From positions 141,737-205,736 of the forward strand of contig NW_004797517.1 in the NCBI RefSeq assembly GCF_000002075.1: a stretch of DNA of 64,000 nt. The letters are read 5' to 3'. A model generated the notes under the pieces. The model did not search any database. It was given only the letters and a program-made list of their open reading frames with translations, and was not told the origin of the DNA. The DNA comes from Aplysia californica. Lineage: Eukaryota. A program made the translations under genes and the position numbers. Of the stretch, positions 1 to 64,000 are shown in pieces; within the stretch, counting starts at the first letter, position 1, and each line of letters opens with the position of its first letter.

Positions 1-13172: not shown

Positions 13173-14264
13173 AGGGAAGGTTGGGAACATGGGACAACTG
13201 CAGTAGTCATAAACAATGCAGTTCCGTTGTGCCATACTTCTATGAATATAAAGCCCATGTGACCGAACAGCCCTCGAATTTGTTCCTGCCCTCGGCTTTT
13301 GATTTCTTTTCGAACTGTTGATCTCTAAACTTTTGATGCTGATTTTATTGGATTTGCTGAGAGACAATCTCTTCGTTACATGCAGAAACAGAGAAGTATC
13401 AAAAGACATTATTTTCCTTTGTTGTCATTATTTCAACAAGCACGTCCTATTTTCATTTTTACTTTTTGCAAATTGTAAAACTTGCAATCATATGTTGAAT
13501 TTCATCAGGTTGGGGTTGGGATAGATGGGACAAAAAAAACTTTGTTGTTGGGATGCTTGGGACACAGTGTGATGACAGTTATTTTCCTTGTTCTTACTCA
13601 GACTATGATGATACTTTGTCACTGATATTGATTATTTCTTTCTTCAGATCATGCCTCAAAACTACCATTGGAAAACAGAAAGAAAGCAATGCTTGGTGAA
13701 GAATATAACAGCTGTAGTCTTTCATATAAAACCCATTTAGCCGAATCCCTCACTTTTGGGAACTACCTCCAGAATAAAAGGGATGATTTCATTTCCAGTC
13801 AAGTTTACAGTTTAATTGATAGAATTAGAAATTACTTATCAAAGACAAATTCCGGTTAATTGATAACGCTTGTCAGTATAATTTCAGAATTTGTGGCTCA
13901 TTGATGGTTTTTCCCCATTTTATGAAGTGCTTCACCCCATTCTATTATGGTTCTAATTAAAGACCACATACTGTCCGTTTATTGACAGACGTAGACAACT
14001 TTATTTACTTGTCCCATGTATCCTTTTGTTTTGTCCCATTCATCCCTCATCTGTCCCATTTATCCCAACTTCTGATGATGTACGAAACAGTCGCGATGTA
14101 GGAAAACCAACGAGCTTTATTTTCCGCCAATCTGTCCGAAAACATTCCAAGAGGACATACTTTTAGCACAAATTAAAGGTTTATTTAAAACTTCAATCGT
14201 TTCTGAGATATATCACTTTGAGTAAAAAATCCAAAATATTGTCCCACGTATCCCAACCTTCCCC
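13173..14264 (+). mobile_element. Non-autonomous pogo/Fot1-like DNA transposon derivative
   Basis: TIR GGGAAGGTTGGGA..ATGGGACAA / TTGTCCCACGTATCCCAACCTTCCC; internal GGGACA/TGTCCC repeats; relic MPQNYHWKTERK start at about 13651. Confidence 0.7.
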
Positions 14265-14336
14265 TCTCTATTTGCAGTCCGAATTTTCAACCAATCACGA
14301 TTTTGTGGGATACCCTCGCTCGGAGCAACTTCAATA

Positions 14337-14994
14337 GGGGTTGGTGCAAATTCCCCCGCCGCATGGGGCAACTTCGACTAAGGCTGTCGGGCAACTTCGA
14401 CAGGGGACGGATCTTCAACAGTATATTTGTTCTTATTCAACTTATTGTGCTCCCACGACCCCCCTCTCTCTCACAAAACTTTTCTCTGCTGAATTCTCTG
14501 TCTATCTCTCTCTCTCTCTCTCTCTATCTCCCTGTCCTTCTCTTTCCTCGCCGCCTCCCCTCCTCATTCTCCAAACCCGTGCACACACGAAGNNNNNNNN
14601 NNNNNNNNNNNNNNNNNNNNNNNNNNNNNNNNNNNNNNNNNNNNNNNNNNNNNNNNNNNNNNNNNNNNNNNNNNNNNNNNNNNNNNNNNNNNNNNNNNNN
14701 NNNNNNNNNNNNNNNNNNNNNNNNNNNNNNNNNNNNNNNNNTTGCGACAGTTGAGTAGACATCTATAGTCTAGAATTTCTGCTAGTTTGTATCTGACCAG
14801 TCAAGGATTTTGACCTATGATGAAATTGATCATTATACAAACAAGATTAACTGAAATGTGATTGTCTGTTAAAGGTGATTCTGCTTATGAAGCTGGTTTT
14901 GGCTTGGCCTTGAAAGAATCTGAGTTAGGTCGAAATTGGCCCACCCCCTGTAGAAGTTGCCCCGTTTTGCCCTGTCGAATTTGCACCAGCCACC
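14337..14994. mobile_element. MITE with GG...CC ends and TA TSD (contains a gap)
   Basis: TA-GGGGTTGGTGCAAATTC ... GAATTTGCACCAGCCACC-TA; GGGCAACTTC subterminal repeats. Confidence 0.75.
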
Positions 14995-15409
14995 TATTAA
15001 AATTTCATAGCATTGTTTTACAAAAAATTGTGTCTCTAGACAGTTCACTCTCTCAGTTCTAGAGCTTCCACAACTCTCTCAGTTCTTGTAGGAGAGAACT
15101 TTCTCCAAGGTAGGTTATCCATTGATTCCATTTTTCGTGAGAATAGTTAACCTAATTTTGAATACCTAGGCTAGGGGCCTAGGCTAGTATTCGAATATTG
15201 TTCCGTCTTATGGTTGAAAATTCTGTTGTTGTTGTTCTTTCACATTAGATTTAAAAATTGTCCAGGAAAGCCTTCAGGCCTCTCCAGAAGAGACATAAGT
15301 CATTTTTACACGATTGCTTGTAGGCTATCGGACACACCTCCCTGACACAAATACCTCCTGCAGGGAGATGAGAAACTGTTCTGTGCAGGTTGCGACATTC
15401 ACCATAATT

Positions 15410-15530
15410 TAGATTCTACATCTAGATTCAAGATCTAGATCTAGATCTAGATTTATTAGATTAGATCTAATATCTAGATTCTAGATCTAGATATCTAGAT
15501 CTAGATCTATATTCTAGATATAATATCTAG
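15410..15530. repeat. Degenerate (TAGATC)n palindromic array, continuing at 18095-18132 on the other side of the foldback element
   Basis: Directly visible AGATCTAGATCTAGATCTAG runs. Confidence 0.85.
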
Positions 15531-18094
15531 CGCAGTGGCTATTTTTACGGCGAGCCGTAAAGATAGCCTCCCAGGCTATTTTTACGGCGTGCCGTAAAGA
15601 TAGCCTCCCAGTGAGTCCCAGGCTATTTTTACGGTGATCCTCGAAAAGCGACCCTACTCCGCCTCTCATGTACGCGATATGCCTCTATGTATTAGATCTA
15701 GGCCTATAGGGGCCGTTCAAAATATAAACTTACACCTCAGAGGGGAAAGGGTGTCTTTGGCCTCTGTAAGAAAAGTGTAAGATTGGGTGGGGAGGTTAAC
15801 CAAATATGACACTTCTGTGAGATGTACGTTTTGCTCATGACTGGGAAGAAAAGGTAAAAGAAAAAGTGGATAAATGCCAGTAACAAGACCCAGATCTGCA
15901 TGATCACTGCAGATCCCCGTTGGTTTTTTTGCTTTTTGTTGTTGTTGTTTTTTTAGGGGAGGGGGGGAGTACAAATAATTTTGAAATTATGATGAAAATT
16001 CTGTAGGTGGACATCTAATTTCTTAATGTTTCTTTACAACTTTGCAACTGTTTTGTTGATCTTTTAATGTCTTGATGTCTTTTATTTGTAAGGCACGTAC
16101 CTATTGCATTGACAACAGTCTCAATGTCTTCCACATATATGCGTTTCTTTTTAGTCCATATGGTTTGATTAAATTGTATTAACTGAAATGATATTTTTTT
16201 TTACAAGTTAGTTAAAAAAAGCCACGTATAGTACAGGTATCTTTAAAATAATAATGGAAATTGAAGATCGGAAAAAGTACTAATATTAAATTGGTGTAGG
16301 TGGGGGTTGGAGGCAAATGTGAGAAAAGTGGTATTGGGTTTTGTGTTTTAAAAAGTCCCCAAAAGTGTAAGATTATATTTGAACAGCCCCATAGGTTTTC
16401 CATTTCCTCCTCTTCACCGTCATTCTATTCTCTTCTTCATCTTCCTTCTCCCTTCCTCCACCACCACCTCTTCCTTCTTCTCCCCACCATCATCATTAAC
16501 CCTCTCTTTATCATCACCACCACCATCACCTCCTCGTCACTATCATTACCATCATCACTGCCACTGCCAGCATCATCATCTCATTCACTGACATCACTAC
16601 ATGTACCACACCCACAAGAAGAGCGGCCATTTTGAAGTTAACACTTTTCGCCTTGGGAATGCCTTTAAAATGTTCCTCCTTCCTTATAATTTGCACTGAG
16701 CAGATTTTTGATAGAGGTGTAAAAAAAAAATTTTTTGCGTTCACAATTATTAATTTATTAATTATTGTGATGCAATTTCAGGGTACAGGAACACATATAT
16801 TTTTTTACATTCAAATTTCAAAATTTTGCTCAGTACGATTGACCATAGTATCTGTATCTACCATTCCACCAATTTTCATGCAATTTTGTTAGAGAGTAAG
16901 AAGCCTTCGTTTTTTTTAAATTATTGTTTGTTTTGCATGTTGGTGCTGTTTCCATTCCATGGCAACATTCATATTTTCCGACTTATCAAAATTTACTTTG
17001 TTCATTATTTCTTATGCCAGCATAATTTTTTTTCCTAAATATGAATCGGAAAAAGAATCACCCTTGGGGTGAGCTGTTCCCCGTAAAAAAAAGGACAGTA
17101 ATAATATGAGCACATCAGAAAACAAAACACAAAAACTTTAAAAATGCAATCTATTTTATTATTTCAAAGAATCCCACAACAACAAGGTCCTAGTAAAGAA
17201 CATAAAAACATTGAATTGTTTAAGTCCAGAATAAAGACTATAATTATGATAATACTAATAATAGAGGACATTTGATTATAGTGCCTTACTCTCGGTTTTA
17301 ACCAGCTCAAAGTATGTTACATTAGTTTAGTCATTTAGTAAAATGTAGTATAAAATAACAAATAAGGTAGTAGCCTACAAGGCCTACAAGCCAAGACGGA
17401 ATTTATAAGACTGAAAAACGTGTTCTACGTCATCAGTTTGTGACCGCCGTAAAAAGAACATTTCAGTTAATACAATTTAATCAAACCATATGAACTAGAA
17501 AGAACGCATATATGTGGAAGACATTGAGACTGTTGTCAATGCAATAGGTACGTGCCTTACAAATAAAAGACATCAAGACATTAAAAGATCAACAAAACAG
17601 TTGCAAAGTTACAAAGAAACATTAAGAAATTAGATGTCCACCTACAGAATTTTCATCATAATTTCAAAATTATTTGTAACCCCCCCCCCCCCCCCCCCCC
17701 TAAAAAACAAAAAAACAAAAAAAACAACGGGGATCTGCAGTGATCATGCAGATCTGGGTCTTGTTACTGGCATTTATCCACTTTTTCTTTTACCTTTTCT
17801 TCCCAGTCATGAGCAAAACGTTCATCTCACCTCCCCACCCAATCTTCCACTTTTCTTACAGAAGCCAAAGACATCTTTTCCCCTCTGAGGTGTAAGTTTA
17901 TATTTTGAACGGCCCCTATAGGCCTAGATTCCCAGATCTAGATCTAATACATTGAGGCATGTCGCGTACATGAGAGGCGGAGATGGGTCGCTTTTCGAGG
18001 ATCGCCTTAAAAATAGCCTGGGACTCACTGGGAGGCTGTCTTTATGGCACGCCGTAAAAATAGCATACGGCTCGCCGTAAAAATAGCCACTGCG
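15531..18094. mobile_element. Foldback / Mutator-like (MULE) non-autonomous element with about 650-bp TIRs
   Basis: Arms 15531-16190 and 17459-18094 are near-identical reverse complements (CGCAGTGGCTATTTTTACGGCGAGCCGTA...); exact 9-bp TSD AATATCTAG at 15522-15530 and 18095-18103; palindromic subterminal repeats. Confidence 0.9.
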
Positions 18095-18183
18095 AATATC
18101 TAGATCTACATCTAGATCTAGATCTAGATCTAGAGAGATGAAAACAGGAAAGCATAGGCTATAGTCTGTAGTTAATTACTCAC

Positions 18184-18241
18184 CGATTTGCATCGAAATA
18201 CGAAGCTCATCATTCAGCCATTTGCATAATATATCTGTCAT
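18184..18241 (-). CDS. SPEF2: SPEF2 coding exon 1 (MTDILCKWLNDELRISMQI)
   Basis: ATG at 18241-18239; 58 nt; donor G|GTGAGT; resembles the vertebrate SPEF2 N-terminus (MSEILCQWLN...). Confidence 0.93.
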
Positions 18242-18819
18242 TTTGTCTGACAACTGCAGACTCTTGTATTTACCAACACTGAAACAAAAAAGTTAATACT
18301 CAAAATAAGTTGAACTACTTGTCCGCCATTGCAAAGCTTGCAATTGTTACCATGACCACACCGGAAACAGCCCATGTACTGAAAGCTGCACAAAATGTTA
18401 ATATACTAGGCAACACTTACTAAATGTCTAATATAGTGTGATCCAGCCATCATTCATTCCAGAAGTACCTATAGTATTGGATGAAGCCTTATTGACAAAC
18501 GTTTACACTATAAAGTTAAACATTTACGACTAATAAACAAGGGAGATAACTCTTTAAACTTTTCAAAGTGGAGTGAGTTGCTATGCAACCACACACCCTC
18601 AGCGAGGTCAACGCTTGACCTGAAAGTGGAGAGGGACAGCATAGGGCTTTTGAGGACATTCGGAATAATGTAAACAGTACGGCCACTTTGTCCTGCTGGA
18701 GGTTCTAGTGATCCTTATCAAGCACTCTCGTGAAACACTGAAGAGACTTCCTTGTGTATCTTGATTTTGAAGTGAAGCATCAATCACATAGGCTAGATAT
18801 CTAGAGCGAAATCATCGAA
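18242..18819. promoter_or_regulatory. Bidirectional promoter / 5'UTR region shared by SPEF2 and CIMAP2
   Basis: 578 bp between divergent ATGs. X-box-like GTTACCATGACCAC (18346-18359) and GTTGCTATGCAAC (18577-18589); forkhead-like TAAACA at about 18517, 18534 and 18671; CCGCCATT (18323); CCGGAA (18361). Confidence 0.75.
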
Positions 18820-18869
18820 ATGGCCGAAAAGAAATTCGCTGGTGCCCCCTTTGGGACACAGACAGCAAG
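18820..18869 (+). CDS. CIMAP2: CIMAP2/LEXM coding exon 1 (MAEKKFAGAPFGTQTA)
   Basis: ATG at 18820; GAPFG motif; donor AG|GTAAAA; phase 2. Confidence 0.9.
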
Positions 18870-20759
18870 GTAAAAAAAAGTGCCAAGAAGACTTGATTAT
18901 ATTCATGACAACATGTGATGTAATTCTCATCTCTACAGTGAAGTTGTTTCTACTAGGGTTCTATTATATTTTCTGTTTATTGCCTTCATGAAGAGAGAGA
19001 TTTTAAGTGAGAAAGTGTTCACCTCATAACACACTCCACAGTACAGGAAGTTTGCATTTAAAGTCGAAAAACAATTTAGACCTATTGTTTTTTTCCGGCA
19101 AGTAATGAATTATGGCTTTAATGGCAATATGAGAGAAGCAAAAGTAATTATTTTTTAAATTTTTTACTAAAGCAAAAGCAAAAGCAGGGCAACTGATAGT
19201 TCGAGATAAACATGTTGAATTTTATGGTAAATTTTTACTTTCACTCCCGCTCACAGATGCACTGCTTCTGGGGTCAAACTGCAGTACTGTTTGCTACAGA
19301 TCACACGTAAATCCACTAAAACTGTCGCAAATCAATTATTTTCTAGAAAATTTCAAATCTAACTGTAAAATATTATGGNNNNNNNNNNNNNNNNNNNNNN
19401 NNNNNNNNNNNNNNNNNNNNNNNNNNNNNNNNNNNNNNNNNNNNNNNNNNNNNNNNNNNNNNNNNNNNNNNNNNNNNNNNNNNNNNNNNNNNNNNNNNNN
19501 NNNNNNNNNNNNNNNNNNNNNNNNNNNNNNNNNNNNNNNNNNNNNNNNNNNNNNNNNNNNNNNNNNNNNNNNNNNNNNNNNNNNNNNNNNNNNNNNNNNN
19601 NNNNNNNNNNNNNNNNNNNNNNNNNNNNNNNNNNNNNNNNNNNNNNNNNNNNNNNNNNNNNNNNNNNNNNNNNNNNNNNNNNNNNNNNNNNNNNNNNNNN
19701 NNNNNNNNNNNNNNNNNNNNNNNNNNNNNNACAATCAAATATTTCAAAAGCTATTAATTTGCGACGGAAATGAAGTTGATATTCGTGTTCAGCGCATCAA
19801 TATTTAGTAGAAAATGGACAACCTAAGTGTGAAACGGGAGGAAAAGTAAAAAAAATACCAATTTTATTGAACTCATCTGGGATGAAATATTTGTTTTGGA
19901 GCTAGATGTAAATTTATTTCCCTGTTCAGCTAAGGAGTCAATCTTAACATGAAGTTTGATGATTTAAGGGTTTAAGAGTGTGAAATTAGTGAGTGATGTG
20001 AGGCAAGACAAGAAATTGGGCAGAATTGTATGCGGCTCTGAGAAAACCTGTCAGATGATGCAGAATTTTGTTTTGAGATATTGCCGAAAATATGCCTTGC
20101 GTGAACTTCATTTAAAATAGAAAATGAGATTAGATCTAGATCTATATGAAATTTAGAAAGAGAAACCATTTTTACACCTTGTGTTTATAGGGATTTGCAC
20201 AAAAATGATTCTATAAATATTTTAAGAGAATTATTTTTGACAGAAACTAGGAAGATAAGACGAAGCGTAGCCTCTCATCTATTCCGTTGTCCGCAGGCCA
20301 AGTCAGTTCTCGAAGTCGTCTGCGCGTTACGTGAGGCACGCCAGCCAGCGAACCCAGTATTTGCCTATTATAATTAGGCATCCACGATCAGCTGGTCAAT
20401 GTGCTTTTTACCATTCCTAAATAAACGCCTAGATTCTACACCTTGCGCGTGCTCATTAAAACAAAGATAAACAAACATATAATATAGATAAATGAATAAA
20501 TAAAAGCACTTTGAGAAACGAGGTATAGATCTAGATTCTACATATTATCTATACCTCGAATCTAAGGTCTGTCCCTCTAAAATGCAAGTATTACGAGATT
20601 AGGAACACTATTATTTATAACTAAATTTTATAACAACTAGATCCAGAAGAGGTGTGTGAGATTTGTGTAAACTATAGATGGTTCACAGTTTTTAGCTTTC
20701 TATTTGTTTTGTGTGCCTGGCCTCCTTCCTCATTTCAGACTTTCAGCTCATGGTAAATC

Positions 20760-21960
20760 ATTAAAATTACTGTAAGAAAGATTCGGGCAACTTGACTATC
20801 TATTTCCCATCAGCCACTGTCATTTAATGTCAATTGTGCTGCTGTAGGATCAGACAACATTTTCTGCTTCAATAGTTGCTGTATTTGTCTGCTCCCAAAC
20901 ATTCCAAAACCAGGCTTGGAAAATCATTTCAAATGTTCCCACTTAAGCGATTAATTTTTCTGTTCGTTTTTTCAAACCCCCATTTGAACAATTACTGAAC
21001 GGTTTTTGTTCAATCAACTGGTGGTGTCTTTGAGCTGATGTTGTCTGGTCTTGAACTAAATCCAAACAAGCAAAGCACAAAAAGTTTTCAAGTCTTCGGG
21101 CAATGAACCCACCTGCATAAGATACGATATTTTCTAATTGTATAACATGATCCATTTCGCATGATCTTACAATGCTGGCTGCTTGCTTCATTTCATTTGG
21201 CAATGGTATAGCATCTGGAAGGGTCAACGATTGGCTGGTAGGCTGCTGTTTATCGTCGACAGGTTGATGAGGAAACTGTCTGAGTCATCAGAACAATTGC
21301 TGCCTTCACTTGTCAGTGGAATTTTGTCAACCTGCCTTAAAGTAAATCTGAATTGTTGTGGATCAGGATTTGACATCTGGCCATTTTTCCCTCAGATGAC
21401 GGGAAAACAGATTTTCTACACAATCTTGATTGAGGGGAGTGGCCAAGATATATTTGACACTGACAACTATGTTTGTCAAATCATTTACTAATGTCATGAA
21501 AGCATTAATATAGACTAATGTCATGCAAGCATTAATATAGCCTATCCAACCTCTAATGCAGGGAAGATGAACATGTGTTGAACTTTTTGAGGTTCCATAC
21601 TGTAGTTTTCAACCACACTAAGGTGTCATTTAGGAATTTGATATATGAAGATGTAAGGGAGATAGCATGTCTGAATGTAGCAGTGTATTTAGAGTTGGCA
21701 CCACAAGAGTTAAATGTTTCAAAAAGATTGTTAAAAATTGAAACAAAAAACAACAGTTTTTGGCACAGCCTAGCACAAGGCCCTGCGGTTGGCTGAGCAC
21801 ATTTAACGCGCAGACAAATTCAGCCAACGGCCCACCCCTTATACGCTTAGTGCCCTCTACGCCGTAAATCACACATATAGTTACAAGAGTTGCGCATCTT
21901 CTGGTTTCCCTTCTGAAAAGGTTTTTTCATGAATGCCATTTAACCTTCTGTTCCATTTCC
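20760..21960 (-). mobile_element. P-element/THAP9-like transposase fossil
   Basis: Minus-strand motifs FVSIFNNLFETFNS, SQDCVENLF..I*GKNG..SNPDPQQF and IVSYAGGFIARRL...CFAC...GGLKK; many frameshifts; element ends not resolved. Confidence 0.75.
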
Positions 21961-22753
21961 TGCCTTTCAAACCAAATTTGAACTGCTCCTAATTGAATTT
22001 AAGTTCTTTATTCTGCTCTGCAAAGTATTTTTTCGAGTTTAAAATAAGTAAACTGCAAGTTTTGTTTCCAAGTGATTGAGCACTATTGTTTACTTAATTT
22101 CAATTTGTTCCCAAAGTAAACTAAACTTTAACACATTACAGCCTAACTTGCCCGGGAATTCCTTTACGCGCTCCACCCTGACTTGCCCGGAACCGCCCGC
22201 TCCGACCTAGCGTCTTTAGAAACGAAGTTTCGCCTTGACGAGACTCTGGGGCCGAGATTTTGATTTGCATAGCTATTGCAAAAAGTTTCTTCTTTCGTTT
22301 GATACCGAAACGAAATTTTTCGGGCCAGTAGTTTTAGTATTATTAGAGCCGAACGAAGTGCGATTGCGTTACCGACACTTCGTAGGTGTCTCGACTTGTT
22401 GAAAGGCGACACAAATGAGTTCGAAAAAGGAAATAACGATGGATTTGAGCAAAAACAAGCATTATGACAAATAAGATGACTCAGATTTTGATGAAAACGT
22501 TGTAGCAAGAGTTTGGGGCGATTCAGATTGATCAGACGCAGAAAATCTAGAATTTAGATCAAGGGCCCGACAGCGAGGCTGAGAGTAAGAGCGATGGGTC
22601 GGACACCCCGATTGAACTAAACTTAGAACGTTTCCAACAGTTTGCGCATACGTAAAGTTATATTTTTCTGAAACTACATTCATTTTTCGTTTTAACTATT
22701 ATTTTTTCTGGATTTTTTAAATGTGTTTAGTATTTTTAAAATGTGTTTTTTAA

Positions 22754-23796
22754 CTCATTCGCTACGCTGAGCCGTGGGGGGCGGTGCGGCTCAAGTGCCG
22801 TCAGTACGCTAAGCCGCTCCCGGCTGCTCGAGAACCGACGTTCAATTTTAGCTTGGTTTATAATTCCAATCCACATATCCATGTTAAAATAAAGGTCATA
22901 ATATAATGTTGACTTCCGGGTCAAGCGTTTCCACCCTAAATCTGAAGTTTTGATTCAGTTTTGAAACATGATTTCGTAGTTTATTCGACTTTGTTTTATC
23001 GCGAAGCCCAAATTTTAGCCAAGACACCAGTCTTAGTACTTTTACATAACAAAATGTATCATTATTTTGCTCACTAAAGAAGTGTAGGACTCTTTTTTAT
23101 AATATTGATACTATTGGACGCAAATTGCCGGTGCACTGTAATTGAGAAATCAATATTTTTGAGTGCTAGATCTAGGCCTAGATCTAAATAGTCAAAATAT
23201 TTTTTTCTCCCCAAAATCACTTCTTTTGGGTGAAATTAATCAAAAAGTACCACTCAAGACATGTATATAGGTTTATTCCATATGCAATTCTGAATAATTC
23301 CATGTAAGTTACTCGTATTTTTTTCTGTTTGTGATCCTTTTTTCAAAATTATTTTTCAAAATTTTTTTTTTTCAATATCGGATGTTATGATCCAAATGTA
23401 CAAATGTTATGGAATGTATGTAAATAACTGCACATCTTTCAATATTTTCCTGTTCTATATACAGTTATGGTTATTTTGAGGTATCGTTTGACTAGGTGCA
23501 AACATATTTTTTTAGCTTCACCTGAGATTATAAATTTTTTATTTTCCAATTTTATCCGCATCCAATCACAATTGTGTTGCATAATCGCCTCTTACAGGAA
23601 CCAAAGTTGAAAAATACGCAAATAAATAATGCAGATGTATTCTACAAACCATACTGAAAATGTTGGTATATAATATGTTGATATTTATTTGAATTTATGG
23701 CCCCAAAGACCTGTGAACTGCGCACTGGTCATCATCTCATTTCGCCCTCCCGAAAAGAATTCGTCCACAAGCCGAAAATAATACGTAGCGAATGAA
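22754..23796 (-). mobile_element. About 1.04-kb TTAA-flanked (piggyBac-like) MITE, family A, copy 1 (opposite orientation to copies 2 and 3)
   Basis: TTAA-CTCATTCGCTACG ... CGTAGCGAATGAA-TTAA; alignable over its full length to 38202-39244 and 43192-44243. Confidence 0.88.
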
Positions 23797-24041
23797 TTAA
23801 AGGCTTGTATTCACGGGAGGTGGGTTACTTCACCTTGCTTAGGATTTAGGAATGGACTTCCCGTCCAGACCCTTAGGGTGTAATGTGTTAAAATCTGTTT
23901 TCTCAAAACTTCACCTTTGGACCCCTGTGCACTTAAAAATACCATACCTTTTCACAGAATGCTCCAATTTCACTCAAATAAAGTGCAAAATGCTTGGGAA
24001 AGGTGTGCCTCTCAAAGCATGCAAAAAAGTCAATTTTTTAA

Positions 24042-24097
24042 CTCATTCACTACGTATTATTTTCGGCTTGTGGACGCGGCTCGGCGTAGCGAATGAG
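24042..24097 (+). mobile_element. 56-bp termini-only derivative of MITE family A
   Basis: TTAA-CTCATTCACTACGTATTATTTTCGGCTTGTGGACG|CGGCTCGGCGTAGCGAATGAG-TTAA. Confidence 0.85.
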
Positions 24098-25080
24098 TTA
24101 AATTTGCACCATGTGAAGGGTTTTCTCAGAGCCACAAACAATTAAAAAAGATTATTTTCAAGACTTTCCTACAGAGTCAAAGCCATGTTGGCAGTGGCTT
24201 CTCCTGAAAAAATTAAGTCTCCTCTGTTGAATGTTGTTTGTGGATTAGGCAGCAGTTCCTACAAAGATTCTCTACTACCAAGATATTGCACTTCCTCTTT
24301 GAGCTTTTGTCTGCGCCATGCGTGATGGTTTACGTCACTTGCCGATGCGAGATTTGTTTCATCGCCAACTGCTTGGTCTGTGCGTGTGCGTTTCTGTGTG
24401 TGTATTTGTGATTGTACAACTTTGTTTGGGGAGGAAAGGAGGAGGTACAGAATGGTACAGGCTAAATTTATGAAATGGGAATTGCTGAGATTGTTTGGAG
24501 ATAACACAAATTAACACACACAAAAAAGAACAAAAGGGGGAAAAAGGGAAAAGGGTTGGGGGGGGGGGGTGAGAGGGAAGAAAATAAAACTGAAAATGAA
24601 CAGACGAAAGCTAGGAACATTACCAAGATGTTCACCAGTCAATTTCATGTAATTTACTGTCCAGTAATGATGGTATAGTGTTGTAGAGTCTAGCACATTG
24701 TCACTGGTCGACATAATCACAGAATTACTAGACAAATAATGACTTGTGCTATAAAAGTAAATTTCTTTGTCCAACTTAGGAAGTGAACGTTTTGTGGCGA
24801 AACACAGTATTGCTTTACAATTTCTTTATGACTTGATGTTACGATCGTTTATGACAATGTCTGGCAGATTCAAACTGCTTTTGTCTCTTTTTAGTGATTC
24901 AAACAACTATGTTTCCCCATCATCTGGGTCCTTGAAATATGACGACTGGTGCTGTGTAAAGAGAGTTACATTACCTTTCTCTCTCGAGAGAGAGCGTTTT
25001 CAATAGTCTTGTCAGATTGTTACATTTCTTACATGAAAGTTTGATTTTGACTGCAGTGATCTGACCAAATTGACATCATA

Positions 25081-25528
25081 ATATGTCTGTGCGCCCGGAG
25101 AAAGGTACCAAAAGTCACCACAGACTGTTTTGAGCTACAGGCTGGTAATGACAAAAATCACTTTTTTGATCAAAATGTGTTTCCATTAAAAAATGTCCAC
25201 CATTTTTTTACAATGTGCTCAAAGGGATCTCAAAGGGTTTCCATTGATTTGACTTCAAAATATTTCATTTTGAATTGTTTTGAGGGTAGGGTATAATAAA
25301 AATTTAAGTTTGTATGTGTTATCACGTTTGTTAAAGAAGCTCATTTTCTCAAAATTATACTTTCATACCCTACCTCGCAAAATGTTCAATATTTCAAAAA
25401 TTACTGGAGATATCTAAAAAATTCTAAGACCCCTGTGTTCAGCATTGAATTTCCTATAAGGTACAACCCTTAACCTAAAACGGTCAAAATCCAACTTTTG
25501 GTACCTTTCTTCAGGCACACACACATAT
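25081..25528. mobile_element. MITE-like element
   Basis: Inverted ends ATATGTCTGTGCGCCCGGAGAAAGGTACCAAAAGT / ACTTTTGGTACCTTTCTTCAGGCACACACACATAT. Confidence 0.65.
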
Positions 25529-26348
25529 GGATCCCTGTAGTCATGCTGGACGAAATGTACAATTAGGGAAAGTAAAAATAAAATTGCTTCCAAAAAGGAT
25601 ACTTCAAAGAAATCTCATGGAGACCAAATCTTGATTCCAAATGAAAGAGTATTAAATCAAAGTGGAGCACTTGAACGTTTGTTTACAATCATATCTCTGG
25701 CCATCACACGCTAACACAGCAGGGTCGCGCCCACGTCTCACGCGGACGCAAGATAGGGCAATGGAAACATCTTGGTAGTAGAGAATTTTTGGATCCTACA
25801 GCTGAATCTGATTGAGTTTTGAAGGACGTTTCATTACTTTATTTCAAATTGCATGCATAATTATGTTCCGATTCTCACATTTTCAAATTTAGATGTTCAA
25901 TAGAAATGAAAATCTTTTGTCAAATATGTTTTTTGGGGATTGAATTGAACTTGTTGAGGTGACATTCAAGGCCTAAAATGTGTTACTGCAATCAGTTAGT
26001 TATTATGATAAATGCTAAATAATTTTCTATTTATAAAAGTATGACCCAAAAAGAAAACAGGAAATATTTCCTTAAAAGTAGGATCCAAAAAGGGAACACA
26101 AAGTGCATGTGAAAGATCAAAGTACAGGGAGGATTAAGGACACTATTGACTTCTGTTTTACAATGATAAGGGGATATTTCATGTAAACACATAACATACA
26201 CAAGTGCATAAAAGCGATCTGGTTAATTGGTTTGGATCACTGTTTTATAAGATTTCTGGTGAGTGTGAAATGCACTTTCGCACCTCAAACAAAGGTAAAA
26301 GTACTATAGATGTATGCTCTGTCGAATTTTTGCCTCTCAAAAATAATA

Positions 26349-27175
26349 CTGTGGAGTCCACTTATAACGAGTCCTGAAATAACGAGAAGTCTGTTATAAA
26401 GACACTTTTCTAAAACCCCGTTTTTCTCCCTCTTTATCTTTGTAAATAAAATACTGCTATAGCGCAATCAGACAAATATGCGAGTCGGTCATAGCGGAAT
26501 ATTGTTGCTTCTGTGCACAGCGCATAGGCCAATTATACATATATGTAAAGCCTCGCCAGTTGAAATACATGTTGGTGATCTAGCGAAACAAAGAATGGGA
26601 GAGCTCACATGTGCCAACAATGAAGGCCGGAGCGAATATGTCGGGAGGGTATGGCATGTGCAGACAAGCAAAACGCATCGCGTGATAGGCCAACCTAGTC
26701 TAGATTATCTAGGCCTACCGTGCCTCTCACTTCTCCAATGCGGGGATGGAGAGGGCACAGTGTTGCGATGGATGGAGCGAATGTGTGACATTGTCAGGGT
26801 GTTGTGTGTACCCATGTGTGCAAGCAGACGGAATGCACCACAGGGTGTGATGGTGGTTGGGGGAGGGGGGGGGCAACACAGCAGGTGAGTTAGCCTAGAG
26901 CCCTTTCTTTCTGATCGCTAACGCCGAGCTGTCAACATCACTAGCACTAGAGAAAGAGACCTGATTTGATTTTTGATCAAGTAAGACTAGAGGTCATGTT
27001 GAACAAAATCATCCTTAGGGGGGATAACGAAAAGAAATAAACCCAACACCAAACTCATAGATTTGGCCTACTTTATTTACTTTGAATTTATTACTGGATC
27101 CCTTATAACAAGAATCCTGCTATAATGGATATTTTGCACCAGTCCCCTCCCTCTCGTTATAACAGGATTCCACTG
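26349..27175. mobile_element. pogo/Tigger-type MITE (TA TSD)
   Basis: TA-CTGTGGAGTCCACTTATAACGAG ... CTCGTTATAACAGGATTCCACTG-TA; related to 6236-6838. Confidence 0.8.
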
Positions 27176-27213
27176 TATTTAACATGTAAAAATATTCCAA
27201 AGTCACCCCTCTT

Positions 27214-27515
27214 CATTCAAAGTTTTCCCGGACATTTGTTCAAAGTCTCTCTCTATATATATATATATCGGGGAGGCTTCACGCATTTTTTTTACGTTGG
27301 ACTCAACAGCTTGTTTCAAGAATAATTGAAGCCAAAGAAAAAGGTTTCACCATTATTGTAGCCACTTGGGCTTCACCACTTGTGATATCAGCTCCATGCA
27401 TCGTCCCATTTTACTGTAAGAGTATCATTATATCAATCTGAGGTACCCAAAGATGTCTGAAAACTCCTAACTCAGCAAGAGACATCGAACAAATGTCGGG
27501 GAAAACTTTGAATGA
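27214..27515. mobile_element. Small MITE-like inverted-repeat element
   Basis: TCATTCAAAGTTTTCCCGGACATTTGTTC / GAACAAATGTCGGGGAAAACTTTGAATGA. Confidence 0.65.
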
Positions 27516-27781
27516 GCATGAAGTTGGTAGCATAATGGGGCTGGCGGTACAACAGGATAGCACCGATTGCCATCTTGACTAGTGGTAGACAGGTAGAGAC
27601 TTGAGACAAACTGTGGCCAGTCATACCTCATCTAGGTCTTTCTTGCATGATGGCCATGTGCTGGGGAAAAACAAGTAGCAACCACTTACATGTGCAACTC
27701 AAGCTGAACTTTACTTAAATTCAGATTGAAAATGTTAAATTTTTTATCAGATCAGAAGCTATGTATCGAGGGCCCTGTAAG

Positions 27782-28126
27782 TGGTGTCAATGGCCTAGTG
27801 GTTATGCTACCGGACTCGTAATCATGAGGTTGTTCCTGCCGCAGGTAGAGGTTGTGTCCTTAGGAAAGGCACTTTACACGAATTGTCCTCACTTCACCCT
27901 GGTGGGAATGGGTACCCGGCCATAGACAGTGAAATATCTTGTTAGTATGTTAGTGTTTTAGCGCCTATAAATGGCTGTTTGCTCTGTATGCTTCCCTGGA
28001 AGTTGAGGTAGTTTCAGAATGCTTTCAGGTCTGCTGGGGTAATAATATAGATTGTGAAGCGCTTAGAGCTTGCTGTTGAGCTGAGATTTGTGCTATACAA
28101 ATGCTATCTTTCTTTTATTATTATTA
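27782..28126 (+). mobile_element. tRNA-derived SINE with Deu/Nin-like core and L2-like tail
   Basis: A-box TGGCCTAGTGG; core GTTGTGTCCTTAGGAAAGGCACTTTAC...AATGGGTAC; tail GTGAAGCGCTTAGAG...TATACAAATG...(TTA)n; interrupts a repeat that is intact at about 34460-34820. Confidence 0.75.
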
Positions 28127-29291
28127 GACTTACAGTTGTTGTTTTTTAATCCGATACAGTCAGTCCTCAGGCTACCTCAGACCTTTCATGTAGATTTGAG
28201 CATGAGTCCTCACAATATAATATCCTTACTGGGGCAGCTCACTAGCTTTTTAGTCATCAGGCTGACAGGCCGAAGTGGCGCAGTTCCTCTGAAGTTTCTT
28301 CGGGTGATTTTATTTCTAACTGTATACATGCACAAACTTTTAGCCAAAGCCTAAAAATAATAGCATTTCCATAATTTCCACCTATCAGGAGCAAATCAGC
28401 AGCAAACGCTAGAAATAGGCTGAACTCAGAGAGAGGTGTATGGGAAAGATCAAGAAACCACAGAGTGGTTCCGCAGTGCCAAGGCAGACCAACGTATCTC
28501 TGCAAAAATCATCATTTTTTGTATCTTCGTTTTAAATGGATGCCCATACCCATTCTGCATCTGGTGTCAAAGGCAGGAAGACGTATCTGCTCTGCAAATA
28601 GGATATTTCACTATGGCAAACAGATGTAACTGAAGGGCCATGCCCATATTTCCAATGGCAGCACAACGTAGCTCAAAATCATAGAAAGTGCAGAAATGTC
28701 CCTCTGCCCTTGGCATGGCAGGGCTGCCATGCGCTGTGTGTTGTATGTACCTCTGATGATCTATTTGGTGGCAGTGTAGGGGGGCAAATTTACATTAGAC
28801 AGCACCTATCAGACAGTAGACGGATGGCAGTTAAAGGTGCAAATATTATGTTTATGGTATAGTATAGACGCTCCTTTTTTCAAACCTGGCGGTATAATGG
28901 GGGGTCAAAATAGTGAGGTTTAACTGAATATACCCTTGAACCTGCTCTATCGATCACCTGTCTATGACAGTCACCTGCACAAATGACTGCCTCCTACTTC
29001 TCCCTTGTGTTTTTTCTAATGGCGCTGTTCAAGAGGATCACCTGTGCAAGATAACCACATTTCTACTCAACAATAGATGGCCATCTTGGATTGGTTCAAG
29101 TGCATGTAAATTGAGATCGAAATCTTACCTTTTCGAGCCGAATGTATAGTATCATTTTCTTAATCTATTCTTTATTGTATCAACTGATTTGAGTCAGAAG
29201 GGGCTTAAGGAACAGAAGATATTTATAGGATGTAGGATCAGTTTATTGTTATTCAAGGAAAGTAAACATTATATCATAATTTTCCTTACAG

Positions 29292-29379
29292 ATTTGATGT
29301 TACTGGAGTTCATCCAAAGACAAAAGTGCCAGGGAGTTTTACTCAAATGCCGTATGATAAATACTCCATGTTGGAACTG
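29292..29379 (+). CDS. CIMAP2: CIMAP2/LEXM coding exon 2 (RFDVTGVHPKTKVPGSFTQMPYDKYSMLEL)
   Basis: Acceptor TTTCCTTACAG, donor GTAAGA; 88 nt; ends in phase 0. Confidence 0.92.
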
Positions 29380-29445
29380 GTAAGAGATTTGTTTTTGGCT
29401 CCTGAATCCACAATCTCATGTACTTATTTTGGCTAACTGAGACAA

Positions 29446-29891
29446 ATGTGAGGCAATGGTGAAATCAGGCGCTCGTCAAAATAATGAAATTAAAAAGAAA
29501 TCGGCATCTTTTTGGCCAATAGGCAATTCTTTTCTAATTTCTTTGGGGGGCTCAACATTTTTTATGTCCTTTTAGAAACACATTTCTGTGTGGATTTTAC
29601 TGAAAAACATTGATGAAAGGCACAAAAAATGTAAATTTTCAATTTCCAAAGACTCTTAGGCTATGGAGGTTTCCAAACTTTGGCAGCCATTTTCTCAATA
29701 ATTTTACCTCTGAAACCAGGCGACTGTGACCTCCTTCAATTGCAAATATCTCGCCTTCTATTCAATATAGATCCATTTTTTTTTCCTCCAAAAAGGAAGG
29801 CAAATGAACAGACTTTAACTTTAAGATGATACTAATAACCCCATATGCCCAAAAATTGACGAGCACCTGATTACACCACGTCATGACACAA
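29446..29891 (-). mobile_element. About 440-bp MITE-like family B; other copies at about 30050-30445 (partial), 45749-46187, 50625-51052, 52834-53290
   Basis: Subterminal inverted motif TCAGGCGCTCGTCAAAA / TTTTGACGAGCGCCTGA and a shared internal sequence in five copies. Confidence 0.75.
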
Positions 29892-29938
29892 ATAGTAAAT
29901 AAATACTTGTTCAGGTAAAAAGAACAGGAGGGTGGGAG

Positions 29939-29948
<10 letters not shown>

Positions 29949-30034
<86 letters not shown>
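29949..30034. repeat. (TA)n microsatellite
   Basis: Directly visible. Confidence 0.97.
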
Positions 30035-30035
<1 letters not shown>

Positions 30036-30474
30036 GTGGATAAATATATATCAAAATAATGAAAGTCAAGAAACTGGCATTTTTCCACAGGTTTAGGAAT
30101 TTTAATAGAATTTTTGTGTTTTGGCTCAACACCTTTCCTGCCCATAAAAGAACACATTTCGGTGCAGATTTTGCTGAAGAACTTTGCTTAAATGCGTAAA
30201 AGATGTAAATTTTCAGTTTCAATGGACTCTCAAACTAAGGAAATAACTCAATTTTGGCGGCCATTTTCTCACTTATTTTACCTCTGAAACCTGGCTACCC
30301 CCACATCCTTCAATTGCCTTGTATCGGAGATAAATGGATATTGTTTTCATCACAAGCAAGGCCAAGAGACAGGCTTTAAAACCATACGAAAAATTCCATA
30401 TGCCCAAAAATTGATGATTGCCTGATTCCACCGCGTCCTGACACTCACACATACACACACACCGACACATGCAT

Positions 30475-30527
<53 letters not shown>

Positions 30528-30577
30528 GAGGGAGAGAGAGAGAGAGAGATCGATCGCGATCGATCGATCGATCAATC

Positions 30578-30628
<51 letters not shown>

Positions 30629-30663
30629 CGATAGATCGATCGATCGATCGATCGATCGATCTA
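30475..30663. repeat. Compound (GATA)n/(GA)n/(GATC)n microsatellite
   Basis: Directly visible. Confidence 0.97.
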
Positions 30664-30952
30664 AATATATATGTACTCCACCTGAATAAAAAATCAAAGC
30701 TTCCATACACAACTTCTGCGTTATACTTTATTGTGATTGTTTTTATCCACAAACTTTTGTCTTGTCTTACTGCGTCAAGAGTAAAAAGTCTTCTATCATA
30801 CACTTGGGAAGGATTTGAATGGAAGGTGGCATTTTTTTTGTGTGTGTGTGTTTTATGACGTATGCTTTTATATTAAAATGATTGGAATACTATGTGCTTT
30901 TATTAGAGGTATGAAACTAAGGAAGAGTTCATATTCTTTTTCTCTTTTCTAG

Positions 30953-32329
30953 GAGGAAAGGAAGGCTGCTCATTATAACTTTAAAACCCGAAATCTTTCT
31001 AAAGACCATGGTGCTATCATTGCAAAGTTTGACAAACATATCAGAAATATCCGCAAGTCATTGATCCAGGCCAGTCAAACCCTTCAAGATTTTGAAACAA
31101 GTCATTCAAAGCAATCCTTTCGAAACTCTAAGTATTCAAAGTCAGGATCTTCTTTGAATTTATCATCTCCCACACAACTATCCTCAAGTAGGGTGTGTTC
31201 CGGTCTGTCAAAAAAATCGGCGGTTGTTTCCTCACATGGTTCTTCAAAGGAAAGCTCAAAATTCAATTCCCTCAGAGCCTTGGAACACTATGATTCTAAG
31301 TGTTTTGCTGAGTGGACAAAGAACAAGATTCTGATGAGCAGAAGAGCATTACTGATGAATGCCCTGTTAGGACAGGACCAAACTGTCACCGGTTTTGATT
31401 CTAGTTTCCTTGCTTGTTCATCAGAGCTATGTATAAAAGAAAAGGTGCCTTCTTCTTTAGGTAACAAACGATCAAAAAACAAAATCTTTGTTTCATATGA
31501 GCAAAATTTAACACATGATTCCACATGTAGCTGTACTCTGAAACTGAAAGATGAAGAAATTTCCGAAAAATCTGATCTTACCAGTCCTGCTAAAAAAAAA
31601 AATGGTGGTGTGAACAATAACAGTTCTGATTTTGATCACAGTCTGAGCAATCTTAATAAATCTGGTGGAAACAGAAAAGAGAATGATGCTGAACTCGAAA
31701 ATGAAAATTTGGCAATTTCCCAGCAGTCTGAAGAAGCAAAAAACGAGCTAAAAAGTGTGCTCTCATCAAGTGACGCAAAGCCAAGAGGCTCGATGGAAAA
31801 GAAGGTATCATTTGAAGAAAGTATTGGAGCGTCTGAAATGAACAGTGAAGCCGAAATAAAAGAGGTTGTTTTGAATAAAGAGGACGAAGACAATTTAAAG
31901 AGTATAAGTTTGGAAACAGGGACAGAGTCATCAAGCTCTACAAGAAAAGACAAGGGATTGGAAACGAAACCTGTTGAGAAAAAGTCAGACAGGAAGAAAA
32001 GTGAAACCAAGGAGCTCCAATCTGAAGCCTCGATTTCAAACACCCTCACTAATGATGACGGTGAAAGTCTTTTCCTTGACTCTGATATAGAAGCCTGTCC
32101 TTCAAATGTGGGTTCCGCAGAAGGATCTACCACCGGAACTTCAAAACCTCTCAGAAAGGCTTTAGACAGTGAAAAGGAACTCTTCACATCAAAAGGTGAA
32201 GGTGCAGAAAGTCAAGATAAGACTAAAGTTGAAATGTCGACTGATGAGGATAGAGGTAGATTATTTCAAGGCTTAGCCGAATGTAAGACCCAAAAAAAGG
32301 AGCCCAGTGAGACATGCGATGAATTTTTG
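30953..32329 (+). CDS. Candidate large cassette exon of CIMAP2/LEXM; 459-aa Ser/Glu/Lys-rich low-complexity insert
   Basis: Strong acceptor TTCTTTTTCTCTTTTCTAG, whose TAG is the in-frame stop bounding the ORF; 1377 nt without a stop; donor TTG|GTAATA; phase 0/0, matching intron 2; overlaps ORF 31061-32434; no transposon motifs recognised. Confidence 0.65.
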
Positions 32330-32857
32330 GTAATAATTGTGTTTCTTAACACGCACATTTCTTGTTTGTTATATTTGCCTTGTAATTTTGGTATGAGTAG
32401 CGTTAAAATTTTCTGTTTCTTGATGTTCGATTGATCTTTTAGCAAAACATACAGTTACAGTTTTGTAACAATACACACAGTTTTCAGTTCTTCAGTGAAC
32501 TTGTACTCTGATTATAATATATTGAAACTTTGTTGGTTTTTTTGTAAAAACATTTGCTTGCTTTGTTGCTATCAAAGCCATTTGTATATTTTTCAGTGTA
32601 TCCTTGCTTTCATTTCACTTTAATTGTTTTGCAGTTTATTCCGTTTTTGGAAGCTACATGTTCAAAGGTTTTTTCATTCAAAATATAATTAATCAACTCT
32701 GGAAAATTCTTCCAGATCTCAGGGGTAGTCACCTGCTGGTCTTAAACCTGCAGAGCAACTGACTTTTATTATGTAACTGATTTTCCTACTTAATAGGACC
32801 CTTTGCCTTCAGGCTGCCATATTGTGATTCTGAAGATACTCTCTATTTTATTTTGTA

Positions 32858-33431
32858 TGAGGGACGTCCAGAGAGTAAGCACCGTTTTCACATCTCTCTA
32901 AACTGGGTTGGGATATTCCCGATTTTGCACCACATATGAGTTGATGTGTTCAATACTGAACCAGAAAGAGCCCTCAGCTTCCGTCTTGCCGTTGTAAACA
33001 ACAATCTACAACTCTACAACGCTTGTAAAACATTTCACCCAGTTTTTTGCTCGCCAGTTTACACAGCCCCATTTTGTATCAAACATCCTACACCCATTTG
33101 AAGCTTCAACATGTCTTCTAAGCTTGAAAATTATGCTGACAGTGAAATTCGGCCTGTTATTCATTTTCTGACTGCAAAGAACACGAAGCCTATCGACATT
33201 CGTAGGCAGATTTCTGAAGTGTATGTTGAAAATGCAATGGCATGGGCAAAAGCGTGGTGCGGAAATGGGTTCATGTTCAAAGAGGGACGAGATAATGTGC
33301 ATAATGAACCCAGGAGTGGGCGTCCCTCTTTGGTCAGTGAAGATTTGATAAACAAAGTTGACATTAAAGTAAAGGAAGTTTTACCCTTTCCTCACTCTCT
33401 TCAAACTTTCCTGAGATTTCCTGATTGTTGA
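32858..33431 (+). mobile_element. 5' fragment of a mariner element (HTH_48-type N-terminus)
   Basis: TA-TGAGGGACGTCCAGAGAGTAA left end; EIRPVIHFL...IRRQISEVY...FKEGRDNVHNEPRSGRPS. Confidence 0.85.
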
Positions 33432-33676
33432 AGTCTGAAATAGTCATAATGACAGGATGGCAGTCGTGATATCAATACCATAGAATCAAACACTTAGATC
33501 TATTACTATTGTATCAATCTCAAAGAGAATTTAAAAAGCAAAATAATTTGACTGAAGCACTTAGGTTTCAGTTGTTTCTTTTCATAAAACAGTGACACAC
33601 TTACCCTTCAACAATCGTTTGACTTTAAAATGTTTTTCCAAGATACTGAAATTTTTTAAATGATGATTCTTCACAG

Positions 33677-33847
33677 AAACGAAAACTTGGACCAGGCACC
33701 TATAATACAATGATTGGTGGATTTAGTTCTTCAAATGTTGAGTTAAAGGCCTCTGGACCAGGTTGGGCTCGTCAGATCGAGGTAGAAAGGCTGGCTGCTC
33801 TTCCTCATCTCCTTCACAAAGAGCAGTGGGAGGAAAACAAAATGCTG
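33677..33847 (+). CDS. CIMAP2: CIMAP2/LEXM core exon 3 (KRKLGPGTYNTMIGG...EQWEENKML)
   Basis: Acceptor TTCACAG, donor GTTTGT; 171 nt; GWARQIEVERLAALPH motif. Confidence 0.92.
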
Positions 33848-34112
33848 GTTTGTTGTTCACTTTTTTATAGCATTTCTGTCCTTTTCACAACATGTATGTC
33901 CCTGTTGTGTATTTGTAAATGTATTTCAATCTCAGTTTATTCACTCTGAGAAGTAGGGCATTATTTAAAAAATTAACACAGCAACAATTCGATAATAATA
34001 TTTTATGCTATGTTTACATAATATTAAACATTCCATCAAATGTTTTTTTTAAGTCGGGCATTGGAACCATTAGTTTGTGCTGGCATTTGTGTTACTTTTT
34101 CTTACTTCACAG

Positions 34113-34235
34113 AAAAGGAAACTGGGCCCTGGATCTTACGAGATCAAAGACTTTATTCAAGCTGGTAATGAAAAACCACGCAGTGAGAGAGGTATCTGCA
34201 GCAATCTGGCCCCCAGATTTGAGAGAGGTGTTTTG
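34113..34235 (+). CDS. CIMAP2: CIMAP2/LEXM core exon 4 (KRKLGPGSYEIKDF...RFERGVL)
   Basis: Acceptor TTCACAG, donor GTATGT; 123 nt. Confidence 0.93.
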
Positions 34236-35358
34236 GTATGTTTTTCAGACTCTCAACAGATTTTTTGTTCAATGTGTTGGGGTTTTTTTGTTTTGTTTTT
34301 TTGTGTATTTAAATGAAATGTAGTAAAAATATTTGATGTTCCCTGTTGATTAGTTTTCCCTTTTCCTGAGCAGTTACGAATTATATTGTTCTTTGGTCCT
34401 CTGTGTAGAAGGGAGAGATAACTAATAATACTGTCAAACCACATTATTCCTCCTCTATGAACAAGCATGAGGTTAGCGATATAACAGGATAACACCGATT
34501 GGCCTTTTTACTAGTTGTACATTGATAAAGGCTAGAGATAACTGTGGCCAGTCTTAACTCATCTAGATCTGTCTTGCATGATTGCCATAGGCAGGAGCAG
34601 AAATGAGTAGCACCCAATTACAATATGTACAACACCAGCTGAACTTTAGGCATACATAAATTCCAATTGAAAATTTCTACCGGATCAGAAGCTTAGCTAT
34701 GATATATGTGTCAAGGACTCAGTAGACATCTAGTTTTTTATTTTTTACCCAACAATTGTCAGTTCTCGGGCGGCCTCAGACTTTTCATGTAGACTTGAGC
34801 ATGAGTGGTCAAAATACAAAAACGTCAAGGGCGTCCGCCAGCCTCATGATCTGGCACATCCTAACAGAGTATTCAGACTTTGGAGAGACGTGTAGGAAAT
34901 ATTTTGAATTGAATGCACTAATTTGAAAATTTTGTTCTATATCTTCTATTCCAACAAAATTCTCGATTTTATAGCCAATTGGTCTTTACTCAAACATATG
35001 GATAGTATTATGTAGATTTTAAATTAAAATGTAAGATACTCTTTTCAAAACTGAATTCTCACTCTGAAATTTTTTTGCTTCAACAATTCTGACTTTGCAA
35101 AGTTAAACCAAGATGTGCTGTGAAATTCAATGTGAAAACACCCAACTTGAGTGCCGCGCGCTCACATGATCTTATGCAGAGTTGTAAGTGCCATTATAAA
35201 ACTATTAAAAGTTGAAACGGGATTTTGAATTTTGAGAGCAGTTTCTAATACTTGGTTTCTTGATAAGGTATGGAATATTTAGATCTGGTATTGAATACAA
35301 ACGTTAGTGCTGTAGGTTCGTGGAATAAAAAGAGAAACAAGTATATAAAATAATTTTA

Positions 35359-35702
35359 TCTAATGTGATGGTGAAATATGTCATTATTTTATCATTCCCA
35401 TTCTAATGTGATGGTGAAATATGTCAGTATTTTATCATTCCCCTTCTAATGTGATGGTGAAATATGTCATTATTTTATCATTCCCCTTCTAATGTGATGG
35501 TGAAATATGTCATTATTTTATCATTCCCATTCTAATGTGATTGTGAAATATGTCATTATTTTATCATTCCCATTCTAATGTGATGGTGAAATATGTCAGT
35601 ATTTTATCATTCCCCTTCTAATGTGATGGTGAAATATGTCATTATTTTATCATTCCCATTCTAATGTGATGGTGAAATATGTCATTAATTTATCATTCCC
35701 AT
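35359..35702. repeat. Minisatellite, 8 x 43 bp
   Basis: Unit TCTAATGTGATGGTGAAATATGTCATTATTTTATCATTCCCAT, head-to-tail with few variants and no spacers. Confidence 0.95.
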
Positions 35703-36343
35703 ATGTATTAAGTATGACCCAAAAAAGAGAACAAGCAGTATTTTCCAACACAAAAAGTATGACCCATAAAGGAAACATGAAGAGCAGGAAGGGGTAGGTA
35801 TTTGAAAATGCTTTTCCTGCAAAAATTATGAAAATCCCATTCATAGACTCATGCCTAGAGATTGTTAAAATGGATGCTTGAAGCATTCTTGGCATTTTGT
35901 GAACATTCAATTGCTGGTTGACAAGAATCAAATTTTGTAAAGGACCCTTGTTTCCTTTTTGGAACATAAAGTAGGGTGAAGGTAAAAGAATTTGTTCTCT
36001 ATCATTGATCCGAACAGAATTCTTGATTGTATAAAAACCGTTGGTCTTTTTTCCAAACTGCAAACAGTAAAATTGAATTTTTACTATGTATAATAAGGTA
36101 TTTCAACCATTCCAACTTGCAAAGTAAAGCCAAAACGTACTTATAAGAACTAATGTGAAAACAACCAACATGTTTGTTACATGATCAGCTAACCTTATGC
36201 AGTTAGTTGCAAGCACTATAAAACTCTTGGCAAACAAACTAAAAAATGTATAACCTCTACCAGGATATATATATATATATATATGTCTCTTTTTGAACTT
36301 CTTGATAATGTAAAGACTGTGATGTTTTACTTTTCCTTCCAAG

Positions 36344-36478
36344 AGTGCAACACCAGGCCCAGGAACCTATGGCATTGGTGGAGTACCACAGAGAGCACTG
36401 GAACAGAAGGACAAGATTGCAGCCAGTACTAAAGGAATGCTTGATGCTGGTGACCGCAAACGTAATTTACCTTCAGTG
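36344..36478 (+). CDS. CIMAP2: CIMAP2/LEXM core exon 5 (SATPGPGTYGIGG...RNLPSV)
   Basis: Acceptor TTTTCCTTCCAAG, donor GTACGT; 135 nt. Confidence 0.9.
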
Positions 36479-37437
36479 GTACGTTGTGCTGACATCATTT
36501 GCTCTGTCTCAATTTAATTATACATTTGAATCATGTAACTTCCCATTGTCCATATGGTAGCTGAGAGTCCTTGGGCAAAGGAGAACTTGACAATAAAAGC
36601 AAATCTGAGCAGCAAGCTGCTCTGAGGCTTTCCCCCTGTCATAAGAGAAGATGAGCCAGTTCATGATATCCCGCATCCGGGTCAAAATGACTCATAGCAT
36701 TATAAAGAGCTTTCTGTTTTCTCATAACCAGTTATTTTGACTTGCATTTGGCCTCTTAAGTCTCCCCTCTTCTCAGACCATGTTTGCAACAAGTTATTGT
36801 ATATTTTATACTATGTTTTGAATCTACATTTTTTACGTGTAGATTTCTCCTTTATATATTATATCAACATTTTTCTTGATTGTAAATGTTCAAGATATAA
36901 CATTTGAGACCTGAGTTCAATTTCCACTCAAATAATATATTTAATTACTTTGCAGCTGAGTAAAGGAATACATCTGAGTAGTTCACAGAGTTAAACAGTA
37001 AAGCAAAATTAATTACAATGCCTTCTAATTACTTCATCGAAGGTCTATGACCTATTTATGTTTACAATGACCAAATGCATGACAAACTTAAGTTGAAAGT
37101 GAAATCAATGTCATTTGTTTCCTTCTCTTTTATTAGGGGTTTGGATAGGGCTGTTAACCCCTTGGACTAACCTCTTCTCTTCTGCGCCCATAGAATTAAC
37201 AGGCCTGAACCAAGTAGTGCAGGCCTGTAGAATTTACGGGACTATGACAGAGGTTGTTTTAATACCAATTATATGGGAAGGTGTTGCTAAAATCTTGTAA
37301 TTGTTATTGAGGTACCTTCCCTTTATGTTTACCGCCATTTCACCCCCATTTGAAAGCGGCAGATCCAGATTTTGTCTCGAAGAGAAGATTAGATCTAGAT
37401 ACATCTACCACACAAAAATATTTTACTTACATGTTTA

Positions 37438-38100
37438 CGAAGGGGGTTCAAGAAGTCTTTGGTCTAAATATGAAGGAATAAAGATAGAGTTTTGTAACAT
37501 GGCACACATTCCTTTATTTTTCTACATAGTCACCATGCAGACTAACACATTTCTGCCACCTCTCTTCAAAAGTCCTTGAGAGAAAAATGACCCAGAAACT
37601 AACCAGTCTTCGACAGCTCCAATGGTGTCCTCATTGTCATGGAAACAACGTCCTTTGAGTGGTTTTTTAAGATTAGGAAACAGAAAAAAGTCTGAGGGGC
37701 TAGATCTGGTAAATAAGCTGGGTGTGGCAGGATTTCAAAACCACACTGTTCTGCTGTCTGGACTGCTTGTTGGGCCCTGTGCGCGGGGACATTGTCATGC
37801 AGTTGGAGGATCCCATTACAGAGTTTTCCACGCCTTTATCTCACCAATTCAGACCGCAGTTTTATCAGCAAACCTGAGTAGTAGTCTCCTGCGGCTGTTT
37901 TTCGATTTTTCAGGTAGTCAGTCATGGTGATACCTTCACAAAGTGGTACGCTGAAGTTTTGCAGAAAACACCCGCTGCACTCTATAATTGAAGTCTTTAA
38001 ATCCCCGGCCAGGTCAGGGCCTGTCCTGCATCTTTTTTCTCCTCGAAAATCGAGTTGGGAACCTTTTCATGCAGATGCAATGTTAGCTGGGGGGGAATGT
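37438..38100 (-). mobile_element. 3' fragment of a mariner (DD34D) element
   Basis: TA-CGAAGGGGGTTCAAGAAGT end; minus strand LHDNVPAHRA and HPAYLPDLAP..DFFLFPNLKKPLKG. Confidence 0.85.
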
Positions 38101-38201
38101 TCTCTCGTGACCGCAAGTGGTAAAGTTACTCTATCATCATAAAAATAATAAGTTTCTACTACAATTGAGGCTAGATTTAAAAAATGTTCTTCATAAATTA
38201 A

Positions 38202-39244
38202 CTCATTCGCTACGTATTATTTTCGGCTTGTGGACGAATTTTTTTTCTGGAGGGCGAATGAGATGATGACTAGTGGGCACTTAAAAGGTCTTTGTGGCCA
38301 CAAATTCAAATAAATATCAACGTATTATATACCAATATTTTCAGTATGGTTTGTAGAATACATCTGTAATGTTTATTTATGTATTTTTCAACTTTGGTTC
38401 CTGTAAGAGGCGATTATGCAACACAATTTTGATTGGATGCGGATAAAATTTGAAAATAAAAAATTAATAATCTTTGCTGAAACTCAAAAAATATATTTGC
38501 ACCTAGTCAAGTGATGCATCAAAATAACCAAAAATGAATATATAGAACTGGAAAATATTGAAAAGTTTGCAGTTATTTACCTACATTCCATAATTTTTGT
38601 ACATTTTGAACACAACATCCGATATTGAAAAAAAAATAAAAAATTGTATAATCTTGAAAAATGATCACAAACAGAATAAACCCACTCGTATCTAATATGG
38701 AATTATTCAGAATTGCATTTGGAATAACCTATACATGTCTTGAGAGGCACTTTTTGTGTAATTTCATCAAAAGCAGTGATTTTAGGGAGAAAAAACATAT
38801 TTTGACAATTTAGATCTAGACCTAAATCTAGCACTCAAAAATATTGATTTCTCAATAACAGTGCATTGGCAATATGAGTCCATTCGTATCAATATTATAA
38901 AAAAGAGTCCTACATTTCTTTAGTGGGCAAAATAAGGATAGATTTTGTTGTGTAAAATTACTAAGACTGGTGTCCGGGCTATAATTTTGGCATCGCGATA
39001 AAACAAGGTCGAATAAACTACGAAATCGCATTTCAAAACTGATTCTAAATTTCCGATTTTCAGTGGAAATGCTTGACCCGGAAGTCAACATTATATTATG
39101 ACCTTTATTTTAACATGGATATGTGGATTGGAATAGAATCTAAGCTAAAATTGAAGATTGGTTCTCGGGCCGCCGGGGGCGGCTTAGCATACTGACAGCA
39201 CTTGACCCGCGCCGCCCCCCCCACGGCTCGGCGTAGCGAATGAG
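38202..39244 (+). mobile_element. piggyBac-like MITE family A, copy 2
   Basis: TTAA-CTCATTCGCTACG...CGTAGCGAATGAG-TTTA. Confidence 0.88.
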
Positions 39245-39984
39245 TTTAAAAAAGGCATAAATCTCTGTCACATAGAAAATAGATTATTGTTCACAGCACT
39301 TCCAACTTCCCATACACATTTTGCATACGCATTATATATGGTCTACATCACAGCCCACCACTTTTTAGTGTCAAAACTTGATACAAGAAATCAATTTTAT
39401 ATAATGAACACATTTTTTGCACTAAAGACTCTCAAAACATGCATTCAATAAGCACAGTATCACGATTTTTTTTTAAATGACGGATTTGCTTTTAAAAGCG
39501 ATATTGCCCCAGCTGCAAACCTTTTGAAATATGTAGAAACCACCCACTTGGACTTTTTATTAGTATTTATGAAGGAATTTTCTAGAATATGGCTGACAAA
39601 TGTATACAAAAATATTGATCTGTAAAAACAAATTGATCCAAGCCATTGTGCACAAGCTGGAGAGTCTATGTTCGACAGTAAAGGAAATATTTGACAATAA
39701 GTTGCGCCATAAATTTTTTATTGCACTATACATAGCCTACTTATTATCATCGTATCAGACAAATATAATGTTTTGTTCTGATGGTTTTAGGATTACATTA
39801 AAATTTTGTATATTGTAATTGTAATCATGAACTATCTACACTGCCTTTATGACCAGTTTTTTGTCCCTACGACTAAATAGTTAATTTTTTGCTTTTTGTT
39901 TCTTTCTTTTAAATGTGTTTTGTGCCCTTTCGATTCAATCTAAATCATTTAGATCATTTTGGAGGTGGACTTTGACCCTGTCTG

Positions 39985-40115
39985 TCAGGACCAACCTCGG
40001 GCTTAGAGGGATGCAACATCTCAGCTGAGATACACTATAAAAATTCTCACCACATGGACTTCGAACCCAGGCCTTTTGTGTGTGATCGCAAAGCACTTGA
40101 CACTAGACTTAAGAC
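39985..40115 (-). mobile_element. Degenerate tRNA-derived SINE fragment
   Basis: Minus-strand B-box GGGTTCGAAGTCC with an upstream A-box-like AGTCTAGTG. Confidence 0.45.
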
Positions 40116-40377
40116 ACTGATAATACGTACATTTGAACTCAACAGGGTTCAATCAGTGTCTGTTTGATAATTGTTAGGCACTTCACCGTTGAACTTGGAA
40201 CATGTTTTGTTATCCAGAATGGGAAAGTTTTTTTATGAGGTAGATCCTCTTGTCAGCGAGGATGTTGCACCCTACTCAGATCGGGTTGGCCACGACAAGC
40301 AGGGTTGAAGCAGCCTGCCTCCAAAATGATATGAATCGTGTCAATGGGGATGTAAGAAATTTTTATTTTTCCAACAG

Positions 40378-40521
40378 GGTTCAGAACTTGGCCCAGGGAC
40401 CTATAAGCACAAGACTTGCACTGAGGAGATGCTCAACAAAGTCACCAGCCTCAAGGGCCCCTATGAGTTGTACTCTGGTGACCGCAACAAGCCTATTTCG
40501 GAAGGGTACTTGGCTGCTCCT
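40378..40521 (+). CDS. CIMAP2: CIMAP2/LEXM core exon 6 (GSELGPGTY...GPYELYSGDRNKPISEGYLAAP)
   Basis: Acceptor TTTTTCCAACAG, donor GTAAGT; 144 nt. Confidence 0.93.
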
Positions 40522-41029
40522 GTAAGTTCAAAATAAGGATATTTTTTAGATTGTTCATCATTTGGCGGGGTTTTTAAATATCTTCTGTACATTATAATGC
40601 ATATATATATATACATATATAAGAAACCAACAGTTGTAGCTTTTTTAATTAGAGGTAAACCACTCTAAGCTCAAACTTGAAAAAGCAATTTCTCAAACTC
40701 AAATGTCTGTCCATATATGCTGAACAAAAATAGCTTCTTTGCATTCTCTGCAACCAAAATTTTCTGGCATGTATTAGTTTAGCCCCTTTGAGACATACGG
40801 CATAAATCGCGTCACTGGGTGACCTTTTGATGAAAGATGAATTGTACAAAATCAGCTGATTCTGACTATACCCAGGATCTTATAACGTGCAACGTATGGC
40901 ATCATTTAACTGATGATAACACATTGTCAGCAGTTGTACCATGAAATAAACTTCAAATTTGAAAGGGATTTTTAATCTAATTTAGTGTAATTTTTTTTCC
41001 TTCATGTTTTGAGGTTAAGAATCTCGATA

Positions 41030-41895
41030 TAGTCGAACCTGCCTTAACGGAAACCTGTGTAAAACGGAAACCTGTCTTAACGGAATCTCCCCGCTCCCCC
41101 CTTGATATATTCCTCTTTAATTACCTGTATAAAACGGAAACCTGTCCAACGCGGAAACGGAAAGAAAAATCCGCTCCCTTCTGAGGGTTTCACCTGTCTA
41201 AGACGGAAAATACTTTGCCTGCTCAGCCCTGATTTGAAACAAAACTCGCAAGTTTGGCTCCACCGGCTCTAAACTTAACGCCATGGCCATGCCGCTGGGC
41301 AAGGAAGGGGAGTAGGGGTGAAATGGGGGTAGAAGTTACCCCATCATGTGAGCCCTGAGCGATACAGATGGTCAGTGTAGTGTGGGTGTGATATCTCACG
41401 ACTGCCCATGAGAGTGCTTGAGTAGCGAGCCACTACGGAAACTTTCTTGGGTAATCAGAAGCCAGAGGTGTGAAATTAGATTGACCAATGCCTGCCGCCC
41501 TGATCGTACGGCCAGCCGAGAAAAGAGTTCCTCGAATCGTTGTTACGTTGATGGCAGTGAGGGGTGGCATTGGTGGGTGGGACTGAGGGTGGAAACCAAG
41601 GAGATGTTCATACGTTTCTGTTTTTAATAGGTCAAACAGTGGTCCTATGAAAGGCAAGCACTGGTGGTAATTGGATACGTAAGACTGACGCATGTCACTA
41701 TCAGACAGGATAGCAGCTGAAAGGTGTGAAGTTTTGACCACTGCTTGCCGATCGGACAAGCGATCCTTGATCCCACCGGCAGGGCCTTTGAACCCCCCTC
41801 CCCCTCCCCTAAATTCCCCTGTCTAAGACGGAAAATGTCTAAGACAAAAAAATTTTCCCGCTCCCTTGCAGTTCCGTCTTACACAGGTTTGACTG
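41030..41895. mobile_element. pogo/Tigger-type MITE (TA TSD) with ACGGAAA subterminal repeats
   Basis: TA-TAGTCGAACCTG ... CAGGTTTGACTG-TA; immediately followed by the left end of another MITE at 41898. Confidence 0.82.
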
Positions 41896-42990
41896 TACAG
41901 TGAAACTCAGATATGACGAAGTCGTTGGGTCTGACCTTCAATTTCATTGAATCCGAGTCTTCATTATGATAGCAATGTGAGCGACAAGTTGCGACAAGGG
42001 TCTAGCATATGACGACCTTTGTTTCCACAGACCTGCACGCAATTCTTTACTAGATCTAGATGTCTAGACTAGCATTTCATTGTTCAGTAGATGTGGGGAA
42101 GGGATGAATATGATTGTATACATGTCTGTATCTGTGCCGACTTTCCATGCCCGGAACACTTGTGCCTACGCCCCCCTCCCTCCTTTCAATCACCCCAGAC
42201 ACAAGCGTTTTAAAAGCCATAGCTGGGAGCGTCCAATACTAGTGACAACTGTCTCGTTTTATTTAGTGCTATATTTTGCTTGTTTTTCGGAACTATTCCC
42301 AAACCAAGTCTATTAGTAATGACTAAGCCTTTGTTTCCACCATTTAGAAGTTTGTTGGAGGCAAGCTTTTGAGATTATAATGAGACATAGTGCACAAGAT
42401 TTAGGTGATTGTAGAAAAAACTCAGGGAAACAGTGGAAAAACCCAGGGTTTAAAGAGTTAAACTACAACTTCTATAACTACCTCTGCTGCAACAACTGCA
42501 ACTACTGCTACTGCAATTAAAATTACAGTAGCTTTTGTGTAAGAATCTGGTGACTAGAAGGAAAACAACGAGTTTTTACGTGGACCAGGGCATTAGGAAA
42601 GTTTTAAGGGATGAAGTACAGTTAATTCCAGAGGGTTTTCTCATTCATTCATTCTTTACTGAAATAAAACCTTTTAGCAATTGTAGAGCCCGGTTAAAGG
42701 CAAAGTGGCTATTTATGCTTGAATGTGCTTTTGTTTCAGAAAGATAGACTCTTTGTTCAACTGAATGGAAGAGAAATCAGAACCAATCAAAAACCACTCA
42801 ATGGTTGATCCAGATTGCTAATGTTCTAGCCTTAACAGTTCTTTACTAGAACGTTATTGTATTGTATTGTATAGATGATACATTCCTCCCCCCCCCCCCT
42901 TACTTCACTCCCATCCATAAGTGAGTGGGCTCCTGTAAAAAAGTGTTTTGAAGGCATGATTTCCCCAAGTTACATTTGTCTTTGTTCTAG

Positions 42991-43158
42991 AAACTTGCTG
43001 ATCTTGGCCCTGGCCAGTACGAGATCGGAACATTTGTTGATGAGCTCAAGGGCCCACACAAAAATATACATGGCAAATTTGGCAAGATGTCACAGTATCC
43101 CGATGTCCCCACTGAAAGACTTTTCTTGTTTTCTCAAGCACATTATCCCAAGATGAAG
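42991..43158 (+). CDS. CIMAP2: CIMAP2/LEXM core exon 7 (KLADLGPGQYEIGTFVDEL...PTERLFLFSQAHYPKMK)
   Basis: Acceptor TTTGTTCTAG, donor GTCAGT; 168 nt. Confidence 0.93.
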
Positions 43159-43191
43159 GTCAGTAAAGAGCCGCATAGAGTTGTTCTTTAA

Positions 43192-44243
43192 CTTATTCGC
43201 TACGTATTATCTTGGGCTTGTGGATGATTTTTTCTCGGGAGGGTGAAATGAGATGATGACTAGTGCGCAGTTCAAAGGTCTTTGAGGCACAAATTCAAAT
43301 AAATATCAACATATTATACACTCCAATTTTCAGTATGATTTGTAGAATATGCCTACATCTGTAATGTTTATTTGAGTATTTTTCAACTTTGGTTCCTGTA
43401 AGAGGCGATGCAACACAATTTTGCTTGGATGCAGATAAAATTGAAAAAAAAAAAATTAATCATCTTTGGTGAAACTCAAAAAATATGTTTGCACCTAGTC
43501 AAATGATAGTCCTACATCAAAATAACCATAAATGAACATAAAACTGAAAAATATTTTAAAATTTGCAGTTATTTAACATTCCACATAATTTGTACTTTTG
43601 GATCATAACATCCGATATTGAAAAAAAATATTTTTATGAACTTGAAAAAAGGACAAGATGCATTCACAAACAGAAAAAACCACACATATATCTTATTTGG
43701 AATTATTCAGAATTGCATTTAGAATAAACCTACACATGTCTTAAGTGGTACATTCTGTTATTTTCACACACAAAAATAGTGATATTGGGGAGAAAAAATG
43801 TTTTGACAATAAAGATTTAGCTTTGAAAAATATTGATTTCTCAATAACAGAGCAGTGCCAATTTGAGTCCATTTTACAAATATAGTATCAATATTCTAAA
43901 GAAGAGTCCTACTTTTCTTTAGTAATCAAAATAATGATACATTTTTTTGTGTGAAAGTACTAAGACTGGTGTCTGGGCTATAATTTTGGCATCGCGATAA
44001 AACAAAGTCACATAAACTTCGAAAACTGAATCAAAATTTACGATTGTTGGTGGAAACGCTTGACCCGGTAGTCAACGTTATATTATAACCTTTATTTTAA
44101 CATGTAATGGATATATATATGGGTTAGAATAAAGTCTAAGCTAAAATTATAGGTCACTTCTCGAGCTGTCGAGGGCGGTTTGCTGTAGTAAAGTCACTTT
44201 GGCAGCGCCAGGCCGCTGCCCACGGCTTGGGGTAGCGAATTAG
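43192..44243 (+). mobile_element. piggyBac-like MITE family A, copy 3 (more diverged)
   Basis: TTAA-CTTATTCGCTACG...GGTAGCGAATTAG-TTAA; starts 33 bp after the exon 7 donor. Confidence 0.85.
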
Positions 44244-44442
44244 TTAAAGTATTGCATGTTGGTACAAAAACAGTGGGACCCACCGTAACCGTGTTACATT
44301 TAAGATTCTTATCCCCTGGTTTGATGTTCTACTTCAAATTTAAACTGACACTTGCTTAAATTACATTTGCAGTTTCAAACCTCTATTTTTTTGTTGAACT
44401 ATAAGTATTGAAATCGATTTGTTTGAATTTACTTGAAAAATA

Positions 44443-45289
44443 CAGTGGAACCTGAATGCAACAAAGTCGTCAGGCCTGAACTTCAATTTCGATGAATCTG
44501 AGTGTTCGTTTATAGCAAACAGGAGGTTTTTGTGCAGACAATTAGAAGCACTGAGCAAGTAATATATAAAGGGAAGTAACTCGTGGTAGGCTACCGGGAA
44601 ATGCCTGCTTTTTTTGCCCCTCGATTTTCTCAATCCAAAGTAGTTTGGTTTCAAATGAGAGGCATTTTTGTTTCTTTGACGTCGTACCAAAGAAATGCTG
44701 GAAAAATCCTGGAAAATACACTGATCGTTAGAGCCTAGCATAGCATATGGCAAAATTTGATTCAACAGACCAATGCACAATTCATAATGTAGATCTATGT
44801 CAAAAGTAGCTTAATCATTGTGATACTTGATCAGTAGCCAGAAGAAGAAATGGCTGACATATTTGTATCTCTACTGACATTCCGAGCCTGGACCACTTGT
44901 GCCCCCTCCCCCAAGACACAGGTACTGTCATATATGTGTGTTGGCCGCCTGCCCAACACCGACACATGCTAGGACAAGTGTGCCAACAATGCATGTGTTG
45001 GTATTAAAGAAGCTAGGCTGCTGATTTGTCACATAGACTAAGTGAATAATAGTCATGATGCAAGTGCCATGGATGGTTACCTGGAATAAGTAAGGTTCGT
45101 TTCAGAAGGAAAATGAGTGAAGCCACATCAGCGGGGACTGTTCACCCAAGCAACATCATTGAATCCGAGCTTGCTCATTTATGTGTGTTCGTTGAATCCA
45201 AGTTATTTTTATTTATTTTAATGAATAAAAAAAATAGGGAATCCATCTCCTTTTGTTGAATCCGAGTCAATTGAATCCAAGTTCCACAG
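44443..45289. mobile_element. pogo/Tigger-type MITE
   Basis: TA-CAGTGGAACCTGAATGCAAC ... TTGAATCCAAGTTCCACAG; TTGAATCCGAG repeats; left end resembles the sequence at 41898. Confidence 0.7.
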
Positions 45290-45518
45290 TGTAGCTTTAT
45301 TATGTCATGAACCTGGAAGTTTTAACTGTTCAAATCAAGCCATTTAATAATAAAGGAGGGATTAAATCAATGCAATTTTAATTGTGTTTAGTTCTTTAGT
45401 ACAGTATCACAGTAAATTGATGTTCGAGATTTTGATACTTGTCCAGACTCGACTCCTGTGTATAATCTTTATGTGTTTATTGTCTGATCTTTCATCACTC
45501 TGTTTCTGTCCTCTGCAG

Positions 45519-45647
45519 GACTCTCCTGGACCAGGAACGTACTCCTTGCAGGAAATGAGCAAACCACGACATGTGAACAGTCCTGGCTTCCTGTCCTCAG
45601 CGAAGCGGGATGACAAAATCTCTCAGAAATTCTTTACAAGGAACTTT
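45519..45647 (+). CDS. CIMAP2: CIMAP2/LEXM core exon 8 (DSPGPGTYSLQEMSKP...FFTRNF)
   Basis: Acceptor TCCTCTGCAG, donor GTATGC; 129 nt. Confidence 0.92.
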
Positions 45648-46263
45648 GTATGCTCTGTTTGCATTTTTTTCTTTTGTATTCAACAGCTATTGACTTAATC
45701 AAAGTTTCATAACCATCATCTTTCGAGTAGACTCAACTGTTAAAATATATGTGTCACGACATGGTGGAATCAGGTGCTCGTAAAATTTTGGGTTTATGGA
45801 GCCATTGGTGCCATCTGAAAGCTTGTTTATTTGCCTTGCTTTTGATGAAAAAAATGCCCATCTGTCTTGAATAGACATCGAGATAGTTGGGATTCGAGGA
45901 GTTGGAGGTTGCCTGGGTTCAGAGATAAAATTGGCGAGAAAATGGCCGCCAAAGATTGGTCATTTCCAAAGCTCAAGAGTCCTTCCGAAACTGCAAATGT
46001 TCTTATATTTTGTTTTGCATTTAAACGTTTATTCAGTGAAACTAACACATAAATATGTTAAGTGGACCTAAAAAATGTGAAGCCAAATTGCAAAAATTTA
46101 ATTTGAAATTGCCAAACAGGCAGAAAAATGCCAATTTAATCAATTTCTGTATTTTGACGAGCGCCTGGTTTCACCACAATCCTTTACATATATCTTGTTT
46201 GCTTGATTCTAGAATAGTTCTAGATACTTGTTTCCATAATTCAGGAAAGAGGGGAAAAGTATA

Positions 46264-47057
46264 CAGTGGAGTCCACTGAAACCGAATTTTTTTTCAGTGT
46301 AGCCATGTTTTCTGTTTAGAGTAGAGAGGTAACTCACATTACAATGGTTGTCTACAGCTTATAGTTGAGACTGCCATGCTTATTGTGGCAATATCTCTTT
46401 TTCAAAATTGTTTTCTCTTTATCATGGCCTTACTTTCAGTAACTGCAATTTAAGCTGCAGGCTGTGCTTTTTCTCCAACATTATCAGCTTGCTTAATTTA
46501 CTGAACTGACAAAAAAGCAGAGGGTACTGCACACTGTATTATGCTTGCTAGGCTAGAGCAGTGAGAAACCCCAATGCCAGTAACACCATGAAACATATCA
46601 TGTGCTCATATTGTAGGGCCTATGTGTACTAGCTTTACAGAGACAAAAGGCCATGACCAACTGAAGGTCATCTGACAGGTGTACATTCGCCATACTAGTG
46701 TCACTTATTTTTGAGTGTGTAGGCCAATTGATATGAGTGATAAATGTAGACAAACACTGGCAATACCTCTCTCTAGCCCTCGGTCAACACAAGTGTGTAC
46801 TCATGTCTCTTTCTTCCGCTTTGCTTTCTCGAAGCATTTAAGACTTGATGTGCTTCTTGAGAGTTGCTAGTGTAGCTCTAGACAACAGATGAATGACCTA
46901 TGAAACTCTTTTCAGTTAAAGTTTAAAAAAATAGCAGCATTTTGGCTAATGAATAGTTTTCTTTCAAAAACATAGGAGCAAAAGATCAGGCATTCAATTT
47001 TGTTTGGTTTACCACTGTTTTCAGCTTAACTGTGTTGGGTTTAAGTAGATTCCACTG
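46264..47057. mobile_element. pogo/Tigger-type MITE (TA TSD)
   Basis: TA-CAGTGGAGTCCACTGAAACC ... GGTTTAAGTAGATTCCACTG-TA. Confidence 0.75.
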
Positions 47058-47093
47058 TAATTAGGTAGGCCTACCACAAAGGAAAAAAATTAA

Positions 47094-49225
47094 TTGTCGG
47101 AAAGTAGATTTTCTTTATAAATTGCACCAAAAAGAGCCGCAGAAATAATGAAATTCACCATTTAAATCATTAAAATTGGACTATAAATAAAAAAGTTATC
47201 AAGGTTCAAATTACTTTAACTCACTTCAGACGGGTCACACAACAGTTGCGTGACCCCCGCCGCGACGCTCGCGACGGATCTCACAAGCCCTGCGTGACCA
47301 ACTTTGGAATTTTTTTTTCGCTCTACAAATCACGCGCGGATCGCGAGACCCGCCTCGTACCCTTGTTTGGCCAAGCCTGAGCTACTTAAACTTCGTTTCG
47401 TATCTCTAGGGCCGGTAGTTTTTAAGTTATTGAAAGTGAAGGACAGTGACCCCAACTGGGGTTGGACAGACCGGAACTCGCGCTTTGTTTTTTTCTATAC
47501 AGCTGATAGTAATCCGACAGTCGCGTCGTAGTAACGGTCGAAGAAGTCGCATGAACAAGAATCACATAATTTCGCCGTTTTCTATACTTCTGTGCGTTTT
47601 ACTAGTTCTAGTGTCTCAGAATATGATGTATCTAATTGTTAGGATCCTGGATATGTACCCGAACACGGCCCGAGTCGTAGTTCTAGGGATAGATCTAGCA
47701 CTAGTACCGGTGTTGTTTTTCGCGCAACGAAAGCACAACATCGTGCCGTACATCTGTCACATGTAATTCAGTATATGGGTCTGAATCAATGCACAGACCA
47801 GCTTTTATATTTTCACCAAACACTCGCACATGTATACAAATCAAACCAGAACACTTTGAACTTTTATTTTTGTTGTTGCAGTGAATTTCATTCTACTTGT
47901 CACGTCTCTGGAAATTTTTCGGAAAATAAAATTCATGCCAATTTTTTAAAAATCATACAAATTAAAGTATTAGACTTACACAACTTTAGTTTTTTGTATT
48001 AGTTTAAGCTTGAATGTTACTTTACTGTGTCAAAAAATGATTACAATAGGGTCATTCTGAGAGTTGTGGTGATTTATTGAAATACCCCCAAAAACGCCAG
48101 TCTTCAACGCTTGTGACTGGTGAAAGGGCCCAGTCGCAAGTGAGTTAAAACGTAGAGAATTCACACTGCACGCAAAACAAGCAAAAAGCAAGACTGCGTG
48201 AACAGTCACATAATCATGAAATGACAATGCACATACCCATTTATTATGTCTTCTTGAAGTCAAGGACAATATTGAGGCATACAAAGACTATAGAAATCCT
48301 CGGGCTTATAATTCTGATTCTGTAAACCCATGAAATTGTATGAAAATGGCTTTTCAGTTAACAACTTTTGCTTGCTTGTGAAGTCAAAACTTCGTGATGT
48401 TGTTGATAACAATGCAGGGTATAAGCTTAATTTTTTTTTGCCGGCATAGGACTAAGAATGTTTGAAGTATGCCATTGTGAAACACACAAAAGCACATGTT
48501 TGGTGAACTTTCATATAGTGATAATTATTACAGACATGAGACTAATGTTTGATATCTTAATGTAATTTAGCACGCTGGACGCAAAAACGTTGTTGGATTT
48601 AACGTACGAATACTCTAAAGCTTAGAAAAGAAAAAAGTTCATCTTTGCTTTTATAATTTTTGTCACACTGATTTAGATCAACACTTCCTTAGATCATCTT
48701 GATAAAAATAAGTAGGCTATATATGCAACATTATTATTATTGAATGATAATCACAAATTCAGAAACGGATTGTTACTTTGTGTCAGATTATCTCGTTCAG
48801 TGCCAGATCTTCGGCAGACATCGGCAATCATTGTTCTCCTCTCACTCCTTTGCTCGAATGCTCATAAAAAAGCTACGTTTCCCTGATCTTTCCCCGCTAC
48901 CCATTTGTTTAGGTTCCCTAAGTTGGTTGCTCTGGGCCTACCCTGCCTCGTTTGCCTTCAATTTTGCTAGTGAGAGCTAGATATTCAAGATATATTCAGG
49001 TGTCCCAAAAACTGCATTTGTCGGGGTTTTTTATTGTTTTTAACTGTGAGCGTCCTACGTGGGCTTCATCAAGCACTACCTCATTTAATTTCTTTTCCTT
49101 CCCGAAATATTGTCAGTAGTCTCCTAAGAAACCACATTAATTTTATATGTTTGTTGGTTGTTGACAGAGCTTATTTTTCGTTTACTATCAAAAGAAAGAT
49201 ATGATAAATCTACTTTCCCGGTCAA
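47094..49225. mobile_element. TTAA-flanked non-autonomous element carrying a nested MITE
   Basis: TTAA-TTGTCGGAAAGTAGATTT ... AAATCTACTTTCCCGGTCAA-TTAA. Confidence 0.6.
47220..48144. mobile_element. Nested piggyBac-like MITE
   Basis: TTAA-CTCACTTCAGACGGG ... CCCAGTCGCAAGTGAG-TTAA. Confidence 0.75.
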
Positions 49226-50155
49226 TTAATACGATTGTTTCCGTTTCTCTTGGCCAAGTGGTTTATATGAATAACCCCCGCACCCCTTCACTCCCAGCAA
49301 TCACAAATCATTTCGACAGTCGCTGAGCGTGACGATCAATCCATGGACTCTGTTGTCATTTTCCCAAAGGGTTATTTATTCATTGCCACCAGTGTAGCAA
49401 AAGAAATGCATATTTTAAAATAGGAAAGACCACAGAACACAAATAATAATGGTTTCATTTGTTTTGTCAACATTGTTTGGGAAAAAATTGGCTTGAACTT
49501 GACACAAAATGGACACCTCATCCCGCCCCTGTGCACTTTTCCAGCTAGGGTGCAAAACACACAGAAAAGGAGGGGGGGGTGGGGGGGGGCTTCACAACGG
49601 AATGTTTCTATTTACCCATGAATTTGTAGGGAAAAGATTGGCCTTTTAGTTGAGTCTATGCGAAAATTGCTTCCTTTTTAAAAAAAATTGCAATTTCTGA
49701 TGATTCCATTTTTTACTTCTTTTTCTTTCAGTTTCTTTTGTGGCCTTATCATTTTTTAAATAAAGAGGGTGACCTCCCCTCTTTAATTGTAAAAAAAATT
49801 CAGTCATTTCCATTTCTCCTGGTCGACGGGGTTTCGTTTGAATAACCCTATCCTCTGAAAATCTTTGTTAGCAAGCGCGCCAAGAGAACGTGTATTTGAA
49901 GGAAGGGGAGAGAAAGTACCAAGACGAGGTACAGACCAGAAGGTGACAAAATTTATTGAATTGAAAGGATAAAGTGATTTGATACTTTATGAAAGTGAAT
50001 ACCCTCATTGTATTTTAGCACTGTGTGAGTAGTATAAGTACTATTTTCTTGGAAAAAATAATGTTTACCTTTTGATTTTTGACAGAAAAAAATGAGGCTT
50101 TTTAGCTGGAGCTTCTCTAGTACTGAATGACCTAAACTAACTCTTATCTCTTCAG

Positions 50156-50280
50156 AATCCAGTTGGTGCTGGTCGTTATGACATCCAGAAGCTAGAGGAG
50201 GCACAGGACATCAATGGTCACACCAGTGTCTTCAGATCAAAAACTGGGAAACCTAATCTACAGATGGCCAAATTCCTTCA
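50156..50280 (+). CDS. CIMAP2: CIMAP2/LEXM core exon 9 (NPVGAGRYDIQK...MAKFL)
   Basis: Acceptor TCTCTTCAG, donor GTGAGT; 125 nt; ends in phase 2. Confidence 0.92.
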
Positions 50281-52650
50281 GTGAGTCTCAGTTCATTCAT
50301 CTTGCTTCTATATAACACATTATTCTTGTAAATTAACATGACATATATGAAACCTATGCTATTGTTTACAAATATTTATTTCTCTTCAAATATAAAAAAA
50401 TATCAATACTCACCAATGAAATTCTTGTGATCCGTTGTTAAAACAATATAAATATATTCAAGAAAGTGGCAGAATGTTTATTTAAGCTAGGCTAACATGT
50501 GCTCATGGGCAGCGCACTGGCATGATGCTCACCTGACGAATATCATCTCACTTTTGCTGGGTTAGTGAAAGTTTCCAAGCGTCTGTGCTTTCATTGATGC
50601 AAATTGGTCCTAATACTGATTACATATGTGTCACGATGCAGTGGAGTGAGGCACTCGTCAATTTTTGGGCATGTGGAGTTATTGGTATCATCTGAAAGCT
50701 GATTTATTTGTCTTGCTTCCAATGAAATAAATATCCATTTATCTTAAATAGAACTCAAGATATTTGCGATTGAAGTAAGTGAGGTCACCTGGTTTCCGTG
50801 GTGAAATTAGCCAAAGTTTGGAACTCTAATAGCTAAAGATTCTTTGAAAACTGAAAAATGACACATTTTGTGCCTTTAATCAATGTTTTTCAGTAAAATT
50901 CACCTGGAAATGTGTTTTTTATGGACATAAAAGAGATTAAGATAAAAAATAAAATTCAATAAAAAATTCCAAGCTGGCTTAAAGATGCCTGTTACTGTTT
51001 CTCCGATTTCGTTATTTTGACGAGCGCCTGATTCGACCACGCTGCTTCGTATATTAAAAAATATAGAAAAATGGATTATGATTTCAGATATTTATTTTTT
51101 TTATTAGAATATTTCAATAGAATCCGTTTAAAAAAGCCTTTCAAAGTTTTTGATTACGATTTTTATGCACTTTGTGTTAAAATTAGCCCACTAAAAATAT
51201 ATTGAAAGCAACATAAATTTAAGCACTTTTTAACGGACTTAATTACATTATATTTATAATCCATTACGACCGGAGCACCGATGTTTCGAAAACACATGCG
51301 TCGTAGAGATTCCACGATATTTTACGGCGGAAAAACGCTGAAAAGCCAATTCGGTGCCCAACGTGAACCCCAGTAACTCATACTTACTTATTTTATATTT
51401 GTTCGCTCAACGAATGTTTTCACATGAAAGATTAAGGACATAAATTTGTAAACATTTGAATTTTTTTTTACTTTACTGGAATGGGAAGCGAGATGCAAAG
51501 AAGATAATTTTTCTCTTTTTTGCCGCGATCTTCCACAAAGCGACATTTTCACCCAGTATTATGTACCTACTATAACAGAGATATCACGTCAGTCCCAGTG
51601 GTCCATGTTTTACATGGAGCCCACTGTATAGGATAGTGTAGGAGTAAGATATCGAGAAAGTCCTATGGAATATTTTGATATGATATGAGGTGAGGTTCAA
51701 CCATAACGCTAGATTCTATGCTTAATTATAATGGGTTCAACCCTAGACCGAGAATATGAATTAATTATTCTTTGTCCTATTATACCCTGTCATCAAATTC
51801 AGGTTATTAGTTCCACCATACCCAGTGCACACTGCTGATCAAATTCTGTTGAAATTATTCACATTGAGTCGGGCCTAGCAAGATCTTCCTCCATGCCGAG
51901 GCAAAAGCTGCTATTGTGACACAGTTCCGGCTAATTCCAAAGTGACCTTCAAAAACGGTTCGACTCCACTTGAAGTGCAGGACAAGGGGAATAGGAGACA
52001 GATACAAACATCAATTTTACATCAGCCACTTTCCTTTTTTTTTTAGAAAACCCCACTATTACATATGTACAATAAATCTTAATAAATAAAAGTCAAATGT
52101 AAAGTCAATAGAATTCCTCTAAAATTTGGTTCTGAAATGGTGGAACGGCATATTTATTGTGGTTTTTTAATGGAAACATGTTGTGGTTTAAAAAATTACT
52201 TTATATGTCTGTAGCTCGAAACGATATATATATGGGCCGACTTTTTCTCCCTTTCTCCAGGTGCACACATAACTTACTCAACAATGCCCTGGAGGTGATC
52301 ATAGTGATCTCAACAAAAACATTTCTGGTTATTAAATTTAAGATTTTTTAATAAGATTTTGGATTTTGTTGAAATGGATTAGATAAAACTGTTATGTATT
52401 CACGATTGTCTCAAATTTCCACCATTTCATCTTTTAACTGCAGTATCTAAAATGTAATAAAGATATTATAATACAATGAAAGAGCACATTATGCTCATCA
52501 AAGGATCTCAAAATTCCTGGAGAACACTCAAAAAATAAAGTAATGAAAATGAAGCAGTATGAAGGCTTTACTTCAAAGCACATACCTAACTAATGAACGT
52601 TTACTTTCATATTAACTTCATTTCATGAGCAACTCTACTTTCTTTTCCAG

Positions 52651-52741
52651 GGAGAGAATCCGAGCAAAGGATGTAAGTCCCCAAGACAGAGTCTTCATCC
52701 AGCAGCCAGGGCGCCTGACACGATCTATAACAGTCATGTAA
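52651..52741 (+). CDS. CIMAP2: CIMAP2/LEXM last coding exon (QERIRAKDVSPQDRVFIQQPGRLTRSITVM*)
   Basis: Acceptor TTTCTTTTCCAG; phase 2; TAA at 52739-52741; QERI motif. Confidence 0.9.
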
Positions 52742-53453
52742 TGAAGAATCTACTGTCCCGTACCAAAACTAGTCCTTCTCGGCAGGAACAACTGACATCG
52801 CCTGCAGCTGACCTTTTCTCTCCTCTCCATCAATTGTGTTACGACACTGTTATCAGGTGCTCACCAATTTGTCGACGTATATGGAGTTGTTGGAACCATC
52901 TTGAAGCCTGTTTATTTGTCTTGCTATTTGATGAAAAAAATTACCACTATACCTTGAATAGAAGTAGAAGTCGTGATATTTGTGATTGAAAGAGGTTTGG
53001 GTCACCTAGTGTCAGAGGTAAATTAGCAAGAAAATGACTAAAGTTTGGTCACTCCCAAAACATGAGTGTCCTTGAAAACTTGCACATTTTTGGGGGCCAT
53101 TTATCAAAGTTTTGCAGTAAGCAGTAAACTCCACTCAGAAATTTGTTTTTAATGGATGTAAAAGGTAGCCCCCCCTCAAAAAAAAATTTAAAAATTTAAT
53201 CGAATTATTTGCCAACCGGGTGGCAAAATGTCAGTTTCTTTGATTTCATTATATTTTGACGAGCACCTGATTTCTCCACAATGCCACACTATTTCTTTTA
53301 AAAACATTTGTAATTCCTACCAAAAAGAAATAAGATTGACAAAAACAACAACAGTATGAATTAGTATGATTTTTGAGTTGACGCTAGCTCTTTAATTCTT
53401 TCATACCGGTATTTTTTTGTTCTATATACTGGTATATGTTTAAAGTTTGCCAA

Positions 53454-53978
53454 GGGGGCTCTCGTGGCCTTAGAGGATAAGGTTTTCACCTCTCTTTCAA
53501 AGGTCCTGGGTTCGAATCTGGGTAGTGACCGAAAAATTTTGTTCTCTAAAATTGTCTCCTTTCACCTCCTTTCCTGCTCTCTAGCAATAGTCTGTCATCT
53601 GCTTTCATCTCCACTTTCTGCCCCCTACCCCCTCACCTCCTTTGCCCCCTCCTCTGGCGCCTGACTCTTTATACAGCCACTGCTACTCTTTGGCTCCTTC
53701 TTACTGCTGTCTTTCAGCCACACCCCTGATCTTCTGGTAGGAAAGATCTACACCAACCCTTCTCGGACAAGGGCGAAAAATCTCAGAGGACTCGTGTGTA
53801 AGTTATGCATGTTAAAGATCCCTTAGTGGTCTAAAAATAAGAGTAAGCCTAGGCTTCGGCCATCACCCGAGTAAAATTCAAAATTTCCTACCAACTGAAA
53901 AGTTTAGTGTGTCCCGCTCGCTTATATAACCTTCTGCAGTTGCGAGCACCGTAAAACACTTACCTAAAAAAATATTTT
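53454..53978 (+). mobile_element. tRNA-derived SINE (Meta-domain-like core)
   Basis: A-box TGGCCTTAGAGG, B-box GGTTCGAATC; core ...GCATGTTAAAGATCCC; 11-bp TSD AAGTTTGCCAA at 53443-53453 and 53979-53989. Confidence 0.8.
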
Positions 53979-55384
53979 AAGTTTGCCAATGTCCATGTCT
54001 TTTCAAAGAAATAGTCCAAAATCAGTCACACTGCAATGTTATCTCTCCCTCTGTGTCTTGAGTCTTTCATTTTAGATTTTTCTTTCATTGTTTCAACACC
54101 GGTACCTCCTTTATTTAATGTGACGAAATCTCGAGAGGTTTAACTTCTTTTTCAAAACCTCAGGGCTCCTTGTATAACTAATAGTATAAGTTGTTTTTCT
54201 TTCTGTTAATACTCTAAGTTCAGTATTGTGACAGTATTAATATTATTGCCTTTTTTGGTTGCTTTTTGTGTGATGTTTCATTCTTTCAAAATCTCACCTT
54301 TTATATATATATATGTGGGTGTGTGTATGCCTGGAGAAAAGTCCCAGTTGTCGGCAAAGTTGTTCATGAGCAGTTAGTTGAAAAGCTCCAAAAATCTCAC
54401 CTGGTCAAAAATTTTGTTCCATCTGAAAACACACATTTAACCATTTCTTAATTGCAAATTGAAAGGATTTTATAATATTTATAATATTTTATGATTTGAT
54501 AATTTTAAAAATTATTTATGCAACATGTATTTCACCAAAGGTTAAAAATATACTAGAAAACTGGATAAATTAAGCATACTAAAGTTGAAGCCGTTTTTCT
54601 CCAAACGTTGTATTTACACTACCCAGTGTTACAATTGGTGGCATCTTTAAAACTACTCAAGATATTTGAAAAGTTTGAAAATCTGCATGTTATTTTTAGC
54701 ATTGAATTTGCTACCAAAGAGTATACCCTTATATATTTCGAAATCCAAAATTTCCTACAACTGGGACTTTTTTCCAAGCACGCACACATTATATTTGCAC
54801 TGACATTTTTATGACTTATCATGTACAAACATTTGAGGTGTTAAAATTCCTACTCTAATGCTGATTATTAGACAATTATTTGTTTCCTTATAGTGTACAT
54901 TCCCTTTTTTTAAAGGTACATATAAAAACAGCCAAACCTCATTATCTATACTGCTTCCCCCCACCCCTGTTATCCCATTTTTTGCTGACATTCCATTTGT
55001 TTTCTTATTTTTACATTAAAATAGAAACACCACTTCAAAATTAGCAACAATGTGTTTTATTTTTTTGACACTCGAAATTGTAAATCAAACTGCGTCCTTT
55101 AAAAAATGACGCTAGGAGGAAAGGACATTCAGAACGTATTGAATACCTGTCAATTGTAAGCTTTGCTCAGCGAGGAAGTAAAACAGACTATTAAACAATT
55201 TAATGAAATGAAACATTTCTTGAAGATATTTTTCTTGATAAATCAGTTATGTTTAAATCATTATTGTGAACTTGTGTTGAAATTTAATGTATGCAAGGAA
55301 AAATACAGCATAAAACTATAACTCTAGGTATACTGCTCTGAATTTTCATAGGGTGACCTTATTTAGGCCACATATGGTCTATAC

Positions 55385-55855
55385 TCGAAGAAGGGACCAT
55401 CTTGGCGACGGGAGGCACCATAAATCCTACCAAAGCCCTCGCTGCCTTGTGGGTTGTCAGTGGATGACAAAGGCTAGCAGAGAAAACTGTACACAAACCG
55501 GCAGTAGGCAATGGAAAACTACTGTTGTAATATCTCAAGAATAGTCATGGAAAAGTATATTCATTCATCAGATAACAGTGTAAAGGGGTTCATGATCCAG
55601 CTCTGAACTCCCTGCTCGGTAGGGACCGCCACGGGCAGCAGGTGGCGCACGATCGTCATACAGCTACTAGCTGCAAAAATAAGCAACTTAACATAGCCAC
55701 ATGGAATGTGAGAACAATGTACCAGAAAGGCAAATTAGATCATATAGAGCAGGAAATGGACAGGATGAAGCTAAATATGTTAGGTCTATCAGAAGTTAAA
55801 TGGGAGGAGGCAGGCTTGATTAAAAGAGGATCCAAAACAACTGTATACTCAGGAG
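55385..55855 (+). mobile_element. 5' end of an RTE/BovB-like LINE (5'UTR plus start of the APE endonuclease)
   Basis: LNIATWNVRTMYQKGKLD..EMDRMKLNMLGLSEVKW; upstream GGCAATGGAAAACTACTG...CAAGAATAGTCATGGA resembles the recalled RTE 5'UTR motif. Confidence 0.85.
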
Positions 55856-57347
55856 CAGCATTACCTATTACGTTAGATCTAGGCTCTTTGAATTCTAGCC
55901 TACTACTACTGATTCTAGAGGGAATGTAGATTTAACTATCATCTGCACTATTCAAAAACCAAATATCTATGGCAAAATAAAAACAAAACTGTGAATTCTT
56001 TTGTCAGTCAGTACATCCCGCTAGTGTTAATAGCTGAATAATGCAATGGCAAATTGACACGTAAAAATCGCAGTGTGCAGGGGGAGAGTGGGGGCGCTCG
56101 GTCGCTGACCGGTCAATTTGGCTTTTGTATGCATTTTTACAAAAAGCCCTGTTAGCGTTGTGAAAACTTCAACCTATACAGCTTAGGCGCCAAAAGATGC
56201 TGGAATGAATAATACTTCTTGAAGTTTCATAATTTATATGTAATCCTCCTGGTCAAAACCAGTCATATAAAGGAAATTTCAAAATGTTGTTAACATAATT
56301 TCCCAAAACTAGCACCATTTCACTACAACTGGGAAAAAAAAAGAAATCAATAAGACAATATTTGACGAAAATATGGAACTTTTAAGTATACAAGGTGCAG
56401 AAACAATAATTATAGGAGAAAACGGGCTCCAAAATTGATCAACATGTTTCCATAGCAACGGGGGTCTTAGAATAGAGATAGAGATTTGAAATATGTCAGT
56501 TATCGTGGCTAGGCCACTACAACTTAACATTCAGAAAAAAAAGCTTATGGACAAAACAAAATTTAACTAGAATGGTCTTCACGTCAAATGCAACAACGGG
56601 TTAACATTGTAGGCCCTACTAGATCTAGCTACCAGAAACTAAATTTTCAAAGTAGCTATATATGTCAAATTTATCTGTTTCATATGAAAGGCCCGTGTCT
56701 CTTGTGCATTTTGTTATGATTGAGAAGTTATATATACACTTCAGACAAAACTGTGCTATTTGAGAAAGGTGCACCATTTCGAAAGCAGAACGAACTCAGT
56801 TTCGTGAAAAGGGTAGTTTGAGCATATGTGGCCTAAATAAGGTTCCATGGGGGGATAAACCTTATTCTGGCCATATGTGGCCTAAATAGGGGGGGGGGGA
56901 TGTTAACCTTAATCTGACCATATGTGGTAGATGTACATTGTATGCATCAAATTAAAGATAAAGAAAAGTTCTTTTGCATGAAATTAGAATTAATCAGAAC
57001 AAATGTTAAAGAAGTGTATCTCCAGGGTCTTCAAAATACCCATACATGATACAAAAAACCTGGCGAATATGACAATCAATTTGCACCAAAAAAAATCGCC
57101 TATCATTGATAGTTACACATTATAATTACATGTATATGCGTCAAATTAAAGAGAAAGCAAATGTCTATTAGGCCTACATAATATTAAGAAGAGCAGACTA
57201 AACATCAATGCATTCGCCTTTCTAGTCTTCAAAATAACCATCGTATTTCAAACAAAAGTTGGACCTATATTCCTCCATCTTAAATCATTTTTACAAATAT
57301 ATGCACAATTTTGAGGTGCAAGATAGCCTTCATATGGTCGCTTTTAA

Positions 57348-57560
57348 GCACAAGGGGGCTGTCCCGAAAAATGAAGTTCTGAAAAAAATTGAAGGTAAAG
57401 ATTTTGTCCCTTATTCAGTTTCTTTTAGGAGAGTTTTCTCTATAATAACCAAACAAATACACAAATGAAACCAAACTTCTCCTAGGTAGGGCATTGTCCA
57501 CTTTTGGAGTAGGTCAAGATTTCTGGAAACCCCCTGAAATCCGTGTTAGCCCGCTTGTCC
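57348..57560. mobile_element. Small TTAA-flanked (Kolobok-like) MITE
   Basis: TTAA-GCACAAGGGGGCT ... AGCCCGCTTGTCC-TTAA. Confidence 0.6.
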
Positions 57561-58220
57561 TTAAAAGTGACCATATAGATCTATAGAGGTAAACTTACGA
57601 CATGCATGGGAGGGTTTTAGCCACACACAAAAAAAGAAAAAACGTTCTGAAGGAAGGAACATCAAACATAAAAACAAAAAATTCCAAAATCGCAAGTGCA
57701 AAATAACTTGATGGACTTGAGGGAAACTGCTGCTGCCCCCCCCNNNNNNNNNNNNNNNNNNNNNNNNNNNNNNNNNNNNNNNNNNNNNNNNNNNNNNNNN
57801 NNNNNNNNNNNNNNNNNNNNNNNNNNNNNNNNNNNNNNNNNNNNNNNNNNNNNNNNNNNNNNNNNNNNNNNNNNNNNNNNNNNNNNNNNNNNNNNNNNNN
57901 NNNNNNNNNNNNNNNNNNNNNNNNNNNNNNNNNNNNNNNNNNNNNNNNNNNNNNNNNNNNNNNNNNNNNNNNNNNNNNNNNNNNNNNNNNNNNNNNNNNN
58001 NNNNNNNNNNNNNNNNNNNNNNNNNNNNNNNNNNNNNNNNNNNNNNNNNNNNNNNNNNNNNNNNNNNNNNNNNNNNNNNNNNNNNNNNNNNNNNNNNNNN
58101 NNNNNNNNNNNNNNNNNNNNNNNNNNNNNNNNNNNNNNNNNNNNNNNNNNNNNNNNNNNNNNNNNNNNNNNNNNNNNNNNNNNNNNNNNNNNNNNNNNNN
58201 NNNNNNNNNNNNNNNNNNNG

Positions 58221-58299
<79 letters not shown>

Positions 58300-58300
58300 C
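58221..58300. repeat. (TCTA)n microsatellite at a gap edge
   Basis: Directly visible. Confidence 0.95.
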
Positions 58301-60099
58301 TCTATCTCATTATCTCTTTCTGTTCCCACTTCCTCTCTTTACAGTTTTACTGCCAACATTACATTTATCAAGACGCGGTTTTTTTCGTGGTAGGTGATTT
58401 TACATCCCCATCAACACAATAGATCATTTTAGGAGACGCACATCATCATCAACACAATAGATCATTTTAGGAGACGCGCATCATCATCAACCCTGCCCGT
58501 CGGACCTACCCGGACGAAGAGGGATACAACACCCTCGCAGAAATGATTATTATGAAAAGATGTCGAATACGGTACTCTTTATTCTCCTCCTTCAGGAATG
58601 GAACACAGGTCTGCCTGTGAATGCAACATCACGGACCCCAGTCTAGACGGTTTTTAAAAAAACAGCTAAGAAAAACCGTACTGGGTCTGGGTGGGACCAT
58701 TGATTATAAAAATAACATGATAATGCAATCAAAGATTGTCCACTGCGTATTTGATGAGACTGCCCCTCACGTCGAACAAGGAGAATGATGGACAGCGTTT
58801 TCACACCCAACTTTCCACAGACACATGGTCTAGGACTGGTTGGTGAAATGGAGGGACTGAAGAAATATTTTTTGAATTGGTCACTGGAAAAGCATCTTAC
58901 TTTGAGAGAAGGTTTCAGACTGGTGTTTGGTTGACTGCATGTAATGTTTAGTTAGACCTAAGCCTATAATGCGTAACACGTATGAATGCTGTAAAACACA
59001 AGAGAAGGGCTCTTTAGAATTAAAGAATTTAGGCTATCGACATTTTACGGTGCATTCATTACATTGAGTCTGTCTTTCTGGAGAATCTTTGATGCAATGA
59101 GGGCGAAAAGTGTGCGGGGGCACTTAACTGCAGTGACCAATTGAAAATGTAGAAAATCTGCCAGAGACATCACAGAAATCAGATGTAGTCATGCAAGACA
59201 AAGGATTAATTCCGAGTTAACATAAATCTAGTGTCCAATTTGCTTTTGATACACTGCAACTGAGCGTTGCACAACCAAACAAACCCTTTGTCATCCAAAA
59301 CTTGACTCACAGATAAACAATATATGTTTCTTGGTTTACTAGGGTGCCACCGCATTCTGAATAGGCACTATCTTTTTCATTTAAAAAATGTCGATTACTG
59401 CTCAGCTCGCAATACCATCACGAGTACATGTTGTATAAAAGTTGAGGTTGATCAATTGTTTCTTTAATCAAGTGAGAAGGCGAGGATCAAAGAGGACTGA
59501 TTTTATCACCTTCGTGATGAAAAAAAGTTTTTTCTGGGGTGAAACTTAGCGTTCTTAAAACCATCTGGTTGTAATTGGGCCTTGTCACACACAAGCCTTC
59601 ACTTTCAAACCAACACATTTTAAGCTTTTTTTACGAGCTGCACTTCCGGCACGATGTGCGCGGTGATTAAAAAGCAAATAAAATTAAACGCTTATATTTC
59701 TTCAATGTAAGAAATCCACTTGTAACCTCGAAAAAAAATAACGTTTTAAAACGAATTATTTTTTTCTCATAGTCTACTTGGCTGAGATCCCGGCCCCCGA
59801 CGTAGACCTATTGTTACGTTCAGAAAGATAATTGTTTTTAAAAAATCACGGGAAGGCATCCCGTTTCCGCTTAATTCGCGGCACGAGTTTCAACCAGTTT
59901 TTTTGTCAGTCAACCTTACATTTTCCTGTGTCTGGGTCTCAAGAAGACAAAACGGCGAGTAGTATTTTACAACATGTAGGCTTACTTTATTATCAATCCA
60001 AGATCGTTAACTCTTTGGTTGGGTCAAAGTCAATGTATGACTTCTTCTCAAACTCGTAAAAAAAATGTTGTGATAACTGTAAACAAAGGTACAAAACTG

Positions 60100-62833
60100 G
60101 CCCGTAACTGTACGGGGGGAGGGGGGATATGAAATCGGGCTGCTGGAGTAAGGTGGCACATGCAGCAGGACCTTCAGCTGTTGAAACAACGGATTTTGAC
60201 CAAGTGGACGGAAGTAGTGGATTGGCAGCTGCTGCTGATCTATCAGCAGGTGAAGCAACTGAACTTGGCGAGGTGGACAAAAGCGGTGAATTAGTTGCTG
60301 GACAATCATCTGGTGAAATGAGAGAAATTAAACCAACAAGAGAAAGGAAAGCTTTGGCCCTGACTAGCACAGAACAGACTGCACATACTGAACTTGAAGC
60401 CACAGGAAGTGAAGATTTCAGGATTTACTACTTTAAGAAACCATTCTCAGAAGAAGAAAGGTTGTTGTTTTGGAATCACCATCCATGTCAGTAGACTGAT
60501 AATCGAGTTGTGCAAAGATGTTTCATTCCTGAAGACGGTTCTAACAGATGGTCGCCGTCTTACGACAAAGATTCCCATGCACTTCACTGTCTGTCTGCGT
60601 GATTTCTGCCACTTCAGACACACCTGCATTCCTTGAGGGGATGAAAGACTTGCGGCATGTATACTTTCTCGTATTGAATAGCATGAACGTTCGTCTTTAC
60701 TTCTGCAATGTTCTGCATTTCTCACGTGTAGGCGAAGGGCTACTGCGACGAAGTCAGAAAGAAACGGCAAGTGATGAATCGAGTTGTGGGCGTAGTTAAA
60801 CTCAGGCAAAAGGGGACTAAGCCACAGAGGAAGTACGGAAGAGGCAGCCTACACTTTGGACAATGCAGAAATTGACCATGGTACTTTCCTGGAAACTGTT
60901 AAGTTGCAACACAAATACATGTATGATTCATGCACAGCTGATCACCTCTCTCGCGTAGTCCATAGCGGCAAGACACAAAAATTAGCAGGCAAACAGTTCG
61001 AAAGGCAGAGGCTCATTTGATACTTTTTTGTCCAAAACTACTGTGAACTCTATCATTACGGTTATTCGGGATAAGATCCGTTGCTTCATTTCGGAAAAAA
61101 TAACAGACATGTTTGCAGTGGAAATTGACACAACACAGGACATAGTAACTCAGGGCCAGTGCTCCATTGTCGTTCGATATGTGGATAAAATTGGCAACAT
61201 CCAAGAAAGACTTGTGAGTATTGTGAAGTGCGAAGAAAATACCGGCGGTGCTTTTGTGCAGATTGTTTCGGAAGTTATGCCAGGGTTGAATCTTGACCTC
61301 AAAACAATGCGTTGGGAATGCAACTGACGGGGCAGCAAACATGCAGGGACACTGTAGAGGTTTCAGTACTCTGCTTTCAAACAAAGCTCCACTGCAGATC
61401 CATGTTTGGTGCCACGATCATGTGTTGAATCTTGTTGTTTCGGAGGCCACAAGTGCTGTAGTGAACAGTGCATCGCTATTAATTTTGATGAACGACTTTG
61501 CAGTGTGCTTTCGGGAGTCTTATCAGCGGATGAACATCAGAATCTGGAGCAGACACTCGACAACTATGAAGCGTTTAGGAACCATTGATGCTGCCTTGAG
61601 GGAGGCGGAGGAGGGAGGTGTTTGAATTTTTCAACAATCCATCCGAAGCTCTGTTTGTTGAAGTGATCACCAGCTTCAGCGCTATACTTGTTGCTGACAA
61701 CACCCAAACAGCCGTTAAAGCTAAAGTAAGAGGATACATTGATGCTCTACTCAAGTTTGGAACAGTTCTCACCGTGCAAGTGTACCTCCTTTTCTAACCT
61801 AAGTATCTGCAAACCTTGCAATTGGACCTTTTGACTGTATACAAGACGGTGGCGGAGTTGCTGTCAAACACGCATGCCCTCAAGGCGGACTTCGAAGCTT
61901 CTCAAAATGCAGCTGCAAAAGTTTGTTCAGTGGGTGAATGATGCGCTGGAGGAGAGCGGGTCAGATTCGTTCGTGGAAGAGTCGCTTCCCTTGAAACGGC
62001 AAAGACGAAGCAGACGAATGGATGATGAATTCTGTACAGATGAAGCTACACCAACAGCAGACCCAATGAAGAAATATCGTGTTGAAGTGTACAATCGAAT
62101 TGTAGACACCCTTGTTAACAGCATTGAACAAAGATTAAAAGGATCTGCAGCGCCTATATTGTTTGCTGACCTGTCAATTCTTCATCCAAGAGACTTTGGT
62201 GAAGTCCCATCAGAGGCTGGAAGAGCTGCAAAAGTATTTGCAGAGATTTGACGATAACGTCACCGCTGAAGGGTTGCGAACAGAATTGCAAAGCCTTGGA
62301 GAACAAAGGAATCACCGAAGCAGTCAGTTGCAGACCACTATGAGGTGAATGACAGCGATATTGACTGTGAATCAGAACTGAGCACACAAAATGTTTCAAG
62401 TTTCTCTGTTACATGTAGTCCTATCTCGTGCAAAGCTTACCCTCTCTGCTGTTACAAGGTGCTACATGTACTCAACTTGAACCTCTTCACCGATGCTTAG
62501 GCATTGGGGTTGCTTATTACAAGCTACTGCCAACCCTGCTTGTGTCGAAGGTTGTATGCGAACGGTCGTTTTCTGCCCTGAAGAGAATCAAAACCAGTCT
62601 CCGAAGCACAATGACACCAGAACATCTTGAGGCATTTATGCTAATGCAATTGGAAAAGGAGATCTTGACCAAACTGGACAATGAAGACATCATTGCTGCT
62701 GTGGCCGCCAAAAGCAAAGAACTTCGTAGGCATCTACTCTCTTGAGTACATGTATACTCTGGGCTGAGTTCTTGTGCTAATATTGATTTGGTTGTACGAC
62801 ATGTATGTTGTATATCACAAAGTTGCTTATTTA

Positions 62834-62887
<54 letters not shown>

Positions 62888-63257
62888 CACGCACATACAC
62901 AAACACACACACACAAACATTCCTACCTACCTACCTAACCACCTACACACGAACATACATACGTATACACATACACACATACGTAGGCTACATACGTACA
63001 TATACATTATATAGGGCCTACATGTACATACATAGGCCTACATATATGACATACATACATAACGAACACTCACACGCACACACACATATGCACACATTCA
63101 AACACACACAATTTTCATCTGCTTCTGTGCTCTAACTAGTAACATAATGATAGTATGCAGGCTTAGAAACATGTTGGCTTTGCGTGTTTTACTAGGCCTT
63201 AGTGGGCCGGTACGGGTGGCAAATGCCCGGGCCGGTTTTAAGACCCAGTCCGCCCGT
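60100..63257 (+). mobile_element. Decayed hAT (Tip100/ZMYM1-like, DUF4371 plus hATC) transposon; transposase pseudogene about 60129-62745
   Basis: Motifs DHGTFLE, FAVEIDTTQD..QCSIVVRYV, TDGAANMQG, HVWCHDHVLNLV and CERSFSALKRIKTSLRSTM across frameshifted ORFs; right end ...CCCAGTCCGCCC resembles Tip100 TIRs; left TIR not found. Confidence 0.9.
62835..63110. repeat. (CA)n and degenerate TACA-rich simple repeat
   Basis: Directly visible. Confidence 0.95.
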
Positions 63258-64000
63258 TTGGTGATTTTTTTTAAACGTAAATTTCATAGTCCTGTTTCTA
63301 GATCTATACAGCATGAACAGTGGAACGATATTATGATCTCAGTCTCAGATTTAAAACAGTTTTCAATGATGACTGAAGGAGAAGATCTATCTTGAAAGAA
63401 ACAAAAGCTTCATGCATCTGTGGCACAACATATAACACTCGGAATGTTTTATGCTACTATTGACATATATGGTAACCCATTTTCAGAGATAAAATAAAAC
63501 AACAGCACCTGACGTTCACTCACCCCCATCTCCCAAATCTCTCTCTCTCTCTCTCTCTTTTCTCTCTCCTTCACTCACTCGCTCACTCACTCAATTTCTT
63601 TCTTTCTCTGTATCCAAAAAAGATTAGATCTATAAATTTATTTTTTTTCCGACACCGTGACTGGGCAATCATCACCACACGCTTCAGCTATCTTGTTAAG
63701 ACAAGTGACTACCCACAATTACACTACACTGCAGTCTCATTTTGTTAGTCTTGCCAAGAGCCTGTCATCATGTCACCTAGTTGAATTTTAATTTACAATA
63801 CATTGTTTATATATTTAATACATTCGTCGATTGGCCCCGTCAATTTGAATAGGCATGAGGTTCGGATGTGTGAGGTGATGTCCCTGTGCTGAGGGTGCCA
63901 TGCGTAGCTTTGCAGTACATGTATATATATATAATTTATGTATATCGTGAGTCACTTGAGTCAGTGTCAGAAACAAAGGTGTCAGTGTCAGCAAATCACC

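What the first reader, a model, noticed from the sequence alone, without database searches (positions are those of the whole stretch)
23167..23186. Mixed-core footprint arrays as a possible natural record of repeated transposon visits
Seen: TA-GATC-TA-GGCC-TA-GATC-TA (23167-23186), TA-GATC-TA-GGCC-TA (15693-15706), TA-CATG-TA-GTCC-TA (62410-62423), GGCC-TA-CATG-TA (about 63015-63026), and long (TAGATC)n runs at 15410-15530 and 18095-18132, close to the SPEF2 start. Simple slippage does not mix different 4-nt cores in a fixed 6-bp register. Inference: successive insertion and excision cycles at one TA each add 6 bp and leave the ends of the visiting family. Arrays would then mark hotspots, possibly germline-open chromatin. 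This predicts a TA-targeting element with GA...TC termini, which I do not see in this window.
Basis: inference. Interest (0 to 1): 0.7.

Follow-up and report, generated by a model that had tools for sequence, protein, structure and literature searches.

The report
Transposon exit scars at TA sites
This animal's genome is full of six-letter additions that turn TA into TAGATCTA, TAGGCCTA or TACATGTA, likely scars left when jumping genes cut themselves out, but the flagged chain of scars was carried to this spot inside another jumping gene rather than built here.

Summary
The arrays are real, but the flagship (23167-23186) does not record visits to this locus. It lies inside a TTAA-bounded MITE: 29 of 29 other copies carry it, and other alleles lack the whole element. 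The 15693 pair is likewise cargo of a foldback element.

The underlying process is real. TAGATCTA, TAGGCCTA and TACATGTA are 18-, 14- and 6-fold enriched. Of 33 polarised non-tandem 6-bp insertions in paralogous repeats, 12 are exactly TA to TA-GATC/GGCC/CATG-TA. One hAT relic in the window holds 4 such insertions against 1 in 19 sister copies, so hotspots depend on place.

Candidate donors exist for two cores: TA|CAGT families (CATG) and a young ~1-kb MITE with TA|GG ends (677 end matches; 90 of 100 listed at TA), whose G-TA preference partly matches the GGCC scars. No GA...TC donor was found. GATC scars favour C-TA-G, a site they themselves create, so arrays may feed themselves; slippage also contributes.

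Best reading: Tc1/mariner-type excision footprints on a genome-wide scale. The scan reported the same idea before in this genome and others; the GG-ended family, the core-specific target preferences and the cargo result were not in the notes I saw.

The parts
23167..23186 (.). Three-unit array TA-GATC-TA-GGCC-TA-GATC-TA, inherited from the MITE master copy
   Evidence: 29 of 29 other copies carry it (22 exact, 7 with one substitution)
22754..23796 (.). piggyBac-like MITE with TTAA duplication (22750-22753, 23797-23800); a polymorphic insertion that carries the flagged array
   Evidence: 732 first-look candidates; joint 22749->23797 skipping the element in all 4 runs laid
15531..18094 (.). Foldback (MULE-like) element with long inverted arms and a 9-bp target duplication (15522-15530, 18095-18103), inserted into one (TAGATC)n run
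   Evidence: inverted arms; 288 candidates; same terminus with unrelated flanks in the sister loci; duplication
15693..15706 (.). GATC-GGCC pair inside the foldback arm (mirror image at about 17919-17946); cargo
   Evidence: exact pair in at least one arm of 28 of 29 sister loci
15410..15530 (.). Left part of the degenerate (TAGATC)n field in intron 1 of the SPEF2-like gene, with GATC, GATTC and GATATC units
18095..18134 (.). Right part of the same field, about 50 bp into intron 1 of the SPEF2-like gene
18183..18241 (-). First coding exon of the SPEF2-like gene (ATG at 18241); a divergent gene starts at about 18820 on +
60750..62800 (+). Decayed hAT transposase relic acting as a local scar hotspot: private +6 units at 60916 (CATG), 62416 (GTCC), 62463 (CATG) and 62747 (CATG)
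   Evidence: DUF4371 and hAT dimerisation matches; 4 such units here against 1 in 19 sister copies
62410..62423 (.). TACATGTA (ancestral hAT sequence) plus one new TA-GTCC-TA unit
   Evidence: TACATGTA in 13 of 18 displayed sister copies, the GTCC unit in none
43188..44247 (-). Old (78.5%) copy of the flagship MITE family: one decayed unit at the array site and two private +6 units (43348 TGCC, 43507 GTCC)
38198..39246 (-). Intermediate (87.6%) copy of the flagship MITE family with GATT-GGTC-GATC at the array site
56610..56716 (+). TA-GGCCC-TA and TA-GATC-TA units next to a decayed left end (from 56628) of the TA|GGTA MITE family, here inside a composite repeat
   Evidence: both units absent from the matching stretch of L279, compared by eye

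Best explanation
The TA-GATC/GGCC/CATG-TA units arise as six-base insertions at plain TA sites and are likely excision footprints of several TA-targeting cut-and-paste transposon families, while the flagged 23167 array was delivered here as cargo of a TTAA MITE. Shown: +6 insertions with only the TA duplicated; a different flank preference for each core; place-dependent hotspots; resident TA|CAGT and TA|GGTA element families; cargo status of the 23167 and 15693 arrays. Inferred: an element inserts at TA (duplicating it), is later cut out about 2 nt inside each end, and end-joining keeps both stubs (XY plus its reverse complement), giving a palindromic 4-nt core. Inferred: GATC scars put C before and G after a TA, which is the C-TA-G site their own donor favours, so they would attract re-insertion and, together with slippage, grow into (TAGATC)n fields. 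GGCC scars favour G-TA-C, which they do not create, so they seldom form pure runs. Mixed neighbours are likely independent events in a hotspot, not a special liking for the same TA. The GA...TC donor is predicted but was not found.
For:: of 33 polarised non-tandem 6-bp insertions in paralogue alignments, 24 are TA-anchored; 12 have exact cores (7 GATC, 3 GGCC, 2 CATG; p about 1e-17 against 3/256) and 7 more are one substitution away; at one TA of a high-copy repeat, 3 GATC, 1 GGCC and 2 near-cores among 100 listed of 107. GATC units sit in C-TA-G 4.3x and GGCC units in G-TA-C 4.7x, while control cores are nearly flat; a ~990-bp MITE, about 97% identical copies, 677 end matches (control 37); 90 of 100 listed ends follow TA; the base before TA is G in 44 of 90, like GGCC scars (77 of 186 half-sites, p=0.25) and unlike GATC scars (53 of 288, p=3e-8); several TA|CAGT families; 4 units in the window's hAT copy against 1 in 19 sister copies of similar divergence (p=4e-5; 6e-4 without the flagged unit). 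GATC follows GATC at 60 of 441, against a local rate of 3.35%; GGCC follows GGCC at 4 of 209. Literature passages: TACATGTA as a Tc1 footprint (PMC3520976), staggered cuts and NHEJ footprints (PMC7827188), re-insertion at an old footprint TA (PMC1925063).
Against: No GA...TC family with TA duplication was found in about 1.9 Mb held, although GATC is the commonest core. Abundant Tc1 families end TA|AACT, yet TAAATTTA is not enriched (0.8x), so not every TA family leaves a 2+2 scar. The GG MITE matches GGCC scars in the G preference but not in T versus A before the TA (28:8 against 26:53, p=8e-6), so at best it is one of several donors; its transposase is unknown. No allele was seen in which an element is replaced by a scar. 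Mixed adjacency is not above local density (5 of 441 and 5 of 209, p about 0.2). Pure GATC runs also grow by tandem duplication (e.g. L041:1847). The middle GGCC of the flagship could be a substitution product, because older subfamilies have GGTC or GATC there and parsimony does not decide. 14 of the 33 insertions are of other kinds.
Confidence: 0.7

Rival explanations
1. Slippage plus point mutation (with hairpin correction of near-palindromes) builds the arrays: pure (TAGATC)n runs expand by slippage and a middle unit drifts GATC -> GGTC -> GGCC.
For: Tandem duplications of GATC units are seen. In the flagship family the middle unit is GATC, GGTC or GGCC in different subfamilies, and an ancestral GGTC costs no more changes than an ancestral GGCC. 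So this may hold for the flagship array itself and for long pure runs.
Against: It cannot make a first unit at a lone TA (12 exact polarised cases). Next to GATC, GGCC makes up 5 of 13 two-substitution neighbours out of 54 possible. Among the first 100 of 2410 genome matches, GGCC (21) outnumbers its own intermediate GGTC (14) and AGTC (5); GGTT (48) is inflated by a repeat and the list was not dereplicated (hand count).
Confidence: 0.12
2. A host enzyme or repair pathway, not a resident transposon, writes fixed palindromic 4-mers into breaks at TA in accessible chromatin, for example templated end-joining or a domesticated nuclease. The GATC class in particular may have no transposon donor.
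For: The GA...TC donor is missing. At one repeat site about half of the +6 insertions are TTAA or ATAT, which can be read as inverted copies of the local ATAA, so flank-templated +6 events do occur. Tc1 ends do not predict an enriched core.
Against: GATC, GGCC and CATG cores appear in unrelated flanks and are not copies of them. Each core has its own flank preference. Two of the three cores have resident TA families with the right ends.
Confidence: 0.13
3. The words are selected protein-binding or nucleosome-positioning motifs near promoters.
For: GATC units cluster (variance 5.35 against mean 1.45 per 10 kb) in sequence with higher CpG o/e (0.78 against 0.625), and one field lies by a bidirectional promoter. 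Unexplained 6-mers mark hypomethylated linkers in fish (PMC5607494, results section part 2).
Against: Units arise as private insertions inside dead transposon copies, even inside a dead hAT reading frame, where selection is unlikely. Several rare control cores also had CpG o/e of 0.73-0.77 on small counts. Selection might retain units but does not explain their origin.
Confidence: 0.05

Closest known systems
Tc1 excision footprint TACATGTA in C. elegans (as quoted in PMC3520976, passage; the primary paper PMC363199 was not held) and Sleeping Beauty footprints (PMC7827188, passages)
   Same: TA duplicated around a few bases matching transposon tips; the CATG class is the same string; TA|CAGT families are resident here.
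   Different: Described there as rare or experimental. Here about 200 (GATC), 95 (GGCC) and 110 (CATG) per Mb, with GG..CC and GA..TC cores; the SB footprint is 3 nt, not 4.
Stowaway footprints and repeated insertion at one TA in Triticeae (PMC1925063, passages)
   Same: Footprints with 1-4 bp of terminal sequence inside the TA duplication, and a new element inserted at the TA of an older footprint.
   Different: One plant intron followed on a phylogeny. Here a genome-wide animal case, several cores with different target preferences, and scars passed on as cargo of other transposons.
ISL2EU (PHIS superfamily; PMC4482050, passages)
   Same: Resident young family whose junctions read ATAGA at both ends, which mimics TA|GA.
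   Different: The junction fits the published A|AT|T target with AT duplication; a scar would add 8 bases in an A..T context, and that context is depleted around TAGATCTA (0.58x). Rejected as donor.
Teleost hypomethylated-domain linker 6-mers (PMC5607494; abstract and results part 2)
   Same: Short unexplained words enriched in promoter-proximal accessible DNA.
   Different: Different words (top 6-mer GCTAAC), interpreted there as nucleosome-positioning signals. No link to transposons in the part I read; any link is my inference.

Membership tests
Excision footprint of a TA-targeting (Tc1/mariner/pogo-type) transposon | Insertion relative to an empty site, with only the TA duplicated | tested here: met
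   12 exact and 7 near-core cases among 33 polarised non-tandem 6-bp insertions; more
Excision footprint of a TA-targeting (Tc1/mariner/pogo-type) transposon | Inserted core equals the two inverted tips (XY + reverse complement) | tested here: met
   apart from TA-rich microsatellite words, the strongly enriched cores are palindromes: GATC, GGCC, CATG, CCGG
Excision footprint of a TA-targeting (Tc1/mariner/pogo-type) transposon | Resident donor with CA...TG ends and TA duplication | tested here: met
   several TA|CAGT...ACTG|TA families
Excision footprint of a TA-targeting (Tc1/mariner/pogo-type) transposon | Resident donor with GG...CC ends and TA duplication | tested here: met
   L243:341-1181 family; 677 end matches, 90 of 100 listed at TA, paired ends share only TA; no empty allele seen
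Excision footprint of a TA-targeting (Tc1/mariner/pogo-type) transposon | Resident donor with GA...TC ends and TA duplication | tested here: inconclusive
   none in about 1.9 Mb held (0.2% of the genome) nor among the ISL2EU and Tc1 loci fetched
Excision footprint of a TA-targeting (Tc1/mariner/pogo-type) transposon | Scar flanks match the donor's target preference | tested here: inconclusive
   GG MITE matches GGCC scars in G before TA but not in T versus A
Excision footprint of a TA-targeting (Tc1/mariner/pogo-type) transposon | Donor mobilised by an IS630-Tc1-mariner DDE/D transposase | not tested
Excision footprint of a TA-targeting (Tc1/mariner/pogo-type) transposon | Element-bearing and scar alleles at the same TA | tested here: inconclusive
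   two read-laying runs (22, 87) showed no such pair
ISL2EU as donor | Scar at an A|AT|T target with AT duplication | tested here: not met
   events are +6 at TA, and A..T flanks are depleted
piggyBac-like MITE (host of the flagged array) | TTAA duplication, terminal inverted repeats, empty allele with a single TTAA | tested here: met
piggyBac-like MITE (host of the flagged array) | Matching piggyBac transposase | not tested
   a TTAA-targeting Kolobok partner is not excluded; the label rests on TTAA and CTC ends (recalled)
Slippage microsatellite | New unit is a copy of its neighbour | tested here: not met
   not met for lone and mixed units; met for some units in pure GATC runs

The most novel reading that the evidence does not exclude
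Gastropod (TAGATC)n fields are autocatalytic transposon scars: a still unknown GA-ended, TA-targeting family prefers C-TA-G, its own footprint creates that site, and repeated visits write a microsatellite into germline-accessible DNA. About 0.6% of TA sites carry such scars, so scar density and core type would be a sequence-only, family-resolved map of past germline transposition and open chromatin in animals without epigenomic data.
Probability: 0.3. Interest if true: 0.75.

Novelty: new variant of a known kind. Interest (0 to 1): 0.5.

Why it matters
Excision normally leaves no countable trace, so cut-and-paste activity is judged only from copies that stayed. Here three 8-mers stand at 95-200 per Mb and, where paralogues allow a check, arose by insertion. 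If they are footprints, past excision in this genome is countable by family, its hotspots can be mapped from sequence alone, and one common mollusc microsatellite has a mechanistic origin. It also warns motif-finders that such palindromes near promoters need not be transcription-factor sites, and that arrays inside transposons are cargo that inflates counts.

Tried and rejected
Donor candidates rejected:
- L103 GGCC-ended element: hAT-like, 8-bp duplication.
- L060 TA-GATC...GATC-TA: two inverted copies of a retro-element-like tail; homology runs past the 'ends'.
- L140 TA-GG...CC-TA: inner part of a longer foldback.
- ISL2EU: AT duplication.
- Tc1/DDE_3 loci: TA|AACT-type ends in most of the 30 loci, no ends called in 8, none GA or GG.
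- Kolobok-like PF20700 transposases: 114 matches; only the one held copy was read, at one end, where it shows TTAA. The others were not examined.
- pogo (DDE_1) and mariner (Transposase_1) families were not searched.

Allele test for 6-bp steps: inconclusive. In one search two single-copy contigs (X5 record 12, X6 record 20) each carry 6 more letters than the reference stretch, but the letters were not displayed. One search was dominated by repeats. An empty-site search for one GG MITE copy among held loci found nothing. The tree of the flagship family did not fix the ancestral middle unit. CpG o/e as a proxy for open chromatin was suggestive for GATC only, and control cores on small counts were similar. 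Flanks of full GG MITE copies beyond 7 letters were not read, so its target logo and the duplication length rest and the held copies.

Paper searches found no paper describing genome-wide TAGATCTA/TAGGCCTA scars; the library lacks most subscription papers and Repbase entries, and I opened no supplements.

Full report
OBSERVATION. The window lies in a 927-Mb animal genome; earlier notes of the scan call it a gastropod, which I did not test. In 80 arbitrarily placed 10-kb pieces (653 kb without N) TAGATCTA, TAGGCCTA, TACATGTA and TACCGGTA are 17.6, 14.4, 6.3 and 3.7 times a third-order Markov expectation. TATA (13.1) is the TA microsatellite and the other 11 palindromic cores are 0.7-1.6 times. 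In 134 pieces (1.10 Mb) the densities are 201, 95 and 110 per Mb; the window has about twice the GATC and GGCC densities. Longer relatives are also enriched: GAATC/GATTC 7.8x, GGCCC/GGGCC 5.8x, and GGC/GCC 2.4x.

THE FLAGSHIP IS CARGO. 23167-23186 lies inside a 1.04-kb element with inverted ends and TTAA on both sides. All 29 other nearest copies carry the same three units, 22 exactly and 7 with one substitution. All four runs laid on the region show a joint 22749->23797 that removes the whole element and leaves one TTAA. So the array arrived ready-made in a recent insertion. Of the 207 genome places of the 20-mer, 11 of the first 15 are this family and 2 belong to an otherwise unrelated TTAA family that shares only 26 bp around the array. 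Older subfamilies have one unit, GATT-GGTC-GATC, or four units. A tree with the array masked does not decide whether the middle GGCC was inserted or derived from GGTC. The 15693 pair sits in the arm of a 2.56-kb foldback element and is exact in at least one arm of 28 of 29 sister loci. That element has a 9-bp target duplication and splits one (TAGATC)n field, which begins about 50 bp inside intron 1 of the SPEF2-like gene (ATG 18241, minus strand; a divergent gene starts near 18820). At 62410 the CATG unit is ancestral hAT sequence (13 of 18 displayed copies) and only GTCC-TA is new (0 of 18).

THE PROCESS IS REAL. I used paralogous repeats as empty-site controls (all held loci, searched and arbitrary, plus the window; the selected site of the ten loci was left out). 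Of 33 non-tandem 6-bp insertions that most paralogues lack, 24 are anchored on TA. Twelve have an exact core (7 GATC, 3 GGCC, 2 CATG), 7 are one substitution away, and 14 of the 33 are of other kinds (p about 1e-17 for 12 of 24 against 3/256). At one TA of a high-copy repeat, 100 of 107 genome matches were listed: 3 GATC, 1 GGCC, 2 near-cores, about half TTAA or ATAT (28 and 22 by hand count), and local duplications. The window's hAT relic holds four private units in 2.0 kb, against one in 19 sister copies of similar divergence (35 kb; p=4e-5, or 6e-4 without the flagged unit). The window was flagged for richness, so this is not a blind sample, but it shows that place, not sequence, sets the rate. 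That hotspot is 42 kb from the promoter noted above.

MIXED ARRAYS. After a GATC unit, the next in-register unit is GATC at 60 of 441 and GGCC at 5 of 441; GGCC is 5 of the 13 two-substitution neighbours among 54 possible. Among the first 100 of 2410 genome matches to a pattern allowing transitions, GGCC (21) exceeds its intermediate GGTC (14) and AGTC (5); GGTT (48) comes largely from a repeat and the list could not be dereplicated (hand count). Point mutation alone therefore fails. But mixed adjacency is no higher than the local unit density predicts (p=0.19 and 0.21), whereas GATC-GATC is (p=8e-20). Mixed arrays look like independent events in dense patches; pure GATC runs need an extra cause.

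TARGET PREFERENCE. With array neighbours removed, GATC units sit in C-TA-G (4.3x), GGCC units in G-TA-C (4.7x) and CATG units in A/C-TA-C or ATAT (1.7-2.0x); eight control cores are nearly flat. The G after GATC units may partly reflect decayed neighbours, but the seven polarised GATC events also show C before or G after the TA at 7 of 14 half-sites (read; background 18%). A GATC or GGCC unit puts G after its left TA and C before its right TA. Inference: the GATC donor's scar rebuilds its own preferred site and the GGCC donor's does not, which would explain why only GATC forms long fields. Slippage, which is seen directly, would add to this.

DONORS. CATG: several TA|CAGT...ACTG|TA families are resident. 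GGCC: a boundary scan found a family that strict inverted-repeat searches miss because its ends match at only about 9 of 12 bases. It is about 990 bp, about 97% identical between top copies, with 1205 first-look candidates. A pattern for both ends gives 677 matches (control 37). Of the first 100 listed, 90 follow TA; paired ends about 1 kb apart share only the TA; the base before the TA is G 44, T 28, C 10, A 8 (hand count). The G preference agrees with GGCC scars (p=0.25 for a difference) and not with GATC scars (p=3e-8), but the T:A ratio differs from GGCC scars (p=8e-6), so other GG-ended families must contribute. Its superfamily is not determined. GATC: no donor in about 1.9 Mb held; four look-alikes (two GA-type, two GG-type) were rejected (see Tried and rejected). 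Against a simple rule, abundant Tc1 copies end TA|AACT but TAAATTTA is not enriched.

MECHANISM AND ODDS. Most likely (0.7): insertion at TA with duplication, later excision with cuts about 2 nt inside each end, and end-joining that keeps both stubs. Staggered cutting inside the ends and NHEJ footprints are established for Sleeping Beauty (PMC7827188, passages), TACATGTA is quoted as a Tc1 footprint (PMC3520976, passage; primary paper not held), and re-insertion at an old footprint TA is described for Stowaway (PMC1925063, passages). Shown here are the insertions, preferences, hotspots and two donor classes. Inferred are the excision step itself, the self-feeding loop and any link to germline chromatin. 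Rivals: slippage with mutation (0.12; may hold for the flagship's middle unit and long runs), a host break-repair process (0.13), selected motifs (0.05).

WHAT IS KNOWN. The mechanism is textbook; the scale, the GG and GA cores and the cargo effect were not found in seven paper searches, which cover open papers only; no supplements were opened. Other papers seen as passages only: PMC4482050, PMC9179366, PMC9587614, PMC10045372, PMC8533490, PMC10379824, PMC7325037; PMC5607494 as abstract and results part 2. The scan's own notes reached the same footprint reading earlier in this genome (e1-9569281, e1-9516597) and in others (e1-9396010, e1-7548102, e1-7577530); two of them say that the donor was not found. 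They are not independent evidence.

VERDICT. Observation confirmed; interpretation partly supported. The flagged array is inherited cargo, but it belongs to a real, genome-wide class of likely excision footprints, with a newly identified candidate donor for GGCC and a missing one for GATC. New variant of a known kind; interest 0.5.

Noticed in passing
L243:341-1181 (G000:C83:1360929-1361769); decayed left end at window 56628-56716: Young ~990-bp MITE family with TA duplication, GGTA ends that match only imperfectly, several hundred copies; superfamily undetermined. Older copies sit inside a composite repeat (L277, L279, L296).
   Followed up: partly
repeat site (e.g. L179, L182-L185): At one TAA of a high-copy repeat about half of the +6 insertions are TTAA or ATAT, found in different subfamilies. 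They can be read as an ATAA duplication with an inverted 3-base filler, a hairpin-type scar that is not enriched genome-wide.
   Followed up: partly
L191 (G000:C1092), L192, L193, L194: Near-identical (99.7%) ISL2EU copies with long open frames and AGA ends at AATT targets; possibly recently active. Their non-coding parts are rich in (TAGATC)n.
   Followed up: partly
G000: 114 matches to PF20700 (Kolobok-like transposases); about ten of the top 15 have stop-free frames of 500-800 aa and appear to be different low-copy families.
   Followed up: no
window 22129-23890: A second TTAA-bounded element with inverted ends encloses the flagship MITE; a joint 22676->23849 is seen in three runs.
   Followed up: no
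window 26343-27196: An 852-bp segment is skipped in contigs of three runs: a probable polymorphic insertion.
   Followed up: no
window 18241-18820: Head-to-head genes about 580 bp apart; the plus-strand gene starts MAEKKFAGAPFGTQTAR (LEXM/CIMAP2-like, recalled) and has TA-GGC-TA-GATATC-TA at 18789-18803 just before its ATG.
   Followed up: no
window 20943-21284 (-): Fragment resembling the C-terminus of a P-element/THAP9 transposase (recalled); no Pfam match at E 0.01.
   Followed up: no
L111:873-1970 and L123 versus window 22750-23800: Two otherwise unrelated TTAA MITE families share an identical 26-bp stretch containing the same three-unit array; capture or convergence is not resolved.
   Followed up: partly
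L147-L175 flanks: The foldback family often inserts into other inverted-repeat elements or into (TAGATC)n fields (L146, L167, L175), suggesting shared insertion hotspots.
   Followed up: no
window 35359-35702: 43-bp minisatellite, 8 copies, 96% matches.
   Followed up: no

What the first reader, a model, noticed from the sequence alone, without database searches (positions are those of the whole stretch)
30953..32329. Hidden 459-codon symmetric cassette exon that would more than double CIMAP2/LEXM
Seen: a 1377-nt stop-free frame in AT-rich intron 2. It starts exactly at a strong acceptor whose own TAG is the upstream in-frame stop, so it has no start of its own. It ends at TTG|GTAATA and is phase 0/0, like the host intron. 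Exons 2 and 3 also join directly and match recalled vertebrate LEXM collinearly, so inclusion looks optional (407 versus 866 aa). The insert has a basic helical N-part (IAKFDKHIRNIRKSLIQASQTLQDFE), a Ser-rich part and a long acidic E/K/S/D region that is probably disordered; I recognise no family. Inference: a lineage- or tissue-specific (for example sperm) long isoform of an axonemal doublet-binding protein, with a large projecting arm before the PG repeats.
Basis: partly seen in the sequence, partly recalled or inferred. Interest (0 to 1): 0.8.

Follow-up and report, generated by a model that had tools for sequence, protein, structure and literature searches.

The report
Real giant optional exon in axonemal gene

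Summary

**The frame.** Window 30953-32329 (+) is a 459-codon stop-free frame. It is bounded by ...ttctag| and |gtaata and is phase 0/0. It is the longest open frame in the window, has a chance probability of about 1e-14, and shows strong codon periodicity. It is single-copy in the genome.

**Transcript evidence.**
- In run X1 a 3612-nt contig joins exon 2, this exon, exon 3 and exon 4 exactly at the predicted junctions.
- In run X7, from an independent study, the assembly graph branches exactly at the end of exon 2 and rejoins at the start of exon 3. The inclusion branch has depth 32.8 and a direct 29379>33677 joint has depth 240.
- So both isoforms exist. Inclusion is about 100% in X1 and roughly 12% in X7.

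**The insert.** It has no Pfam family and no hit among 1.84 billion representative proteins. It is predicted to be mostly disordered, with a confident N-terminal helix. The first 200 residues are basic and the last 259 are acidic.

**The host.** It is a PG-repeat (SHIPPO/STPG) gene with one repeat per phase-0 exon. CIMAP2 orthology could not be tested exon by exon.

**Best reading.** This is a lineage-restricted, tissue-switched projection segment, analogous to Big tau exon 4a. Tissue, translation, conservation and annotation status remain untested.

The parts
18577..18589 (+). X-box-like palindrome GTTGCTATGCAAC, about 50 nt upstream of the 5'-most transcript base recovered; a possible RFX site of a ciliary promoter
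Evidence: Read directly. The RFX reading comes from general knowledge and was not tested.
18639..18869 (+). Exon 1: 5' UTR plus ATG at 18820, 16 codons and 2 bases (MAEKKFAGAPFGTQTA, then AG of an Arg codon), donor AAG|gtaaaa
   Evidence: The 30-nt loose end of the X1 and X7 contigs before exon 2 maps uniquely to 18838-18867. The loose part is 229 nt long in X1. Sequence. The 5' limit of 18639 assumes exon 1 is contiguous.
29292..29379 (+). Exon 2 (88 nt; completes the Arg codon, then FDVTGVHPKTKVPGSFTQMPYDKYSMLEL), ends in phase 0
   Evidence: Covered by X1 record 1 and X7 record 14. The X7 contig stops exactly at 29379, which is a branch point.
30928..30952 (+). Polypyrimidine tract and acceptor ttcatattctttttctcttttctag; its TAG is the in-frame stop just upstream of the exon
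30953..32329 (+). Cassette exon, 1377 nt, 459 codons, phase 0/0. Encodes a helix (about residues 2-52), a Ser-rich basic part (net +16 over residues 1-200) and an acidic E/K/S/D part (net -19 over residues 201-459)
   Evidence: Fully covered and spliced on both sides in X1 record 1 (depth 59) and X7 record 19 (depth 32.8). Single copy in the genome and at single-copy depth in DNA run X3 (65 against 60-70 in unique flanks).
32330..32335 (+). Donor gtaata
   Evidence: RNA depth drops to 0 just after it in X1 and X7, so there is no read-through.
33677..33847 (+). Exon 3 (57 codons, KRKLGPGTY...EENKML), phase 0/0
   Evidence: Joined to the cassette exon and to exon 4 in X1. Joint 33846/7>34112/3 is seen in X1 and X7.
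34113..34235 (+). Exon 4 (41 codons, KRKLGPGSYEIK...), phase 0/0
   Evidence: Weak SHIPPO-rpt match of 14.3 bits.
36344..36478 (+). Exon 5 (45 codons, SATPGPGTYGIGG...), inferred from sequence only
   Evidence: AG/GT borders, phase 0, GPGxY repeat. Lies outside the stretch on which reads were laid.
40378..40521 (+). Exon 6 (48 codons, GSELGPGTYKHK...), inferred from sequence only
42991..43158 (+). Exon 7 (56 codons, KLADLGPGQYEIG...), inferred from sequence only
45519..45647 (+). Exon 8 (43 codons, DSPGPGTYSLQ...), inferred from sequence only; later exon(s) and the stop codon were not located
   Evidence: SHIPPO-rpt 16.5 bits and 18.1 bits.

Best explanation
Window 30953-32329 is a genuine, alternatively spliced, protein-coding cassette exon of the PG-repeat (SHIPPO/STPG, CIMAP2-like) gene that starts at 18820.

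**Shown.** The exon is spliced in frame between exon 2 and exon 3. It is present in essentially all transcripts of one sample and in a minority (about one in eight, a rough figure) of another, where exon 2 joins exon 3 directly. The exon is single-copy, kept open over 459 codons, and has coding-type periodicity.

**Predicted.** The 459 inserted residues are mostly intrinsically disordered. They have one confident long N-terminal helix, a basic Ser-rich first 200 residues and an acidic last 259 residues.

**Inferred.**
- PG-repeat proteins of this kind lie along protofilament clefts on the outside of axonemal doublet microtubules.
- Repeat-like motifs lie on both sides of the insert: AP-F-G...R and PG-F in the first 46 residues, and six or more GPGxY repeats after it.
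- The insert would therefore loop out from the microtubule surface as a long flexible projection.
- The basic part could touch the acidic tubulin tails, and the acidic part would be repelled outward.
- That would change spacing or the recruitment of partners in the cell type that includes the exon. This is the same logic as the large optional disordered exons of tau (exon 4a, Big tau) and high-molecular-weight MAP2.
- The sequence evolves fast or arose within the lineage, since nothing similar is detectable elsewhere.
For: **Splicing**
- X1 record 1 (3612 nt, depth 59) is collinear with 29290-29378 | 30952-32328 | 33676-33846 | 34112-34235. A one-base ambiguity puts this at 29379/30953 and 32329/33677. 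A 229-nt upstream part maps to exon 1.
- X7 comes from a different study 11 years later. Record 14 ends exactly at 29379. Record 19 is 29+1377+29 nt at depth 32.8. Record 20 starts exactly at exon 3 at depth 300. One contig at depth 240 joins 29378/9 to 33676/7 with GT..AG ends.

**Why X1 and X7 behave as RNA**
- Their contigs total 32 and 110 Mb, against a 927-Mb genome.
- Depth is zero in unique intron and present only on exons and high-copy repeats.
- The genome has a single copy of the exon, with its introns, so the intron-less contig is not a retrocopy.
- Transcriptome-sized runs of at least four studies hold the exon.

**Coding**
- P(open by chance) is about 8e-15 and it is the longest open frame in the window.
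- 3-periodicity has p = 6e-12 and the same position pattern as the host exons.
- Phase is 0/0.

**Not a repeat or transposon**
- One match in the genome.
- Single-copy depth in DNA run X3, while neighbouring intron parts reach 1e3 to 1e5 times that.
- No tandem repeats inside the exon.

**Disorder**
- AlphaFold2 mean pLDDT is 48.5, with 310 of 459 residues under 50. The helix at 2-52 has pLDDT 85-90 over residues 21-50.

**No relatives**
- Pfam found nothing significant, the word search nothing, the exhaustive HMMER search 0 hits, and the Atlas nothing.

**Host family**
- GPG-Y is invariant in six exon-repeats.
- There are weak SHIPPO-rpt matches.
- The repeat profile hits a solved 'Sperm-tail PG-rich repeat' chain (E = 0.024) and sea-urchin ODF3 (E = 0.13).

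**Location of such proteins**
[quoted passage not shown] In mammals CIMAP2 is found in sperm only, in the same protofilament cleft as CIMAP3.

**Analogy**
- Big tau exon 4a encodes about 250 aa, acidic and disordered, with length conserved while the sequence diverges (PMC12896622).
Against: - All transcript evidence is from assembled contigs, not raw reads. The only raw-read RNA run laid (X22) has no reads on any exon of the gene, so there are no read-level junction counts.
- The tool's label for X1 and X7 is 'RNA? (a guess)'.
- The skip joint in X7 is printed with the label '1377 letters between', which is ambiguous. I read it as a separate direct-junction contig because its depth (240) differs from the inclusion contig (32.8) and because the contigs break exactly at the two exon borders.
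- Contig depths are poor measures of expression.
- No evidence of translation.
- No orthologous sequence was examined, so purifying selection is inferred only from the open frame and periodicity.
- The structure model has no alignment behind it, so low confidence is expected in any case.
- CIMAP2 orthology and microtubule binding of this protein are not shown.
Confidence: 0.8

Rival explanations
1. The exon is spliced in but is not translated into a functional segment. It would be a young, neutral exonisation of intron sequence, or of a decayed older coding piece, whose open frame has not yet been broken.
For: There are no relatives anywhere. The composition is low-complexity and disordered. 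Inclusion is only about 12% in X7. Third-position GC (0.34) equals intron GC.
Against: An AT-rich intron would stay open for 459 codons with P of about 8e-15. Codon periodicity is strong and host-like. Inclusion is the only form assembled in X1.
Confidence: 0.08
2. The open frame belongs to a separate nested gene, or to another transcript unit, in the intron rather than to the PG-repeat gene.
For: It lies 1.5 kb and 1.3 kb away from the flanking exons, and its sequence has nothing in common with the PG repeats.
Against: It has no start codon of its own, since a TAG immediately precedes it. Contigs from two independent runs join it directly to exon 2 and exon 3 of the host. RNA depth is zero on both sides of it.
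Confidence: 0.02
3. The frame is a relic of a transposon or retrocopy, and the spliced contigs are assembly chimeras made through shared repeats.
For: The intron is full of repeats: 29388-30550 is at huge depth and 32880-33460 is moderately repeated. Tc1/mariner-type fragments occur in the window.
Against: The exon has a single match in the 927-Mb genome and single-copy depth in the DNA run. It has no Pfam or transposase match. The joins fall exactly on AG|...|GT sites in two runs of different studies, and no 31-mer is shared between exon ends that could cause a chimera.
Confidence: 0.02

Closest known systems
CIMAP2 (LEXM) and the CIMAP1/ODF3 group: sperm-tail PG-rich repeat (SHIPPO/STPG, Pfam PF07004) proteins on the outer surface of axonemal doublet microtubules
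   Same: The host gene carries six or more GPGxY repeats, one per exon. It has weak PF07004 matches. Its repeat profile finds solved axonemal PG-repeat chains. An X-box-like palindrome sits just upstream of the transcript start. In mammals CIMAP2 is an outer-surface, sperm-only protein (PMC11779644).
   Different: No known member, as far as my searches and reading went, carries a 459-residue disordered insertion. The insert itself has no relative. Orthology to CIMAP2 rather than to another PG-repeat protein was not established.
Big tau: MAPT exon 4a
   Same: Both are one very large optional exon in a microtubule-binding protein. Both encode an intrinsically disordered, largely acidic segment whose primary sequence is poorly conserved. 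Inclusion is cell-type dependent and roughly doubles the protein (PMC12896622 and PMC10179842).
   Different: There is no sequence relation. The host family and the microtubule structure differ (axonemal doublet against neuronal microtubules). The insert here is about 460 aa, not about 250, and has a basic first half. Conservation of length across species was not testable here.
High-molecular-weight MAP2 (MAP2a/b against MAP2c)
   Same: Large alternatively spliced exons add a long projection domain to a short microtubule-binding isoform. This is established knowledge recalled from memory and was not tested here.
   Different: Analogy only. There is no homology, and the MAP2 insert is much longer.

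Membership tests
Alternatively spliced cassette exon | Transcripts with the exon spliced to both neighbouring exons | tested here: met
   X1 record 1 and X7 record 19 join 29379>30953 and 32329>33677.
Alternatively spliced cassette exon | Transcripts that join the neighbouring exons directly | tested here: met
   In X7 one contig at depth 240 joins 29378/9>33676/7 with GT..AG ends. The contigs break exactly at 29379 and 33676/7, which marks a branch point. The row's label '1377 letters between' is ambiguous, and there is no raw-read confirmation.
Alternatively spliced cassette exon | Frame kept with and without the exon | tested here: met
   1377 nt = 459 codons, phase 0/0, no stop.
SHIPPO/STPG PG-rich repeat proteins (PF07004) | Several PGPGxY-type repeats | tested here: met
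   G-P-G and Y are invariant in six exon-repeats. The repeat profile hits PDB 9y6s_4F 'Sperm-tail PG-rich repeat' (E = 0.024) and 8snb ODF3 (E = 0.13).
SHIPPO/STPG PG-rich repeat proteins (PF07004) | Whole protein over Pfam's gathering score (20 bits) | tested here: inconclusive
Single exons score 14.3, 16.5 and 18.1 bits.
CIMAP2 / LEXM orthologues | Best sequence match to CIMAP2 rather than to other PG-repeat proteins | tested here: inconclusive
   Exon-by-exon searches of solved chains gave only E of about 1 matches to ODF3 and CIMAP1B, or nothing. Exons are too short for the length-bound homology search.
CIMAP2 / LEXM orthologues | Bound in an outer protofilament cleft of sperm doublet microtubules; sperm-restricted expression | not testable with these tools
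   This is known for mammals (PMC11779644). Run tissues are coded here.
MAP projection-domain exon (Big tau 4a type); a 'works like' comparison, not homology | Large optional exon encoding an intrinsically disordered, acidic segment of a microtubule binder | tested here: met
   310 of 459 residues have pLDDT under 50. Residues 201-459 have net charge -19, but residues 1-200 have net +16. Optional inclusion is shown.
MAP projection-domain exon (Big tau 4a type) | Sequence homology to MAPT exon 4a or MAP2 | tested here: not met
   0 hits in the exhaustive search, so this is an analogy only.
Transposon-derived (exonised repeat) exon | Further copies in the genome or a transposon protein domain | tested here: not met
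   One genomic match, single-copy DNA depth, no Pfam domain.

The most novel reading that the evidence does not exclude
The exon is a lineage-restricted, possibly intron-born coding exon. It acts as a near-complete tissue switch (about 100% against about 12% inclusion). It converts a small doublet-surface PG-repeat protein into a two-anchor protein with a flexible loop of about 460 residues that projects from the axoneme. That would be an axonemal counterpart of the Big tau / HMW-MAP2 switch, which has not been described for CIMAP-type proteins as far as my searches and reading went.
Probability: 0.25. Interest if true: 0.6.

Novelty: new variant of a known kind. Interest (0 to 1): 0.38.

Why it matters
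[quoted passage not shown] A natural pair of isoforms that differ by a 459-residue disordered insertion between PG-repeat motifs offers a handle on that question. One can ask whether these proteins only staple protofilaments, or also present projections that set spacing or recruit partners.

It is also a clean example of a very long (1.4 kb) internal cassette exon with no detectable homologue. That bears on how large disordered coding exons arise and are maintained.

Tried and rejected
- **Family and homology searches of the insert all drew blanks.** Pfam gave only sub-threshold noise, DUF5660 at E = 0.066 and DUF1299 at E = 0.19. The ESM Atlas gave no usable hit. The word-based search gave none. 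Exhaustive HMMER over 1.84e9 representatives gave 0 hits, not even a self match. So the exon is in no protein of that collection. Whether this organism's public annotation is in the collection could not be checked.
- **Fold search was not run.** The model is mostly below pLDDT 50, so matches would be meaningless.
- **CIMAP2 orthology by exon-wise searches of solved structures.** These gave only chance hits (Pin1, tyrosinase, thioredoxin) or E of about 1 matches to ODF3 and CIMAP1B. One search failed because of my own frame error, and alignment A1 used a wrong frame for exon 5, corrected in A2.
- **Do other SHIPPO-repeat genes of this genome carry giant exons?** The 784- and 442-aa 'open frames' next to repeats on C334 and C4 are runs of N. 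This was a dead end.
- **Nested gene, transposon relic and chimera readings** were rejected; see the rival explanations.
- **The ORF at 33111-33431** recalled a mariner-type N-terminus to me, but Pfam gives nothing, so I do not claim it.
- **The joined spliced models** (short and long isoform) were not built or searched.
- **The last exon(s) and stop codon** were not located, so the 407 and 866 aa totals are unverified.

Full report
**1. The observation**

- Window 30953-32329 (+) is a 1377-nt, 459-codon frame without a stop.
- The acceptor is ttcatattctttttctcttttctag|GAGGAA. Its TAG (30950-30952) is in frame, so the open frame begins exactly at the exon's first base. The donor is TTTTTG|gtaata.
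- With the local stop-codon frequency (0.068 per codon), the chance of 459 open codons is about 8e-15, or about 1e-9 expected in the whole window on both strands. The next longest N-free open frame in six frames is 222 codons; longer ones (up to 241) run through N.
- Base use differs strongly by codon position (chi2 = 64, p = 6e-12). Five intron stretches of the same length gave p = 0.008 to 0.95. The pattern (A/G-rich first position, T-rich third) is that of the host gene's exons.
- There is no tandem repeat inside the exon.
- Composition: S 79, K 54, E 48, L 41. Residues 1-200 are net +16 and residues 201-459 are net -19.

**2. The host gene**

- The exon map is: exon 1 ends at 18869 (ATG at 18820), exon 2 is 29292-29379, exon 3 is 33677-33847, and exon 4 is 34113-34235.
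- From sequence alone, exons 5 to 8 are 36344-36478, 40378-40521, 42991-43158 and 45519-45647.
- All exons from exon 3 on are phase 0/0. Each encodes one repeat with invariant G-P-G-x-Y.
- Single exons give sub-threshold matches to Pfam SHIPPO-rpt (PF07004): 14.3, 16.5 and 18.1 bits against a 20-bit cut-off for a whole protein.
- A profile of the six repeats finds a solved 'Sperm-tail PG-rich repeat' chain (9y6s_4F, E = 0.024) and sea-urchin sperm ODF3 (8snb, E = 0.13).
- So the host is a PG-rich-repeat protein of the kind found on axonemal doublets. Whether it is the orthologue of CIMAP2/LEXM could not be decided. Exon-wise searches of solved chains gave only chance hits or E of about 1 matches to ODF3 and CIMAP1B.
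That step is left out.
- An X-box-like palindrome, GTTGCTATGCAAC, sits at 18577-18589, about 50 nt upstream of the 5'-most transcript base recovered. I did not test this further.

**3. The decisive test: transcripts**

The run search found 19 runs holding the exon. I laid four of them on window 29000-34800.

- **X3** behaves as DNA. Its contigs total 1126 Mb and depth is even (60-70) over unique exon and intron.
- **X1** (2011) has contigs totalling 32 Mb and **X7** (2022, another study) 110 Mb, for a 927-Mb genome. Both have zero depth on unique intron, and depth only on exons and high-copy repeats. They behave as transcriptomes, although the tool marks 'RNA?' as a guess.
- **In X1** one contig of 3612 nt (depth 59) lies on 29290-29378, 30952-32328, 33676-33846 and 34112-34235 without a letter between the pieces. 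The one-base offsets are the stated cut ambiguity. Its 229-nt upstream part ends with a 30-mer that maps uniquely to exon 1.
- **In X7** the exon 2 contig ends exactly at 29379. A 1435-nt contig holds 29 nt of exon 2, the 1377 nt, and 29 nt of exon 3 at depth 32.8. The exon 3/4 contig starts exactly at exon 3 at depth 300. One contig at depth 240 joins 29378/9 to 33676/7 with GT..AG ends.
- Contigs that break exactly at the two borders show a branch in the assembly graph, meaning two paths between exon 2 and exon 3. The depths (32.8 + 240 against 300-319) add up.
- The printed label of that joint ('1377 letters between') is ambiguous. I state this as a caveat.
- The genome holds only one copy of the exon, with its introns, so the intron-less contig cannot come from a retrocopy.
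- **X22**, the only raw-read RNA run laid, has no read on any exon of the gene. It neither supports nor contradicts.

**Result.** The exon belongs to this gene, is spliced in frame, and is optional. Inclusion is the only assembled form in X1 and roughly one transcript in eight in X7. Contig depths are rough.

Transcriptome-sized runs of at least four studies hold all or part of the exon. Four runs of a second species label hold 7-12% of its 31-mers. That would fit an expressed orthologue about 7% diverged.

**4. What the insert is**

- It has no significant Pfam family and no look-alike in the Atlas.
- The word search found no homologue of 252-803 aa.
- The exhaustive HMMER search found no hit of any length among 1.84 billion representative proteins.
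- It is single-copy. In the DNA run it sits at single-copy depth, while the intron beside it (29388-30550) reaches depths of 1e4 to 5e5. It is therefore not a repeat or transposon relic.
- AlphaFold2 without an alignment gives mean pLDDT 48.5, with 310 of 459 residues under 50. It shows one confident long helix (residues 2-52, pLDDT 85-90 over 21-50), weaker helices at 104-138 and 244-270, and a short C-terminal helix at 431-445 with pLDDT about 76.
- I did not run a fold search on such a model.

**5. How it most likely works**

*Shown:* optional in-frame inclusion, a sample-dependent ratio, and coding-type sequence statistics.

*Predicted:* mostly disordered, with a basic front half and an acidic rear half.

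*Inferred:*
[quoted passage not shown] CIMAP2 is found only in sperm, in the same protofilament cleft as CIMAP3 (PMC11779644; PMC13406575).
- Here the first 46 residues already contain repeat-like motifs (GAPFGTQTARF, VPGSF), and the main repeats follow the insert.
- The 459 residues would therefore form a loop projecting from the microtubule surface, not an N-terminal arm.
- The basic, Ser-rich part could touch the acidic tubulin tails. The acidic part would be pushed outward.
- The nearest working analogy is Big tau. One large optional exon (4a, about 250 aa) adds an acidic disordered domain whose length is kept while its sequence diverges (PMC12896622). HMW-MAP2 is similar (from memory). 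This is analogy, not homology.

**6. Rivals**

- *Neutral exonisation that is not translated.* Unlikely, given the 8e-15 chance of the open frame, the periodicity, and full inclusion in X1.
- *A nested separate gene.* Contradicted by the contigs and by the lack of a start codon.
- *Transposon relic or assembly chimera.* Contradicted by single copy, by exact AG/GT joins in two independent runs, and by the absence of any transposon domain.

**7. Novelty and score**

- Large optional disordered exons in microtubule binders are a known kind. In a CIMAP/PG-repeat protein I found none described, and the sequence is an orphan. I therefore class it as a new variant of a known kind.
- It may already be present as a predicted isoform in the public annotation of this genome, which I could not check. 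That would lower the novelty.
- The tissue, translation, conservation and function are open.
- From memory only, the assembly size of 927,310,431 bases in 4332 pieces matches a published sea-hare (Aplysia californica) assembly. No tool confirmed this.
- Interest is moderate.

Noticed in passing
window 31602 (and 31506): All three runs laid (X1, X3, X7) read T where the reference has A at 31602. This is the second position of codon 217, next to an A run, and changes Asn to Ile. The reference probably carries a rare allele or an error there, and the frame is kept. X7 alone reads G at 31506, also a second codon position.
   Followed up: partly
window 29388-30550: The first part of the intron is made of very high-copy repeats. 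Word depth reaches 5e5 in the DNA run, against 65 for unique sequence. More than a thousand polyA RNA reads in X22 share only a core of about 33 nt at 29457-29491 and run on into unlike sequence. The stretch also holds (TA)43 at 29949-30034 and (ATAG)45 at 30475-30660. It is probably a MITE-like element present in many transcripts.
   Followed up: no
window 32880-33460 (ORF 33111-33431, +): A moderately repeated element (DNA depth 300-530 against 65) holds a 106-aa ORF. It is also present at low depth in the RNA-like runs. Pfam gives no family.
   Followed up: partly
window 592-1128 (+): This ORF has a sub-threshold Tc3-type transposase HTH match (PF01498, E = 2e-5, 25 bits against a 31.5-bit cut-off). 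It looks like a Tc1/mariner relic.
   Followed up: no
window 18577-18589: The X-box-like palindrome GTTGCTATGCAAC lies about 50 nt upstream of the 5' end of the transcript contig of the PG-repeat gene. It is a possible RFX site in the shared head-to-head promoter noted earlier.
   Followed up: partly
runs X9-X13 (organism B), against window 30953-32329: Four transcriptome-sized runs of a second species label hold 7-12% of the exon's 31-mers. This is a lead that the exon exists and is expressed in a close relative.
   Followed up: no
L002 (G000:C334:511500-518500) and L003 (G000:C4:1528500-1533000): Other SHIPPO-repeat exons of this genome score over the Pfam cut-off (36.2, 28.2, 27.3, 25.3 and 24.9 bits), so there are at least two more PG-repeat gene loci. 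The very long 'open frames' reported beside two of them are assembly gaps (N), not exons.
   Followed up: yes
window exons 3-8 (33677-45647): Every exon from exon 3 on is phase 0/0 and holds exactly one GPGxY repeat. Any of them could be skipped or duplicated without breaking the frame, which is a modular gene structure.
   Followed up: partly
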